Shown here: one piece after another, positions 1-15,494 of the stretch | How the letters are laid out: the number at the start of each line of letters is the position of its first letter | How positions within the stretch are numbered: the first letter of the stretch is position 1 | Virus genome (UHGV): UHGV-0123274 | DNA from: a virus | Reading direction: 5' to 3' (one strand) | Length of the DNA stretch: 15,494 nucleotides | Notes under the pieces: generated by a model | Told to the model about the DNA's origin: nothing | Seen by the model: the letters and a program-made list of their open reading frames with translations, nothing else | The model's database searches: none | Position numbers and translations under genes: made by a program

Positions 1-55
1 CAATTCGAATATTGGTTACGTCTGCATGTGCTATCTGCGCCCATATCATCCAGTG
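1..55. repeat. Left copy of a perfect 55-bp terminal inverted repeat (partner at 15440..15494)
   Basis: Bases 1..55 are the exact reverse complement of 15440..15494; identity stops at base 56 versus 15439. Confidence 0.9.
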
Positions 56-149
56 GTTATAACAGTCGTTGATGTTCTCTGCTTCGATAACCCTGTTGAA
101 TGGCTCTCCATTCCATTCACCTGTGACTCGGAAGTGCATTTATCATCTC

Positions 150-176
150 CATAAAACAAAACTCGCCGTAGCGAGT
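150..176 (-). terminator. Putative intrinsic terminator downstream of the distal nin-region genes
   Basis: Hairpin actcgc-cgta-gcgagt at 161..176; on the minus strand it is followed by a U-rich tract (complement of aaaacaaa at 153..160). Confidence 0.4.
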
Positions 177-222
177 TCAGATATAATTTCCACCAAAGGC
201 AGTAGTTGCTTGATGCTAAGAA

Positions 223-651
223 TTATTCAATATCTATTCCTGTAATATCTTTTATCTTTTTCCTTGCAAAGCCTTTTGCTAGTGATTTTGAAACACTCAT
301 AAGTGTACTAATTCCCTCATCCTTAAAGTTTGTTTTTATAGCTTGCCAGACATCCTTTTGACGTAAGTCAGCAATAAAATCATGCCCTCTTGCTGTCAAC
401 CTCAGTGGTACTTCGATCCAACTATATCCAACACCTTCCCCTAACGCTTTGGACAATATATGACCGAACCCAGGTTTTCCATCAACCCTGACTATTAATT
501 CGTAGTCACATAATAATCGCATATGGAAAATAAAATCTTGGTCATATCTATTAAAGCCATTATCCTCTAGTTCACTAAGCATCGTGTCAGGGCCACGAGT
601 TTTTTCGAATGCGATAAGTAGATCTTTTAGATATTGCTGGTCTAATTTCAT
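223..651 (-). CDS. Hypothetical phage protein, 142 aa (possibly DUF2513-like; assignment uncertain)
   Basis: ORF with GGAGG 5 nt upstream of ATG at 651; last gene of the minus-strand operon before a terminator-like hairpin. Confidence 0.6.
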   Translation of the reverse strand: MKLDQQYLKDLLIAFEKTRGPDTMLSELEDNGFNRYDQDFIFHMRLLCDYELIVRVDGKPGFGHILSKALGEGVGYSWIEVPLRLTARGHDFIADLRQKDVWQAIKTNFKDEGISTLMSVSKSLAKGFARKKIKDITGIDIE

Positions 652-679
652 TGCCGCCTCCGTGACATGTCACAGAGAT

Positions 680-1018
680 TTATATCATTAATTTTGTTTC
701 GTGCCAGCCTTTGGTCACCCAGCATTGTGAGTCACCATTACACGGGCATGAATTAACAGGAACTCTCTCGCCGCACTTACCGCACCGTTTTCTGCTGATC
801 GATTTTATACGCCAGCGCACACGTGCATCATCCTGGCGGCTCAGTAACGCGATGTACTCACCAAACTCGCAAGGCGCACGCCTGAAGCGACGCGTGGCAC
901 AGTTACGCTCCAGCATTTCAATTTCCTGAGCATCAAGTACAAGCTCCAGCTTACGCATACCGGATGATGCTTGCTTGGCTCTCTGATCGGCTTTGTGCTC
1001 TGTTGCTGATTTAGCCAT
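680..1018 (-). CDS. Hypothetical nin-region protein, 112 aa, with Cys-rich C-terminus (CGKCG...CPCNGDSQC), possible zinc ribbon
   Basis: ORF in operon context, overlaps upstream gene stop by 8 nt; Cys cluster seen in translation. Confidence 0.55.
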
Positions 1019-1358
1019 TCTGCTTTTCCTGCATCAGGAGAAAGACAATCATGGCGGCGCGGAGAGGTCTGGTATCAAATATTGGGCTTACGCCTTTTGC
1101 ATCCACACACCATTCAGTTAACTGGTCTAAGATAGAAATCCTGTATTTCTCAATAATCGGCCATGAAGCGCTCGGATCATTGCAGTAGTCAGGCAAATGA
1201 TTTAATGGCTCAAAAGTTGTATCAGCATTTCCGTAATACCATTTGTTGGTGTTATTCCCTGATGTTTCCGGTTTACTTGCCCAAAGGCCTTTAAAAATTA
1301 TGTCTCCTACCATTCTGTTAATTTCAAAATCACTTAACTGTGAATAATCCATTGTCAT
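1011..1358 (-). CDS. Hypothetical nin-region protein, about 115 aa from ATG at 1358
   Basis: ATG at 1358..1356 overlaps the ninE stop (ATGA coupling); the track ORF extends to 1394 but that start lies inside ninE. Confidence 0.6.
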
Positions 1359-1531
1359 TTCCTCGCACGATATCTTAGCCACCGGATATCCCACAGGTGA
1401 GCTGTGTAATTGAAGGTTTTTACGTCAGATTCTTTTGGGATTGGCTTGCGTTTATTTCTGGAGCGTTTCGTTGGAAGGTATTTGCAGTTTTCGCAGATGA
1501 TGTCGGTGAAACTTCGTCGCTGTCGCCTCAT
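1355..1531 (-). CDS. ninE: NinE-like protein, 58 aa
   Basis: Translation [58 protein letters not shown] matches lambda NinE as I recall it; ATG overlaps the methyltransferase stop (ATGA). Confidence 0.8.
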
Positions 1532-2058
1532 GCCGCCCTCCTGACGCCCTGCCCGATCGCCATCAATGCCGCTTTGGATACGGTAGTAAACATCCGTCGA
1601 GGACTGATGAACGGTCGCCAAATCAGCAGCATGGAGCCTTTGCTGTTTCCCTTCTTCTCCAGCCCTGTCGATGGTTCGATAAAATTAATCCGTCCATCAG
1701 TGATAATGCGAACTTCGTCGACACTCTCCAGAGCCTTGCTGAACCATCCGACTGACATATCCTCTGGCACAAGCATAACTACCGTCTGTCGCTGTTGTAT
1801 GCACTGCTCAGCGGCTTTTTCCACCCACGGCCTGATATTGCTGTACGGTGGGTTATTCCAGATTGCACCGTGGCTTACCCACTCAGAATTGAGCGCGTCG
1901 TCGGCCTCAGTTAGCCAGTGAGCACACAGAGCATTTTTGTCGCTCGCTGCCGAATCCAGCCAGAATCCAAACTCAATATCCAGTGCATCAAAAAGCCAGA
2001 GCGGCGTTTGCCAGCAGTCTCTAACTTCTTTTGGTGTTTCTGATTTATGCTTAATCAT
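1528..2058 (-). CDS. dam: Phage Dam-family DNA N6-adenine methyltransferase
   Basis: 176-aa product with catalytic NPPY motif and LDSAAS SAM-binding-like segment; ATGA overlap with upstream HNH gene. Confidence 0.85.
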
Positions 2059-2582
2059 TCACCCCTCGCATATTGTCCGTGATATTTGTTGATAGCCTCA
2101 CTGGCAACCAAACCAGCAAGCTCAAGATCTTCATAGAACCCAAAATGCAACCGGCCAAAATCTGTGCGCACTTGAACGGCCCATTTATTTTTTTGCTTGT
2201 TCCATAAAACATTTTTTATTCCAGAACGGCTATTGCACTTAGTTTTCTGATTTCGGCTGTTTGCTATCCGGCTTGCCTCCCTAAGATTTTTTGGGGAATT
2301 GTCCAGCCTGTTTCCGTTAATATGGTCAATATTTTTCAATGGCATTCTTTTGTTGTGCAGCGCAAAAACAACTACGTGAACAAACATCTGAATGCCTGCA
2401 AAACACACCTGTCTATACCCAGATCCATTTATCGATGTTTTAATTTCATCTCCGGCCCGGTGGCTGTGGTTGGGGTGTTTTAGCGAGTCCTTTTTGTATC
2501 TGACTGTATCTCCGTCTAAATACAGATAATCCTCAATAAGCCGATACCTATCTGACGCTGGCGTATTTGATTTGATAGTCAT
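2055..2582 (-). CDS. HNH homing-type endonuclease (HNH motif plus AP2-like DNA-binding region)
   Basis: Motif NIDHINGNRLDNSPKNLR (HNH) followed by WNKQKNKWAVQV...FGFYED (AP2-like); ATG at 2582 overlaps ninB stop (ATGA); track ORF start 2642 lies inside ninB. Confidence 0.8.
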   Translation of the reverse strand: MTIKSNTPASDRYRLIEDYLYLDGDTVRYKKDSLKHPNHSHRAGDEIKTSINGSGYRQVCFAGIQMFVHVVVFALHNKRMPLKNIDHINGNRLDNSPKNLREASRIANSRNQKTKCNSRSGIKNVLWNKQKNKWAVQVRTDFGRLHFGFYEDLELAGLVASEAINKYHGQYARGE

Positions 2583-3019
2583 GCAGCCCGATCTCCCCAT
2601 CTCGCTTTCCACTCCAGAGCCAGTCTCGCTTCGTCTGACCACTTAACGCCACGCTCTGTACCGAATGCCTGTATAAGCTCTAATAGCTCCGCAAATTCGC
2701 CTACACGCATCCTGCTGGTTGACTGGCCTATTACCACAAAGCCATTCCCGGCAAGGTTAGGAACAACATCCTGCTGCTTTAATGCTGCGGTAAACACACA
2801 CTTCCAGCTTTCTGCATCCAGCCAGCGACCATGCCATTCAACCTGACGAGAGACGTCACCTAAGCAGGCCCATAGCTTCCTGTTTTGGTCTAAGCTGCGG
2901 TTGCGTTCCTGAATGGTTACTACGATTGGTTTGGTTGGGTCTGGAAGGATTTGCTGTACTGCGTGAATAGCGTTTTGCTGATGTGCTGGAGATCGAATTT
3001 CAAAGGTTAGTTTTTTCAT
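2579..3019 (-). CDS. ninB: NinB (Orf-family recombination mediator)
   Basis: Translation from MKKLTFEIRSPAHQQNAIHAVQQILPDPTKPIVVTIQERNRSLDQNRKLWA closely matches lambda NinB as recalled; GGAGAGGG Shine-Dalgarno upstream of ATG at 3019. Confidence 0.9.
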   Translation of the reverse strand: MKKLTFEIRSPAHQQNAIHAVQQILPDPTKPIVVTIQERNRSLDQNRKLWACLGDVSRQVEWHGRWLDAESWKCVFTAALKQQDVVPNLAGNGFVVIGQSTSRMRVGEFAELLELIQAFGTERGVKWSDEARLALEWKARWGDRAA

Positions 3020-3044
3020 GACTTCCCTCTCCCCCAAATAAAAA

Positions 3045-3075
3045 GGCCTGCGATTACCAGCAGGCCTGTTATTAG
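3045..3075 (-). terminator. Intrinsic terminator between helicase gene and ninB (tR2-like position)
   Basis: Hairpin ggcctgc-gattacca-gcaggcc at 3054..3075; on the minus strand followed by U-tract (complement of aaataaaaa 3045..3053). Confidence 0.55.
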
Positions 3076-3095
3076 CTCAGTGATGTAGATGGTCA

Positions 3096-4532
3096 TCAGA
3101 ATCCCCCTTTCTTCTTGGACTGCGGTTCCTTGCGTTCACGGCGGCGAATTTCAGCAGACTGTTGGTCTGTGTCATAAATAGCGCCATTTGCCTGAATGCA
3201 ATACACCGTACCGGTATTGCCATGACGATTGAGACGAAGGATTAGTTCGGTTTCACCAGGTGGAACACTGTCATCAAAAGCGCCTTCACGATGGATCCCA
3301 ACCCAATAATCGCAATCCTGTTCAATCTGCCCTGTATCTCGTGAGTCACTTGGTAATGGGCGTTTATTGGTTCGGCTTTCCAGTGCGCGGTTAAGCTGCG
3401 TCAGAAGCACAACAACGCAATCAAGCTCTTTGGCAAGGTTCTTCAGTCCTTTGGTGATCATGCCGTAAGCAAGGTCGTTGCGATCGGCCTTCTCAGCGGT
3501 CATTAGTGTCAGGTAATCGACCAGAATCATGCCAACACATCCTTTTTCTCGCTTGATTCGACGGCTTTCGCTGACGATTTGAGCCAGAGATAATCCCGGC
3601 GTGTCGTCGATGTAAAGCATGTCGATTTCACTCAAGCGATTAGCTGTTTCGATCGCCCTGTTGAAGGCACCATCGTAATCACCCTGATAGCCGTCATCAG
3701 CGTCATTTGTCGCCGGAAGGTAAAAAATATTCGGGTTAACACCAGACTTCTGCCCTACCAGTTTTTCCAGTATCTGATCACCTGGCATTTCAAGGCTGAA
3801 CATCAAAGCGGGCTTTTTCTCATGCACTGCGCAATTGATTGCCATCTGGCTGTATAGCGTCGTTTTCCCCATCTTAGGGCGAGCGCCAATGACAAACAGA
3901 GAGCCTTTCACCAGACCTTTCGGTGACAGCATCCTGTCCAGCGATGGGATCCCTGTGCTCATTCCCCGTTGTTCGCCTGATGGGTCAAATCGCTTCTCAA
4001 GGTCGCTAACCCAGTCTTCCATGACCTCACCAAATGAACGAAGGCCGCGACGCGATCCGGTTTTTGCATGGTCTGTCAGTTGCGTGAAAATCGCCTGAAT
4101 AGCTTCGTACTTCTGCGTTGCAGTCATTCCGTTGCGGGAATAGAGCAATTCCGTCGCTTCAGTCATGCGGTTGATGGCGTAGCGTTCCATTGCGGTTTCA
4201 CGAACCTGCATTGCATAGGCAACGATGTTTGCTGCGCTTGGCGTGTTCTTTGCGATCTCAGCGATATAAGCAAAACCGCCAACAGACGCCGTTAACGATT
4301 TACGCTCCAGTTCATCGAAAAGCGTCAGGCCATCTACTGGCTTTTGCTCCCGGTGCATTCTGGTTATTTCTTCGAAAAGGATTTTGTGTGGTCGGCCGTA
4401 AAATGAATCAGGCTTCAGCATCGCCAGAACTTTCCGGACGCGCTCACTGCTGTCATCATCCAGAAGCAATCCACCAATCACCGCCTGCTCTGCCTCGATG
4501 CTATGGGGCGGCGCATAAAAATTATCGGTCAT
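3096..4532 (-). CDS. DnaB-family replicative DNA helicase
   Basis: 478 aa from ATG at 4532 (GAGGG RBS); Walker A GARPKMGKT and DnaB-like N-terminal region; overlaps the stop of the O-like gene. Confidence 0.9.
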   Translation of the reverse strand: MTDNFYAPPHSIEAEQAVIGGLLLDDDSSERVRKVLAMLKPDSFYGRPHKILFEEITRMHREQKPVDGLTLFDELERKSLTASVGGFAYIAEIAKNTPSAANIVAYAMQVRETAMERYAINRMTEATELLYSRNGMTATQKYEAIQAIFTQLTDHAKTGSRRGLRSFGEVMEDWVSDLEKRFDPSGEQRGMSTGIPSLDRMLSPKGLVKGSLFVIGARPKMGKTTLYSQMAINCAVHEKKPALMFSLEMPGDQILEKLVGQKSGVNPNIFYLPATNDADDGYQGDYDGAFNRAIETANRLSEIDMLYIDDTPGLSLAQIVSESRRIKREKGCVGMILVDYLTLMTAEKADRNDLAYGMITKGLKNLAKELDCVVVLLTQLNRALESRTNKRPLPSDSRDTGQIEQDCDYWVGIHREGAFDDSVPPGETELILRLNRHGNTGTVYCIQANGAIYDTDQQSAEIRRRERKEPQSKKKGGF

Positions 4533-5421
4533 CGTGTTCACCCTCACGAACTTTCAGGTAGGTATTATCGTTAAGCAGGAAATCAAATCCCTTTTTGTGC
4601 CAGACGGTTCCGCGCTGATGGTTTGGGCGCTCTTCGAACATCCATCGGCAATTTTCGCCTACGTAGCTCAAATAATTTCTCCAGTCCTGCATCGTGAAAC
4701 CATGCCCGTCAAGCTGTCGGGTTATCACTCCGGCTTTGCGCCAGAACGTTCGGATCTGGTTTTTACGCTTGTCATTCAGTGCGCGGATTCTTGGCGCTTC
4801 AGGAAGGATTTCGTGGTAAGCATCGACAACATCCTGACAGCTGACGGAAGGTTTTTTCTTGTCAGACTTTTTGTCTGCTGTGGCACTCTCTAATACGTCA
4901 GTATTAGAGATAATATTATTATATTCTTTATCTGTGGTAATTTGCTGGTAATCTGCTGGTACAGTATTGCTTGCAGGCATTGGTATTGCTGGCTTTGAGG
5001 TGGTAATTTGCTGGTAATCTGCTGGTACAAAATTTGACTGATAATCGTCATATTTCTCTACCGAGAAAACTGAGAATTTACCGTGTGAAACCCAGTCAAT
5101 CATGCCGAGTTTTTTGAACTTTCTAAGCAGGTACTGAACGCGATCTGGTTTGAGTCCTGTTTCAAACGCCAGAGTATTTCTACCGCCAAGTAGCTTCCCT
5201 CTGCCTACCAGAATTTCTCCTGCGTCAGTCATTACATACTCAGGCGTATGCTTTGCTTTGAGGATTAAGTGAACCCACAGATGCGCAGTTTCTGCGTCCT
5301 TGTAAAACGGCACATCCATAATTTTACGGTGCAGCAAGGCATACCCCTTACCGCTGCTTTGATGCGGTTGTTGTAGCCTTCTGGCCTCTCTGGCTTCGGC
5401 TAGATTAGATATGTTACTCAT
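4522..5421 (-). CDS. Replication initiator, lambda O-like (contains origin iterons)
   Basis: 299-aa ORF with AAGGAG RBS; sits between cII and helicase; internal tandem peptide [10 protein letters not shown] x2 coded by DNA iterons. Confidence 0.8.
4900..5040. repeat. Origin-like iteron array plus adjacent AT-rich tract inside the O-like gene
   Basis: 30-bp direct repeat gtggtaatttgctggtaatctgctggtaca at 4934..4963 and 5000..5029, built from shorter ggta(a/t)t..gc sub-repeats; AT-rich tract at 4900..4930 downstream in O direction, as in lambda ori. Confidence 0.65.
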
Positions 5422-5560
5422 GACCTTTCTCCTTCTGCATCAGCTTCACTTTTTCCAACTCAGCCCGGAATCGACCAGGCTGCTTGAAGCTGGACAGGAA
5501 GCGATCACGTAGTATGTGTTTGTGAATTTTGTCCTGGTAAGGACTGAGTTGTTTTGTCAT
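5414..5560 (-). CDS. Small 48-aa ORF between cII and O, translationally coupled to O
   Basis: ATG at 5560 preceded by AGGAG 5 nt upstream; product [48 protein letters not shown]; stop overlaps the O start. Not in the ORF track (below its length cutoff). Confidence 0.4.
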
Positions 5561-5594
5561 AATGACTCCTGTTGATAGATCCAGTCTTTCTACA

Positions 5595-5873
5595 TCAGGC
5601 CTCGAAGAATTCGCCGTTCTTCGGGGCTTTTTCTTTTGTCAGCATTCTGGCTACTTTCTTAGCCAGTTCCGCCAACTCCTCGTCTTCAACACCCCATTCA
5701 AGAACAGCCAGAAGCATTCCCATTTTTGGGATGAAGCTGTCTTTCCATCGCGAAATTTGCGATTCATTAATCCCTAACGCGTCGGCAACCTTTCGCTGAC
5801 CACGTACAGCAATTCGATTCAGGATGTTGCTTGTAATTGCATTCGCTTTCTTGCGAGTACTTGTAAGTTGCAT
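5595..5873 (-). CDS. cII: CII transcriptional activator
   Basis: Motifs QISRWK, IPK and [10 protein letters not shown] match lambda CII; true start taken as ATG at 5873 (AAGGA RBS) because the longer track ORF would cover the nutR site. Confidence 0.85.
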
Positions 5874-5930
5874 ATGTAAGTATTTCCTTAACAAATAAGA
5901 AGTTATGCGCATCAAATTATGCGCGTTGTA

Positions 5931-5975
5931 TTCCCGCATTTCGGCGGGAATGAGGACCATGACTGTTAAAGAGCG
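5931..5975 (-). promoter_or_regulatory. nutR-like antitermination site (boxA plus boxB hairpin)
   Basis: Minus strand reads CGCTCTTTAACA (boxA consensus) then hairpin uucccgc-cgaaau-gcgggaa; located directly downstream of cro, as in lambda. Confidence 0.6.
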
Positions 5976-5983
5976 GGTACTGC

Positions 5984-6202
5984 TTAGGCGGCTTTGTTAC
6001 TGGATGGAGGGAAAACATCATCCAAAGAACATTGGCACCCTAACTTCCTGAGGCCTTCTACGATCATTCGGCAATCGTTAAGGCCAGGAGTACGGATATT
6101 CAGCTCATAGTTGGCGATGCGGGATTGCCCCCAACCAATTGCTGAAGCTAGTACAGCTTGCGAAACTCCGATTTTTTTTCGCTGCTGGGCAATTTTGTTC
6201 AT
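5984..6202 (-). CDS. cro: Cro-like repressor (XRE-type helix-turn-helix)
   Basis: 72 aa from ATG at 6202 with AGGGAG RBS; HTH segment IGVSQAVLASAIGWGQSRIANYE; divergent from cI. Confidence 0.8.
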   Translation of the reverse strand: MNKIAQQRKKIGVSQAVLASAIGWGQSRIANYELNIRTPGLNDCRMIVEGLRKLGCQCSLDDVFPPSSNKAA

Positions 6203-6219
6203 TGCGGTCTCCCTAGCAT

Positions 6220-6305
6220 TAATCACACACCCATTACACACAATTTGTGATTAACAGTCAACCTCAATTCGTGTACAGAGTTCAATCACGTTGCGTGTTA
6301 CATTT
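6220..6305. promoter_or_regulatory. oR operator region with pR (minus strand) and presumed pRM (plus strand)
   Basis: pR: -35 TTGACT (6256..6261) with 17-bp spacer and -10 TGTAAT (6233..6238) on minus strand; palindromic CACA..TGTG-type sites, one (acacaatttgtgatt) near-identical to a site in oL. Confidence 0.6.
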
Positions 6306-6310
6306 AAGGG

Positions 6311-6958
6311 ATGAAAACGATGCATGAAATTATCGGGGAAAGGATCAAGTCCCTTAGAGAAGCTAAAGGACTTAGCCAGGCTCAATTGGCCAAGCTTTGC
6401 GGCTGGGCTGCGCCTTCACGCCTGGGGAACTACGAGTTAGGAACAAGAAAGGTTAGCGCGGATGACGCGCTGGTTCTTGGGGCGGCACTCGGCGTATCTC
6501 CGGCAAAAATAATGTTTGGCGAGGATTCAGACGCCGTATTTCGCCAATATGAATACCCGTTATTTTCTTCAGTGCAGGCCGGGCCATTTTCGGAGGTGGG
6601 AAGCTACACAGCCAGCGATGCAAAGGCATGGGTCCCAACGACCACAAAAGCCAGCGAAAAAGCTTTCTGGCTTGAGGTGAAGGGGCATTCAATGACGGCG
6701 CCTCAGGGGGTTCGTCCAAGTTTTCCGGAAGGCATGCTGATACTCGTTGATCCGGCTGAGCCGGTAGAGTCTGGGGATTTCTGCGTGGCTTCTGCAAATG
6801 GTGATTCAGAGGCAACGTTCAAGAAGTATGAGAAGGATGCAGGGGTTAGTTACCTGGTACCTTTAAACCCGGCATATAGAACACTGGATTGCGACCATAG
6901 CTGCCGCATCATAGGCAAGGTAGTTAAGGCGCAGTGGCCTGAAGAGACGTTTGGCTGA
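6311..6958 (+). CDS. cI: CI-type prophage repressor (N-terminal HTH, C-terminal S24 LexA-like autopeptidase domain)
   Basis: 215 aa; [15 protein letters not shown]; Ala-Gly cleavage candidate in VQAGPF; Ser in GHSM and Lys in TFKKY; C-terminus AQWPEETFG resembles lambda cI as recalled. Confidence 0.9.
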
Positions 6959-7108
6959 TCGGCAAGGTGTTCTGGTCGGCGCATAGCTGGTGAAAAAATT
7001 ATTTAATGCGGTGTATTGGCTGATTGTAACCCCATGTAACATCTTGCCGTCACCATTTCGGTGGTTAGATTTTTAATAAAAAAAAACAAATGTATAGCAA
7101 GGTTTTTT

Positions 7109-7588
7109 ATGGATAAAATTAATTACCCACCCCTGTTTGAGCCAGGGTTCCATGACATGGATGAAGCTGGATTAAAATCGTATTGTGTCGATTGCTTTCC
7201 TTCATCATCCAGGCGAGGCATGCTATACTGTAATTTTATACAGCTACTCGAATCTATTCGAGAATTATCTGCTCAATATGGCTGTTTTACAGAAATATGG
7301 GTTGATGGTTCATACACCACGTCTAAACCAGAGCCTGATGATATTGATATTTTGTTGGTATGTGACTATAGCAATATAAACTCAATACCTGTCATGCTTC
7401 GGGGCCGCGTCGATAATTTGCTTGACCGAAACTACATCAAACAAAACTACAAAATTGATGTCCTACTACTCATGAAGAATTTAGATGACCCTAACTATGA
7501 TTATGAGTACTGGCGTAGCTACTGGCGCGGTTGGTTTGGTTTTGATCGCAGTGAAAACCCGAAAGGGTTAGTGAGGATTTTTTTATGA
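7109..7588 (+). CDS. Minimal nucleotidyltransferase-fold protein (Pol-beta superfamily), 159 aa; first gene of rexAB-position cassette
   Basis: Motif VDGSYTTSKPEPDDIDILLV fits the GS-x9-DxD signature (compare LFGSYARG...SDIDLLV in MNT proteins); ATG at 7109 preferred over GTG at 7061; visibly AT-rich. Confidence 0.65.
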   Translation: MDKINYPPLFEPGFHDMDEAGLKSYCVDCFPSSSRRGMLYCNFIQLLESIRELSAQYGCFTEIWVDGSYTTSKPEPDDIDILLVCDYSNINSIPVMLRGRVDNLLDRNYIKQNYKIDVLLLMKNLDDPNYDYEYWRSYWRGWFGFDRSENPKGLVRIFL

Positions 7589-8517
7589 ATGATAAATCAA
7601 TGTTTAAAAATTGCGATAAACGCATTGATTTCATTCAAAAAGAAGTCGATGCAATGAAGCAAAACAAAACCAGGTCCTTTGCTGACATGCTTCTTTATCG
7701 CTCCATGGATTCTCATCTGAGCGATTTGAAGGCCGAAAAATTAAAGCAAGATAGTCGGCACCCACTTATCGATTTTTTTGAGCTGCGGCTGAAAGGCTCT
7801 GAGGTTGACTTTGGCTCTATTCCTTTAGAGCTGCTTGGGGCTATTTCAACAAATCTTGCAGCGCTAATACAAAGAGCAACACACAAAATTGCCTCAGGCA
7901 AGGACTCAAAAAAAGTTCCCTACGACGTGAAAAGCTCCTTAAACCTCAGGCTGGCTGATTTATCCCCTGGGTCTACAAAATTGGGCGTCACCTTCTCTAC
8001 AGGAATAGCAGAATTAGTAGAAACAGTACCCAGCAAGGCTGTAAAAGGCATATTCGATTTGTTGTTAAGCGATGACGACAACAACTTCATGAATCACGTC
8101 GCTGAAATTGGATACAATTCCACTGTAAGCCTTAAGAGAATCGTAGAGGAATGCGATAAACACAACTTAACATTTGATGCAAGTTGGACCGGTCCATTTA
8201 GTAATGGCACCAAGGTGGCAACTATTGACTCCAATAAAATTAAGTACTTGGTGAGTAGACTTACATCAACCATTTCATCCCCTCCCATTACTGAAACGGT
8301 TACAGGCGAACTGGTCGTTCTATCCAAATATGGGAAGCTGGAGCTTGATGTTGGTGGTGAACATTTAAAGGCTTCCTATCCGATTGAAATGCTAGATTTA
8401 ATACAAAAAAAACACAAGGTCGGACAGATTGTTTCTCTTTTAGTGGAGACTACTGAGATTCACAATGATCGCATAGGTCTGTACCGTAAAAACCATCTTG
8501 TTAAATCGGTTCTTTAA
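7585..8517 (+). CDS. Hypothetical 310-aa protein, second gene of rexAB-position cassette; no confident domain
   Basis: ATGA overlap with upstream gene, GAGGA RBS; soluble-looking, no obvious TM segment; AT-rich. Confidence 0.75.
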   Translation: MNDKSMFKNCDKRIDFIQKEVDAMKQNKTRSFADMLLYRSMDSHLSDLKAEKLKQDSRHPLIDFFELRLKGSEVDFGSIPLELLGAISTNLAALIQRATHKIASGKDSKKVPYDVKSSLNLRLADLSPGSTKLGVTFSTGIAELVETVPSKAVKGIFDLLLSDDDNNFMNHVAEIGYNSTVSLKRIVEECDKHNLTFDASWTGPFSNGTKVATIDSNKIKYLVSRLTSTISSPPITETVTGELVVLSKYGKLELDVGGEHLKASYPIEMLDLIQKKHKVGQIVSLLVETTEIHNDRIGLYRKNHLVKSVL

Positions 8518-8524
8518 TATCTCA

Positions 8525-8550
8525 CCCGGCCACCGCGCCGGGTTTTTTAT
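8525..8550 (+). terminator. Intrinsic terminator after the cassette (tImm-like)
   Basis: Hairpin cccggc-caccgc-gccggg followed by tttttt; resembles the lambda terminator after rexB as recalled. Confidence 0.7.
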
Positions 8551-8764
8551 TGTCCGCCGATCACTATCAGGACAGCACCTGCCAGCCGGTCCAAACAATT
8601 GATTAAATTACTATAATTCTTAATACAACTCCCATATCCCGCCATCTCGCCACCACCACCTTCGCTCGTTTTTCGAACTTTTCAGCACCCATCCTGCTGT
8701 TGCCACCGACTTAAGTAAGCAAAACCATCGCGGGTAAAACTATTTACACAAAAAAATCATACAC

Positions 8765-8830
8765 ATAACGTGTCACACCTTTATTTTACACATTTTGTGA
8801 TTGACCATTAAATCACAATATGTGACTATC
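8765..8830 (+). promoter_or_regulatory. oL operator region and pL promoter
   Basis: -35 TTGACC (8801..8806), 17-bp spacer, -10 GACTAT (8824..8829); flanking palindromic sites acacattttgtgatt and tcacaatatgtga; downstream ATCAGCAGGACGC resembles the lambda pL start region as recalled. Confidence 0.6.
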
Positions 8831-8875
8831 ATTTCCATCAGCAGGACGCTGGTAGCCAAACGGAACATATTGGCA

Positions 8876-8917
8876 GGCTCTTTAACATTGATGGGATTGT
8901 CCCGCCGAAATGCGGGA
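8876..8917 (+). promoter_or_regulatory. nutL-like site (boxA plus boxB)
   Basis: GGCTCTTTAACA (boxA-like) then hairpin tcccgc-cgaaat-gcggga; boxB identical to the nutR copy. Confidence 0.6.
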
Positions 8918-9275
8918 ACTGAGTTTAACAAAACAGGAGGTGCCGTAATGGTGCACTAACGCGGTTAGACCGCAGCCGAAAGGCAATGCAGCAGTAATGA
9001 TGCTGCCCCGAGTCGCGTAATGGCGAGCAGGTTTAGCAGACCGATGTGAGGGTAAATAAGGGAACATGCTCCGGAAAGGCAGCGCGAATGCCAGACGCGC
9101 ACCGGTTATCAGCGGCTAATAAGCGACAGAGACTCAAGGGCATGAGCGCGCTCACTGCGAGAGTGTGAGTCAAAGAGTAGTTGGCTTTGGGGTGACGTGA
9201 AGTGCAGCTGCACGACGGCAACCGGAAGATAAGCACCCGGCGCGTCACCGCCAAAGTCAATCATCGGAGGTCAAC

Positions 9276-9548
9276 ATGACAGTAGTCATTACATATCTGG
9301 CTGACGATAACGCCAGAAATCGCCGCAGAGCACGCAGACAGGCTCAACGTGAACAGGCAATGCAAGAGCAGCGACTGGCACGAAAAATTGCGCTAAAGCT
9401 CTCTGGTTGCGTCAGAGCAGATAAAGCAGCATCACTCGGAAGCCTTTGCTGCAAGGAAGAAGATGAACGCAGTGGAAGTATTTGCCTGCCAAACGTAGCC
9501 ATTTACGCGGCAGGATACCGGAAATCAAAACAACTGACAGCGAGGTAA
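9276..9548 (+). CDS. N: N-type antiterminator with arginine-rich motif
   Basis: GGAGG RBS; N-terminal ARM NARNRRRARRQAQREQ; segment ARKIALKLSGCVRADKAASLGS resembles phage 21 N as recalled; first gene after pL/nutL. Confidence 0.7.
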   Translation: MTVVITYLADDNARNRRRARRQAQREQAMQEQRLARKIALKLSGCVRADKAASLGSLCCKEEDERSGSICLPNVAIYAAGYRKSKQLTAR

Positions 9549-9551
9549 GTG

Positions 9552-9776
9552 ATGAATCAGACATACATTCCATCATGCTTGAGAAATCTGCCAAAGCAGA
9601 AAGCAAAGCCCCGCAAGCAAGCCATAAAGGACGCTAAGGCAGAGGTTATTGATCAAGCAATACAATTGCTCAGGGAGGAGTTAAGAAGTGGCAAGCTCGA
9701 AGGAATGATGATGCCCTATCAGCGCGGATATCTATCGGCGATTAGTAAGTTGGAAGTATTGAAGAGTGAATTATGA
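9552..9776 (+). CDS. Hypothetical early-left protein, 74 aa
   Basis: ATG at 9552 with GAGG RBS immediately after the N stop. Confidence 0.5.
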   Translation: MNQTYIPSCLRNLPKQKAKPRKQAIKDAKAEVIDQAIQLLREELRSGKLEGMMMPYQRGYLSAISKLEVLKSEL

Positions 9777-9838
9777 ACTATCTGGAATTTCCGGATGGTT
9801 CATTGTTTTGGCAGCAAACCACTTATTTGAGGTGATAT

Positions 9839-10288
9839 ATGGAAGAACAAGCAAACAAGATTCTCGTAGAACTACTGCAAAAAGCCAGTAATGGAATAGA
9901 CGCGGCTGTTTCATTCAGCCAGGCACAGATTCCTGATGTTGTTCATCAGTTGCTGCTATGGAATATGGTTGACAGTCTGATTAAAACATTAATGGCCATT
10001 CTAACAATCCCACTGGTTTTCTGGTTTATGAAGAAGCAGTGCCAAAGAGTTGAGACAGGTAAAATCGGTGATGAAGGATATTCATGGGAGAAAGGAAATC
10101 CCAAATACATGCCGACAATGGTTTGGGATAGCAAAGGTGATATTAATCTTCTTATCATGCCATTGGTTGTAGTTTTGACTCTGTGGGGGATTTTTATTAT
10201 TGGTGTAGTAACCAATATGACTTGGTTAAAAATTTGGCTGGCCCCAAAGCTTTACCTTATCGAATATGCAGCATCATTGGTTAAGTAA
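9839..10288 (+). CDS. Small membrane protein, 149 aa, two predicted TM helices; possible superinfection-exclusion protein
   Basis: Hydrophobic stretches MAILTIPLVFWFM and LLIMPLVVVLTLWGIFIIGVV; GAGG RBS; followed directly by a terminator; AT-rich. Confidence 0.7.
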   Translation: MEEQANKILVELLQKASNGIDAAVSFSQAQIPDVVHQLLLWNMVDSLIKTLMAILTIPLVFWFMKKQCQRVETGKIGDEGYSWEKGNPKYMPTMVWDSKGDINLLIMPLVVVLTLWGIFIIGVVTNMTWLKIWLAPKLYLIEYAASLVK

Positions 10289-10292
10289 TTTC

Positions 10293-10317
10293 AGGCCGCA
10301 TAGTCGGCCTTTATTTT
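10293..10317 (+). terminator. Intrinsic terminator after the membrane-protein gene
   Basis: Hairpin aggccg-catagt-cggcct followed by ttatttt. Confidence 0.6.
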
Positions 10318-10340
10318 GGGCATAAACAACAGAGGTGAAT

Positions 10341-10628
10341 ATGAAAGAGTTTAAGGGTACGCCTGGTAAATGGAAGTACACGGTTAGAAACGTCAACGAG
10401 ATGATGACTACGTTCCATGGTGTGACGATTGGTGACACATACATTGAAGCAGCAACAAGAAATGAAAGGGAGGATGCGCTACTGATAGCGGCAGCACCTG
10501 ACCTTCTCGAAGCACTTCAGTTATTACTTAAGCAATCCAAAAATAGAACAACGACAACATATCCAGAATGGTATGAAGCTGTTAATAAAGGTCTTGCAGC
10601 AATCAGAAAAGCTCTTGGGGATAAGTAA
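10341..10628 (+). CDS. Hypothetical protein, about 95 aa
   Basis: ATG at 10341 with AGAGG RBS; the track ORF begins at an upstream GTG (10335). Confidence 0.55.
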   Translation: MKEFKGTPGKWKYTVRNVNEMMTTFHGVTIGDTYIEAATRNEREDALLIAAAPDLLEALQLLLKQSKNRTTTTYPEWYEAVNKGLAAIRKALGDK

Positions 10629-10816
10629 TGAAAGTAAAAATAACTGCTTCTAATACCAGTTTTGTTAGTGTTGGTGATATTACAGAAGTAATAACAAACC
10701 ATGATGGAACCCAAGTTATGTGGTCTGATTTTTGTAAAAGATATGAGCGAGTCACTTGGTGTAAACTCGTATGGGGCGTCGAATACGAAGAATTACCTGA
10801 AATGCATGACGAATAA
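10628..10816 (+). CDS. Hypothetical protein, 62 aa
   Basis: Start overlaps the upstream stop by one base (taATG); no recognisable motif. Confidence 0.45.
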   Translation: MKVKITASNTSFVSVGDITEVITNHDGTQVMWSDFCKRYERVTWCKLVWGVEYEELPEMHDE

Positions 10817-10911
10817 GCACTGTGTATTCATTCCAACGAGTGAATACACGGAGCAATGTCGCTCGTAACTAAACAGGAGCCGACTTGTTCTGATTATTGG
10901 AAATCTTCTTT

Positions 10912-10937
10912 GCCCTCCAGTGTGAGGGCTTTTTTAT
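10912..10937 (+). terminator. Intrinsic terminator upstream of cIII
   Basis: Hairpin gccctc-cagtgt-gagggc followed by tttttt. Confidence 0.6.
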
Positions 10938-11001
10938 ATGCATACCAATAACGCTTCACTCGAGGCGTTTTCGTTATGCAATCAAACAGAAGGAGCATCC
11001 T

Positions 11002-11172
11002 ATGCAACAGTTCGCTATTGCAGGGGCGGCATCGGTTCGCCCTTTCAACCCGATTTTATCGGTACAGCATTCACGAAAAAATATTTTAACCGGAGCAGAC
11101 TTTAAACAACCTCGCGTTAAGAGCTTGCTGGATCGTCTTGTTGAGTTTCTGAATCAAAAGGTACAGCCATGA
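11002..11172 (+). CDS. cIII: CIII-like protein (FtsH inhibitor that stabilises CII)
   Basis: 56 aa from ATG at 11002 with AGGAG RBS; MQQFAIAG...KSLLDRLVEFLNQ resembles lambda CIII (MQYAIAG...LIDILNQ) as recalled. Confidence 0.7.
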   Translation: MQQFAIAGAASVRPFNPILSVQHSRKNILTGADFKQPRVKSLLDRLVEFLNQKVQP

Positions 11173-11333
11173 AAAAACCAACTTACGAGGAACTGGAAGA
11201 AGCCCTGAAAGAGCTTAGAAGAATGGCTTTCGCCAGACGCACTAACTCTCACAACTGCGGCCCATTTCAGTACTCGGATTTATGCGAGGACATCATTGAG
11301 GTAACTCAACTGATTAAGGTCGTTAAGCAATGA
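11169..11333 (+). CDS. Small 54-aa ORF in the kil position
   Basis: ATGA overlap with cIII stop; product MKKPTYEELEEALKELRRMAFARRTNSHNCGPFQYSDLCEDIIEVTQLIKVVKQ; not in ORF track. Confidence 0.4.
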   Translation: MKKPTYEELEEALKELRRMAFARRTNSHNCGPFQYSDLCEDIIEVTQLIKVVKQ

Positions 11334-11414
11334 GTATTGCGGATACATGGTCAGACGAAGAATTCATTCGTCAGATGAACAAAATGCTCAATCAGCACAA
11401 AGAACAGGATAAAG

Positions 11415-11726
11415 ATGATGATTCTGACTCTGAATGATAAGCGTGAAATATCGCAAATAATCGCAAGTTTTACTGATGAAGATTACGAACGAATCAACAG
11501 TGAAGTTGATCGCCTCTGCAAACGTTGCGACCCAATAAGCGAAATGCTTCGCTCATATAAACCAGATGAACACACTAAGGACGCTATCGACTGGCTGGAA
11601 GATGATGACTGTAACTATCAGGAAAAAGCCGCTGAATGGTTCTGGGATGCAATAACCGAAAGAGTTAAGGCTGAATATGCCTTCGCAATATTCAAACGCA
11701 GACACATTTTTGGAGAAGCAGCATGA
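11415..11726 (+). CDS. Hypothetical protein, 103 aa, immediately upstream of recT
   Basis: ORF with ATGA coupling to recT at its 3' end; acidic, no recognised motif. Confidence 0.6.
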   Translation: MMILTLNDKREISQIIASFTDEDYERINSEVDRLCKRCDPISEMLRSYKPDEHTKDAIDWLEDDDCNYQEKAAEWFWDAITERVKAEYAFAIFKRRHIFGEAA

Positions 11727-12634
11727 GCAATATCGTTGAATTCGTTAAACAGCAAGAGCAGTTATTCTGCGGAGCATTGACTGAACAGACGGTGACATGG
11801 GCTAAGGAAAGCCAGTTTGCAATTCAGTATTTCCAGAAAAATGATTACCTGGCTAAAACTGCACTGGCAAATCCAACCAGCGCACAGAACGCCATCATCA
11901 ATGTTGCGGCGATCGGCATCACCTTAAACCCGGCTAGCAAACTGGCTTATCTGGTTCCGCGCGACGGCATGGTGTGCCTTGATATCAGCTATATGGGATT
12001 ACTACATATTGCAATGGAGTCTGGTGTTATCTCATGGGGTCAGGCAAAGCTTGTTCATGCTAACGATACTTATGAGTCAAACGGACTTGATAAAGCACCA
12101 ACCCATAAATACAACGCCTTCGGTGATCGTGGCGATATCGTTGGTGTTTACTGCACAGTTAAGACGCCAGCAGGTGATTATCTAACGGAAGAGATGAGTC
12201 TGGCTGAAATTGAGGCTGTAAGGAAAACAAGCAAGGCGGCATTCAGCGATAAAGGACCATGGGTAAATCACTGGAATGAGATGGCGCGAAAGACGGTCGT
12301 AAAGCGTGCAAGCAAGTATTGGCCTAAGGCATCACGTCTTGATAGTGCTATTCACGTACTAAACGAAGAAGAAGGTGTATGGACTGAACCAGTTATGCCG
12401 CACAAATCAGAGGAAGATATCCGCGAAGATGAACGGAAACGCCAGCAGGAAATAACGGATAAAGCACAACTTCTTTGTGATGAAATGGCTCAGGCTGAAA
12501 ACATGGATGATTTGAAGAGATATTTTGCAGAAGCATATCGCCTGACATCTGGAATGAAATTGCAGCAGAACATACAAGCCATTTACATAGAATGCAAAGC
12601 GAAACTGGAGGTTGCCAGTGAGCAAACTATATGA
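11723..12634 (+). CDS. recT: RecT-family single-strand annealing protein
   Basis: 303 aa; segment GPWVNHWNEMARKTVVKRASKYWP matches the conserved RecT core (GPWVTHWEEMAKKTAIRRLFKYLP as recalled); GGAGAAG RBS. Confidence 0.9.
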   Translation: MSNIVEFVKQQEQLFCGALTEQTVTWAKESQFAIQYFQKNDYLAKTALANPTSAQNAIINVAAIGITLNPASKLAYLVPRDGMVCLDISYMGLLHIAMESGVISWGQAKLVHANDTYESNGLDKAPTHKYNAFGDRGDIVGVYCTVKTPAGDYLTEEMSLAEIEAVRKTSKAAFSDKGPWVNHWNEMARKTVVKRASKYWPKASRLDSAIHVLNEEEGVWTEPVMPHKSEEDIREDERKRQQEITDKAQLLCDEMAQAENMDDLKRYFAEAYRLTSGMKLQQNIQAIYIECKAKLEVASEQTI

Positions 12635-13100
12635 AATTGCCAATGAATACGCAAAATTGATGGATTCAGATTTAGAACCAGAGATGATTGCTGACACAAT
12701 AGAAGGCATGGAAGGAGAATTTACCGATAAAATAGAACAACTTCTTTCCGTCATTAAAAATGAATCTGGTTATGCCGAACGCCTCAAGGAAGAGGCAAAG
12801 TCACTGAATGAGCGAGCCGCAGTAATTCAAAATAAGATTGACAGCATCAAATCATATATAGCGTCATCGCTTGAAATGGTTGGCAAGAAAAATATTCGAG
12901 CAGGTATTCACCAGGTAACAATCCGCAAACCGTCAGAAATTGTAGAAATAATCGACTCAAGCGCCCTTCCTCCTGAATACGTTGAGTTTGAAACGACAAT
13001 TAAAGCCGACAAACTGGCAATCAAGCACCAACTAAAAGCAGGAATAAATATTCCCGGTGCTCAACTCAAGGTTGGGGAACCTTCACTTCTTATCAAATAA
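12618..13100 (+). CDS. Recombination-module partner protein, about 160 aa, possibly Gp157-family (tentative)
   Basis: GTG at 12618 preceded by GGAGG; overlaps recT 3' end; coiled-coil-like composition; family call from memory only. Confidence 0.55.
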   Translation: MSKLYEIANEYAKLMDSDLEPEMIADTIEGMEGEFTDKIEQLLSVIKNESGYAERLKEEAKSLNERAAVIQNKIDSIKSYIASSLEMVGKKNIRAGIHQVTIRKPSEIVEIIDSSALPPEYVEFETTIKADKLAIKHQLKAGINIPGAQLKVGEPSLLIK

Positions 13101-13111
13101 CGGTATCGCCT

Positions 13112-13426
13112 ATGAAAAAGACTCCATGGGAGAAATGGGAAGTCGATTTCTTGCGCGAAGTATCGGCGACAATGCCAGTTGAAGTTATTGCTGAAAAACT
13201 GGAAAGGACTGAAAAATCAGTTATGGCGAAAGCAACAAGGATTGGCGCTGACATTGTTAGCCGACTTCGTGGAAGACGCTGGACAAGAGCCGAAGTATCA
13301 CTTTTCGGTAAGTTCTCCGCAGAAGAAATAGCAATTGCAACCTGCCGCTCAATTTATTCAGTAAGAGCTATGCGATACAAGCTAAAAAAACTCGATGAAG
13401 AAAGAGCAGGCATACGAATAAATTAA
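13112..13426 (+). CDS. Hypothetical protein, 104 aa
   Basis: Intact ORF in operon orientation; basic, possibly DNA-binding; no confident motif. Confidence 0.6.
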   Translation: MKKTPWEKWEVDFLREVSATMPVEVIAEKLERTEKSVMAKATRIGADIVSRLRGRRWTRAEVSLFGKFSAEEIAIATCRSIYSVRAMRYKLKKLDEERAGIRIN

Positions 13427-13442
13427 CATGGAGTAATTAACA

Positions 13443-13724
13443 ATGAAGCTAAACATCGACCTCGGAAAATACGTTATTACCGGAACCAAACACGATCTGA
13501 TTCTTAGCGAAAGAGGAATTATCAAAGAAGGCGAGAATGCAGGGAAAGAAACACTAAGTCGTATCGGTTATTACAGCAAGTTTGAGCATCTGGTCAAAGA
13601 GTTATGCAACCGTGAAATCCTGTTATCTCAGGCGCAGACGCTACAGGATATTCAGCAACATATCGAGACTTTAGCTGTGTCACTTAGCATGGCCGTTGAC
13701 CAGTTCGTGGAGAGTAAATCATGA
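13443..13724 (+). CDS. Hypothetical protein, 93 aa
   Basis: Intact ORF; coupled to the next small ORF via ATGA. Confidence 0.6.
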
Positions 13725-13885
13725 GAGGTCTTGCATACAATCCCGGCATTCTTCCGGCAGAAATGATTATTCGCCAACGCGTAAAGCCAATGCCATCGAG
13801 AGAGGAATTGCTTAAGAGAAATTCTTTTCCATCAGTGAATCAAAACAAGTATCTGAATGCGATGTTGCGGAGTGGGAAGAAATGA
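13721..13885 (+). CDS. Small 54-aa ORF bridging two coupled genes
   Basis: ATGA overlaps at both ends (13721 and 13882); not in ORF track. Confidence 0.4.
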
Positions 13886-14580
13886 AACAAATGACACTAA
13901 TTGAGATGGATGGATTTCTGAAAGGTAAATGCATCCCACGAGATTTAAAGGTTAACGAAACAAACGCTGAATATCTGGTGCGTAAATTTGCTGAGATTGA
14001 ATCAAAACTGGAAACGGCGTTGCGGGAGTGTCGTTCTGCTGGAATAACGATTGATAACCTTGAGGCCAAGTGCGCAGCGCTGGCTGCTGATAACAAGAAA
14101 GCAATGGAGGCAATGAGGCAGGCAGATGCAGCCGTTAAGTTGGCACACGAGAAGTTTTCGGCGCTGACTGCGGAGAATGCGGGGATGAAGGCGACATGTG
14201 AGGACCGTCGAACGTTCATTATGAACGGTGTGCAACTGGGTTATATCAAGGTTCCTACAGTAGATACAGACCCGGCACTTGATACCATTCGTGTTGCTGT
14301 ATCACCACAAGAACCAACCCCAGCCACCGACGCTTTCTTGGCTGAAGTGAAGACTGAAGCACGCAAGGAGGGCGCTTACTTTGTTGCGAACAGAATGCTG
14401 GCTGCCTGGGAAGCTGGTTTTATTGATGATACTGCGAAGAACGCCGCTGATATTGCCCGGATGATTCTTACCTCTACTGAGTTTATGGCTAATGCGCCGG
14501 AAGGCGATTTTGACCGCTCATTCTCTGATGGCGTACTCGAAGACATCGCTGCCCAGCTTCGCAAAGGAGTGCAGTCATGA
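13882..14580 (+). CDS. Hypothetical coiled-coil protein, 232 aa (possibly Ea22-like; low confidence)
   Basis: Alanine- and charge-rich helical composition; translational coupling on both sides. Confidence 0.7.
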
Positions 14581-14837
14581 GCATTCTTGAAATTCTAAAC
14601 ACTGGCCTCGCTCTGATGGGGTGGTTATTCATCATGTTCAAAACGGGCCAGTGGTTTATCTCCATTGCGCTAAAGCAGTGGGATAAGCGTAGAAAGCTAT
14701 CTCGTAGACAGAAGGCAGTAAACGAATTTTACGATGCGTTTGACCTGTCCAGCATCGAACCAGGAACAACGGTGCGCCTGGCGACTAAAGGCGATCTGAC
14801 AATCATGATGTATCGCACAGAAGGATCCGCCCAATGA
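14577..14837 (+). CDS. Small single-pass membrane protein, 86 aa
   Basis: AAGGAG RBS, ATGA coupling; hydrophobic segment LALMGWLFIMF near the N-terminus. Confidence 0.6.
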   Translation: MSILEILNTGLALMGWLFIMFKTGQWFISIALKQWDKRRKLSRRQKAVNEFYDAFDLSSIEPGTTVRLATKGDLTIMMYRTEGSAQ

Positions 14838-15433
14838 GCAACATCAACAAACAGGCGCTGCGTGGTCAGAGCGTCGAAGGTTCGTATTACCTGGCAGAAT
14901 GTGGTCATTGTGGCGAGATGTACCCAAGTAACAAGCTGGATGGAGGTGAGTCGCTATTTTCCGGCGATTACGGTGAATGCTTCTGCCACCTCTGTGGCGC
15001 TGATGATTCTGATATTGCAGATAACGGCGCGTGGGGTTCTGAGGCTGTAACAGCATGGAATTATCAGCAGAAGCGTATCGAAGCGCTGCTGGATGAGAAC
15101 TACAGGCTGACTGCGGAGCGTGATGCTCTGCGAGAAAACATAGGCGGTGACAACACCCGTGCAGCTGCTGATATTTACTTCCAACTGGTCGAGGAGTGCG
15201 AAATTCCTGCTGGCGGATCTCTGGTCGAATACGTTGATGATATGCGCGAGAAGCTGGAAGCCGCAGAGAAGCGCATTGCAGAACTGGAAGCACGGGAAAT
15301 ATCGCTCCCAGAACGTAGCAGCATGCTTCATCGAACAGATTTCCACGAGGATTACCAAACGGTAATGGCATACAAAGTTTCTGAAGTCATCGCTGCAATC
15401 CGCGCTGCAGGCATTCGCATCAAAGGAGAGTGA
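14834..15433 (+). CDS. Hypothetical protein, 199 aa, with N-terminal Cys/His cluster (putative zinc ribbon) and coiled-coil C-terminus
   Basis: ATGA coupling to upstream gene; CGHCG...CFCHLCG motif; preferred over the long antisense ORFs because of operon context. Confidence 0.7.
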   Translation: MSNINKQALRGQSVEGSYYLAECGHCGEMYPSNKLDGGESLFSGDYGECFCHLCGADDSDIADNGAWGSEAVTAWNYQQKRIEALLDENYRLTAERDALRENIGGDNTRAAADIYFQLVEECEIPAGGSLVEYVDDMREKLEAAEKRIAELEAREISLPERSSMLHRTDFHEDYQTVMAYKVSEVIAAIRAAGIRIKGE

Positions 15434-15439
15434 TATGAG

Positions 15440-15494
15440 CACTGGATGATATGGGCGCAGATAGCACATGCAGACGTAACCAATATTCGAATTG
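15440..15494. repeat. Right copy of the perfect 55-bp terminal inverted repeat
   Basis: Exact reverse complement of 1..55; begins 6 nt after the stop of the last plus-strand gene. Confidence 0.9.

Follow-up and report, generated by a model that had tools for sequence, protein, structure and literature searches.

The 15,494-nt DNA examined here (the window), from UHGV virus genome UHGV-0123274, begins and ends with the same 55 bases in opposite orientations, and the question it raises is whether this terminal inverted repeat belongs to the biology of a phage or to the way in which the sequence was assembled. As the preliminary description had noted, positions 1-55 are the exact reverse complement of positions 15440-15494, and the identity ends abruptly: the perfect match is exactly 55 nt long, and base 56 (G) is not the complement of base 15439. 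A repeat search stretches the pair to 67 nt at 94% identity, by way of scattered matches only (TAT.A.CACTGG). In a whole-window search, none of the 15-mers, 20-mers or 25-mers of the 55-mer was found elsewhere in the window. By chance, two fixed positions would match perfectly over 55 nt with an expectation of 4^-55; the terminal repeat is not a product of chance, and the observation is real.

The gene tables and Pfam matches agree with the earlier description of the window as a lambdoid early region that lacks structural genes; lysis genes are absent as well. The minus-strand genes, which extend from position 1 to about 6240, form a pR-type operon together with int-proximal genes and are arranged, starting from position 1, in the order orf55-like gene (cut), DUF2513 gene, 112-aa gene, NinX, NinE, Dam, HNH endonuclease, NinB, DnaB-like helicase, O-like gene with iterons, DUF2740, cII, and cro. 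The plus-strand genes start at 6311 and encode a LexA-family cI-type repressor, two proteins in the rexAB position, N, RecT, Gp157, DUF4752, and an Ead/Ea22-like protein (14834..15433, plus strand; Pfam PF13935), the last of these being the final full gene of the pL-type operon. The window thus carries what is expected of the early region of a lambdoid prophage, including divergent cI and cro genes, N with both nutL and nutR, O with ori iterons, nin genes, and a pL recombination module. Domain searches of the window genes revealed no transposase, invertase, protelomerase, or protein-primed polymerase, and no resolvase/invertase or integrase domain was matched among them in Pfam.

Several further features of this early region were observed. 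The nut sites (nutR, 5931-5974, minus strand; nutL, 8877-8918, plus strand) surfaced in the repeat search as a 19-nt perfect inverted pair with an adjoining 18-nt pair; in each of them boxA (GCTCTTTAACA) is followed by the boxB hairpin (CCCGCCGAAATGCGGG), and one occupies the gap from cro to cII, whereas the other precedes N. Iteron-like direct repeats at 4934-5034 (GTGGTAATTTGCTGGTAATCTGCTGGTACA), with two full copies and one partial copy, lie inside the O-like gene (4522-5421) and are the expected lambdoid ori. The two genes between cI and pL, at the position of lambda rexAB, encode a DUF6932 protein (7061-7588, plus strand) and a 310-aa protein (7585-8517, plus strand) that match components A (2.4e-41) and B (7.5e-45) of the PADLOC candidate defence system PDC-M63; this pair (7061-8517) is probably a prophage-expressed defence pair. 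The HNH endonuclease gene (2055-2582, minus strand) is inserted between NinB and Dam. It is present in argW-type prophages and absent from lambda-like relatives, in which 10 nt replace window positions 2020-2556, and this presence/absence pattern is the typical polymorphism of a homing-endonuclease-like gene.

The terminal 55-mer itself is in-frame coding sequence, namely codons 29-46 of a conserved 55-codon phage gene. The left arm of the repeat (1..55) represents these codons in an orf55-like gene on the minus strand, of which the window contains the 5' 139 nt of 168 nt (1..139, ATG at 139-137); the gene is intact as far as the contig reaches, is cut by the contig end, and was translated in full in a related contig (L001). 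Its product is 98% identical to the lambda ORF at 29122-29286, which is located just upstream of xis, is also present in 434, HK630, DE3, and Stx phages, and matched no Pfam family. Many complete E. coli genomes carry the left arm at 100% identity in lambda-like prophages, in which it leads outward to xis-int, and the 55-mer has a median of 1 place per genome in complete E. coli genomes, or about one per prophage. Lambda-like prophages at ybhC, which have the gene order 112-aa gene, DUF2513, orf55, xis, int, ybhC, match window positions 1-700 at 100% identity with their int-proximal end. The DUF2513 gene (223-651, minus strand) and the 112-aa gene (hyp112; 680-1018, minus strand) form the int-proximal module of such prophages (223..1018), and window positions 1-1076 are 99.6% identical to two related contigs (L001 and L006). 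Beyond the left arm, five independent contigs run into the remaining part of orf55 and a lambda-type xis gene. In the sibling assembly L009, a ferritin-like gene and a gene for an HTH_5 regulator take the place of ybhC after the same lambda-type int gene (2962-4267), which suggests a different integration site or host.

The right arm (15440..15494) consists of the same codons on the plus strand, within a 5'-truncated orf55-like relic. In relatives, the stop codon of Ea22 overlaps the start of the next gene (GTGATATGAGCGCT...). A three-way comparison of the window with intact orf55 and with L048, in which Ea22 is followed by a DUF550 gene, places a deletion or mosaic joint at the inner boundary of the right arm (15434..15449, plus strand). 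At this joint ATGAGC, the first two codons of the normal post-Ea22 gene, is fused to codon 29 of orf55, so that a stub of 4 codons remains (ATG AGC ACT GGA TGA). The same joint is found exactly in three IMG/VR contigs (L003-L005) and in 10 long contigs or genomes (L017-L026), and many genomes that have it carry a single copy of the orf55 sequence; on these alignments, the right-arm deletion joint is real and widespread. Beyond the right arm, L003, L005, and L017-L026 continue into a TorI-type excisionase gene and then dsdC. In the 10 long contigs the 66-aa TorI-type gene lies directly before dsdC-dsdX-dsdA-emrYK-evgAS, a homologous gene is annotated as torI in L002, and in the 189 blocks that contain the exact Ea22 protein of the window, the TorI-type gene and dsdC typically come next. 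The flank belongs to a P22/HK620-like prophage located at argW, of which it forms the attR end.

Comparison of the lambda-type context (L001, L007, L009, L011, L012, L016) with the TorI-type context (L003, L005, L017, and others) revealed that they have 41 further bases in common, which comprise the last 9 codons of orf55, its stop codon, and a terminator-like hairpin (AAGCCGCC-UGAU-GGCGGUUUUUU) with a computed folding energy of -13 kcal/mol (z = -2.9). In related genomes, the identity between the two contexts therefore spans 96 bp, past which they diverge into different excisionase genes, and the window ends 55 bases into this block on either side. The block is an ordinary lambdoid mosaic island. 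It resembles the known mosaic boundaries at the small ORF before xis in lambda, 434, HK630, and Stx phages, as an island of near-identity between different integration modules, and differs from them in that the TorI-type context holds a 5'-deleted relic that is not called as a gene. The KplE1/HK620/Sf6-type module (TorI at attR, dsdC/argW) is the one to which the right end of the window leads in the 10 long contigs; the module itself, however, lies outside the window, which includes only the approach to it (Ea22 and the relic of orf55). In a different metagenome, a contig of 6,514 bp (L004, IMGVR_UViG_3300029878_000073) is 100% identical to window positions 9000-15494 and ends 19 nt past the window, 74 nt into the 96-bp repeat; its break fits no standard k, which speaks against the k-mer explanation given below, though it still falls inside the 96-bp block.

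The origin of the window bears on where its ends lie. An exact-protein look-up with the NinX protein of the window, a hybrid that is described below, retrieved the contig ena:ERZ1304779:NODE_1710_length_15494_cov_9.077401, whose named length equals that of the window. The part of NODE_1710 that was compared is contained without a difference in the reverse complement of the window and stops at window base 1. The window is therefore a complete metagenome contig with a SPAdes-style name. Giving the length in bp in such names is SPAdes usage and not that of Velvet, and the default k values of metaSPAdes are 21, 33, and 55, the last being the largest. The repeat length of 55 equals this default maximum; for ERZ1304779 itself we infer k=55 from the contig name, the SPAdes default, and the simulation described below, not from its metadata. 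ERZ assemblies from MGnify are made by metaSPAdes and keep the NODE_length_cov names (PMC7145632), and the terminal repeats of metagenome contigs were found to peak at 55, 77, and 99 bp, which are assembler k values (CheckV paper, PMC8116208), the first of these peaks being the length seen here. The repeat shares with the direct k-mer repeats discussed in that paper its location at the exact contig ends, its perfection, a length equal to the inferred assembler k (55), and the lack of biological meaning in itself. It differs from them in being inverted and in implying no circular genome, both ends entering one vertex from opposite strands. In the literature, no specific description of k-length inverted terminal repeats was found, the only statement being that of the CheckV paper on direct repeats.

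We simulated de Bruijn assembly of a model locus composed of the left flank from L007, the window, and the right flank from L017, with k-mers as vertices and the graph compacted; the flanks of the sample itself, presumably the lambda-type and TorI-type modules, were represented by those from assemblies of other samples. The unbranched path extended over 23..15472 at k=33, over 1..15494 (15,494 bp) at k=55, and over -21..15516 at k=77, and was unbroken at k of at least 97, the underlying inverted repeat being 96 bp long. Only k=55 reproduced the exact contig ends. The sibling contig L009 (ERZ1309120), which also has a SPAdes-style name, stops exactly 55 nt after the last base that separates two prophage types.

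With high confidence, we interpret the terminal inverted repeat as the k-length overhang of a 55-mer assembly, in which the path ends in a repeat common to two prophage contexts. Under this mechanism, the window would be a path through a de Bruijn graph built with 55-mers, and both path ends would meet one graph vertex in opposite orientations. The common vertex would be the first 55-mer of the block of about 96 bp formed by the 3' part of the orf55-like gene and the terminator hairpin. This block would occur twice in the sample, as the intact gene beside lambda-type xis-int and as the 5'-deleted relic beside the TorI-type excisionase. Since graph edges would retain k bases of their end vertex, each contig end would keep exactly 55 shared bases, inverted with respect to one another. 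The terminal inverted repeat thus exists as sequence without being a feature of the biology: that it is terminal and 55 nt long is an artefact of assembly, and only the inner boundary, the deletion joint, is biological. Among the explanations offered in the preliminary description was an assembly foldback artefact at the contig ends. The simulated k-overhang and the CheckV peaks uphold the artefact at contig ends; the foldback does not hold.

Whether the 15.4-kb path between the arms represents one molecule is a separate matter. The greater part of the window (2961..15494) is identical to the P22/HK620-like early region beside dsdC at the argW site, as seen in L017, L018, L027, and L039: positions 4834-15494 are 100% identical to L017 and L018, and L027 shows no mismatch from 2961 to 12582. 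Positions 1-1924 are of the lambda-like prophage type, with 2 mismatches to L007 versus 13 to L027 (all 13 at 1370-1924). Mismatch maps place the allele switch from the lambda-like type on the left to the argW type on the right within the Dam gene (1925..1998), with 1 difference from L007, L012, and L006 at 1999. A second switch is located in the NinX gene (1011..1352, minus strand; Pfam PF10765), which is a hybrid of the nin-region type from 1027 upward and of the int-proximal type in its last 16 nt; its stop codon overlaps the start of the 112-aa gene (ATGGCTAA). In the alignment, a 37-bp stretch (1027..1063) is identical in the nin-type and int-proximal-type contexts, and the context switch lies within it. 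The exact Dam protein (1,650 blocks) and the exact NinB protein (32,155 blocks) are ubiquitous and uninformative on this left-hand patchwork. Lambda-type NinB alleles (2602-2960) were considered as a sign of chimerism and dropped, as the allele occurs naturally beside DnaB-type helicases (L054).

The join of NinX to the 112-aa gene was found by BLAST in none of 5,426 complete E. coli genomes, and the exact 87-nt NinX/hyp112 junction had no match in IMG/VR, the GTDB representative genomes, or the JGI metagenomes. In a BLAST search of the same complete genomes and of 50,697 phage records, the whole window was found in no record, nor did any record span either of the unusual junctions; the matches served to place the separate pieces. 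The exact hybrid NinX is present on only 20 contigs, the longest of 30 kb, versus at least 1,000 for ordinary NinX. The left 1-2 kb of the window are joined to the remainder via rare junctions that are seen on short-read contigs only. In ordinary genomes such as 13KWH46, NinX and a 3' fragment of NinX by the 112-aa gene form an inverted repeat with its copies 12 kb apart in one prophage, and in ordinary lambda-like prophages this repeat is 37-50 bp long. The NinX join reflects one of two things: real but rare recombination, or a path switch that recurs when short reads of low coverage are assembled across a short inverted repeat. In the first case, it could have arisen by a flip of the early region or by recombination of a phage with a prophage. 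In phage TL-2011b (L047, NC_019445), a full-length NinX gene followed by the 112-aa gene (4994-5666) is 93.5% identical to window positions 687-1352 and closes the rightward early operon, the terminase genes coming directly after it. The TL-2011b pair indicates that NinX followed by the 112-aa gene is a natural module, and that the NinX fragment of lambda-like prophages is a remnant.

The strongest alternative to a wholly artefactual architecture accepts that the contig ends are k-overhangs and proposes that the hybrid early region of 15.4 kb is real and lies between the copies of a genuine inverted repeat, at least 96 bp long, next to lambda xis-int at one end and to TorI-attP/attR at the other. 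Such a region would have originated by homologous recombination, mediated by RecT/Red or RecA, between a P22-like phage and a resident lambda-like prophage; its inverted architecture would then belong to the biology, and the region might in principle be able to flip. We regard this proposal as a tentative possibility. A 37-bp repeat cannot be crossed by graph collapse at k=55, so the junction 55-mers must have come from reads or from contigs of an earlier k. The join also recurs in independent assemblies by other assemblers, including the MEGAHIT contig L007, which has the order P-ren-NinB-Dam-NinE-NinX-112aa-DUF2513-orf55-xis-int-ybhC, and an identical contig is recorded in two samples. RecT is encoded in the window, and 37-50 bp falls within the range of homology used in recombineering. 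Against these points stand the absence of the join from the complete E. coli genomes, the small number of contigs with the hybrid NinX, none of them longer than 30 kb, and the fact that argW-type prophages identical to 2961-15494 continue elsewhere through Dam-NinE-NinF-...-Q to lysis and structural genes. The segment resembles known lambdoid homologous integration and prophage rearrangements in that the left 1-2 kb are joined via the 37-bp NinX homology and a segment of Dam; it differs in being a candidate event only, with a join that is present in no complete genome and may be an assembler path switch.

The chromosomal map bears on how such a join could form. The ybhC and dsdC loci are about 1.7 Mb apart on the K-12 map, and the gene orientations read against that map place the homologous segments of the prophages at these two loci in direct orientation. 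With this distance and orientation, a join made within the chromosome alone would amount to a lethal deletion, and this favours a phage-derived molecule or a chimera. That the contig is one real molecule, in which a P22/HK620-like early region is joined via the 37-bp NinX homology to a lambda-like int-proximal module and bracketed by an inverted repeat of at least 96 bp and two integration modules, seems to us somewhat unlikely. If it is, its source could be RecT/Red-type recombination of a phage with a prophage, or a flip of the early region that swaps which operon reads into xis-int. A true join of NinX to the 112-aa gene would place xis-int downstream of the pR/nin operon, and the whole early region would be flipped relative to int. 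The explanation of the terminal repeat as a 55-mer overhang is the same whether the join is real or chimeric.

The remaining readings concern the nature of the arms themselves. It is very improbable that the arms are the crossover sites of a site-specific invertible or excisable segment, either of the Hin/Gin/Cin type or a tyrosine-recombinase switch, as had been listed earlier. The inverted orientation would suit such a system, and integrase genes lie just past the left arm in related genomes, but the window encodes no invertase, the length of 55 nt is accounted for by k, and conserved coding sequence continues past both ends elsewhere. Moreover, the right arm is bounded on its inner side by a plain deletion joint, which many genomes with only one copy of the sequence share. 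Integrases of the lambda and KplE1 types use att sites beside int and xis and are not known to act inside orf55. The interpretation of the arms as the inner ends of two inverted IS copies, or of a composite transposon, has a negligible probability. Its one attraction is geometric, a perfect inverted repeat at both ends; the 55-mer, however, consists of in-frame codons of a conserved 55-aa phage gene that occurs about once per prophage, and the sequence runs past both ends elsewhere. Neither the window domains nor the flanks in related genomes yielded a transposase in or beside the arms. The preliminary description had named flanks with two ordinary IS copies as a refutation; those in related assemblies proved to be two different prophage integration modules, with xis/int or TorI outward of the arms. 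It is scarcely credible that the window is the genome of a linear phage or plasmid that ends in inverted terminal repeats, either protein-primed or with hairpin telomeres, or a foldback chimera from library preparation or amplification: the repeats do lie at the exact ends, and contigs with inverted terminal repeats are sometimes complete linear genomes, even if only 33% of them looked complete (PMC8116208), but the window encodes no terminal protein, protein-primed polymerase, protelomerase, structural, or lysis genes, its replication genes are a lambda-O-like gene with iterons and a DnaB-like helicase gene, and chromosomal prophages and longer contigs carry identical sequence past both ends. 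From a foldback chimera one would expect a long palindrome, whereas here arms of 55 nt enclose 15.4 kb of unique sequence.

The terminal repeat finding is itself ordinary, and its value is one of caution. A pipeline that takes terminal inverted repeats of at least 20 bp as the sign of a complete linear genome would accept this 15.5-kb fragment of a prophage as one, and terminal repeats as long as the assembler k, in either orientation, should be discounted. Rare junctions at 37-bp homologies are likewise not to be trusted without read-level support. For the lambdoid phages, short islands of identity between their modules, here 96 bp by the ORF that precedes xis, cause prophages to be broken into pieces when metagenomes are assembled from short reads.

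Follow-up and report, generated by a model that had tools for sequence, protein, structure and literature searches.

A free-standing HNH-AP2 gene within the 5' end of an orphan dam gene of lambdoid prophages, a predicted homing endonuclease gene

A nuclease gene and a methyltransferase gene lying side by side in a phage early region raise an obvious question: do the two enzymes form a unit, or did they arrive separately? The question is posed by a 15,494-nt stretch of the virus genome UHGV-0123274 (the window), which comprises a lambdoid prophage's early region in reverse orientation. An earlier interpretation made from the letters of the DNA (the sequence-only reading) had proposed that an HNH endonuclease gene and a Dam-family methyltransferase gene were inserted together in the nin region, and that the pair could behave as a self-protecting homing cassette or as a restriction-modification-like module. 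Here we examine the anatomy of the locus, the distribution of each gene, and the explanations that can account for both.

The HNH gene and its place in the nin region

The genes of the locus and the functional parts of the two in question are listed in Table 1. Pfam matches (PF05772, PF13392, PF05869 and PF05322) bear out the identities that the sequence-only reading had assigned to ninB, the HNH gene, dam and ninE. The 4-bp ATGA overlaps that it had seen between these four genes are likewise present, read as TCAT on the plus strand at 2579-2582 (the ninB TGA and the HNH ATG), 2055-2058 and 1528-1531; a fourth TCAT, at 1355-1358, marks the NinE/NinX junction, so that the chain comprises five genes (ninB, HNH, dam, ninE and ninX). 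The overlaps are real but not special, as ATGA stop/start overlaps are a long-known general trait of tightly packed lambdoid nin regions (PMC8022706). No promoter-like site was found between positions 900 and 3300, which suggests that the HNH gene would be expressed only within the antiterminated pR operon. A longer, GTG-initiated version of the HNH ORF (2055-2642, 195 aa) was considered and rejected, since the start at 2582 is conserved across contexts, where it occurs as ATG or GTG.

Table 1. Coordinates of features in the window, in descending order of position.
Feature	Position	Strand	Evidence or remark
DnaB-like helicase gene	3096-4547	minus	
tR2-like intrinsic terminator	3044-3067	minus	upstream of ninB
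ninB, Orf-family recombination mediator, allele NinB1	2579-3019	minus	PF05772, E 2e-54
HNH-AP2 endonuclease ORF, 175 aa	2055-2582	minus	PF13392 (HNH_3), E 4.6e-11
Original dam ATG and first 26 nt (ATGACTATCAAATCAAATACGCCAGC, MTIKSNTPA)	2557-2582	minus	now the 5' end of the HNH ORF
Mobile cassette, 537 nt	2020-2556	minus	replaces 10 nt (ACACGACAAG) of dam
HNH beta-beta-alpha-metal core, residues 67-110	2253-2384	minus	H69, D86-H87, N95, N99, N108
AP2-like DNA-binding domain, residues ~119-172	2067-2228	minus	three strands and a helix
Surrogate dam 5' end	2020-2058	minus	ATG overlaps HNH TGA at 2055-2058
Dam-family N6-adenine methyltransferase gene, 176 aa	1528-2058	minus	PF05869, E 8e-66
ninE	1355-1531	minus	PF05322, E 3e-42
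ninX	1011-1358	minus	

Comparison with HNH-less loci reveals how the gene is seated. Where it is missing, dam opens with ATGACTATCAAATCAAATACGCCAGC-ACACGACAAG-GACTGCTGG (encoding MTIKSNTPAHDKDCW), and its ATG overlaps the ninB TGA. The window retains the first 26 nt of this opening, identical to the dam 5' end of the HNH-less loci L003 and L002, together with the ninB-coupled ATGA and the upstream GGAG; these nucleotides now begin the HNH ORF, which opens MTIKSNTPA-SDRYRLIEDY... and still overlaps ninB. Just after dam codon 9 comes the cassette, consisting of the HNH gene body and a 39-nt surrogate dam 5' end. It terminates in GCGAGGGGTGAATGATTAAGCATAAATCAGAAACACCAAAAGAAGTTAGA, which supplies a Shine-Dalgarno (SD) sequence, the ATGA stop/start and 13 new dam codons that rejoin the resident gene at GACTGCTGG; the SD of the surrogate start (GAGGGG) is located within the HNH 3' end. 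The HNH gene therefore does not simply separate ninB from dam: it lies within the coding sequence of dam and takes the start of dam and the coupling to ninB for itself, while the cassette restores dam with a substitute N-terminus. The ATT start that PGAP assigns to dam in HNH-bearing loci is probably wrong. In the occupied allele, the dam 5' sequence, a putative recognition and cleavage site, is split and recoded by the insertion. An intron- or intein-encoded endonuclease gene was considered and rejected, as the HNH ORF stops at its TGA and dam restarts at the overlapping ATG with an SD of its own; splicing is not needed, and almost the whole cassette codes for the HNH protein.

The window and the HNH-less phage Lambda_2E9 are identical at 1155 of 1156 flanking positions and otherwise differ only in the exchange of 537 nt for 10 nt. 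This clear presence/absence polymorphism at a fixed site between near-identical genomes, a 537-nt cassette against a 10-nt empty site, agrees with the earlier claim that the HNH gene is inserted, and the comparison of nin regions with and without the gene, which the sequence-only reading had suggested as a way of finding the insertion target, places the insertion point in the dam 5' end. The cassette is compositionally foreign, with a GC content of 42% (28% in the surrogate 5' end), compared with 50-53% in its flanks, ninB and the dam body. Within E. coli, the surrogate dam 5' end was seen nowhere but beside the HNH gene or in one of the footprints left by its deletion.

The dam body, from 2019 downward, is an ordinary resident allele; from the DCW motif onward its protein shows no difference from the Lambda_2E9 protein, and one nucleotide differs in 700. 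Dam matches PF05869 with 221 bits over profile positions 1-167 of 169 and has a visible NPPY motif, a full-length match with a catalytic motif that places it among the phage orphan Dams. PADLOC likewise calls it an orphan MTase, and its neighbours are nin genes. A 70-nt probe spanning the uninterrupted dam 5' end found its match within the dam coding sequence of phi24B, at 17559-17628; the window Dam is the well-known orphan phage Dam, encoded by the same gene as phi24B dam. The latter has been reported to be expressed in lysogen cultures (PMC3342100), and Stx prophages have been described as encoding orphan Dam enzymes, M.EcoVT2Dam among them (PMC6602927). Relative to lambda, dam is an alternative to ninC and ninD or an addition to them; locus L006 has dam, ninC and ninD together.

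The HNH protein scores 42.6 bits against PF13392 (cut-off 24.8) and matches the HNH endonuclease family phrog_99 (E 7e-43). In an alignment with 45 homologs, H69, D86-H87, N99 and N108 are invariant and N95 nearly so, and the family profile aligns the HNH region with the I-HmuI motif VVDHKDGNKDNN...NLR...N (E 1e-7). The catalytic residues, to whose integrity the sequence-only reading had tied its proposal, are therefore intact on alignment both with the homologs and with I-HmuI. An AlphaFold model (pLDDT 91.6) has I-HmuI (1u3e) as its best whole-chain fold match in the PDB. The AP2 half of the label HNH-AP2 was harder to trace: the single window sequence gave no AP2 match in Pfam, its isolated N-terminal and C-terminal pieces gave nothing there even at E<=10, and a single-sequence search of PDB sequences gave one chance match only. 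A family profile and a fold search were needed. The profile matches plant AP2 domains (WRI1, E 1e-7; TEM1, E 2.5e-4), the modelled C-terminal domain superposes on the AP2 domain of TEM1 (rmsd 1.8 Å over 51 columns, probability 1.00), and several homologs carry PF00847, all of which upholds the label. The protein accordingly belongs with the HNH/His-Me finger (HNH_3, I-HmuI-like) nucleases and carries an AP2 domain.

Comparison of the HNH gene with a 78%-identical homolog gives a dN/dS of 0.09 (dS ~1.6), indicating that the protein has been under selection. The window cassette differs from the commonest allele at 2 of 537 nt, and its ORF is full length. More distant relatives (35-50% identity) are free-standing beside holin, tail-fibre and thioredoxin genes of Jersey-like, T5-like and uncultured phages, and do not lie beside methylases.

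Distribution, decay and loss of the cassette

To place the window among its relatives, positions 1355-3037 were used as a megablast query against phage records and 5426 complete E. coli genomes. Some match was found in 422 phage records and in 2188 of the genomes, and nearly all of these matches align in two pieces, skipping 527 nt that correspond to the HNH gene. Query coverage of at least 80% was reached by no phage record and by 14 E. coli genomes, which have the arrangement of the window. A probe of the HNH region found the cassette in 34 of the 5426 genomes, in all of which the HNH gene adjoins the phage Dam gene and in seven of which the probe matches at two places; a further eight genomes match just the last 45-76 nt of the region. 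The intact dam 5' site, as detected by the 70-nt probe, is present in 1502 of the same genomes and in 244 phage records, including Stx phages, Sf6, SfI and phi24B. Occupancy is thus about 2% of dam sites, and Dam stands beside ninB without HNH in about 98% of cases. The cassette was absent from every phage record searched, protein relatives of more than 60% identity were absent from 50,697 phage genomes, and a scan of one genome per species returned no close relative, just a 39% fragment in Enterobacter. The NinB-Dam-NinE arrangement without HNH is very common, and the HNH gene is a rare add-on. The claim that HNH and dam were inserted as one pair does not survive these counts, since only the HNH cassette is polymorphic.

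The boundaries of the cassette are identical in every locus examined (2-9 mismatches, 98.3-99.6% identity); its length is 537 nt in eight other loci and 1 or 2 nt shorter in two decayed copies. It is found behind three unrelated ninB-type genes, namely NinB1 (the window, L001, L007, L012 and L016), NinB2 (L011 and L013) and a 141-aa NinB/YbcN-family gene (start GTGA; L009, L010, L014 and L015), and the left-hand homology between these contexts extends over about 30-35 nt. Two cassette subtypes can be told apart, each present in more than one context, and the prophages that bear them differ in their replication modules. The 700 nt to the right of the cassette hold assorted dam haplotypes among HNH-bearing loci, and a co-conversion gradient sought there was not evident.

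The 78% homolog, on metagenomic contig L008, has its own ribosome-binding site, follows a DUF1367 gene and is ATGA-coupled to a dam gene with a very divergent body (dN 0.48). This dam opens with MIKHKSQTPIESRDCW and has the same MIKHK 5' end as the surrogate of the window; its occurrence on so divergent a gene indicates that this 5' end travels with the HNH gene. Because the homolog also lies directly upstream of a divergent dam, the link to dam points to target specificity. The home of the HNH gene is the 5' end of phage dam, which is probably its target as well.

Many copies are in decay. A frameshift in P0002 removes the C-terminal domain of the HNH protein, P0004-P0006 have N- or C-terminal truncations and an internal deletion, the copy in L016 has a 2-nt deletion, and that in L017 is disrupted by IS100; about one in ten of the database copies is visibly broken. 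Three kinds of deletion footprint, at short repeats or fusion joints, also occur, and all retain the surrogate dam 5' end. In L004, a deletion between two CTATCAA heptamers has left a 13-codon HNH mini-ORF; in L005, the last 27 nt of the HNH gene are kept; and in L006, loss between GAGGG repeats has left ninB2 with the C-terminal RVE* of the HNH protein. Gain, spread, decay, and loss that leaves a resistant, recoded site make up the classic homing-endonuclease cycle.

Homing into dam and the alternatives

We judge it probable that the HNH gene represents a homing endonuclease gene (HEG) of the HNH-AP2 type, free-standing and with neither intron nor intein, which invaded the 5' end of an orphan dam gene and whose product is predicted to cleave DNA. 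On this account Dam is an independent, pre-existing resident, the target and not a partner. Two genomic features of HEGs are found at the locus, polymorphism at a fixed site and occurrence in multiple backgrounds with degenerate and deleted copies. In lytic growth or on induction, the antiterminated pR transcript would yield the nuclease, which would nick or cut dam alleles that lack the HNH gene in lambdoid phages sharing the cell through co-infection or co-residence. The putative cut would fall at or near the uninterrupted ...AATACGCCAGC-ACACGACAAG-GACTGCTGG..., a site suggested by the insertion point only; free-standing HEGs often cut hundreds of base pairs from their own gene (PMC2988022). 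Phage recombination, by Red/Erf-type functions and NinB, may then repair the break with the HNH-bearing copy as template, which would copy the cassette in. The left homology arm would be formed by the retained 26 nt of dam and the conserved ...GGGCTGCATGA end of ninB, and the right arm by the dam body. An occupied allele would be immune, its target being split and recoded, and the surrogate SD, ATGA and 13 codons keep dam intact and coupled.

Some observations count against homing. An occupancy of about 2% is low for a drive that works efficiently, the flanks show no co-conversion gradient, and the cassette occurs in no sequenced free phage. Lambdoid phages are, moreover, highly mosaic, and ordinary or Red-mediated recombination at gene boundaries could therefore spread a fixed cassette without any action of the nuclease. 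The gene might be a passive passenger or a domesticated nuclease of single origin, spread by mosaic recombination only and serving the phage in some other way, perhaps by nicking that stimulates recombination or replication, or by excluding competitors. Its strong purifying selection, its location among recombination genes (ninB, and rusA in relatives), its low frequency and the undetectable co-conversion tract would all fit such a role. We nevertheless consider this unlikely: so short a stretch of left-hand homology between contexts is ill suited to exchange that does not start from a break, the repeated decay and deletion argue against a function useful to the phage, and in its domain architecture and its relatives the protein matches homing endonucleases. 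That same decay, with its broken database copies and deletion footprints, could instead mean that the window copy makes no active enzyme and awaits deletion. This is very improbable for an ORF that is full length, retains all conserved catalytic residues and is so close to the commonest allele.

A self-protecting restriction-modification-like or addiction pair, in which Dam methylation would shield the carrier DNA from the HNH enzyme, would explain why the HNH gene and its 78% homolog always lie immediately upstream of Dam and are translationally coupled to it. Against this, Dam alone is the rule at this position: dam without the nuclease was found in 1502 genomes and 244 phage records, versus 34 genomes with it, so that the two genes are not co-inherited in the manner of a type II restriction-modification system. 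In L007 the dam gene next to an intact HNH copy is truncated, decayed HNH copies adjoin intact dam genes, and the distant HNH relatives have no methylase linkage. GATC is also missing from the 70 nt that surround the insertion site. The nearest GATC, in the NinB1 3' end, is absent from the NinB2 and NinB3 contexts; NinB1 is the only context with a GATC at or within about 40 nt of the point of insertion. The host, E. coli, already methylates GATC. We therefore find such a pair very improbable, and the restriction-modification-like module is not supported either. What remains of the earlier proposal of a self-protecting homing cassette is its homing part, which is consistent with the polymorphism, the multiple contexts, the decay and the intact motif; the coupling of nuclease and methylase in one element does not hold.

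The homing reading makes the locus a tidy but ordinary case of a selfish HNH gene in a lambda-like prophage. It is possible, and almost as likely as not, that it also represents a distinct HEG lifestyle, in which the element steals the start codon, ribosome-binding site and coupling of its target, a recoded surrogate 5' end both restarts the target and destroys the homing site, and a portable left arm of 26 nt allows homing into dam whatever ninB allele lies upstream.

Comparison with known systems and implications

The T4 mob genes and I-HmuI are the nearest counterparts by type of element, and the ShiLan insertion is the nearest by situation. T4 mobA-mobE are free-standing HNH homing endonuclease genes, associated with 'intronless homing' (PMC2988022). 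Like them, the window gene encodes an HNH nuclease with a C-terminal DNA-binding domain, is wedged between conserved phage genes and is distributed sporadically among related phages. As in mobE (UAAUGA), its start overlaps the upstream stop, an overlap that has been documented in mobE as keeping translation of the endonuclease low (PMC2988022). The T4 genes reside in a T-even phage and occupy intergenic gaps, whereas the window gene, whose activity is a prediction, resides in a temperate lambdoid prophage, lies within the first codons of the ORF that it targets and carries a replacement 5' end. I-HmuI, the HNH nicking endonuclease of SPO1 (PDB 1u3e), is not only the best fold match but also similar at the profile level across the N-terminal sheet and the DH...N...N motif. 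It is intron-encoded and has a helix-turn-helix/NUMOD C-terminal region, in contrast to the AP2-like domain and the intron-less setting of the window protein.

The HNH hidden in the ShiLan domain is, like the window gene, a patchily distributed homing element that is embedded in a phage reading frame for a non-essential DNA methylase and has neither intron nor intein (PMC11855218). That actinophage methylase is translated in frame straight through the insert, which adds a loop to the enzyme, and the HNH ORF lies in a different frame (PMC11855218). The window methylase ORF, by contrast, is restarted downstream of the HNH gene and thereby given a surrogate N-terminus, and the original start now belongs to the HNH ORF; the two systems also differ in methylase family and host. 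Nearer at hand, a NUMOD4-HNH gene is found at the ninB/dam junction in L002 and in Stx2-converting phage 86. It occupies the same hotspot, about 30 nt upstream of the window insertion, is likewise coupled to dam and also disrupts one end of a neighbouring gene. That neighbour is ninB, whose 3' end holds the insertion and of which a 30-nt remnant is left, and the dam 5' end is untouched; this second gene also differs in its DNA-binding architecture (NUMOD4 and an I-HmuI-like NUMOD). Set beside other orphan phage Dams (phi24B dam and the M.EcoVT2Dam family), the window Dam has the standard ninB-adjacent PF05869 body, and only its first 12-13 codons differ, owing to the cassette. HNH genes in ninR regions have been mentioned in passing (PMC4118853), and the literature on ninB and HNH in lambdoid phages yielded general mentions only; a limited literature search found no description of an architecture that combines start-codon stealing with a surrogate 5' end.

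Neither a new methylation motif nor a new restriction-modification system should be postulated from the HNH gene. It instead provides a well-delimited natural HEG cycle, with gain, decay, and loss that leaves footprints, in temperate lambdoid and Stx-type prophages, where such elements usually carry the bare label 'HNH endonuclease'. The enzyme itself may prove to be a site-specific nickase or endonuclease, with a reader of the AP2 type and a target that can be guessed. With at least two different HEGs, the ninB/dam junction is a hotspot for these elements, and the cassette is one concrete source of the fine-scale mosaicism seen there.

The window and its ends

The window terminates in an exact 55-nt inverted repeat (1-55 versus 15440-15494) that extends to 67 nt at 94% and, read outward at either end, is the coding sequence ...HWMIWAQIAHADVTNIRI. 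Such a pattern resembles a contig from a k=55 de Bruijn assembly that runs at each end into one repeated gene, once in each orientation; the window is therefore probably one complete assembly contig with a repeat at its borders.

The interval from the cI-like repressor gene (6311-6958) to the PL operon, where lambda has rexAB, contains two overlapping genes. In PADLOC the pair hits both parts of the candidate defence system PDC-M63 (A, 2.4e-41; B, 7.5e-45), and the PHROGs to which the genes belong have no known function. The direct repeats within the O-like replication gene (4522-5421) are probably the iterons of the origin. A Cys-rich ORF adjoins ninX, its start overlapping the stop of that gene by 8 nt, and a Pfam search with this ORF found no family.

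Features of the window and of the comparison loci (L numbers)
Feature	Location	Strand	Assignment or context
Cys-rich ORF, 112 aa	window 680-1018	-	phrog_536, annotated transcriptional regulator
Direct repeats of GTGGTAATTTGCTGGTAATCTGCTGGTAC	window 4934-5034		within O-like gene
First candidate defence gene	window 7061-7588	+	PADLOC PDC-M63 component
Second candidate defence gene	window 7585-8517	+	PADLOC PDC-M63 component
ATT-start dam CDS	L001 8170-8697		equivalents in L004, L005, L011-L017
C5-cytosine DNA methylase gene	L008 3447-4553		between ninE and ninF; PF00145
NUMOD4-HNH endonuclease gene	L002 3694-4296		E. coli FSIS11705876
Further HNH endonuclease gene	L012 2549-3160		annotation
Further HNH endonuclease genes	L013 2768-3379 and 1-305		annotation
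Further HNH endonuclease gene	L001 13913-14446		annotation
HNH pseudogene fragment, 54 nt	L006 437-490		flanked by two ninF copies

The dam start and a second methyltransferase

In loci that carry the HNH cassette, and in those that keep only its deletion footprint, RefSeq/PGAP starts dam at an ATT one base inside the stop codon of the HNH gene, for a product of 175 aa. Three bases before this ATT, and in frame with it, is an ATG that makes the ATGA overlap, and it is this ATG, not the ATT, that is called as the dam start in L008, a metagenomic contig with a 78% HNH homolog. The nin region of L008 also contains a C5-cytosine DNA methylase gene and therefore encodes two methyltransferases.

Endonuclease genes in and around the nin region

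Additional HNH endonuclease genes are annotated in related prophages (L001, L006, L012 and L013), their positions being upstream of ninB, the ninG position and the rex position, with the L006 copy a 54-nt pseudogene fragment that has a ninF copy on either side. The cassette probe itself matches two places in 7 of the 34 cassette-bearing genomes (matches H86, H88, H89, H95, H98, H99 and H108), and in NZ_AP045773.1 an intact dam 5' site is missing from both dam places. The doubled matches could reflect spread between co-resident prophages.

An endonuclease gene of a different kind from the cassette HNH, homing-type with NUMOD4, HNH_3 and I-HmuI-like NUMOD assignments, is present in L002, and Stx2-converting phage 86 (match H220) likewise has a NUMOD4-HNH gene at the ninB/dam junction. 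The insertion point of the NUMOD4-HNH gene is the 3' end of ninB, approximately 30 nt before dam begins, and the standard ninB end is reduced to a 30-nt remnant. Given this insertion, the ninB/dam junction is a hotspot for homing endonuclease genes.

Follow-up and report, generated by a model that had tools for sequence, protein, structure and literature searches.

The 48-codon open reading frame at positions 5414–5560 of the minus strand of the analysed viral DNA (15,494 nucleotides in all, hereafter the window) belongs to the DUF2740 family, and we judge it probable that it is a genuine translated gene, coupled to the replication initiator gene that it overlaps, whose peptide is also under selection. 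In the mechanism that we propose, this gene, orf48, would stand first among the cistrons of the replication module, within the pR operon of a lambdoid prophage, and would use the strong, accessible translation-initiation region that in lambda serves O, within DNA that would also carry the pO −10 element and the oop 5′ end on the other strand. The initiator start would be sequestered in a predicted helix with orf48 codons 18–22; ribosomes translating orf48 would open this helix and reach their stop codon 5 nt beyond the initiator AUG, which would couple initiator synthesis to their passage. The product, a 5.8-kDa basic protein (pI ~10) predicted to form a two-helix hairpin, is under selection and, occurring only beside modules that encode their own helicase, probably has a trans-acting accessory role in replication. 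Coupling alone does not account for selection on the amino-acid sequence.

On its minus strand the window contains a lambdoid-prophage early-right operon with the gene order cro, cII, orf48, a gp18-type initiator gene and a DnaB-type helicase gene. Inspection of the sequence places the ATG of orf48 at 5560–5558 and its TAA stop codon at 5416–5414, enclosing 48 sense codons, and its Shine–Dalgarno sequence AGGAG at 5566–5570, 5 nt ahead of the ATG with the spacer TCATT (5565–5561) in between. The upstream neighbor on the same strand is a cII-type activator gene of 92 codons (5595–5873; Pfam Phage_CII, E = 1.8e-42). Downstream, the gene of a P22 gp18-type replication initiator of 299 amino acids (4522–5421, minus strand; PHROG 345, E = 5.9e-87) begins with an ATG at 5421–5419 inside the last codons of orf48 (AAA GGT CAT GAG TAA), 8 nt being common to both frames (ATGAGTAA). 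The initiator gene contains origin iterons as direct repeats at 4934–4968 and 5000–5034, and the O gene of HK620 has an annotated rep_origin. The third gene of the module encodes a DnaB-type replicative helicase of the P22 gp12 type (3096–4547, minus strand; Pfam DnaB_C, E = 9e-60, and DnaB, E = 1.4e-30). The preliminary description of this DNA had reported the AGGAG 5 nt before an ATG at 5560, the 48 codons and a stop codon overlapping the start of the O-like gene, all of which proved exact. It had also called the ORF unlisted, which is true of the gene list it worked from, but the ORF is annotated in HK620, phage L/P22, Stx2 phage 86 and RefSeq E. coli genomes. As 42 ORFs of at least 30 amino acids overlap positions 3500–7500, a size of 48 codons alone is not significant; what lifts orf48 above chance is its Pfam homology together with a frame that is kept in related loci.

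The only Pfam match of the ORF is DUF2740 (PF10872), with E = 8.9e-29 and 99.4 bits against a cut-off of 27, extending over profile positions 1–43 of 43. Many P22-like and lambda-like phages carry this small gene between cII and the initiator gene. It is annotated as hkaW in HK620 (‘similar to HK022 gp53’), as ‘orf48 in P22’ in phage L and as orf66 in Stx2 phage 86. Using positions 5380–5640 as a megablast query yielded matches in 159 phage records; 1008 of 5426 complete RefSeq E. coli genomes have a match, the label among the matches listed being ‘DUF2740 family protein’ (PGAP), so that this 48-amino-acid protein is carried by about one fifth of the complete E. coli genomes. The window ORF has the position typical of the family, directly upstream of and overlapping the initiator gene and following cII/oop, and the order cII–orf48–initiator–helicase recurs in HK620, phage L, Stx2 phage 86 and the divergent members. 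It likewise has the family's ~48 codons with HKxILRDRFL and a second conserved motif, and at K3, K14, I16, D19, R20, L22, E34 and E36 the family alignment shows no variation.

Several other identities were considered and rejected. The peptide matches the HMM of PHROG 1913 (‘tail protein’; E = 2.7e-28), but at 48 amino acids it is small, and in every locus examined it was located between cII and the replication genes, within the early-right operon; the label, which has been passed on to several RefSeq phage records, is almost certainly an annotation error, and in practice the ‘tail protein’ assignment spread by PHROGs and RefSeq is to be distrusted. A truncated lambda O (Phage_rep_O) is likewise rejected, similarity being absent after codon 3 and DUF2740 being the sole Pfam match. 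A likeness to lambda CIII seen by eye (LRD...QPG) has a different spacing and was treated as coincidence; P22-like phages carry a c3 of their own. An accessory-gene screen from 2025 uses the name gnarl1/‘orf48’ as an index number for a lytic-phage protein that is unrelated (ATI16509.1), and the supplements of that screen are without the DUF2740 motif. Searches of NCBIfam and PADLOC returned no match for the peptide. The literature on DUF2740 and hkaW yielded nothing beyond Hayes et al. 2012, and a functional study of the peptide was not found in it. Databases and literature thus already contain the gene, along with its position and the breakpoint relative to lambda.

To assess the conservation of the frame, we used 228 homologous loci from IMG/VR, GTDB genomes and phage records, which contain 56 different DNA sequences encoding 25 different peptides. 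The ORF has exactly 48 codons in 225 of the 228 loci, and 29 of the 55 variable columns among the 56 distinct DNA sequences fall on third codon positions, whereas in nearly every variant each of the other reading frames is interrupted by stops. The pooled pN/pS, taken as a proxy of dN/dS, was 0.32 overall and ~0.18 in codons 11–40. Within this core pS was 0.28, a normal value, versus 0.10 in codons 1–10, where synonymous change is suppressed, consistent with the presence of pO on the other strand. At the other end of the ORF, the final 13 columns do not vary among the 56 unique sequences. An SD-like GGAG/GAGG motif is found at the proper distance in several contexts, even with unrelated upstream DNA, and is weaker in a few. 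The most divergent members, of 46–50 amino acids and ~50–60% amino-acid identity, retain HKxILRDxFL and, more loosely, the E/K-rich motif of the second helix. Three divergent members follow cII or another early gene and overlap the initiator by 8, 8 and 4 nt; in two of them (L231 and L232) a DnaB helicase follows, where the contig extends that far.

An HMM scan of 1.84 billion representative proteins returned this small family, fragments and spurious repeat proteins only, and among these representatives the family is essentially one 50% cluster. A 152-amino-acid match in the profile search is a cII–DUF2740 read-through and not informative as a fusion. As the family is young and narrow, some of the conservation is due to shared ancestry only.

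The preliminary description had held that a reading frame not conserved in related phages would speak against its proposal; the frame is conserved, in 225/228 loci and with a core pN/pS of 0.18. Judged from these sequence comparisons, orf48 is a genuine gene with a frame that appears to be conserved for its product. The same data make it very improbable that the ORF is untranslated and conserved merely for DNA or RNA elements, namely pO and the oop start, mRNA structure and the ribosome-binding site of the initiator. Such elements fit the low pS of the first ten codons overlapping pO, the last 13 nt, which are the initiator start region, and the RNA helices predicted over part of the ORF, but they do not explain why the central 30 codons combine a normal pS with little non-synonymous change, nor the exact frame length, the SD-like motif kept at the right distance where the pO/oop DNA is replaced, or the frame and motifs kept by the distant homologues.

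The DNA around the orf48 start is shared with lambda. A block of 33 nt at 5553–5585 of the minus strand, containing the oop 5′ end, the pO −10, the SD sequence and ATGACAAA, is identical to lambda at 33 of 33 positions (ACTGGATCTATCAACAGGAGTCATTATGACAAA, window 5585–5553) up to lambda base 38693 and diverges from the next base, placing the 5′ mosaic boundary at ~5552, directly after ATGACAAA. The resemblance to the lambda O translation-initiation region, followed by divergence, to which the preliminary description had pointed proved exact, and the mosaic junction it had proposed at the lambda O start was confirmed by alignment. The junction is already contained in Hayes et al. 2012 (PMC3349717), who describe a 33-bp block conserved among lambdoid phages with a breakpoint at lambda base 38694, draw the general layout as cII-oop-‘orf’-O-P and treat lambda as the phage without this gene. 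The published reading is hence the opposite of the preliminary one: it is lambda that lacks a gene.

Homology with lambda also places a pO −10 hexamer, CATAAT, at 5558–5563 of the plus strand, preceded by TGT as an extended −10; on the opposite strand the orf48 ATG overlaps it. By position it corresponds to lambda 38684–38688, the lambda pO −10 mutated by Hayes et al. 2012 (PMC3349717). A terminator scan identified a 14-pair stem at 5597–5629 with the U-rich tail TTTCTTTTGT on the plus strand, pointing to an oop-like antisense RNA at 5571–5640 (plus strand, ends inferred) that would overlap the cII 3′ end. Both parts of an oop/pO unit are thus present, the terminator antisense to the cII 3′ end and the pO −10 over the next start codon. 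A consensus promoter scan of 5300–6000 called no promoter and did not recover pO, so the pO assignment rests on homology, and an Rfam scan of the window matched no family. Further into orf48, codons 6–10 form a small invariant hairpin (GUCCU-UACC-AGGAC; 5531–5544, minus strand) with five pairs and one broken cell in 94 sequences, which on the other strand covers the presumed P22-type pO −35 (TGGTAA). OOP RNAs have been detected in BTP1 and P22, both with orf48 homologues, and it is on these RNAs that the presumed activity of a P22-type pO rests. The pO promoter of lambda attenuates transcription from pR and has an effect on replication (PMC3985674), which makes the placement of the orf48 start over pO potentially relevant.

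At its other end orf48 is bounded by a second joint. The 15-nt sequence AAAGGTCATGAGTAA (5414–5428, minus strand), comprising the orf48 codons K-G-H-E-stop as well as the initiator spacer and ATG AGT AA, is essentially invariant, with one G variant among 226 loci. The 8-nt overlap is kept in 224 of the 226 loci, which supports the earlier proposal that the ORF is placed for translational coupling to the initiator, and the sequences diverge directly after ATGAGTAA. This 3′ mosaic boundary, right after 5414, is also apparent from megablast matches, some of which end exactly at the orf48 stop and continue with a different initiator, while others begin only after cII, with a different cII. The upstream genes of the orf48 loci form seven clusters. 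Downstream, two unrelated initiator families are found, the lambda-O type (Phage_rep_O) in 133 loci and the gp18 type in 88 loci including the window; both begin with M-S-N, because these codons lie in the overlap. Peptide variant and initiator family assort independently, with a normalised mutual information of 0.04; for initiator and helicase the value is 1.0, a perfect linkage. Peptide–initiator co-evolution was thus looked for in these loci and not found, arguing against a specific contact between the two proteins. With joints on both sides and independent assortment, orf48 is a module of its own that is swapped as a unit between two recombination joints, and these two fixed flanking joints provide a clean example of lambdoid module exchange at short conserved linkers.

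The preliminary description had interpreted the ORF as a functionless leader left when a foreign initiator was joined behind the lambda O start, of which only the translation matters. A leader would fit the position of the 5′ breakpoint, which does coincide with the start of lambda O, the conserved overlap with the start of the initiator, and the unrelated small ORF that occupies the same slot in HK97. A pure leader should keep length and frame only, however, and the core pN/pS of 0.18 and eight invariant residues of a DUF2740 protein exceed this expectation. Nor is there a tie to a foreign initiator, as lambda-O-type initiators follow orf48 more often than the gp18 type (133 versus 88 loci), and the mosaic boundaries on both sides and the mutual information of 0.04 describe an independently moving module. 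We therefore regard a leftover of an initiator graft as unlikely.

The reading that we favor, a translated gene coupled to the initiator with a selected peptide, draws on a predicted mRNA structure. In the MFE fold and with RNAalifold, a 5′ arm formed by orf48 codons 18–22 (CGUGAUC..UU.CU; 5496–5509, minus strand) pairs with a 3′ arm containing the SD region and start codon of the initiator (GG.GA..GGUCAUG; 5419–5432, minus strand). The mRNA from 5580 to 5380 folds more stably than shuffled sequences (z = −2.73), and the mean unpaired probability is 0.28 for the initiator SD–AUG region, compared with 0.52 for the orf48 start and 0.50 for the lambda O start. Among 94 distinct sequences analyzed with RNAalifold, the 7-bp core of the helix is intact in 94/94 but invariant, and therefore cannot show covariation, whereas two compensatory changes occur in the pairs beside it, one from UG to AU (21 sequences) and one from CG to UA (17 sequences). 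Pairing between the equivalent codons and the initiator start is still possible in each of the three members that have diverged furthest, with U·G pairs changed to C-G; two of the three carry a single A·C mismatch. An alignment of 13 sequences including the divergent members has 93.7% of its cells paired versus 37–57% in slid registers, a contrast inflated by the structure having been derived from the same sequences; four pairs have changed on both sides, and the covariation score was reached in 0 of 500 shuffles.

In the 5′ arm, R18 is always CGT and D19 always GAT, whereas the unpaired third base of R20 varies. Variable synonymous sites are less frequent at paired (8/19) than at unpaired positions (20/27; Fisher p = 0.037), a difference confounded by the overlaps with pO and with the start codon. 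The initiator has a purine-rich SD sequence of its own, GGAG 7 nt before the ATG, and could start independently of orf48. Covariation support for a helix that would mask the initiator start is thus moderate, and translation of the initiator is probably coupled to that of orf48; the case for coupling is likewise moderate, given a core helix unable to covary, a structure obtained from the very sequences on which it was assessed, a confounded test of synonymous sites and an initiator equipped with an SD.

The orf48 product is a protein of 5.8 kDa with a pI of 10.1, a net charge of ~+6 and no hydrophobic or transmembrane segment. The AF2 model consists of two helices, residues 7–23 and 28–44 (mean pLDDT 79.6), forming a generic hairpin for which Foldseek returned no match in the PDB or BFVD. 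Where the third gene could be classified, it was of one of three kinds in 207 of 207 loci: gp12-type DnaB in 84, a second DnaB type in 74 and, in 49, a Toprim protein with an intein interrupting its P-loop. Further loci have an HNH endonuclease (6) or an unrelated 613-amino-acid protein (1) after the initiator, and none of these orf48 loci contains a lambda-P-type loader. Conversely, of the 80 loci that a search with lambda P retrieved, 0 had a DUF2740 homologue, with divergent peptides also used as queries, though these controls are nearly identical O–P modules and represent one lineage; in most of the 80, O opens directly at the shared start site. As the control set is essentially one lineage, the tie of DUF2740 to helicase-encoding modules, and never to lambda-P loaders, is suggestive only and could be linkage. 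Genomic context is the one lead to a function, and going by it and by the selection on the peptide, the product is probably a trans-acting accessory in replication. The gene has been carried along in a lambda/P22 hybrid (Hayes et al., PMC3349717) and in a P22 phagemid (Owen et al.), and a P22 recombineering interval containing orf48 was described as not required for prophage maintenance.

These properties could also be read as the peptide alone being important, as a trans-acting accessory in loading of the phage helicase or acting on a host replication protein, with the overlap reflecting compact packing without regulatory meaning. We consider this a minority possibility, but one with some weight, given the purifying selection on the core, the motifs kept in distant members, the strict slot before initiator and helicase with absence from lambda-P modules, the initiator's own SD and the basic, soluble nature of a protein without transmembrane segment. 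Compact packing would not, on the other hand, account for a joint AAAGGTCATGAGTAA that is near-invariant even at synonymous sites and common to two unrelated initiator families, or for an initiator start that is predicted to be buried. The peptide type does not track the initiator family, and the unrelated HK97 gp53 in the same slot with the same architecture suggests a position-dependent role.

More speculatively, and in our estimate rather doubtful, DUF2740 (and HK97 gp53 by analogy) might be a two-in-one device, combining an RNA-structure gate on the initiator output of the pR transcript, beside the convergent pO, with a hairpin protein acting in trans on helicase recruitment or a host factor. 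If true, this would explain the absence of DUF2740 beside lambda-P-type loaders. The comparative data yield a concrete hypothesis that is cheap to test, in which orf48 translation gates that of the initiator and the gene is tied exclusively to helicase-encoding modules.

Among known systems, P22 orf48, HK620 hkaW and Stx2 phage 86 orf66 are closest, being alike in family, in their 48 codons, in the slot between cII/c1 and the initiator and in the 8-nt overlap. HK620 shares 98% nucleotide identity with the window over the region. The 33-nt upstream block is lambda-identical in the window, whereas HK620 and P22 differ at 3–4 positions. What the window has in common with lambda itself is the SD sequence, the ATG with the 5 nt that follow, a pO −10 lying on the start codon and an oop-type terminator over the end of cII. 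In lambda, however, this start site opens O directly, while in the window it opens orf48, with the initiator following 140 nt further on, and the sequence has diverged at the pO −35, which by our own reading is TGGTAA in the window compared with TTGAGT in lambda.

HK97 gp53, a 53-amino-acid ORF between cII and O, occupies the same slot and uses the same translation-initiation region, its first ~11 codons being alike at the DNA level; both it and orf48 carry TACCAGGA, the presumed pO −35. Its overlap with a lambda-type O amounts to 14 nt, a DnaB-type helicase lies downstream, and in the HK97 mRNA the initiator start is likewise predicted to be buried (z = −3.68, unpaired probability 0.33). Beyond residue 11, in contrast, the gp53 peptide is unrelated to DUF2740 (hhalign probability 0.8%, no Pfam match). 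Two unrelated peptides within one architecture argue for a position-dependent role, while the purifying selection on DUF2740 argues that the peptide matters, too.

In classical translational coupling, known from operons and RNA phages, stop and start codons overlap and the downstream start is masked by mRNA structure. The arrangement of orf48 is similar, with a stop codon 5 nt past the initiator AUG and an initiator SD/AUG region predicted to pair with the upstream coding sequence. Coupling is read here from the sequence, and orf48 differs from these classical examples in having a conserved product.

The two initiator families encoded downstream of orf48, the Phage_rep_O type and the gp18 type, share the amino terminus Met-Ser-Asn although they are unrelated. 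This common start arises because the initial codons of the initiator gene fall within the invariant overlap with orf48. Inspection of the initiator starts at L005, L031 and other loci, together with the corresponding positions 5413-5421 of the window, placed the mosaic joint directly after ATGAGTAA. Among the control loci carrying a lambda-P-type gene (within L235-L314), about 11 of 74 encode a longer O of 338-339 aa that begins with MTGSEMAKAGL… or a close variant, and their conserved start block is replaced by a different upstream sequence. In these loci the junction between cII and O takes a third form.

The 48-aa orf48 protein itself (5414-5560, minus strand) is labelled 'tail protein' by PHROG 1913 as well as by several RefSeq phage records (NC_002730, NC_019723, NC_011802 and others). 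As orf48 is located between cII and the replication genes, in the early operon, this label is likely a propagated annotation error. The DUF2740 family, to which orf48 belongs, also includes variant gene calls: a 152-aa cII-DUF2740 read-through product (P0058), presumably originating from a frameshift or mis-assembly, a 58-aa form with a duplication internal to the peptide (P0001) and a 54-aa form with the additional insert KLKLKLT (P0039). Assemblies from distant hosts also contain the peptide, at 94-100% identity to the form in E. coli: Shimwellia (L005), Candidatus Erwinia dacicola (L006) and Xanthomonas pisi (L007). The last of these is a contig of 386 nt, which looks like contamination rather than genuine host range.

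In the window, a cI-type repressor of 215 aa (6311-6958, plus strand) is adjoined on the same strand by a 175-aa ORF (7061-7588), a repressor-adjacent position in which accessory or exclusion genes are frequent in prophages.

At L071 and 48 similar loci, the gene 3' of the lambda-O-type initiator encodes a Toprim domain and then a P-loop (…GVNGHGK|C), the latter being interrupted by an intein with Hint and LAGLIDADG domains; the locus sequence stops short of the remainder of this partner protein. At L047 and five loci like it, the initiator gene is immediately followed by a gene for a NUMOD4/HNH homing endonuclease of 164 aa, in the place that the helicase gene takes elsewhere in the collection.

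Within the O-like gene of the window, GTGGTAATTTGCTGGTAATCTGCTGGTAC is present as direct repeats at 4934-4968 and 5000-5034, with an 11-nt unit as building block and PADYQQITT as the encoded repeat peptide. These repeats are probable origin iterons, since they are the counterpart of the rep_origin that is annotated within O of HK620.

Follow-up and report, generated by a model that had tools for sequence, protein, structure and literature searches.

Several phages carry an origin of replication inside the gene for their own initiator. In gene 18 of phage L, which carries an annotated 'putative origin of replication' and is 65% identical to the initiator gene considered here, six 11-bp repeats were taken to be the likely origin by Zaworski et al. 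(2021; PMC8022706). The same paper describes the origin repeats of P22 as four repeats of ~20 bp and cites Hilliker's genetic swaps, according to which the replication region is exchangeable only as a whole (PMC8022706). A biochemically reconstituted origin within an initiator gene is available from another DnaB-helicase system, that of phage SPP1, in which oriL lies in gene 38 and is bound by gp38 (PMC6316719).

Annotation of the locus type itself is found in several phage records. For VT2-Sakai (AP000422), the misc_binding features 'ori iteron 1' and 'ori iteron 2' coincide exactly with positions 5000-5029 and 4934-4963 of the window, by which is meant the whole 15,494-nt stretch of viral DNA (UHGV-0123274) that was analysed, and HK620 (AF335538) carries a two-piece rep_origin at those same two 30-bp positions; 1913-1942 and 1979-2008 of the annotated locus map to 4934-4963 and 5000-5029 of the window. 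The repeats are thus present, and annotated, in close relatives. Gene 43 of Sf6 (66% identical) is described in its record as a 'repeat region reminiscent of the phage lambda origin; similar to phage HK620'. As a putative origin, therefore, the repeats of the window are already known from the annotation of near-identical and related phages. In the Stx-phage literature, the module has been named Eru3 (Eru3A, Eru3B) and treated as undescribed, and its iterons go unmentioned (Llarena et al. 2021; PMC8044961). Experimental mapping, binding, unwinding or plasmid replication for an origin of the HK022/VT2-Sakai type was not found in the literature searched.

The initial annotation of the window had proposed an iteron origin inside an O-like gene. 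This predicted function is supported by the comparative evidence presented below together with the annotation of near-identical phages, and the repeats are very probably the replication origin of the HK022/VT2-Sakai/HK620-type ('Eru3') lambdoid replicon, placed within the linker-coding segment of the initiator gene. As far as could be found, two features go beyond the existing annotation, namely the one-register 3+3 geometry of asymmetric 11-bp iterons and a palindrome that covaries by Watson-Crick pairs only.

Gene organisation of the window

The genes that surround the repeats are as follows.

6311-6958, plus strand, cI-like repressor
5984-6241, minus strand, cro-like HTH
5595-5960, minus strand, cII
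5414-5560, minus strand, 48-aa DUF2740/orf48 ORF
4522..5421, minus strand, O-like replication initiator gene, 299 aa (ORF and translation; HK022 gp54 / VT2-Sakai O / 'Eru3A' type, phrog_345)
3096-4547, minus strand, DnaB-type replicative helicase gene (P22 gp12 / HK022 P type; Pfam DnaB and DnaB_C)
2579-3037, minus strand, ninB

Read on the minus strand, this is the early-right operon of a lambdoid phage. The window is mosaic overall, and the best single phage record covers at most 39% of it. Over its 299 residues, the O-like protein is 98.0-99.3% identical to the O proteins of VT2-Sakai, HK620, HK022 and mEp235, with 1-5 residues differing between the window and these near-identical phages, and the O genes of Stx1 and Stx2 phages and of others are likewise 98-99% identical to that of the window. 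The protein matches phrog_345 ('replication initiation O-like') with an E value of 6e-87, and its N-terminal domain region is matched by PHROG families annotated as 'DnaD-like helicase loader'. Pfam returned only a sub-threshold match to DUF7376; no match was obtained in NCBIfam, and nothing meaningful in a sequence search of the PDB.

Directly downstream, and overlapping the 3' end of the O-like gene, lies the helicase gene (DnaB, E 1e-30; DnaB_C, E 9e-60). Its start at 4547 is that of the longest ORF and uses a GTG codon; the start annotated in HK620 corresponds to 4532 of the window. No gene for a lambda-P-type loader is found between the O-like and helicase genes. A consensus scan found no sigma-70-like promoter in 4400-5700, and DnaA boxes (TTWTNCACA) occur in the window only at 1339 and 8784, which is the chance level, with none near the origin; the DnaA boxes that stand beside the iterons of RepA, pi and TrfA plasmids are thus missing here.

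Six 11-bp iterons in one helical register

The 30-mer TGTACCAGCAGATTACCAGCAAATTACCAC (minus strand) occurs exactly twice in the window, at 4934-4963 and 5000-5029, as had been reported from first reading. Allowing up to 3 mismatches still gave just these two sites, and a match did not arise in any of 200 dinucleotide-preserving shuffles. The copies are 66 bp, or 22 codons, apart from start to start, and both lie inside the O-like ORF (4522-5421), where they encode the same 10-residue peptide at residues 132-141 and 154-163, so that the doubling of a peptide segment was also correctly recognised. Sub-repeats within the 30-bp unit had been noted as well, but with a period of about 10 bp; both Tandem Repeats Finder and a reading of the register give 11 bp. 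The iteron unit is accordingly 11 bp with the core TTACCAGCA, in six copies arranged as three, a 33-bp gap and three.

5020..5030, minus strand, iteron 1, TTGTACCAGCA (placed by the 11-bp register)
5009..5019, minus strand, iteron 2, GATTACCAGCA
4998..5008, minus strand, iteron 3, AATTACCACCT, variant unit
4965..4997, minus strand, 33-bp spacer between the iteron triplets, with one weaker in-phase iteron-like unit AAAGCCAGCAA
4954..4964, minus strand, iteron 4, CTGTACCAGCA
4943..4953, minus strand, iteron 5, GATTACCAGCA
4932..4942, minus strand, iteron 6, AATTACCACAG, variant unit

Nine 11-bp slots span 99 bp, and all six iterons share one 11-bp register and are therefore in helical phase; slots 1-3 and 7-9 read TTGTACCAGCA, GATTACCAGCA, AATTACCAC.., and slot 4 resembles them less closely. 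Apart from a semi-conserved start, the 33-bp spacer shows little conservation between iteron classes. The iterons are asymmetric direct repeats: an inverted-repeat scan of 4500-5450 found none within 4932-5030. No second iteron cluster occurs elsewhere in the 15.5-kb window, where the remaining 9-mer matches are dispersed and no more numerous than chance predicts. An isolated TTACCAGCA at 3054-3062 was rejected as a second site, being single and likewise within chance expectation.

The duplicated peptide could also mean that repetition was selected at the level of the protein, as a linker motif present in duplicate, which might for instance touch the helicase or a host factor, the DNA repeat being a by-product. 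Indeed, the peptide is duplicated in every homologue, a unit of 66 bp does not shift the reading frame, and the 3- and 4-copy variants encode in-frame proteins. However, since units of 11 bp do not fit a whole number of codons, each member of a triplet falls in a different reading frame (2, 1 and 0), and the peptide pieces that result (PA, YQQ and ITT) are unrelated, which argues for selection of the repetition at the DNA level. Moreover, the two 30-nt copies are identical at 30/30 nucleotides, synonymous sites included, the peptide varies freely between iteron classes while the 11-bp DNA units and their invariant CCA core are kept, and the segment is predicted to be disordered. Selection of the peptide is hence regarded as a very improbable explanation. 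The unit of binding is most likely the 11-bp repeat, in six copies as 3+3, rather than the 30-bp block.

A+T-rich tract and covarying palindrome

Two further elements follow the iterons on the side of the helicase gene.

4911..4933, minus strand, A+T-rich tract of 23 bp, predicted DNA-unwinding element
4887..4910, no strand assigned, perfect palindrome TCTCTAATAC-tgac-GTATTAGAGA, a 10-bp inverted repeat with a 4-nt spacer

A+T makes up 82% of the 40 nt that follow the iterons, and the GC fraction of 0.20 in 4900-4939 is the lowest of the O-like gene, in agreement with the AT-rich tract that had been placed at 4900..4930; the finer division into a tract at 4911-4933 and a palindrome at 4887-4910, the latter previously unnoticed, is added here. 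At the same position, the tract is A+T-rich in every Enterobacterales-type homologue shown.

Among 23 distinct homologue versions of the stem-loop, 97% of cells were paired, compared with 59.5% in shuffled sequences and 28-46% with slid partners, in an alignment that was anchored on the palindrome itself and so carries an ascertainment bias. All 10 pairs of the stem change on both sides, with none scored as changing on one side only, and G-T pairs are confined to the outermost position in 2 of the 23 sequences. The peptide encoded by the palindrome changes along with the stem substitutions. As single-stranded DNA, the element folds with -8.6 kcal/mol (z -5.5). By our own estimate (380 positions x 4^-9), a perfect palindrome of at least 9 bp with a 4-nt loop would be met by chance in ~1/700 windows, and all Enterobacterales-type genes have one, whose distance from the iterons hardly varies. 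Judged from these alignments, covariation by Watson-Crick pairs only points to a dyad that acts at the DNA level, either as a hairpin or cruciform or as a symmetric protein site, and not to an RNA helix. No Rfam family was matched within the origin region. A consensus scan marks the palindrome as terminator-like on the plus strand; a reading as an RNA terminator was rejected in view of its 3 G-C pairs, its mixed A/T tail and the restriction of G-T pairs to the outermost position.

Conservation of the layout among homologues

Homologues were sampled from phage records and from one genome per species (51 loci). This gave 54 distinct genes of Enterobacterales-type organisation with 39-98% identity to the window protein, mostly from Enterobacterales and with phage records included. 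The order of three 11-bp units, spacer, three 11-bp units at a 66-bp offset, A+T tract and palindrome is found in 52 of the 54, and the two exceptions (L034 and L035) have 12-bp units. Homologue palindromes are perfect over 9-10 bp with the loop T(A/G)A(C/A). Of 50 genes whose register could be fixed, 43 have the palindrome either 127 or 130 bp away from the first iteron. The layout is shared by genera ranging from Escherichia to Xenorhabdus and Thorsellia.

At least 10 iteron classes could be distinguished among the homologues, all with an invariant CCA. The TTACCAGCA class contains the window, HK022, one Enterobacter prophage and one Pantoea prophage; the 11-mers of other lineages include TGTCCAGCC, TGTCCAACG, GTGCCAACA, AATCCAAAG and TTCCCAGAA, among others. 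Within one gene, the two triplets match at 22-30 of 30 positions, and the intervening spacer varies freely; this within-gene likeness of the triplets is a case of concerted evolution of the repeats.

The initiator family as a whole numbers 6,936 cluster representatives at E values up to 1e-3, and among 5,426 complete E. coli genomes, 396 contain the O-ori module. Four distant homologues (Glaciecola, an Elusimicrobiales MAG, a Bacteroidia MAG and Prevotella) also have arrays of 11- or 12-bp direct repeats, which directly follow the coding region of the N-terminal domain and are succeeded by a stretch of 75-82% A+T.

This conservation bears on the possibility that the repeats are initiator-binding sites of mainly regulatory function (for instance by titrating or handcuffing O, by autoregulation, or by blocking the passage of forks or transcription), the true start of replication lying elsewhere. 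Iterons of plasmids act in copy control, which lends the idea a precedent, and close relatives have anything between 1 and 4 of the 66-bp units, a variation that might be tolerated in a modulatory site. For SPP1, gp38 bound at oriR has been proposed to stall forks (PMC6316719). However, all aligned genes of the Enterobacterales type have the A+T tract and the palindrome after the array, which is the anatomy of an unwinding origin and has the order of the experimentally defined lambda ori, and the window holds no further iteron cluster. A mainly regulatory role is thus considered unlikely, and an origin remains the preferred reading of the array.

Initiator domains and their pairing with the iterons

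An AlphaFold2 model of O was built from a 50-sequence alignment (mean pLDDT 82.5); a single-sequence model (mean pLDDT 41) was discarded in favour of it. Two domains were delimited.

5038..5343, minus strand, N-terminal winged-helix domain, aa 27-128, predicted to bind the iterons (AF2 model, pLDDT >95)
4525..4854, minus strand, C-terminal helical domain, aa 190-299, predicted to recruit the helicase (AF2 model, pLDDT >92)

Residues 129-190 between them have pLDDT values of 41-56 and hardly any secondary structure, as for a predicted disordered linker, and the origin, which occupies codons 131-179, falls wholly inside this segment. In the model, the N-terminal domain has the topology H-H-b-b-b-H-H-b-b, that of a winged helix, and it is accordingly predicted to be one. 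Foldseek against the PDB matched winged-helix DNA binders only (TubR, CAP, SmtB/CadC and CodY-C), all weakly with E values of ~1e-2, the top match being TubR at 0.011. Because these matches are generic to the winged-helix fold, no specific structural relative of the domain is claimed.

Across 52 genes, the distance between iterons was correlated with the distance between N-terminal domains (Spearman rho 0.62, Mantel p 0.0005), a correlation that is partly confounded by physical linkage, and was not correlated with that between C-terminal domains (rho -0.01, p 0.53). N- and C-domain distances were mutually uncorrelated. The interleaved spacer gave a rho of 0.22, in a region that is largely saturated. 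When grouped by sequence, N-terminal domains separate cleanly into the iteron classes, and residues particular to a class lie in the predicted recognition helix and wing. In Erwinia phage Ehr59, the N-domain type and GTGCCAACA-type iterons are retained beside a different C-terminal region, and a lambda-P-like loader gene lies downstream; the C-terminal domain swaps independently of the N-terminal domain and the iterons. Taken together, the distance correlation, the grouping by class, Ehr59 and the genomes described below that share only the C-terminal half indicate that N-terminal domain and iterons travel and change jointly as a specificity module, with a contribution from physical linkage. 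The earlier proposal that the iteron sequence defines the specificity of replication agrees with this covariation.

A mosaic junction and a variable number of 66-bp units

Approximately 170 complete E. coli genomes match the window in 4522-4931 only, that is in the C-terminal half, the palindrome and the A+T tract. In these genomes the C-terminal half is joined to an Sf6-type N-terminal domain with Sf6-type iterons, so that the mosaic junction with Sf6-type O genes lies at ~4931, the boundary between iterons and A+T tract.

Close relatives of the window protein also differ in the number of copies of the repeated peptide.

277 aa, 1 peptide copy, prophage of E. coli GPEC505-623, exact in-frame 66-bp deletion
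299 aa, 2 peptide copies, the window and most relatives
321 aa, 3 peptide copies, P0002 and P0020, read directly
343 aa, 4 peptide copies, P0001

For 24 further entries of 321 aa (P0003-P0027), 3 copies were inferred from length. The DNA that encodes P0001 (L067) contains 3.5 perfect 66-bp units and an intact-looking cI-cro-cII-O-helicase-ninB module. The prophage with a single triplet may mean either that two clusters are not strictly required or that this prophage is defective. A comparable change is known from lambdoid phages with an O of another kind, as two extra iterons in 933W/P27 relative to lambda lengthen O by 13 residues (PMC7466680), in parallel to the 66-bp unit of the window type. 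The relatives with 1, 3 and 4 copies show that tandem duplication of the 66-bp unit is a real and ongoing process, and the two-cluster state itself is old and family-wide. The initial annotation, which attributed the two clusters to a tandem duplication, was thus right about the unit, which does duplicate in relatives, but the two-cluster state of the window is not recent, being shared by 52 of the 54 genes.

Both the junction at the edge of the array and the growth and shrinkage of the 66-bp unit would also be expected if the region were merely a recombination or module boundary of mosaic lambdoid genomes and the repeats functionless products of slippage. Such products would not account for the retention, from Escherichia to Xenorhabdus and Thorsellia, of the 3+3 layout, the CCA core, the homogenisation of triplets within genes and the covariation with the N-terminal domain, and this explanation is judged extremely improbable. 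Natural variants with 1, 3 and 4 clusters could be used for testing how many iterons an origin of this type needs.

Proposed mechanism and significance

If the repeats act as the origin, N-terminal domains of the O-like protein would occupy the six 11-mers in a head-to-tail row along one face of the helix. The resulting nucleoprotein complex would distort the DNA and melt the adjacent A+T tract, and the C-terminal domain would then bring the DnaB-type helicase encoded by the phage itself to the melted site. The palindrome may serve as a DNA-level element, either a hairpin or cruciform formed once the DNA is unwound or a dyad site, that aids opening or helicase loading, and the iteron sequence together with the N-terminal domain would set the specificity of the replicon. 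A bolder version, which starts from the one-register 3+3 geometry and the Watson-Crick covariation of the palindrome, is put forward tentatively and is more likely wrong than right, holds that this family opens DNA in a manner unlike lambda, through a head-to-tail filament of winged-helix domains and with an obligatory DNA hairpin or cruciform as the site of helicase entry. Should it hold, the at least 10 pairs of N-terminal domain and 11-mer would amount to a readable recognition code for the engineering of orthogonal phage replicons.

Many E. coli prophages, among them the Stx2 phage of O157:H7 Sakai, replicate by means of this module, and the level of phage replication affects toxin output. 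What is added here is modest, namely comparative support for the origin function and for specificity shared between iterons and N-terminal domain, with a more precise definition of the element as six 11-mers, an A+T tract and a covarying palindrome. The palindrome, the pairing of iterons with N-terminal domains and the series of 1 to 4 clusters provide leads for experimental tests of this type of origin.

Comparison with known systems

In iteron-plasmid origins (RepA, pi and TrfA), direct repeats bound by a winged-helix initiator stand beside an A+T-rich unwinding element; the window has repeats and an A+T tract, and the winged helix of its initiator is a prediction. Plasmid iterons are typically 17-22 bp, whereas those of the window are 11 bp and lie inside a gene. 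A mechanistic analogy is offered by PhoB on pho boxes and TubR on tubC, winged-helix proteins that bind head to tail on tandem direct repeats of 11-12 bp; their sites, like the repeats of the window, are contiguous direct repeats of approximately one helical turn, and a winged-helix fold is predicted for the N-terminal domain of O. PhoB and TubR differ from O in acting in transcription or plasmid segregation rather than in the initiation of replication, and share no sequence homology with it. In SPP1, oriL consists of direct repeats and an A+T-rich unwinding element in the initiator's own gene, to which the repeats and the predicted unwinding element of the window correspond; the phage differs in its Gram-positive host and in having a separate loader (gp39) and helicase (gp40).

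The initial annotation had called the arrangement lambda-type and suggested comparison with the origins of lambda and P22-like phages. With respect to layout the first of these statements is upheld. Lambda also has its ori in the middle of the gene for a 299-aa initiator, between the domains as predicted for the window, and the elements follow in the same order and orientation, namely iterons, an A-rich tract of ~40 bp and an inverted repeat (12 bp with a 4-nt spacer) at a place equivalent to that of the window palindrome. The components themselves differ. Lambda has four dyad-symmetric 18-bp iterons (ATCCCTCAAAACGAGGGA), which bind O dimers, in place of six asymmetric 11-bp direct repeats in two triplets, and dyad iterons of 18-19 bp are absent from the array of the window. 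Between the two O proteins no similarity was detectable (BLASTP E 4.8), nor did the window O match Pfam Phage_rep_O (PF04492) at E values up to 0.01, and the partner is a P loader of host DnaB in lambda and a DnaB-type helicase in the window.

P22 has its ori inside initiator gene 18, followed by the DnaB-type helicase gene 12, an organisation shared with the window. The C-terminal domain of gp18 is weakly similar to that of the window O (25% identity, E 1e-4), its N-terminal part shows no detectable similarity, and the ori region has longer repeats around CGGTAAAAC and a G/C-rich palindrome. The iterons of the window therefore differ from those of both lambda and P22, and P22 gene 18 was rejected as a direct model, given the weak C-terminal likeness only and the different iterons.

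Phage L, ST64T (both gene 18) and Sf6 (gene 43) stand much closer, with initiators 65-66% identical to that of the window, the same 3+3 arrangement of 11-bp repeats, the A+T tract and the palindrome. Their C-terminal half and palindrome are nearly identical to those of the window, whereas the 11-mer is TGTCCAACGG instead of TTACCAGCA and the N-terminal domain has diverged, a combination that, on comparison of the sequences, predicts a different replication specificity for the L/Sf6 type. In VT2-Sakai, HK620, HK022 and mEp235, the O gene has the same neighbours as in the window (cII, the 48-aa DUF2740 ORF and the DnaB-type helicase), and nothing of substance differs in the ori; the HK022 sequence departs by a single substitution in iteron 4 and by several in the spacer. 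With an initiator at least 98% identical, repeats at the annotated positions and an overlapping helicase gene, the window carries a module of the HK022/VT2-Sakai/HK620 type.

Copy number and mosaic structure of the O-like gene

The 66-bp unit, the offset between the two iteron triplets of the O-like gene, varies in number among homologues, with natural variants of 1, 3 and 4 copies encoding proteins of 277, 321 and 343 aa (loci L064, from E. coli GPEC505-623, and L067 at 2893-3120, which corresponds to protein P0001; proteins P0002-P0027). The units of the 4-copy array are 100% identical to one another, implying that this array expanded recently. A mosaic junction was also located within the gene.

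Features of the putative origin
~4931, mosaic junction at the border between iteron 6 and the A+T tract
4887-4910, perfect 10-bp palindrome directly beyond the A+T tract

Roughly 170 of the complete genomes of E. coli match the window (97-99% identity) in the segment 4522-4931 alone, which comprises the C-terminal half of O, the palindrome and the A+T tract. L065 was inspected as an example, and there this segment is fused to an Sf6-type N-domain that bears its own iterons.

Conservation across iteron classes was seen at the start of the spacer (4986-4997 and homologous equivalents), where the first ~12 nt 3' of iteron 3 are semi-conserved with the consensus cgcaAAc.C; the remaining spacer is without such conservation. 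In the window and its homologues, the sixth iteron unit always ends in CCAC or CCAT rather than CCA(A/G)C.

Neighbouring genes and a likely oop-like RNA

Features outside the putative origin
5414-5560, minus strand, 48-aa ORF (DUF2740; P22 orf48, HK620 hkaW) with an 8-nt overlap with the O start
2055-2642, minus strand, ORF with an HNH_3 endonuclease domain in the nin region, adjoining ninB
5597-5629, plus strand, strong terminator-like hairpin (14 pairs and a T-run) within the 3' end of cII

The DUF2740 ORF upstream of O is kept in most homologous loci, and the HNH_3 ORF may have arisen by insertion of a mobile endonuclease of the homing type. Positions 5531-5629 (plus strand) are likely to encode an oop-like antisense RNA. 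Upstream of the hairpin, ~5545-5577 on the minus strand closely matches the conserved oop promoter/5'-end sequence, ACTGGATC.ATC.ACAGGAGT.ATTATG.CAAA (PMC3349717). Rfam returned no match above threshold.

Distant homologues and comparison with lambda

Distant homologues of the N-domain occur in Bacteroidota, Elusimicrobiota and Alteromonadales (L062, L061, L060 and L058), and in these four loci the N-domain coding region is immediately followed by an uninterrupted array of 5-9 repeats, each of 11 or 12 bp, and then by a stretch with 75-82% A+T.

Example among the distant homologues
L062 1780-1890, Prevotella sp. oral taxon 376, with a 12-bp unit encoding an (NEQT)n peptide

The palindrome at 4887-4910 is left out of public 'ori iteron' annotations. 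Among homologues it occurs in 23 versions, and nearly all changes in its stem are Watson-Crick double substitutions. A comparable inverted repeat, with a 4-nt spacer, lies at the equivalent relative position in lambda.

Follow-up and report, generated by a model that had tools for sequence, protein, structure and literature searches.

A nucleotidyltransferase gene and an orphan OB-fold gene in place of rexA-rexB: locus, domains, mobility and possible role in lysogens

The 15,494-nucleotide stretch of viral DNA analysed here (genome UHGV-0123274; hereafter the window) carries, between a cI-type repressor gene and a terminator, a two-gene cassette that occupies the position of rexA-rexB in phage lambda. 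Gene A (7109..7588) encodes a minimal Pol-beta-type nucleotidyltransferase (NTase) of 159 aa with a pI of 4.7. Gene B (7585..8517) encodes a soluble, basic orphan protein (310 aa, pI 8.3) with a C-terminal OB fold. All features given below lie on the + strand, except the left junction box, which has no assigned strand. The pair is the PADLOC candidate PDC-M63, i.e., gp42-gp41 of phage mEpX1. It is tentatively proposed that the pair is expressed in the lysogen as an exclusion or abortive-infection module, with an enzyme-plus-partner logic resembling that of toxin-antitoxin pairs; genomic context is what points to a role in defence, and the mechanism proposed below is conditional.

The upstream gene of the presumed operon (6311..6958) is a cI-type repressor with HTH and peptidase S24 domains (Pfam Peptidase_S24, 3.1e-26; HTH_31/HTH_3), and its counterpart in mEpX1 is annotated as a LexA-family cI. 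The 3' end of cI and the following 31 bp form the left junction box (6932..6989), which is identical to lambda 37253-37196 over 58/58 positions and is likely a recombination linker for module exchange. On the right side, window 8524-8546 matches lambda 35825-35803 at 21 of 23 positions, the lambda hairpin being located directly after the rexB stop. From these two junctions it follows that 6990-8523 is an exact replacement of lambda rexA-rexB; blastn against lambda gives no match inside the cassette. The counterpart of the lambda hairpin is a Rho-independent terminator (8524..8550), labelled tImm in the preliminary description of the locus. The terminator scan detected a hairpin at 8524-8543 followed by a T-run, and the fold has an energy of −14.9 kcal/mol (z = −3.15, none of 200 shuffles being as stable). 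The lambda-like flanks described earlier on both sides are thus borne out by identity, scan and fold. The cassette had also been described as AT-rich: this holds with reference to cI (GC is 0.396 in the cassette and 0.523 in cI, the window as a whole having 0.455), but equally AT-rich segments occur elsewhere in the window, so its low GC marks a mosaic module and nothing unique.

Novelty of the pair had been implied. The two genes are however already present in Pfam, PHROGs, PADLOC and the genome of mEpX1, the cassette DNA being 99.8% identical to mEpX1 gp42/gp41. The PADLOC model PDC-M63A (PDLC04744, 1.8e-41) aligns residues 1-158 of A with profile positions 1-148 of 152, and PDC-M63B (PDLC04749, 7.5e-45) aligns residues 23-304 of B with positions 20-300 of 309. 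PDC-M63 is one of 145 PADLOC candidates predicted by guilt-by-embedding, i.e., derived from embedding in BREX, DISARM and type I RM. The literature search for experiments on the pair found a single one, which is negative: when PDC-M63AB was deleted from the E. coli strain that naturally carries it, the infectivity of 10 virulent phages did not change (bioRxiv 10.1101/2024.12.20.629700). Literature searches gave no mention of DUF6932, the Pfam family of A, and no characterised equivalent of the pair, and the mEpX1 papers are silent on gp41/gp42. What is new here, and absent from the PDC-M63 prediction and from the deletion study, is the placement in the rexAB slot, the domain analysis and the mobility of the cassette; also new are the co-occurrence of the two genes in all intact loci, their habit of lying downstream of repressors and the purifying selection on both.

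Gene A matches Pfam DUF6932 (1.7e-24; 87 bits for a cutoff of 27) and phrog_9194 (2.3e-64), in addition to PDC-M63A. The alignment of homologs favours ATG 7109 as the start over the upstream GTG 7061. The Pol-beta signature GS-x9-DxD, seen in the preliminary description, is present as G67 S68 ... D78 I D80 (7307..7348) and shows no variation among 48 homologs, which reach down to 35% identity. A third acidic residue of catalytic type, D117 (7457..7459), is at least 90% conserved and stands at the start of beta strand E116-123 of the AF2 model. The homolog alignment also reveals a family-specific motif, RSYWRGWFGF (residues 136-145; 7514..7543), in which R136, S137, Y138, W139, R140, G141 and F143 are invariant and W142, G144 and F145 are at least 90% conserved. 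The AF2 model (pLDDT 96) has the order helix-strand-GS-strand(DxD)...strand(D). The top Foldseek matches in the PDB are weak (best E 4.2e-3, TM ~0.3) and are all NTases: 2rff, the MNT antitoxins 7ae2_B (Foldseek probability 0.96), 7ae9 and 7bxo, CdnC, Pol beta and AadA. At the sequence level, the Pol beta palm is found by Pfam below threshold (0.044), the search of solved structures returns Pol beta only, also below threshold (E 0.2), and three homologs of A have precomputed PF01909 co-hits. The DUF6932 match, the motif conservation and the model support the NTase fold first assigned to this protein, and the structural matches, though weak, point to it as well. It is concluded that A is a minimal Pol-beta-type NTase whose catalytic set is intact and invariant.

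Gene B matches phrog_6603 (3.4e-147) besides PDC-M63B, and has no match in Pfam or NCBIfam. Its family comprises 269 clusters, nearly all with a length of 300-325 aa. The protein can be divided into (i) a helical hairpin, residues 10-57 (7612..7755; AF2 helices H10-25 and H32-57, pLDDT ~76-81); (ii) an alpha/beta region, residues 58-228 (7756..8268), with two repeated LRLxx...GS strand motifs seen in the conservation of 90 diverse members; (iii) the C-terminal OB fold, residues 229-309 (8269..8514). The conserved polar residues of the alpha/beta region in these 90 members are E/D63, R68, D/N120, R122, G129 and S130, S130 being invariant. Foldseek matches of B in the PDB are all weak (best E 7.7e-3); the recurrent ones are the cyclase/Cas10 palm and Cas2, i.e., ferredoxin-like folds, which is a hint that the middle region of the model may resemble a ferredoxin-like palm. 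The profile search with residues 56-228 alone found no other domain architecture, the sequence search of solved structures with B gave nothing meaningful, and the Pfam scan of the 90 members gave scattered single matches at noise level only. No effector or catalytic domain was recognised in B by Pfam, Foldseek or profile searches. Over 19 residues, Kyte-Doolittle hydropathy peaks at 1.25 in A and 1.38 in B, compared with 2.39 in RexB, and it reveals no transmembrane (TM) segment in A or B.

For gene B the preliminary description had pointed to a weak Rx4H (RSMDSH) and to an analogy with MNT/HEPN pairs. The Rx4H is present (R39..H44), yet R39 is unconserved and just 66% of the 90 members have H44. 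The HEPN_AbiU2 match obtained for 1 of these 90 members (0.005) is at noise level. With no conserved Rx4-6H, and with a mixed alpha/beta architecture ending in an OB fold instead of an all-helical one, B is ruled out as a HEPN protein and the analogy is not supported for this gene.

The two genes overlap by 4 nt, as described earlier, and the ATGA coupling is confirmed. The translational coupling signal (7573..7588) consists of a GAGG Shine-Dalgarno inside A (7573-7576) and of the ATGA stop/start overlap (7585-7588); enterobacterial copies retain the (G)AGG. The 4-nt overlap is found in 11/14 loci, a 14-nt overlap in 2/14 and a 10-nt gap in 1/14. In 14/14 intact loci, down to ~20-35% identity, gene A directly precedes B; these include four independent loci found via A homologs of 36-46% identity. 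Co-occurrence of the pair in other genomes, which had been put forward as a check, is therefore seen in every intact locus examined. The loci obtained in the genome scan with the A2 alignment were 7 in number, all enterobacterial, and two of these are decayed fragments. Purifying selection is strong on A and B (dN of 0.11-0.46 with saturated synonymous sites); the dN/dS values that could be computed are 0.07-0.12.

An intergenic region of 150 bp (6959..7108) separates cI and A. The promoter suggested there (TTGCCG at 7044-7049, a spacer of 16 nt, TAGATT at 7066-7071) shares 8/12 positions with the consensus, is below the threshold of the promoter scan, which did not call it, and is not conserved among the diverged relatives, whose upstream region is unrelated. 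A sigma-70 promoter of the cassette's own at ~7044-7071 is thus unsupported. In the same region, the hairpin 7046-7065 was considered as an internal terminator and rejected: with −7.2 kcal/mol and z = −1.15 it is not significant. Gene A has an AAGG Shine-Dalgarno 6 nt ahead of its ATG. Rfam matched no family in the window. The 150-bp gap could hold a promoter that went unrecognised, and L018-L020, relatives that stand alone, must be transcribed from promoters of their own.

The E. coli G3/10 genome also carries the cassette, in a prophage whose immunity and flanks differ from those of the window and in which another S24 repressor precedes it. The comparison with this copy delimits a mobile unit at 6934..8561, 99.5% identical; the homology begins at window 6934, and in G3/10 a 27-bp copy of the junction box is duplicated. 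At this identity, the cassette has been transferred from one immunity region of E. coli to another. In most loci the pair lies just downstream of a prophage repressor and in its orientation: this is so in the window, mEpX1, AMSCJX03, G3/10, L003-L007 and L015, and the repressors are of at least four types. Other contexts exist. In L012 the pair is located between YoeB/Phd and type I RM genes; in L010 it is chromosomal, directly after imuB-dnaE2, with no defence or prophage genes; in L019 it adjoins a DinI fragment. The allele is present in 18 of 5,426 complete E. coli genomes. The earlier proposal of a moron swapped in at the rexAB position, and unlike RexAB, holds: the best blastp E-value with RexAB is 0.42, TM segments are absent and the 99.5% identical copy elsewhere shows the cassette to be mobile.

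Comparison with known systems separates the slot from its content. With lambda RexA-RexB the pair shares the slot, both boundaries, the number of genes, the presumed transcription unit and the terminator, but A and B have no sequence similarity to RexA-RexB, and RexB is a polytopic membrane protein. The interval between cI and N is a recognised hotspot in which both RexAB and BstA are found (PMC8585504). BstA of Salmonella prophage BTP1 is likewise a lysogen-expressed abortive-infection gene directly downstream of the repressor (PMC8585504); by its description it differs from A/B in that it consists of one protein only, and an aba element provides its self-immunity. The type VII toxin-antitoxin pair HepT/MntA resembles A-B in having two tightly overlapping genes of which the first encodes a minimal Pol-beta NTase, an acidic first and a basic second product, and MNT antitoxins among the best structural matches of A. 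It differs in its HEPN partner, B being mixed alpha/beta with an OB fold and twice the partner's size, and A carries in addition the invariant RSYWRGWFGF and aligns weakly with MNT (E of at least 4e-3, TM ~0.3). On the whole pair PADLOC gives no strong match beyond the PDC-M63 models.

In lambda, cI, rexA and rexB are transcribed together from PRM. If A-B are co-transcribed with cI from PRM in the lysogen, as is assumed here, A and B would already be present before superinfection. The two proteins would form a complex, in which B would bind single-stranded nucleic acid via its OB fold and would be the sensing and growth-arresting component. The acidic product of the first gene would restrain B by nucleotidylating it, as in type VII pairs (MntA-HepT); in B, a candidate acceptor is the loop with the invariant Gly129-Ser130. 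The ssDNA or replication intermediates of a superinfecting phage, or a disturbed A:B balance, may then free B and abort the infection, which would protect the lysogen population. The polarity of the operon, i.e., A first with a pI of 4.7 and B second with a pI of 8.3, is toxin-antitoxin-like. As for the defence, exclusion or toxin-antitoxin role put forward in the preliminary description, association speaks for it (listing as PDC-M63, position downstream of repressors, RM and toxin-antitoxin neighbours, cI-N hotspot), but the sole experiment found is negative. It should be noted that several observations count against this explanation: the negative deletion, the weak similarity of A to MNT, the lack of a recognisable effector or catalytic domain in B and the L010 context, to which the chance of a promoter in the 150-bp gap and the stand-alone relatives add a point against the assumed PRM co-transcription.

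The polarity of the pair may also be the opposite, although this is rather unlikely: A would be a toxic NTase of MenT/AbiEii type that extends tRNA or other nucleic acids at their 3' ends, and B an OB-fold substrate recruiter, sensor or antitoxin. AbiE and MenAT (DUF1814) are Pol-beta-superfamily NTases that act in phage defence and in toxin-antitoxin modules; their partners and gene order are unlike those of the A-B pair. They constitute another family, A having no profile match to AbiE/MenT DUF1814, nor to CBASS CD-NTases, in Pfam or in PADLOC up to an E-value of 1; up to that value, the PADLOC matches of A are the PDC-M63A models only. A toxic A is thus at odds with a sequence that resembles neither AbiEii nor the other NTase models of PADLOC, and the enzyme-first order, with an acidic A and a basic B, suits an antitoxin-first operon better.

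It is also rather unlikely that the pair serves no anti-phage role and acts as an addiction module stabilising the prophage, or as a pair of DNA/RNA metabolism (repair, damage tolerance, regulation) in the service of the phage or host. The unchanged infectivity after deletion in the native host speaks for such a role, and the L010 pair follows a mutagenic repair cassette (imuB-dnaE2); the DinI fragment beside L019 points the same way, and an OB fold with a Pol-beta-type NTase also belongs to the vocabulary of DNA repair. Against this, the contexts are mostly the lysogenic-operon slot behind repressors, plus one defence island, the distribution is patchy and rare (18/5,426), lateral exchange is recent, as is typical of defence cargo, and the deletion was assayed with just 10 virulent phages.

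Hailong (HalA/HalB) pairs an NTase making short DNA with a DNA-gated effector (PMC13276650), and this precedent, together with an NTase lying beside an OB-fold protein of nucleic-acid-binding type, is what favours a signal or decoy function, in which A would make a nucleotide or short oligonucleotide bound by the OB fold of B, and phage enzymes consuming or sequestering this ligand would activate B (a Hailong-like guard with a soluble effector). This is very improbable: neither a membrane domain nor an effector domain of another kind is recognisable in B, CD-NTases are much larger than A, which also lacks a domain for binding an acceptor, and the pair has no sequence link to any PADLOC signalling system. 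In the review description of Hailong (PMC13276650), the NTase is likewise partnered with a nucleic-acid-binding protein, but HalA is a membrane ion channel and B is soluble.

Returning to the exclusion or abortive-infection reading, a bolder form of it can be envisaged, but is improbable: A and B would be a mechanistically new prophage immune module, in which a minimal NTase, acting with or on an OB-fold orphan, senses single-stranded nucleic acid of the superinfecting phage and aborts the infection, the middle domain of B (LRL...GS repeats, Ser130) being a new effector or a switch controlled by nucleotidylation. In that case DUF6932 and PDC-M63 would have their first validated function, and the cI-N slot, which holds RexAB and BstA in other phages, a third solution unrelated to these two.

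The pair is unusually testable: the cassette is available in a cultured phage of K-12, mEpX1, and in lambda, whose junctions are identical, it can be swapped in isogenically. Should the pair not be a defence system, it would still be useful as a negative control for guilt-by-embedding and guilt-by-slot predictions. If the role in lysogen defence is true, (i) DUF6932 and an orphan family of ~270 clusters (50% identity) would gain a function; (ii) an NTase/OB-fold mechanism would join prophage immunity; (iii) the rexAB slot would be a place where unrelated two-gene exclusion modules are swapped via conserved boundary sequences.

The lambdoid early region of the window runs opposite to the usual lambda orientation. 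It contains a Cro-like HTH protein (5984-6241, minus strand), a cI-type repressor (6311-6958, HTH + S24), the A-B cassette, an operator/PL region and an N-peptide antiterminator (9276-9548), the operator/PL region lying between the cassette and the N gene. Positions 6932-6989, i.e., the cI end plus 31 bp, are identical to lambda 37253-37196 (58/58), and 8524-8546 is identical at 21/23 positions to lambda 35825-35803, i.e., the hairpin just 3' of the rexB stop. The intervening 6990-8523 (1,534 bp) thus has the exact position of lambda rexA-rexB, as proposed in the preliminary description. The terminator placed there after B is convincing: the terminator scan calls it, with a folding energy of −14.9 kcal/mol (z −3.15), and none of 200 shuffles folds equally well. 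The cassette is indeed AT-rich (GC 0.396 vs. 0.523 for cI and 0.455 for the window), but other mosaic segments are equally so.

Gene A (7109-7588, 159 aa) starts at the ATG at 7109, a start backed by homologs, and overlaps gene B (7585-8517, 310 aa) by the expected ATGA; a GAGG Shine-Dalgarno is found 8 nt upstream of the B ATG. Such a 4-nt overlap of stop and start is shared by 11 of 14 loci. Compared with diverged copies (47-82% amino-acid identity), both genes have a dN of 0.11-0.46 with saturated synonymous sites, and a dN/dS of 0.07-0.12 where calculable. A and B are real genes.

A matches Pfam DUF6932 (87 bits, cutoff 27), PADLOC PDC-M63A (1.8e-41) and phrog_9194 (2.3e-64), and no NCBIfam profile. 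G67, S68, D78 and D80 are invariant and D117 nearly so in 48 homologs with identities as low as 35%; these residues are the complete catalytic set of a Pol-beta nucleotidyltransferase (NTase). The GS...DxD signature first noticed in A is thus borne out. The same homologs share an invariant C-terminal motif specific to the A family, RSYWRGWFGF-R-E-PKG. The AF2 model is of high confidence (pLDDT 96) and has the expected order of helix, strand, GS turn, DxD strand and later D117-bearing strand. In the PDB, Foldseek finds weak matches to A (best E 4.2e-3, TM about 0.3), yet every leading one is an NTase: 2rff, MNT antitoxins of HEPN-MNT pairs, CdnC, Pol beta and AadA. Precomputed PF01909 matches exist in three A homologs. 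Motifs and model together point to a divergent minimal NTase, probably active.

B has no family in Pfam or NCBIfam, and matches PADLOC PDC-M63B (7.5e-45) and phrog_6603 (3.4e-147). An exhaustive profile search gives 269 clusters at 50% identity, almost all of 300-325 aa, thus the architecture is uniform. B is an OB-fold protein; its AF2 model (pLDDT 83) has three parts, including an N-terminal helical hairpin and a mixed alpha/beta middle region. Polar residues conserved over 90 diverse members are E/D63, R68, D/N120, R122, G129 and S130, the last being the sole invariant residue; they fall within two repeated LRLxx...GS strand motifs. The Rx4H previously pointed out (R39..H44) is not conserved across the family. 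B is basic (pI 8.3) and without TM segment, as opposed to the acidic A (pI 4.7). For B, Foldseek hints only weakly at ferredoxin-like palm folds, the profile of residues 56-228 alone recovers the same family and nothing else, and a Pfam scan of the family members gives no meaningful match. Residues 62-146, spanning both LRL...GS motifs, weakly match (3.4e-5) the N-terminus of another untested PADLOC candidate, PDC-M32A (376 aa), and may be a module common to two candidate systems. One full-length member, P0315, is labelled as originating from a Candidatus Hodarchaeales (Asgard archaeon) MAG, i.e., either a genuine archaeal occurrence or bin contamination.

When the A and B HMMs are run on all fetched loci, A is directly upstream of B in every intact locus examined, so the expected co-occurrence is found. 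The order also holds in four independent metagenomic/genomic loci reached via A homologs at only 36-46% identity, where B is about 20-30% identical. The pair is co-directional and just 3' of a prophage repressor in the window, in the cultured phage mEpX1, in AMSCJX03, E. coli G3/10 and Silvania, and also in an Enterobacteriaceae MAG, Proteus, Citrobacter, Biostraticola and an unrelated metagenomic phage. At least four repressor kinds are found upstream, including HTH-only (127-130 aa), HTH+S24 (215-235 aa) and HTH_26+S24 (304 aa). In three close relatives the pair has no repressor ahead of it. In one locus it is flanked by a YoeB/Phd toxin-antitoxin pair on one side and type I RM genes on the other, and one further locus is chromosomal, 3' of imuB-dnaE2. 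In G3/10, homology to the window is limited to 6934-8561 (99.5%), behind a different repressor, and the junction box is duplicated, thus box and terminator are the module boundaries. This 27-bp box (window 6933-6959, at the cI 3' end) is present twice, tandem-like, at 3239-3265 and from 3327 onward of the G3/10 locus, 3' of the different repressor, and looks like the footprint of a recombination importing the cassette. The allele is rare (18 of 5,426 complete E. coli genomes).

The promoter formerly suggested for the cassette (about 7045-7072) is not supported: it agrees with the consensus at 8 of 12 positions, goes unreported in the scan and lacks conservation; the fold of a hairpin at 7046-7065 is not significant. 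Since the repressor-to-A gap is only 60-76 bp in many loci and the cassette boundaries are those of the lambda cI-rexA-rexB unit, the most economical reading is that the pair is co-transcribed with cI from PRM. Diverged copies that stand alone share a conserved 28-bp (approximate length) element, TAAGCACTGAT(C/T)AT(C/A)TATCAGGATGGGC, about 60-70 bp upstream of A (L018 2850-2880, L019 2855-2885, L020 1-30). It includes the palindrome CTGAT-N5-ATCAG, is absent from the window intergenic region, and may serve as operator or promoter where no repressor precedes the pair.

Other features of the window must be mentioned. An inverted repeat brackets it (1-67 and 15428-15494): the first and last 55 bases are exact reverse complements of each other, and the repeat extends over 67 nt at 94%. 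Since 55 is a common assembler k-mer size, this may reflect an inverted repeat at which the assembly graph ends, and not a terminal repeat of biological origin. Among complete E. coli genomes, coverage of the window in a single place never exceeds 55%. A 195-aa HNH_3 endonuclease ORF (2055-2642, minus strand, Pfam 5.5e-11), is found in a lower-GC patch (about 0.41-0.42), adjoining a phage Dam methyltransferase gene (1528-2058, Pfam Dam 8.2e-66); it is probably an insertion of homing-endonuclease type into the nin region. The probable replication origin is a set of three iteron-like direct repeats of about 35 nt (GTGGTAATTTGCTGGTAATCTGCTGGTAC..., 4934-5034) within the replication-protein gene (4522-5421, minus strand). 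A 149-aa ORF (9839-10288, plus strand) without Pfam family, whose product has clearly hydrophobic stretches, is found in an AT-rich patch soon after the N gene; since lambda has sieB at roughly this position, it may be a second exclusion-type moron.

The pair is a member of PDC-M63 and DUF6932, thus already in databases as an entity, and its mechanism matches no characterised system. mEpX1 is 99.8% identical over the 1.6-kb cassette, both genes being annotated as hypothetical. PDC-M63 is among 145 untested PADLOC candidates, which the authors took from genes lying inside BREX, DISARM and type I RM loci, and is cassette CAS_00189 of their table, where its count is 45 (bioRxiv 10.1101/2024.01.29.577857). 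DefensePredictor left PDC systems out as unvalidated. The sole experimental mention of PDC-M63 found in the literature search is its deletion in E. coli NILS69, which leaves the infectivity of 10 virulent phages unchanged (bioRxiv 10.1101/2024.12.20.629700); no paper naming DUF6932 was found.

A-B is a translationally coupled operon, usually within the lysogenic operon of prophages, and two abortive-infection systems, RexAB and BstA, are known from the cI-N slot (PMC8585504). The pair does not match RexAB, as already suspected: the best blastp E is 0.42 and A-B has no membrane protein. As a whole statement, a type-VII-TA-like logic is tentatively favoured, because the enzyme gene comes first, an acidic protein is paired with a basic one, and MNT antitoxins are among the nearest folds of A. 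A and B would form a complex excluding superinfecting phages; A would restrain B by nucleotidylation, the invariant Gly-Ser loop of B being the candidate acceptor, and B would be an ssDNA- or RNA-binding sensor and effector. A role outside defence (addiction or DNA metabolism) agrees with the negative outcome of the deletion and with imuB-dnaE2 as a neighbour, and is considered unlikely. Equally doubtful is a MenT-like effector role for A, B being its targeting subunit or antitoxin. A Hailong-like scheme, with a ligand made by A and bound by B, is very improbable. The HEPN partner of MntA/HepT type once envisaged for A is rejected, since B fails the defining HEPN motif and fold; AbiE, MenT and CBASS identities are rejected by profile search. 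Although it is one of many untested candidates, with one negative result against it, the A-B cassette is real, well bounded and easily tested.

Follow-up and report, generated by a model that had tools for sequence, protein, structure and literature searches.

Results

A membrane-protein gene between N and cIII

The window, i.e. the whole stretch of 15,494 nucleotides of viral DNA analysed here, contains at 9839..10288 on the + strand an open reading frame that starts with ATG, ends with TAA and encodes a product of 149 amino acids (aa). A strong Shine-Dalgarno site, GAGGTGA, precedes the start codon with a spacing of 3 nt. The frame is under purifying selection (dN/dS 0.24 among 55 distinct alleles) and full-length homologues of its product number in the hundreds, so that it represents more than a chance ORF. 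An antisense ORF at 9946..10215 was also considered as a gene and dismissed, because it is the + strand reading frame on which selection acts. Scanning the entire window against Rfam revealed no RNA family match. The initial annotation had described AT-rich coding and a product with two strongly hydrophobic segments, and both descriptions hold. The GC content of the gene is 39.3%, compared to 45.5% for the whole window, and the best 19-residue means of a Kyte-Doolittle scan were 1.87 for transmembrane helix 1 (TM1, residues ~43-64) and 2.69 for transmembrane helix 2 (TM2, residues ~103-126). Across 75 diverse homologues, this hydrophobicity is kept in 73 for TM1 and in 71 for TM2.

In lambdoid terms, the + strand of the window runs leftward, in the direction of PL. 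Along it follow the PL operators, nutL, the N-like gene, an ORF of 75 aa, a strong hairpin and the gene at 9839..10288 (Table 1). Read directly from the sequence, two hexamers embedded in the operator repeats would constitute the PL promoter; a strict consensus promoter scan did not report this site (8801..8829). On the PR side, the nutL-like site has its nutR counterpart in two copies, one of 19 nt (5931..5949, inverted and perfect) and one of 18 nt (5957..5974). On the other flank of the gene, the cIII-like ORF displays weak protein similarity to lambda cIII, the terminators of the window at 10912 and 10950 fall in DNA homologous to the tL2A/tL2B-cIII region of HK620, and RecT-like and then Gam-like genes follow 3' of the cIII-like ORF. 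The initial annotation had placed the gene between N and cIII, a part of lambdoid genomes that carries sieB and ral. The phrog_271 match of the N-like gene and the HK620-homologous cIII region bear out this placement, and the occurrence of sieB and ral in the same interval was found in annotated phage records.

Table 1. Features of the window in and around the early-left operon (positions in nucleotides of the window).
Feature	Position	Strand	Basis
cI-like repressor gene	6311..6958		phrog_4; upstream of the operators in + strand order
Two genes in the rexA/rexB position of lambda	7061..8517		PADLOC-DB 2.0 matches PDC-M63A, PDC-M63B
Terminator	8524		Between rex-position genes and operator repeats
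OL operator repeats	8773..8830		Match repeats 6223..6255 beside the cI-like gene
Putative PL promoter: TTGACC, 17 nt spacer, GACTAT	8801..8829	+	Hexamers read directly; embedded in OL repeats
nutL-like site: boxA-like GGCTCTTTAACA and boxB hairpin 8900..8918	8876..8918	+	Copies on PR side
N-like antiterminator gene, 90 aa	9276..9548	+	phrog_271, E 2.8e-33; DNA matches on annotated N genes
75-aa ORF	Between N-like gene and 9768..9815 hairpin	+	Operon order
Strong hairpin over stop codon of 75-aa ORF, then UUGUUUUGG; putative tL1-type terminator	9768..9815	+	Terminator scan, folding
Mosaic cassette: ribosome-binding site, ORF and terminator	9807/9830..10333	+	Homology edges, 80 IMG/VR loci
Shine-Dalgarno site GAGGTGA	9829..9835	+	Read from sequence; within conserved left cassette edge
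CDS, 149-aa two-pass membrane protein, PHROG 3054 (Sf6 gp34-like) family	9839..10288	+	ORF scan, profile match
Acidic N-terminal tail, codons 1-42, motif FSQAQIPDV..QLLxW	9839..9964	+	dN/dS 0.10
TM1, codons 43-64	9965..10030	+	Hydropathy; dN/dS 0.15
Variable loop, codons 65-102	10031..10144	+	dN/dS 0.27
TM2, codons 103-126	10145..10216	+	Hydropathy; dN/dS 0.88
C-terminal tail, codons 127-149 and stop, WLKIWLAPKLYLIEYAASLVK	10217..10288	+	dN/dS 0.09
Intrinsic-terminator-like hairpin and T-run closing the cassette	10293..10320	+	Terminator scan, RNA folding, conservation
Segment with two small ORFs	10335..10816		3' of the gene's terminator
cIII-like ORF	about 11002..11172		DNA homologous to annotated HK620 cIII region

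Hairpins on both sides of the gene

The terminator scan detected, five bases past the stop codon, a stem at 10293..10310 of 6 pairs (5 of them G-C) with a loop of 6, followed by TTATTTTGGG. RNA folding of this site yielded -9.7 kcal/mol and a z of -1.25 versus shuffles, which is weak on energy alone. The terminator reading is based on conservation instead: an identical hairpin is found 3' of the 50%-identical homologue of CUS-3, a variant with a different loop lies 3' of the Oslo homologue, and the homology of 59 of 80 related loci ends at 10333. With this support, the earlier claim that a terminator immediately follows the gene can be upheld.

The hairpin just upstream of the cassette is far more stable (-19.9 kcal/mol, z -5.6; 0 of 200 shuffles fold equally well). 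It is terminator-like by the scan and has a U-run 3' of it. Since the homology of 16 related loci begins at 9807, just after this hairpin, it was assigned to the upstream module. The same scan identified the two further terminators within the HK620-homologous stretch. Annotated lambdoid relatives contain tL-type terminators in the same N-cIII interval, and terminators between N and cIII are an ordinary lambdoid feature.

Gene and terminator travel as one cassette

Among 80 related prophage loci from IMG/VR, the gene and its terminator travel as one unit, while the flanks are mosaic. The left homology edge maps to position 9830 (31 loci), 9807 (16 loci) or 9814 (13 loci), and the right edge lies at 10333, just past the hairpin, in 59 of the 80. 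The cIII-proximal segment, corresponding to the window from 10817 onward, is situated within about 10 nt of the cassette in 57 loci. As these loci join the two directly, the 483 bp with the two small ORFs that separate them here are an extra insertion. Of 5,426 complete E. coli genomes, 130 contain the cassette. In about 570 further E. coli genomes, its first ~35-44 nt stand before other genes, as a shared junction sequence typical of lambdoid module boundaries.

The conserved left edge is located 9-32 nt 5' of the ATG, so that the ribosome-binding site is the only signal inside. A simple consensus scan revealed no sigma-70-like promoter upstream of the gene or within the cassette; a weak or atypical promoter could escape such a scan. 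Given this result, the position of the left edge and the strong hairpin that precedes it, the cassette most probably lacks a promoter of its own. Expression should therefore depend on PL and on N-mediated read-through, i.e. on lytic development, and no expression of the gene is expected while the prophage is repressed.

Two constrained tails on a drifting membrane anchor

Alignment of 75 cluster representatives and hydropathy analysis over these members showed that the window protein contains both family motifs and the two hydrophobic helices. The regional dN/dS values given in Table 1 were computed among close alleles and reveal a marked contrast between the tails and TM2, the evolution of which is almost neutral. 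In the N-tail, P32 is invariant and G19 nearly so, and over residues 19-42, 72% of the 75 sequences have the consensus residue on average. The corresponding mean is 78% for the C-tail, whose motif WLKIWxAPKLYLIEYAASL (residues 127-149) includes an invariant Y143 and the nearly invariant P136, K137 and E142. Across the family, the transmembrane helices retain their hydrophobicity and not their sequence, and the loop between them varies in length from 10 to 70 aa. A channel or holin should show constraint in its helices. Because the constraint here sits in the tails, these probably carry the information, with the helices as an anchor.

Since the chain crosses the membrane twice, its N-tail and C-tail would be placed on the same side. 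The positive-inside rule gives mutually contradictory signals as to which side this might be: the N-tail contains few lysines and arginines and is acidic (mean net charge -3.4), the loop changes from basic beside TM1 to acidic beside TM2, and the C-tail carries conserved lysines. In a covariation analysis that was underpowered, with an effective number of sequences of 169, the top pairs within the N-tail were 5-27, 8-27, 5-23 and 12-21, and one pair between N-tail and C-tail (27-138) ranked in the top ten. The N-tail pairs fit a helix 3-17 lying antiparallel to a helix 20-30, as might be formed by a hairpin at G19 or by an antiparallel dimer.

The AlphaFold2 model is confident (pLDDT 87) and all-helical, with the tails flanking both membrane helices. 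Foldseek returned 0 hits for this model against the PDB, and a profile search of PDB sequences detected no relative, the only match being a GPCR chimera at E 0.3. Against BFVD, Foldseek gave one clear match only, an uncharacterised protein of Pseudomonas phage Bjorn. Bjorn is also among the phages with tblastn hits.

A large phage protein family with variable neighbours

The 149-aa protein matches PHROG 3054 with E 3.2e-64 and 216.6 bits, residues 1-149 aligning to profile positions 1-137 of 137. This family, POG0622/VOG0622 in older schemes, includes the gene 34 protein of Shigella phage Sf6, HK639 gp44 and CUS-3 ECRS218_0047, and a distant member from a further contig (L091) matches it at E 4.8e-47. 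The window protein shares with the family the two helices, the N- and C-terminal motifs and the N-cIII slot in lambdoid/P22-like phages. It is 97% identical to NCBI deposits, all of them named 'hypothetical'. The window copy is thus an ordinary member of a catalogued phage family. When 1.84 billion cluster representatives were searched with a profile, at least 2,431 clusters (50% identity) were retrieved at E up to 0.001, and 1,074 at E up to 1e-10; nearly all representatives are 120-180 aa long, and source names in the large protein searches read 'hypothetical protein' or equivalent throughout. The 149-aa protein had no match in Pfam, NCBIfam or PADLOC (Pfam and PADLOC at E up to 1), and a Pfam scan of the 75 diverse members gave scattered chance hits only, with no family common to more than 3 of them. 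No functional study emerged from our literature search, which covered Sf6 gp34, phrog_3054, N4 gp8, membrane proteins of the early-left operon and two-TM exclusion proteins. A paper on phage L reports that the function of most early-left genes is unknown (PMC8022706).

In the lambdoid/P22-like phages Sf6 (gene 34), CUS-3, HK639 and Oslo, the gene lies in the early-left operon, in the N-cIII interval wherever context was looked at. Elsewhere, members are found after thymidylate synthase (N4-like Vibrio phage 1.245.O), between RNA polymerase genes and dUTPase (gp83 of the N4-like Shigella phage B2), upstream of an ATPase and an endonuclease (phAPEC8-like Escherichia phage muut), between DUF2800 genes (Vibrio phage 1.194.O, 59-kb genome) and after a gene annotated as DNA polymerase III beta subunit (Citrobacter phage K1M). 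Further carriers are the Pseudomonas phages Lyrsu02, where the copy lies among small early genes, and Bjorn, Vibrio siphophages, Ralstonia jumbo phage RsoM2USA, an Achromobacter genome, Achromobacter and Pusillimonas prophages, and 46-48 kb records of non-mobilizable plasmids. Usually, then, members are surrounded by early, replication or nucleotide-metabolism genes. Two locations are classical moron sites: in a P22-like metagenomic contig the gene is flanked by the late-operon homologues of gp4 and gp10, and in phage PhiR46_1 it lies between lysis genes and terminase, ~1.6 kb downstream of the holin-lysozyme-Rz genes.

Among species-representative genomes, loci were found almost exclusively in Gamma- and Betaproteobacteria. 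The family is frequent among obligately lytic phages (virulent N4-like, phAPEC8-like and Vibrio phages); in N4 itself, no homologue was found in the first 20 kb of the genome. Neighbours differed across all contexts compared and no conserved partner gene emerged, so that the protein probably works on its own or together with host factors. The virion proteins that mass spectrometry lists for B2 (PMC11654681) do not include gp83; to the extent of these data, the family protein does not belong to the virion.

Discussion

A lytic-cycle membrane effector as a tentative reading

The features of the gene lead us to lean, without calling it probable, towards a lytic-cycle effector tethered to the membrane, the conserved tails of which would bind a conserved component of the host envelope. 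On this proposal, the gene would be a stand-alone accessory cassette of the PL operon, transcribed only in lytic development when N-modified RNA polymerase reads through the flanking terminators. Its product would be a two-pass inner-membrane protein whose transmembrane helices mainly provide generic anchoring. The activity would reside in a small helical module composed of the acidic first ~42 residues and the last ~23 on the same membrane side. By binding a conserved component of the envelope, or one associated with the inner membrane, this module would alter the infected cell, and its role would be host takeover or envelope modification rather than that of a pore or of a prophage-expressed killer of the SieB type. 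A conserved host target is suggested as the most likely partner of the tails because their conservation extends to temperate, virulent and jumbo phages alike, in Gamma- and Betaproteobacteria. Counting against such an effector, the members at late-operon moron sites do not fit expression that is early only, and they resemble fitness genes expressed in the lysogen.

Alternative functions

Several other functions have to be weighed against a takeover effector. The one we would next consider, unlikely in our view yet with real points in its favour, is superinfection exclusion during lytic growth, in which an early protein, by analogy with T4 Imm or Sp, would block DNA entry or cell-wall penetration at the inner membrane. 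A small two-pass membrane protein encoded by a sporadic, accessory, cassette-like gene of an early operon would suit this role, and the hypervariable loop could face the incoming phage. Moreover, the N4-like members sit in a variable island after the RNAP II genes, which in N4 contains a 'superinfection exclusion' gene (P22 gp17-like), a membrane protein and a lipoprotein, and in B2 also an outer-membrane-anchored collagen/YadA-like protein. An accessory protective role likewise stays plausible for the family given its members at late-operon moron sites, the kind of site occupied by the exclusion moron HK97 gp15. However, exclusion proteins tend to be narrow and fast-evolving, whereas the constrained parts of this family are near-identical in phages that differ in host and deliver their DNA by unrelated machines. 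Selection on the loop is relaxed rather than positive, and homology to known exclusion families is absent: neither the window protein nor the 75 relatives matched a Pfam exclusion family, including SieB (PF14163), at E up to 1, and the Pfam families of T4 Imm (Imm_superinfect) and Sp were not matched by any of the 75 members. A counter-defence factor would, from its tether in the membrane, inhibit a host or prophage defence that is itself associated with the membrane, following the logic of T4 rII versus Rex. It would be at home in a PL operon that holds the anti-host and anti-defence genes ral and gam, and an accessory, mosaic gene present in virulent phages would be in keeping with it, as would the P22 gp17-type genes that share the lambdoid interval and the gp17-like gene of the equivalent N4 island. 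We nevertheless regard it as rather improbable, given that no known anti-defence homologue and no linked defence target were found and that such broad conservation would need an equally broad defence target.

The initial annotation had proposed a factor that excludes superinfecting phage at the membrane, of which a SieB/RexB-like exclusion or abortive-infection protein expressed from the prophage is the form considered here. We disfavour this proposal and assign it little probability, even though the gene shares its interval with sieB and ral, encodes a membrane protein in AT-rich, terminator-bounded DNA as a moron would, and has relatives at moron sites. A cassette that lacks a promoter and lies behind both PL and a terminator-like hairpin is poorly placed for expression in a lysogen, and the family is widespread in obligately lytic phages, which never form lysogens. 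The near-neutral evolution of TM2 argues against a channel-forming killer. The kinship with SieB-like families that the earlier note invited one to look for was not found: hhalign detected no relation to lambda SieB (probability 0.2%) and gave probabilities of 0.1% for lambda RexB and 0.3% for P22 SieA. No PADLOC-DB 2.0 family matched the 149-aa protein at E up to 1 either; the genes in the rex position did match and thereby served as a positive control. The least credible of these functions is control of lysis timing, as a holin, an antiholin or otherwise. Such a role could be suggested by any small phage-encoded protein with two transmembrane helices, and by the proximity of the PhiR46_1 member to lysis genes. 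But an endolysin gene adjoins the gene neither in the window nor in most other contexts, the gene belongs to an early operon, no holin Pfam family was found in any of the 75 members, and the transmembrane helices are the least constrained part of the protein. Holins typically have a highly charged tail, whereas the C-tail here is hydrophobic and amphipathic.

Wider meaning of the family

The family, with its thousands of members in temperate, virulent and jumbo phages, is without a Pfam model or a solved structure. The constraint pattern, two near-invariant tails on a freely drifting membrane anchor, is unusually clean, and this should make the family experimentally tractable, so that a function could be assigned to thousands of phage genes. 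It also bears on whether the lambdoid N-cIII interval holds a further envelope-directed function besides sieB and ral. With somewhat more reserve than for the takeover effector itself, we suggest that the family may represent a new class of phage membrane effector across Proteobacteria, in which a two-helix anchor would carry a composite domain of ~65 residues, made up of the N- and C-terminal tails, that binds a conserved envelope component; it could then embody a new mechanism of exclusion, takeover or counter-defence.

Comparison with known systems

SieB and the window protein are alike in being membrane proteins encoded in the lambdoid N-cIII interval. They differ in orientation, as sieB runs antisense to PL in the lambda and Oslo records while the window gene, like N, lies on the + strand, sense to PL; in phage Oslo, SieB and a homologue of the window gene are encoded side by side. 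They differ also in length, SieB comprising about 184-195 aa compared to 149 aa, and SieB has its own promoter. RexB-type proteins have a RexA-like partner and belong to the cI operon; the window gene lies outside the cI operon and has no conserved partner gene. T4 Imm, a small early inner-membrane protein with two hydrophobic helices that excludes superinfecting phage in lytic infection, resembles the window protein in these general features. Of about 83 aa, Imm is without long conserved N- and C-terminal tails; it would be the best functional analogue if the protein were to act in exclusion during lytic growth.

As a genetic element, the cassette is closest to the lambdoid morons, which include HK97 gp15 and lambda bor. 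It differs from them with respect to the promoter: the consensus scan detected none, and the conserved left edge comprises no more than the ribosome-binding site. The terminator, by contrast, travels with the gene, as shown by the common right edge and by the hairpins kept after divergent homologues. Like these morons, the cassette consists of a single AT-rich accessory gene that is closed by a terminator and mobile as a unit.

Transcriptional setting of the cassette

The 75-aa ORF (phrog_5305) has its stop codon within the hairpin upstream of the cassette, a very stable structure (-19.9 kcal/mol, z -5.6). Together with the UUGUUUUGG that follows, this hairpin is probably a tL1-type terminator, which would impose N dependence on the genes downstream. 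Neither a convincing ORF nor an Rfam match was found in the long N leader. The insertion that follows the cassette is missing in 57 of the 80 related loci; in these, the tL2/cIII segment comes immediately after the cassette. For the cIII-like ORF, a Pfam search returned no match; its protein shows weak similarity to lambda cIII (E 0.006), with a common MQ-FAIAG start, and at the DNA level the ORF is homologous to the annotated cIII region of HK620.

Positions of features in the window and in related sequences
Feature	Sequence	Position	Strand	Remarks
Overlapping gene pair, 175 and 310 aa	window	7061..7588 and 7585..8517	+	between cI-like repressor gene and PL
Terminator	window	8524..8543		3' of the 310-aa gene
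N leader, ~350 nt	window	8920..9275	+	nutL to N start codon
Hairpin, then UUGUUUUGG	window	9768..9815	+	upstream of cassette
Cassette 5' junction	window; L090 (sequence cited alongside)	9807..9850; 2501..2535		includes ribosome-binding site and first codons
Two small ORFs, 97 aa (phrog_1273) and 62 aa (phrog_10407)	window	10335..10816	+	483-bp insertion
cIII-like ORF	window	11002..11172	+	
gp84	Shigella phage B2 (L087)	3973..4962		immediately downstream of family member gp83
Terminator	L091 (P22-like metagenomic contig)	3369..3382		
Family member and 184-aa partner (phrog_2452)	L091	3450..4453		late operon
Homologue of the gene under study	Escherichia phage PhiR46_1 (L096)	4001..4450		76% identity

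The cassette junction and family members in other contexts

Approximately 570 more E. coli genomes also have the 5' junction of the cassette, there ahead of unrelated genes. At this slot, an O157:H7 prophage carries a different gene, which is interrupted by an inserted IS1203 (IS3-family).

Family members are found in other surroundings as well. The PhiR46_1 homologue lies outside the early-left operon, with the holin, lysozyme and Rz genes for lysis on one side and the terminase gene Nu1 on the other, and similar copies are present on 46-48 kb non-mobilizable plasmid records. On the P22-like contig, the family member and its partner form an insertion that separates the gp4 homologue from the gp10 homologue, just after a terminator. 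In B2, a virulent N4-like phage, Pfam matches (E 7.6e-23 and 1.4e-19) identify collagen triple-helix repeats and a YadA-like outer-membrane anchor in the neighbouring gp84; such a trimeric-autotransporter-type anchor is unusual for a lytic phage.

A candidate defence pair at the rex position

In PADLOC, the overlapping genes between the repressor gene and PL match PDC-M63A (E 2.4e-41) and PDC-M63B (E 7.5e-45), which together make up a candidate defence pair. These two genes are more likely than the gene under study (9839..10288) to be a prophage-expressed defence module. In lambda, the slot that they hold is occupied by rexA and rexB.

Follow-up and report, generated by a model that had tools for sequence, protein, structure and literature searches.

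The locus

The DNA analysed here (UHGV virus genome UHGV-0123274, 15,494 nucleotides, hereafter the window) comes from a lambdoid phage or prophage and covers its immunity and early region, in which cI, cro, cII, an O-like gene, DnaB, NinB and N are all present. Its closest relatives are HK140, mEpX1 and Kapi1, with nucleotide matches of 96-99%. Our subject is a module of three translationally coupled genes, which encode a small acidic protein, a RecT-family annealase and a protein of the Sipho_Gp157 family (Table 1). The module has been conserved as one block in each of 80 related viral contigs, and 302 of 5,426 complete E. coli genomes (~5.6%) carry it.

Table 1. Coordinates of the recombination module and neighbouring features in the window
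Feature	Position	Strand	Evidence or remark
NinB, lambda Orf-type recombination mediator	2579..3037	-	PF05772, 2.3e-54
orf102/103, small acidic all-helical protein	11415/11418..11726	+	PHROG 3486 (unknown function), 3.7e-59
recT, 303 aa	11723-12634	+	contains GPWVNHWNEMARKT
RecT annealase core, residues 1-218	11723..12376	+	PF03837 over residues 31-217
RecT C-terminal region, residues 219-303	12377..12634	+	identity comparisons
Portable "CTD-A" domain, ~46 residues, RecT 251-296	12473-12610	+	travels with Gp157 genes
Shine-Dalgarno GGAGG	12607..12611	+	read from sequence; 6 nt before GTG start, within recT end
Sipho_Gp157-family protein, 160 aa (GTG start to stop)	12618..13100	+	PF05565 2.7e-37, PHROG 253 2.4e-54
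Small basic HTH protein, 104 aa	13112..13426	+	PHROG "transcriptional regulator, D5-like"

RecT and the gene upstream

Matches to the Pfam RecT family (PF03837, E 2.9e-32, 112.3 bits against a cutoff of 24) and to PHROG 148 (7.6e-92), together with the presence of GPWVNHWNEMARKT, bear out the identification of recT that had been made from the sequence alone. The protein also passes the NCBIfam phage RecT subfamily TIGR00616, at 82.4 bits against a cutoff of 52.65. The equivalog model for Rac prophage RecT, NF007351, gave 101.8 bits against a cutoff of 296, which places the protein in the RecT family but not as a Rac orthologue. Its core is 45-78% identical to those of phi80 (61%), TL-2011c, Vibrio 1.178.O, Aeromonas 56, Yersinia YenM_12 and Stenotrophomonas CUB19.

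The stop codon of orf102/103 overlaps the recT start in an ATGA, and the gene lies upstream of RecT in 78 of the 80 related viral contigs. Its product has a pI of 4.65 and a net charge of -9, and the AlphaFold2 (AF2) model has five helices. Searches of Pfam, PADLOC and NCBIfam returned no significant match to it. The slot is held by true lambda Gam in L160 and L161 (PF06064, 2e-50) and by GamL in phi80, HK639 and KO-TP1.

One explanation of the module would make this upstream protein its key accessory, a diverged factor of the Gam or Abc2 kind. By inhibiting or reprogramming RecBCD, it would make the host enzyme resect DNA for RecT, in the way that P22 Abc2 serves Erf. The shared slot favours such a role, as do the translational coupling to recT, the acidic, helical character and length of the protein (~100 aa, against 98 aa for the Gam of L160), and a motif, DDDCNYQEKAAEW, that stands at a position collinear with DDDVEFQERAAEF of Gam (shuffle p 0.0014 for L160 Gam and 0.018 for lambda Gam). 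Against it, there is no Pfam match to Gam or Abc2, with nothing to PF06064 even at E up to 1, and hhalign to Gam gives 6%. The family is tiny, with 27 clusters only, those with a source name being from E. coli, and the structural model is of medium confidence (pLDDT 74.7). The gene is dispensable for this type of module: HK639, PA-1 and Aeromonas phages that do not have it keep RecT with its C-terminal CTD-A domain, described below, together with Gp157. We consider it unlikely that this protein is the key to the module, although it may serve as an additional anti-RecBCD or accessory factor. A very diverged Gam is a possibility; we do not claim homology with lambda Gam, since a 22-residue local motif is the sole shared feature. 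Identity with GamL was considered too, and no similarity was found.

Search for an exonuclease

All sizeable ORFs of the window were scanned with Pfam and no exonuclease was detected, the only relevant matches being an HNH endonuclease, NinB, Dam and DnaB. We also built an HMM from six lambda-Exo/YqaJ exonucleases and searched with it in six frames. It found nothing in the window, in the complete genomes of HK140 and Kapi1, in the mEpX1 region, or in the prophage region of E. coli MB53, which was examined as far as int and tRNA-Thr. In HK140 and Kapi1, the early-left ORFs that were still unassigned have no nuclease domain in Pfam. RecE was excluded by Pfam scans and record annotations alone, the HMM being of the lambda-Exo/YqaJ type. 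By these Pfam and lambda-Exo/YqaJ searches no exo gene adjoins the annealase, and the module was rejected as a two-component exonuclease-annealase system of the lambda Red or RecET kind, even though related RecTs with an exonuclease occur in phi80, TL-2011c and others.

Because the window stops within the early-left operon, at an Ea22-like gene, an exonuclease partner could lie outside these 15.5 kb. This is the least probable of the explanations that we considered, and we give it almost no weight. In relatives that carry the module (96-99% identity) there is no HMM match, no gene annotated as an exonuclease and, among the early-left ORFs of unknown function, no nuclease domain; a phi80- or TL-2011c-type exo is found within 3 kb in none of the 80 related contigs. 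The sequence-only reading had reported no exonuclease-like ORF in the window and had named two findings that would count against it, an exonuclease fold in a neighbouring gene and an exonuclease gene just beyond the window. Both objections fall away, since no exonuclease turned up in the neighbouring genes or in the flanks of HK140, Kapi1, mEpX1 and MB53. However, the premise from which it started, that RecT-type annealases usually pair with an exonuclease, was too general: in a published survey, a nuclease is missing from 84 of 246 lambdoid Rec modules, those of P22 and HK620 being classic cases (PMC12315714).

The downstream protein

The gene that stands where an exonuclease might be expected overlaps recT by 17 nt and begins with GTG. 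In 80 of 80 related contigs it is the next gene after recT, and its homologues are 160 aa long in almost all of the 120 matches listed. A 162-aa ORF with a TTG start matches PF05565 over residues 5-162 and the whole of the profile (positions 1-162 of 162) at 128.7 bits against 28.6, and the same family is matched by 109 of 109 diverse relatives. Sipho_Gp157 is a large family, with 12,216 representatives at 50% clustering, and PHROG 253 carries the label "Mu Gam-like end protection".

Phage Mu Gam is a Ku-like DNA-end binder that blocks RecBCD. By hhalign, Gp157 and Mu Gam are matched with a probability of 80-82% (P 1e-5), collinear over 114 columns and thus nearly the full protein, a probability that is limited by the shallow Gam profile (Neff about 2), as the fetched Mu Gam homologues and related loci were mostly near-identical. 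Cross-matches to the Gam family PF07352 were obtained for 26 of the 109 diverse family members at a loose threshold of E up to 1, with 5e-6 for the best of them. The HK639 orthologue, which is 63% identical to the window protein, covers profile positions 13-147 of 149 at E 0.0038 and 17.6 bits, under the cutoff of 28.3, while the window protein itself has no Pfam match to PF07352. Another Sipho_Gp157 protein matched the Gam structure 2P2U in HHpred at 99.4% (PMC10530707). Our own hhalign against the 2P2U fragment alone gave a probability of 0.8%, a single sequence being too thin for the test. No structural match to the Gam/Ku fold was recovered with the model of the 160-aa protein, and HMMER profiles A1 and A4 drew only coiled-coil noise from PDB sequences. 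Judged by its family profiles, the 160-aa protein is remotely related to Mu Gam, and we infer that it is probably a DNA-end-binding, anti-RecBCD protein. Nevertheless, plain RecBCD inhibition may not be its whole job, as Gp157 co-occurs with dedicated RecBCD inhibitors, lambda Gam in L160 and L161 and GamL in HK639 and KO-TP1.

Could the protein instead be an unrecognised nuclease that does the resection itself? It occupies the exo slot, and the C-terminal half of its AF2 model (pLDDT 82.6) runs helix, three strands, helix, strand, an order loosely like a PD-(D/E)XK core. Foldseek returned weak matches among viral models to several exonucleases, among them a PD-(D/E)XK protein of Tsukamurella phage TIN4 (E 6e-3) and others at E 0.3-0.7, but with poor TM-scores and high rmsd. 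No nuclease match was found in Pfam, PHROGs, NCBIfam or PDB sequences, and profile similarity favours Mu Gam. The residues that are near-invariant across the 109 diverse members are L4, K38, Y80, P118, K132, G142 and G147 and no others. No acidic residue is conserved in at least 90% of these members, and D113 and E123 are invariant among close relatives only. A PD-(D/E)XK identity would call for conserved catalytic residues, acidic and lysine, on the beta-sheet core; as the Sipho_Gp157 family has no conserved acidic ones, we reject the nuclease explanation, which we regard as very improbable.

Thus the sequence-only description of an overlapping 160-aa gene with no nuclease motifs holds, and the absence of any nuclease family match agrees with it. 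Its label of a small coiled-coil protein is half right: the model has one long helix (residues 21-87), which is followed by a beta-rich C-terminal half. The suggestion that this neighbour is a non-canonical partner for RecT stands as far as it makes the protein a non-nuclease accessory. It does not stand as a novelty, because the arrangement is already catalogued and the family is recognisable as Sipho_Gp157.

Domain exchange at the end of RecT

The C-terminal region of the window RecT shares 46% identity with that of HK639. With the C-termini of exo-partnered RecTs it shares only 10-20%, although the cores are 45-78% identical. Within this region, the 46-residue CTD-A segment and the C-terminus of an annealase of a different family, the Erf of Pantoea phage PdC23, share 54% identity (E 1e-16). 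In all, CTD-A is carried by seven RecT lineages and one Erf, each adjoining a Gp157 gene. Gp157 lies downstream, and exo is absent, in 8 of 8 lineages with CTD-A, whereas exo is present and Gp157 absent in 6 of 6 RecTs without it (Fisher p = 3.3e-4 over 14 lineages that are not phylogenetically independent).

The sampled exo-partnered RecTs with closely related cores end in a different domain. An alignment of their C-termini is homologous to the Red-beta CTD (hhalign 99.6%), and of six tested directly, four, those of phi80, TL-2011c, Vibrio 1.178.O and Aeromonas 56, align visibly with the Red-beta type. The CTD-A class, in contrast, shows no relation to the Red-beta CTD (hhalign probability 0.3%) and was set aside as a domain of that type; a search of PDB sequences found no relative of it. 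The Red-beta CTD binds both Exo and SSB, and has been crystallised with lambda Exo (PDB 6M9K; PMC6393309). The exchange of exo for Gp157 takes in the end of RecT, with CTD-A in place of the Exo-binding, Red-beta-type CTD. The Gp157 gene has the place of exo in phi80 and TL-2011c: HK639 (GamL-RecT-Gp157-orf) and phi80 (GamL-RecT-Exo-orf) differ in one slot, and the next downstream gene is 92% identical.

This tracking of domain and partner suggests, at the level of sequence, that Gp157 may be a physical partner of the annealase. We hypothesize, tentatively and at somewhat less than even odds, that it is the dedicated physical partner, with a task beyond the blocking of RecBCD, and that, once a Gp157 dimer has bound a DNA end, RecT or Erf docks on it through CTD-A. 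The result would be an exonuclease-free recombinase made of an end-binder plus an annealase, with a docking logic analogous to that of the Red-beta CTD and lambda Exo.

The same pattern might arise with no contact between the two proteins. Gp157 could be a free-standing anti-RecBCD or end-protection protein, the RecT C-terminus being either an effect of a mosaic junction or a binder of something else, such as host SSB. As the CTD-A coding region adjoins and overlaps the Gp157 gene, linkage alone could yield the association, through co-inheritance by mosaic recombination. The Red-beta CTD binds SSB as well as Exo, so a C-terminal domain of RecT may have a use other than docking a partner (PMC6393309). 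Relatives of Gp157 are also found beside Sak4 and Erf recombinases of unrelated architecture (PMC8093625); those beside Sak4 have companions without CTD-A, and a specific docking domain is thus not universal in the family. In the published survey, MuGam figures simply as an anti-RecBCD function (PMC12315714). Against mere co-inheritance, the association outlasts the divergence of the domain to 46-56% identity across five host genera, and it persists on an Erf core and where an HNH gene is inserted between the two genes. The domain lost, too, is exactly the one that binds the lost partner, Exo. We rate a free-standing Gp157 as rather unlikely, though as the most credible of the alternatives.

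Proposed mechanism

Genes 11418-13100 are best explained as an HK140-type Rec module of the early-left (pL) operon. We propose that such a module would work as follows. Dimers of Gp157 would bind dsDNA ends in the fashion of Mu Gam, whether on injected genomes, rolling-circle tails or breaks, and RecBCD would be kept off. The C-terminal domain of RecT would dock it on Gp157, so that RecT would become concentrated at DNA ends, where it would anneal whatever single strand is available there or at replication forks. The single strand would come from host helicases and nucleases or from replication, not from a phage exonuclease; a host source had already been proposed from the sequence, and no lambda-Exo/YqaJ-type phage exonuclease was detected. 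We put the probability of this explanation as a whole, from the HK140-type module and end-binding Gp157 to docking through the CTD and host- or replication-derived ssDNA, at roughly 0.6.

If CTD-A does dock the annealase, RecT or Erf, on a Gp157 dimer at a DNA end, this would explain how annealases mix and match with different partners and would show how a phage can recombine without an exonuclease of its own. It would also provide a small cassette of two genes, for an annealase and an end protector, that could be tried in dsDNA recombineering of recBCD+ hosts. The question further bears on recent work on defence, in which end-binding GamMu-type proteins were found to sensitise phages to the Gabija system (PMC12407980).

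Relation to known systems

A RecT plus Mu-Gam-like module without a nuclease is real, yet it is a known, common and catalogued lambdoid type. HK140 has been described as RecT (SAP-4) plus MuGam, with no nuclease and no SSB (Zheng, Casjens, Davidson, Amundsen, Smith, Genome Res 2025, PMC12315714). The window has the same gene trio as HK140, in the same order and with the same overlaps, at the same place in the early-left operon, with cIII/kil on one side and the ea genes on the other. The HK140 RecT is 99% identical, its Gp157 gene is also 483 nt long and bears the record label "Mu Gam-like end protection", and the region has 96.6% nucleotide identity. We find no difference of substance; the window carries a further copy, flanked by other morons. 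The CTD-A swap is the point that goes beyond the published description of the HK140 type, in which the "shuffling of partner interaction domains" was "beyond the scope" and neither the RecT CTD swap nor the small upstream gene was analysed (PMC12315714).

Lambda Red (Gam-Beta-Exo) and phi80 (GamL-RecT-Exo) share with the window a three-slot layout of small inhibitor, annealase and partner, as well as the operon and the translational coupling. All three slots nevertheless differ: Gam or GamL is replaced by an unrelated acidic protein, the Exo-binding Red-beta-type CTD by an unrelated domain, and Exo by the non-nuclease Gp157.

P22 (Erf/Abc1/Abc2) and HK620 (Sak4) resemble the window in having an annealase with no phage exonuclease and an anti-RecBCD function (PMC12315714, PMC3784561), but the family of the annealase and the type of anti-RecBCD protein are unlike those found here. 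The target of Abc2 is RecC; that of a Mu Gam-type protein is the DNA end. The founder of the Sipho_Gp157 family, orf157 of Streptococcus thermophilus phage Sfi21, belongs to the same Pfam family as the window protein and is 29% identical to it over 94% of the length; this gene and other Gp157 genes of Firmicutes likewise lie beside a recombinase gene. In Firmicutes phages, however, Gp157 is usually upstream of erf or sak4, and RecT is typically accompanied by a YqaJ or DUF3799 exonuclease (PMC8093625), whereas the gene in the window is downstream of RecT and belongs to Gammaproteobacteria.

Mu Gam (174 aa) is similar in size to the window Gp157 (160 aa), has a long N-terminal helix followed by a beta-rich half as that protein does, and shares its PHROG label. 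Mu Gam and bacterial Ku (PF07352; 2P2U) form a separate Pfam family from PF05565, and Mu has no annealase, whereas the window Gp157 stands beside one in a recombination module.

Among the other features of the window, NinB is its second phage recombination function and lies outside the Rec module, in the early-right operon. The window has no Chi sites (0.35 expected) and HK140 has four in a single orientation, numbers that are too small for interpretation. Immediately downstream of Gp157, the gene for the small basic HTH protein accompanies the module in 75 of 80 related contigs; its product has a pI of 10.0 and matches PHROG 11492 (4e-22) and PHROG 323 (1.7e-19). In Mu, gp9, which carries the same "D5-like" label, is encoded directly upstream of gam.

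A recT module without a detectable exonuclease

The sequence-only reading had described a RecT annealase lacking an exonuclease partner and followed by a small overlapping gene, and this observation is confirmed. Pfam and PHROG scans covered all sizeable ORFs of the window (see table), and by Pfam none of the ORFs scanned encodes an exonuclease. A six-frame search with an HMM of six lambda-Exo/YqaJ exonucleases likewise gave no match in the window, in complete HK140 and Kapi1, in the mEpX1 region, or in the prophage region of E. coli MB53, which was searched as far as int and tRNA-Thr; in HK140 and Kapi1, no nuclease domain was seen in early-left ORFs of unknown function. An exonuclease just outside the window, a possibility that reading had itself raised, was thus not encountered in these relatives. 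The stop of the upstream gene overlaps the recT start as ATGA, and the Gp157 gene begins at a GTG codon 6 nt past a GGAGG, overlapping recT by 17 nt, so that translation of all three genes is coupled. The Gp157 product has 160 aa, as do nearly all of its homologues listed.

Features of the window and of the related loci compared
Feature	Position	Strand	Assignment
cro-like gene, cII, O-like replication gene, DnaB, NinB, HNH endonuclease, Dam, NinX		-	Pfam/PHROG
HNH endonuclease	2055-2642	-	PF13392, 5.5e-11
LexA-type cI repressor, two moron genes, N antiterminator, then early-left operon		+	Pfam/PHROG
PDC-M63 component A	7061-7588	+	PADLOC 2.4e-41; also Pfam DUF6932
PDC-M63 component B	7585-8517	+	PADLOC 7.5e-45
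Region between PDC-M63B gene and N	8520-9275		
Early-left operon	9200-15494	+	
Upstream gene	11415/11418-11726	+	PHROG of unknown function
recT	11723-12634	+	PF03837, 2.9e-32; PHROG 148, 7.6e-92; TIGR00616 over cutoff
CTD-A (RecT residues 251-296)	12473-12610	+	
Gp157 gene	12618-13100	+	Sipho_Gp157, full length, E 2.7e-37; PHROG 253 'Mu Gam-like end protection', 2.4e-54
Small basic HTH protein, gene after Gp157	13112-13426	+	PHROG 'transcriptional regulator, D5-like'
Lambda Gam, viral contig L160	2693-2989		PF06064, 2e-50
HNH homing endonuclease, Pantoea PdC23 (L175)	2040-2504		
RecT locus, Stx2a phage JNE090861 (L171)	2202-3352		
gp9 and gam, phage Mu (L005)	5482-6325		

The gene order is GamL-RecT-Exo(YqaJ)-orf in phi80, gam-like-RecT-Exo-SSB in TL-2011c, and GamL-RecT-Gp157-orf in HK639. 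Between HK639 and phi80 the GamL proteins are 53% identical and the genes after the slot 92% identical, and therefore Gp157 occupies the exact position of Exo. All 80 viral contigs that encode a close RecT have Gp157 directly downstream of it; 78 also carry the small upstream gene, 75 carry the D5-like HTH gene, and no lambda-type exo occurs within 3 kb in any of them. In phages of Vibrio, Aeromonas, Yersinia and Stenotrophomonas, RecTs whose cores are 45-78% identical to that of the window all have an exonuclease as the next gene.

Such arrangements are already known, since RecT with Gp157/MuGam and no nuclease appears in Zheng et al. (PMC12315714), who list 84 modules without nuclease and GamL plus MuGam in HK639. 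In Firmicutes phages, Gp157 and Mu-gam-like genes occupy a common slot beside erf and sak4 (Szczepankowska et al., PMC8093625), and the search of Bobay et al. 2013 was limited to lambda Gam and Abc2 (PF06064, PF11043). The earlier proposal of a non-canonical partner or a host nuclease is thus partly supported: no lambda-Exo/YqaJ-type exonuclease is detected, but the arrangement was already published and Gp157 belongs to a named family. Only the analyses of the RecT C-terminal domain and of the upstream gene go, slightly, beyond published work.

The RecT C-terminus follows the partner type

In its core, the window RecT shares 78% identity with the RecT of Vibrio phage 1.178.O and 74% with that of HK639; over the last 85 residues the values are 15% (Vibrio) and 46% (HK639). 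Within this tail, the domain that we call CTD-A shares 54% identity (E 1e-16) with the C-terminal end of the Erf annealase of Pantoea phage PdC23, whose core is unrelated to RecT and whose module carries a Gp157 62% identical to the window's. A tblastn search with the RecT tail found CTD-A in 24 phage records. Eight distinct lineages were compared: Escherichia (the window and HK639), Pantoea (two), Klebsiella, Pseudomonas and Aeromonas (two). All eight have Gp157 downstream and no exo, and all six RecTs without CTD-A have exo and no Gp157 (Fisher p = 3.3e-4).

The exo-partnered tails are homologous to the C-terminal domain of lambda Red-beta (alignment hhalign 99.6%), with that of phi80 at 72% identity and those of Vibrio, Aeromonas 56 and TL-2011c aligning beside it; the Yersinia and Stenotrophomonas tails diverge more from this type. 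The Red-beta domain has been crystallised in complex with lambda Exo (PDB 6M9K) and also binds SSB (PMC6393309). CTD-A is unrelated to it (hhalign probability <1%), and no relative of CTD-A was found in the PDB. Co-inheritance alone could produce the association of CTD-A with Gp157, because the two coding regions abut. The simplest reading of these alignments is that a Red-beta-type domain and Exo would have been exchanged, as a domain-plus-partner cassette, for CTD-A and Gp157. Zheng et al. considered partner-domain shuffling likely, yet 'beyond the scope' of their study (PMC12315714).

Gp157 and a possible mechanism

Sipho_Gp157 is a very large family, with 12,216 representatives left after clustering at 50%. 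A profile made from 143 diverse members matched Mu Gam homologues with a probability of 80-82% (P ~1e-5; the Gam profile is shallow), in a collinear alignment of 114 columns (residues 27-153 vs 36-159). At a loose threshold of E up to 1, 26 of 109 diverse members cross-matched PF07352 (best 5e-6); the HK639 orthologue (63% identity) did so over profile positions 13-147 of 149, at E 0.0038, under the Pfam cutoff. Another Sipho_Gp157 protein matched the Gam crystal structure 2P2U at 99.4% by HHpred (PMC10530707).

A hidden nuclease in this neighbouring gene is unlikely because the only near-invariant residues of the family (L4, K38, Y80, P118, K132, G142, G147) include no acidic catalytic set. 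In a Foldseek search of viral predicted structures, the Gp157 model weakly matched several PD-(D/E)XK or RecB-like exonucleases (E 6e-3 to 0.7), one of them a 398-aa protein of Tsukamurella phage TIN4 (probability 1.0); these might be exonucleases with an extra Gp157-like domain, or noise.

We hypothesize that Gp157 dimers would cap double-stranded DNA ends and keep RecBCD out, as Mu Gam biology suggests (PMC12315714, PMC12407980), and that CTD-A would dock RecT on Gp157, as the domain swap suggests if Red-beta and Exo are taken as a model. Obvious candidate sources of single-stranded DNA would be replication forks and RecJ/RecQ-type resection by the host. To such a recombinase, a docked end-binder plus an annealase, we assign a probability of roughly 0.4. 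That real Gam or GamL is present in some Gp157 modules hints that the role of Gp157 is not merely redundant RecBCD inhibition.

The upstream gene

The upstream protein (102-103 aa) is acidic (pI 4.65), all-helical in a predicted model, and of narrow distribution, with a single family assignment (table). Its slot holds GamL in HK639 and KO-TP1, and true lambda Gam in two contigs, L160 and L161, where a RecT 97-98% identical to the window's and Gp157 stand unchanged beside it, so that each of these modules has two distinct proteins with an anti-RecBCD label. The upstream protein and Gam share a short collinear motif, DDDCNYQEKAAEW vs DDDVEFQERAAEF (shuffle p 0.0014 and 0.018), but hhalign gives a probability of 6% only. 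The apparent resemblance is no more than a lead.

Genomic setting

By its gene content, the window is a lambdoid early region. Its early-left operon consists of mosaic blocks with 96-99% identity to HK140, mEpX1, Gally and Kapi1; the 1.7 kb at 11415-13100 is 99.3% identical to E. coli MP1, the host of Kapi1, and is present in 302 of 5,426 complete E. coli genomes.

In three of the 80 contigs (L162, L163, L168) an HNH homing endonuclease of ~155 aa separates recT from the Gp157 gene, another likewise separates the annealase and Gp157 genes of PdC23, and an HNH endonuclease is listed in the corresponding region of phage Louie. The window's own HNH endonuclease lies in the nin region between NinB and Dam, where HK140 has none. 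The module of Stx2a phage JNE090861 looks disrupted: GamL is followed by a RecT matching the window's over the core only (residues 1-218), and the downstream ORFs of 70 aa or more on the RecT strand include neither an exonuclease nor Gp157. In phage Mu, gp9 bears the same 'D5-like' label as the window's HTH protein after Gp157 and lies directly upstream of gam, and the pairing of Gam and HTH may be conserved across very different phages.

Chi is mostly absent where a phage combines a Rec module with an inhibitor (published survey, PMC12315714); the window has no Chi octamer against 0.35 expected, and HK140 has four, in a single orientation. The overlapping gene pair between cI and N, at the position of lambda rexAB, matches the PADLOC candidate defence system PDC-M63, is shared with mEpX1, and is probably a prophage-encoded anti-phage system. 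The ~750 bp that follow it have no convincing ORF and presumably hold pL/nutL-type signals.

Follow-up and report, generated by a model that had tools for sequence, protein, structure and literature searches.

Six tightly packed genes occupy positions 13112-15433 of a 15,494-nucleotide stretch of UHGV virus genome UHGV-0123274, the whole of which is called the window here. The question that they raise is whether they act as one unit or as a set of separate genes. A preliminary description of the sequence presented them as a translationally coupled chain of six unknown genes to which no function could be assigned. The genes, named g1 to g6 in order of position, are as follows.

13112-13426, + strand, g1, 104 aa, intact ORF
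13443-13724, + strand, g2, 93 aa, intact ORF, DUF5405 family
13721-13885, + strand, g3, 54 aa, intact ORF, DUF2737 family
13882-14580, + strand, g4, 232 aa, intact ORF, mosaic of the EaE/Oad2 family
14577-14837, + strand, g5, 86 aa, intact ORF, DUF4752
14834-15433, + strand, g6, 199 aa, intact ORF, Ead/Ea22-like

All six proteins have a family in Pfam or PHROGs, and entries 100% identical to g4 and to g6 already exist in databases, so the genes cannot be called unknown, even though the statement that no function is assignable strictly holds. The block is probably the distal 'ea' accessory part (the equivalent of the lambda exo-xis region) of the early-left (pL) operon in a lambdoid E. coli prophage of mosaic makeup, and it likely consists of six independent, exchangeable cassettes rather than one machine.

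Position of the block in the prophage

The features of the window that define the surroundings of the block are listed first.

9276-9548, + strand, N-type antiterminator, heading the pL operon (Pfam N_peptide, 5.1e-15)
11723-12634, + strand, RecT (Pfam RecT, 2.9e-32)
12612-13100, + strand, Gp157/Mu-Gam-like end-binding protein (Pfam Sipho_Gp157, 2.7e-37; phrog_253 'Mu Gam-like end protection')
15428-15494, + strand, right arm of a terminal inverted repeat and start of a 25-aa remnant ORF

The genes for a cI-like repressor, the N_peptide protein, RecT, and Gp157 all lie upstream of the block on the + strand, the last two directly in front of it. The products of the block are homologous to P22 EaE and orf56, to HK620 hkaG, hkaH, and hkaI, to HK97 gp37 and gp38, and to the lambda Ea22/P22 EaD family. 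These neighbors and homologues support the earlier placement of the block in an Ea-type accessory segment that lies past the recombination genes in a lambdoid prophage. The lambda exo-xis region (orf60a, orf63, orf61, orf73, ea22, and ea8.5) has the same place, between the recombination genes and xis, but only its Ea22 family is represented in the block by a homologue. The lambda exo-xis genes are small, early, pL-driven, and non-essential, and they influence both host physiology and the choice between lysis and lysogeny (PMC10834534, PMC7093339).

Contigs that are 100% identical to positions 4834-15494 of the window carry an intrinsic terminator 19 nt past the window end, which is ~80 nt after g6. 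Promoter-like sites between 11000 and 15494 show no excess (4 vs 7.2 ± 3.0 in shuffled sequences), and the excess of terminator-like sites in the same interval is not significant (7 vs 4.1 ± 2.1). An Rfam scan of the window at gathering scores returned no RNA family. The gene order and lambda biology suggest a sequence of events in which loss of the cI-type repressor would start pL transcription, the N-type antiterminator would carry the transcript through RecT, the Mu-Gam-like Gp157, and then g1 to g6, and the intrinsic terminator downstream of g6 would end it. In the identical contigs, the last gene of the arm is AlpA/Xis-like, host dsdC follows it directly, and neither an integrase nor a tRNA gene is present at the junction. 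The prophage arm appears truncated, and with an arm of this kind that lacks an integrase, expression of the block in a productive cycle is not assured.

Gene overlaps and translation signals

Four start/stop overlaps were read directly in the sequence, at the sites first described.

13721-13724, + strand, ATGA overlap of g2 and g3
13882-13885, + strand, ATGA overlap of g3 and g4
14577-14580, + strand, ATGA overlap of g4 and g5
14834-14837, + strand, ATGA overlap of g5 and g6

The overlaps chain five of the six genes said to be coupled, g2 to g6, and a 16-nt gap before g2 leaves g1 outside the chain. The g1 gene begins 11 nt after the Gp157 gene, and no Shine-Dalgarno-like motif was found upstream of its start. 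Each of the four overlapped starts is preceded by a GGAG/AGGA(G) Shine-Dalgarno-like motif that begins 12-13 nt upstream, so each overlapped gene could also be initiated independently. Together, the ATGA overlaps and the individual motifs would make translation compact and roughly coordinated.

Overlaps of the ATGA type are a general packing style of such operons. Elsewhere in the window, an ATGA overlap joins the genes at 11415-11726 and 11723-12634 and those at 7061-7588 and 7585-8517, the gene at 12612 overlaps the RecT gene by 23 nt, and genes on the - strand overlap as well. Tight overlaps are likewise usual in the ea regions of HK140, P22, HK620, HK446, and HK75. The same style elsewhere in the prophage and in related phages means that the overlap chain does not set the block apart as a distinctive unit.

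g1 and its possible link to P22 Abc1

The g1 protein contains two tandem HTH repeats with the pattern W-x2-E...EIA...RS..SV..R..L. It matches phrog_323 (1.7e-19, profile positions 145-269), as does P22 Abc1 (1.3e-23, profile positions 93-190), over ranges that are partly different. Longer g1 homologues carry the PF08281 Sigma70_r4_2 domain, and P22 Abc1 likewise does. The two proteins (104 aa for g1 vs 94 aa for Abc1) thus share PHROG 323 and a pair of Sigma70_r4/Myb-type HTH repeats, and the gene of each comes immediately after the recombination and anti-RecBCD genes. Their companions differ: Abc1 accompanies Erf and Abc2, whereas g1 accompanies RecT and the Mu-Gam-like protein. BLASTP of g1 against P22 Abc1 gave no alignment at E ≤ 100, and hhalign gave a probability of 8%. 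The label 'Anti-RecBCD protein 1' on the g1 homologue of phage Gally was not carried over to g1, there being no pairwise match to P22 Abc1; a remote link is backed only by the shared PHROG and HTH type. For Abc1, counter-defence and P4-triggering phenotypes and an HTH domain have been reported (bioRxiv 10.1101/2023.04.06.535777). By analogy, g1 may be an Abc1-like DNA binder with two HTH repeats that alters transcription of the host or of resident elements.

g2, g3, and g5 belong to DUF families

The g2 protein matches Pfam DUF5405 with 25.7 bits (cut-off 21.6) and phrog_154 at 6e-31, and it is 98% identical to HK446 gp29 and HK140 gp38. The phrog_154 label 'replication initiation protein' is without independent support and is treated as an unverified name. 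The g3 protein matches DUF2737 (3.4e-32, 110.5 bits vs a cut-off of 25) and is 98% identical to HK620 hkaI and 77% identical to P22 orf56. In HK140, P22, HK620, HK446, and HK75, the DUF2737 gene is always immediately 5' of an EaE/Oad2-type gene. This constant pairing of a 54-aa DUF2737 protein with an EaE-type gene is a candidate for counter-defence study. Judged by their relatives, g2 and g3 would be small conserved partners.

The g5 protein is a clear DUF4752 match (1.4e-41, 140.8 bits vs a cut-off of 27). Its hydrophobic N terminus reaches a Kyte-Doolittle 19-residue maximum of 1.81 at residues 3-21 and is followed by a KRRK-rich basic stretch and a soluble tail of ~45 aa. This single, strongly hydrophobic stretch agrees with the description of g5 as an 86-aa membrane protein, and its relatives suggest a small inner-membrane protein. 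Homologues of g5 occur in 141 phage records, none of which gives it a functional name.

g6 joins a zinc-ribbon head to an Ea22-type stalk

The g6 protein starts with MSNINKQALR, continues through a zinc-ribbon head and a helical stalk, and closes with a small C-terminal module ending in GIRIKGE. The CGHCG...CFCHLCG cluster recorded earlier is present in the head, and the description as a zinc ribbon holds.

14864-15097, + strand, residues 11-88 of g6, four-Cys zinc-ribbon head with CxxC...CxxC ahead of an AWNxQQ helix

The Pfam Ead_Ea22 (PF13935) match to g6 is marginal (28.6 bits vs a cut-off of 27). The phrog_250 match (1.7e-23) covers profile positions 72-240, the same range as lambda Ea22 and P22 EaD. 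An MSxINxQALR start, a GIRIKGE end, and a central helical stalk are common to g6 and these two proteins, and g6 is likewise the last large gene before xis. Lambda Ea22, however, lacks the four-Cys zinc ribbon, and the C-terminal module of g6 is of the HK620 hkaG type, with residues 92-199 being 91% identical to hkaG. BLASTP of g6 against lambda Ea22 aligned only the last 16 and the first 10 residues, and a sequence search of the PDB gave no match at E ≤ 1 to the lambda Ea22 C-terminal domain, whose fold was solved by NMR.

AF2 models of g6 and g4 were mediocre (pLDDT 64 and 68), and the zinc-ribbon head of g6 and the C-terminal module of g4 fell below 50-55. In the g6 model, helices span residues 62-104, 107-122, and 130-153, and a β-β-α unit spans residues 163-191. 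A fold search of the PDB with this model, which is weak in its globular parts, returned nothing below E = 0.1. The model is consistent with the three-part Ea22 build of a short N terminus, a long coiled coil, and a separate C-terminal domain. Ea22 is a pro-lysogenic tetramer with a variable head, a coiled coil, and a C-terminal domain that varies among its homologues (PMC10834534). On the pattern of these relatives, g6 would be an Ea22/EaD-type coiled-coil oligomer that presents its zinc-ribbon head to a partner, and, like lambda Ea22, it may shift the balance between lysis and lysogeny.

The head residues C23, C26, S32, C51, and C54 are invariant in 34/34 diverse relatives, and C49 varies. 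Heads of this type fall into 149 representative clusters at 50% identity and are joined to many unrelated tails, a distribution that suggests a separately shuffling module. No Pfam family reached its cut-off with the head. No existing family model describes this zinc-ribbon head, which, as carried on Ea22-type stalks, is a candidate for counter-defence study.

It is improbable that g6 combines an Ea22 stalk with a restriction-alleviation protein of the Lar type and that anti-restriction is the main job of the block. The only Pfam match to the head is Lar_restr_allev (PF14354; profile positions 3-55 of 58, E = 0.032), phrog_599 'Lar-like' is matched at E = 0.005, the head, like Lar, has an AWN motif behind its second Cys knuckle, and prophage MB53 has a separate Lar gene directly 5' of its Ea22-like gene. 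The Pfam match has 14.9 bits, however, far under the cut-off of 28.6. Matches to Lar at E ≤ 1 are found for 10 of the 34 family members and are weak, while 16 match HypA and many match generic zinc-ribbon families. A comparison with true Lar by hhalign gave a probability of 14% with the wrong knuckle aligned, and the head profile found only generic Cys knuckles in the PDB. Lar membership was sub-threshold and failed both the family-wide scan and the profile comparison, and the designation 'generic zinc ribbon' was kept.

g4 is a mosaic of the EaE/Oad2 family

The g4 protein matches phrog_614 and phrog_14548 (1e-82 and 4e-85), the PHROGs that also contain P22 EaE. A characterized member of the EaE family is HK446 gp27 (Oad2), with which BLASTP gives 55% identity over 161 aa (2e-51) and which occupies the same slot (DUF5405-DUF2737-gp27) with a 4-nt overlap. 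From the N terminus onward, g4 consists of an Oad2-type module (residues 1-70), a long helix, an additional module in the middle (residues ~72-145), a hinge of 11 residues, and a P22-EaE-type C-terminal module. Residues 1-70 are almost identical in g4 and gp27, which also share the hinge and a QLRKG end, but g4 diverges after residue ~70, where the extra middle module and the P22-EaE-type module replace the Oad2 C terminus. This last module (residues 146-232, 87 residues) is 90% identical to P22 EaE, whereas the preceding N-terminal 60% follows the hkaH/gp37/Oad2 type and not the P22 type. Relative to orf56/DUF2737, g4 is placed as are P22 EaE, HK97 gp37, and HK620 hkaH. The coiled-coil character noted for this 232-aa protein fits its AF2 model, in which a long helix is predicted at residues 57-119 with pLDDT 85-92. 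A search of a viral fold library with the model, weak in its globular parts, gave nothing below E = 0.1.

Oad2 (OLD anti-defence 2) binds the P2 OLD nuclease directly and blocks it, and it works alone when cloned; an HK75 homologue that is 54% identical to Oad2 does not inhibit OLD (bioRxiv 10.64898/2026.07.10.737580). In our alignment, the N-terminal module of the HK75 protein (gp28) is nearly identical to that of Oad2, and the two differ after residue ~72. The shared N-terminal module and the inactivity of the HK75 protein argue that the C-terminal part sets specificity. By extension from these relatives, g4 is probably an oligomeric, helical protein that binds and inactivates a defence protein of the host or of a prophage, in which the Oad2-type module would be the common scaffold and the P22-EaE-type module would choose the target. 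P2 OLD itself is probably not that target. As a natural chimera of the two types, g4 could help to map the specificity part of the family.

A bolder proposal is possible but doubtful. It holds that g4 is an Oad2/EaE member of new specificity, which directly inhibits another OLD-family or related ABC-ATPase/TOPRIM defence nuclease, or a sensor fired by a RecBCD block, and is kept beside the Mu-Gam-like end-binding protein, which would set off sensors of this kind. It further holds that the four-Cys head of g6 is an undescribed target-binding module swapped onto an Ea22 stalk in the same arms race.

Counting against the analogy, g4 differs from Oad2 across its whole C-terminal half, and the closer homologue from HK75 is already inactive on OLD.

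Mosaicism of the block

Conservation of the block as a unit was not found: no phage record and 0 of 5,426 E. coli genomes cover at least 80% of 13000-15494, and pieces of this interval are present in 2,863 of the same genomes. The modules recombine independently, and the picture of a coherent six-gene chain is therefore not sustained. Searches against defence models in PADLOC gave only noise (E ≥ 0.01) for g4 and g6 and nothing for g1, g2, g3, and g5. NCBIfam gave no matches for the block, neither the six proteins nor the g6 head profile had a meaningful sequence match among solved structures, and the N-terminal peptides of g1-g5 were absent from the supplements to the accessory-gene library of Silas et al.

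That g1 to g6 are decaying within a defective prophage and have lost their functions is unlikely. The arm end, where the AlpA/Xis-like gene leads into host dsdC, speaks for such decay, but all six reading frames are intact and, except at the start of g1, carry Shine-Dalgarno-like motifs. The g4 protein is 100% identical to P0121 on 63 public contigs and g6 to P0001 on 84, and family-invariant residues are retained. MB53 has a truncated DUF4752 pseudogene at the corresponding position, which shows that decay is recognizable where it is present; none was seen in the block.

It is very unlikely that g1-g6 work together as a single multi-component system, for example an exclusion, defence, or toxin-antitoxin-like operon, in which the ATGA chain would serve to keep the products at a required stoichiometry. 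In favor of such a system, four overlaps are consecutive, the block recurs in identical form on several independent contigs, and the DUF2737 and EaE-type genes are kept paired in six phages. Against it, the block is not conserved as a unit, every related phage has different neighboring genes, both g4 and g6 are chimeric and built of modules that also exist elsewhere, PADLOC matches below E = 0.01 are absent, Oad2 acts on its own when cloned, and the same overlaps run throughout the operon.

The block is an ordinary patchwork of known phage families. It is best read as a set of independently shuffling counter-defence and host-modulating genes of an N-antiterminated pL operon, with functions suggested by those of their relatives. 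Its value is modest, as one more arrangement of a well-known and highly mosaic accessory region whose families are already in Pfam and PHROGs and whose proteins are already in public databases. Module swaps are visible in the alignments of the g6 head, of g4, and of g4 with its Oad2-type relatives. The gene termini are conserved and are shared with lambda Ea22 and P22 EaD, and the alignments show that modules have been exchanged at these short conserved ends (33 protein letters), which serve as joints.

Gene content and organization of the g1-g6 block

The sequence in the window is a lambdoid prophage early region. The six genes g1-g6 lie at the end of its pL operon and are a commonplace block of known cassettes in a new combination. 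The layout is as follows.

Minus strand: pR-type operon, with Cro-like, CII-like, O-like and DnaB-like genes, then NinB, HNH, Dam and NinX
6311-6958, plus strand: cI-type repressor
7061-7588 and 7585-8517, plus strand: two genes in the rexAB position
9276-9548, plus strand: N-type antiterminator (Pfam N_peptide, 5.1e-15), followed by several small genes
11723-12634, plus strand: RecT
12612-13100, plus strand: Gp157/Mu-Gam-like gene, directly 5' of the block
13112-13426, plus strand: g1
13443-13724, plus strand: g2
13721-13885, plus strand: g3
13882-14580, plus strand: g4
14577-14837, plus strand: g5
14834-15433, plus strand: g6

The preliminary description of a translationally coupled chain of six unknown genes is largely correct, and it places them, correctly in kind, in an Ea-like accessory region that serves as a reservoir of host-takeover genes. 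No gene is an orphan, though, and the chain does not have six parts. All six products fall in known Pfam or PHROG families: g2 is DUF5405 (25.7 bits versus a cut-off of 21.6), g3 is DUF2737 (3.4e-32), g5 is DUF4752 (1.4e-41) and g6 is Ead/Ea22-like (28.6 bits versus a cut-off of 27). The Pfam scan gave no family for g1 or g4; g1 matches phrog_323 (1.7e-19), and g4 matches phrog_614 and phrog_14548 (~1e-82). Identities to reference phages were obtained by tblastn and are 97-98% for g1 (HK140 gp39 and a Gally protein), 98% for g2 (HK140 gp38), 98% and 77% for g3 (HK620 hkaI and P22 orf56) and 91% for residues 92-199 of g6 (HK620 hkaG). Searches of solved structures, NCBIfam models and defense-system models returned no match to any of the six. 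DUF4752 homologues of g5 were found in 141 records from P22-like, Stx, Klebsiella and Erwinia phages, and no function is known for any of them. The g5 product fits its description as a membrane protein, with a hydrophobic N terminus (Kyte-Doolittle 1.81 in a 19-residue window, residues 3-21) followed by KQWDKRRKLSRRQK.

The ATGA overlaps at 13721, 13882, 14577 and 14834 can all be read in the sequence, and a GGAG/AGGA(G) motif starts 12-13 nt 5' of every overlapped start codon. The g1 gene starts 11 nt past the Gp157 stop without a Shine-Dalgarno-like motif, and a gap of 16 nt separates it from g2; because it lies outside the overlaps, the chained genes are five (g2-g6) rather than six. Further ATGA overlaps join the gene pairs at 11415/11723 and 7061/7585, overlaps of 1 to 26 nt occur at most of the remaining junctions between same-strand genes in the two early operons, and 4-nt overlaps are likewise found in the annotated ea regions of HK140, P22, HK620, HK446 and HK75. 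The ATGA chain is not special within this prophage.

Promoter-like sites were not in excess in 11000-15494 (4 versus 7.2 ± 3.0 in shuffles), and terminator-like sites were not significantly so (7 versus 4.1 ± 2.1). Contigs 100% identical to window 4834-15494 extend past g6 into a 25-codon remnant ORF and then an intrinsic terminator rated good (AAGCCGCCTGATGGCGGTTT then TTTATT); the transcription unit thus has no substantial gene beyond g6. In these contigs (L009, 10600-11140), a 66-aa AlpA/Xis-like gene comes after the terminator, with host dsdC-dsdXA-emrYK-evgAS directly after it. Neither an integrase nor a tRNA gene is present at the prophage/dsdC junction in these contigs, and the prophage arm past g6 looks truncated. 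The window itself is bounded by 67-nt inverted copies (1-67 and 15428-15494, 94% identical, outermost 55 nt exact). This repeat is the tail of a lambda orf55-like remnant found 3' of both the nin-side and the ea-side genes. The value 55 is a common assembler k-mer size, and the ends look like a contig broken at the repeat.

g4 is a chimeric member of the Oad2/EaE family by sequence

The most useful lead is g4, a natural chimera in the newly characterized Oad2/EaE family. Oad2 (HK446 gp27) rescues cells from the abortive nuclease P2 OLD; it is a direct binder of OLD that blocks the tetramer, whereas dimeric mutants escape the block (bioRxiv 10.64898/2026.07.10.737580, July 2026 preprint). The same study reports that Oad2 is related to P22 EaE, that it is at times fused to HNH or EaD/Ea22 proteins, that an HK75 homologue 54% identical to Oad2 does not inhibit OLD, and that RecBCD inhibitors trigger OLD.

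The alignments place g4 in this family (match to HK446 gp27 at 2e-51, 55% identity across 161 residues), and its residues 1-70, the N-module, are almost identical to gp27. The g2-g3-g4 slot equals that of gp29-gp28-gp27 in HK446, where the gene order is abc2, gp29 (DUF5405), gp28 (DUF2737), gp27 and xis; g2 is 98% identical to gp29. By tblastn against reference phages, g4 residues 1-93 are 72-77% identical to HK620 hkaH and HK140 gp36, and residues 146-232 are 90% identical to P22 EaE. The coiled coil attributed to g4 corresponds to a long, confidently predicted helix at 57-119. Unlike Oad2, g4 has an additional middle module and a C-module of the P22-EaE type. The N-module is common to Oad2 and the inactive HK75 protein, which diverge past about residue 72; this suggests a scaffold role for the N-module and a specificity-setting role for the remainder. 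The target of g4 is probably not that of Oad2. The Mu-Gam-like gene directly upstream of the block could plausibly act as an OLD trigger of the RecBCD-inhibitor type.

The DUF2737 gene (g3, 54 aa) is always directly 5' of, and overlaps, the EaE/Oad2-type gene in HK140, P22, HK620, HK446, HK75 and the window (13882-13885), even where all surroundings differ. No other pair in the block hints at a fixed partnership; against this one, cloned Oad2 functioned alone (bioRxiv 10.64898/2026.07.10.737580).

The g6 head and module exchange

Family membership makes g6 an Ea22/EaD-type protein. Lambda Ea22, which favors lysogeny, is tetrameric and built from a variable head, a coiled coil and a C-terminal domain that also varies (PMC10834534; PMC7093339). 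The Cys cluster noted earlier in g6 is present, and the head that holds it is a genuine domain. Searched exhaustively with HMMER, residues 10-88 recovered 149 representative clusters at 50% identity, with the match nearly always N-terminal in proteins of 130-350 aa. Among 34 diverse members, C23, C26, S32, C51 and C54 are invariant, W75, Q78, Q79 and I82 are nearly so, and C49 is not conserved. This pattern, with C49 excluded, indicates a zinc ribbon of the form CxxC...CxxC, after which an AWNxQQ helix leads into the stalk. A relationship to Lar was rejected: the score was below the cut-off, the family as a whole gave only weak, generic zinc-ribbon matches, and hhalign gave 14%. In the AF2 model, residues 62-153 form a helical stalk and the C terminus a small unit, with pLDDT < 50 in the head; a PDB fold search with it gave no match.

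By megablast, parts of 13000-15494 are present in 345 phage records and 2,863 of 5,426 complete E. coli genomes. Coverage stayed below 80% in every phage record and complete E. coli genome, and the best phage, HK140, reached 52%. The block is a mosaic and not a unit. The nearly invariant g6 head (residues 11-88) is carried on many unrelated stalks and tails, and nearly all of the tails end in GI(G/R)(V/I)KGE. Relatives of g4 have the N-module, the hinge and a QLRKG end in common and differ by whole blocks between them. Only the first 10 and last 16 residues of g6 are common to lambda Ea22, and only the first 10 to P22 EaD. The short conserved ends and fixed 4-nt junctions look like joints for cassette exchange, a reading in line with the mosaicism known from lambdoid phages. 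In its central region (alignment columns ~170-230), one g6 relative with the same head (P0020) contains another Cys-rich stretch, CAGCG...CPNGCG; this scaffold may therefore gain zinc-ribbon units repeatedly.

g1 resembles Abc1 in build and position

The g1 product consists of two copies of a helix-turn-helix unit, W-x2-E ... EIA ... RS..SV..R..L, and longer relatives have a third copy and Pfam Sigma70_r4_2. P22 Abc1 occupies the same slot, belongs to the same PHROG (323) and matches Sigma70_r4_2 (27 bits versus 25.7). Pairwise BLAST of g1 against Abc1 gave no match, and profile-sequence comparison gave 8% probability. "Abc1-like" is a reasonable description that fits build and place; orthology is not proven. 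The 98% identical homologue in phage Gally (OV696608) is labeled "Anti-RecBCD protein 1, similar to P22 Abc1", which, because pairwise similarity is absent, rests on position and at best remote homology. Abc1 reportedly has a helix-turn-helix, makes several wild hosts phage-sensitive and triggers P4-dependent cell death (bioRxiv 10.1101/2023.04.06.535777).

Other features of the window

Database proteins 100% identical to g6 ("ead/Ea22-like family protein") and g4 ("hypothetical protein") occur on 84 and 63 contigs, respectively. Between N and the recombination genes, 9839-10288 (plus strand) encodes a 149-aa protein with hydrophobic stretches that matched no Pfam or PADLOC family; it lies roughly at the place of the SieB-type exclusion genes of other lambdoid phages, but on the opposite strand. 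Within the O-like replication gene (4522-5421, minus strand), a direct repeat of ~35 nt occurs three times at 4934-5034 and is built of GTGGTAATTTGCTGGTAATCTGCTGGTAC units; these are probably origin iterons within the initiator gene, as in lambda. The ATGA-overlapped pair 7061-7588/7585-8517 (plus strand), directly 3' of the cI-type repressor in the rexAB position, matches the PADLOC candidate system PDC-M63 (A, 2.4e-41; B, 7.5e-45), and its first protein is Pfam DUF6932. The pair is likely a prophage-encoded candidate defense pair expressed in the lysogen.
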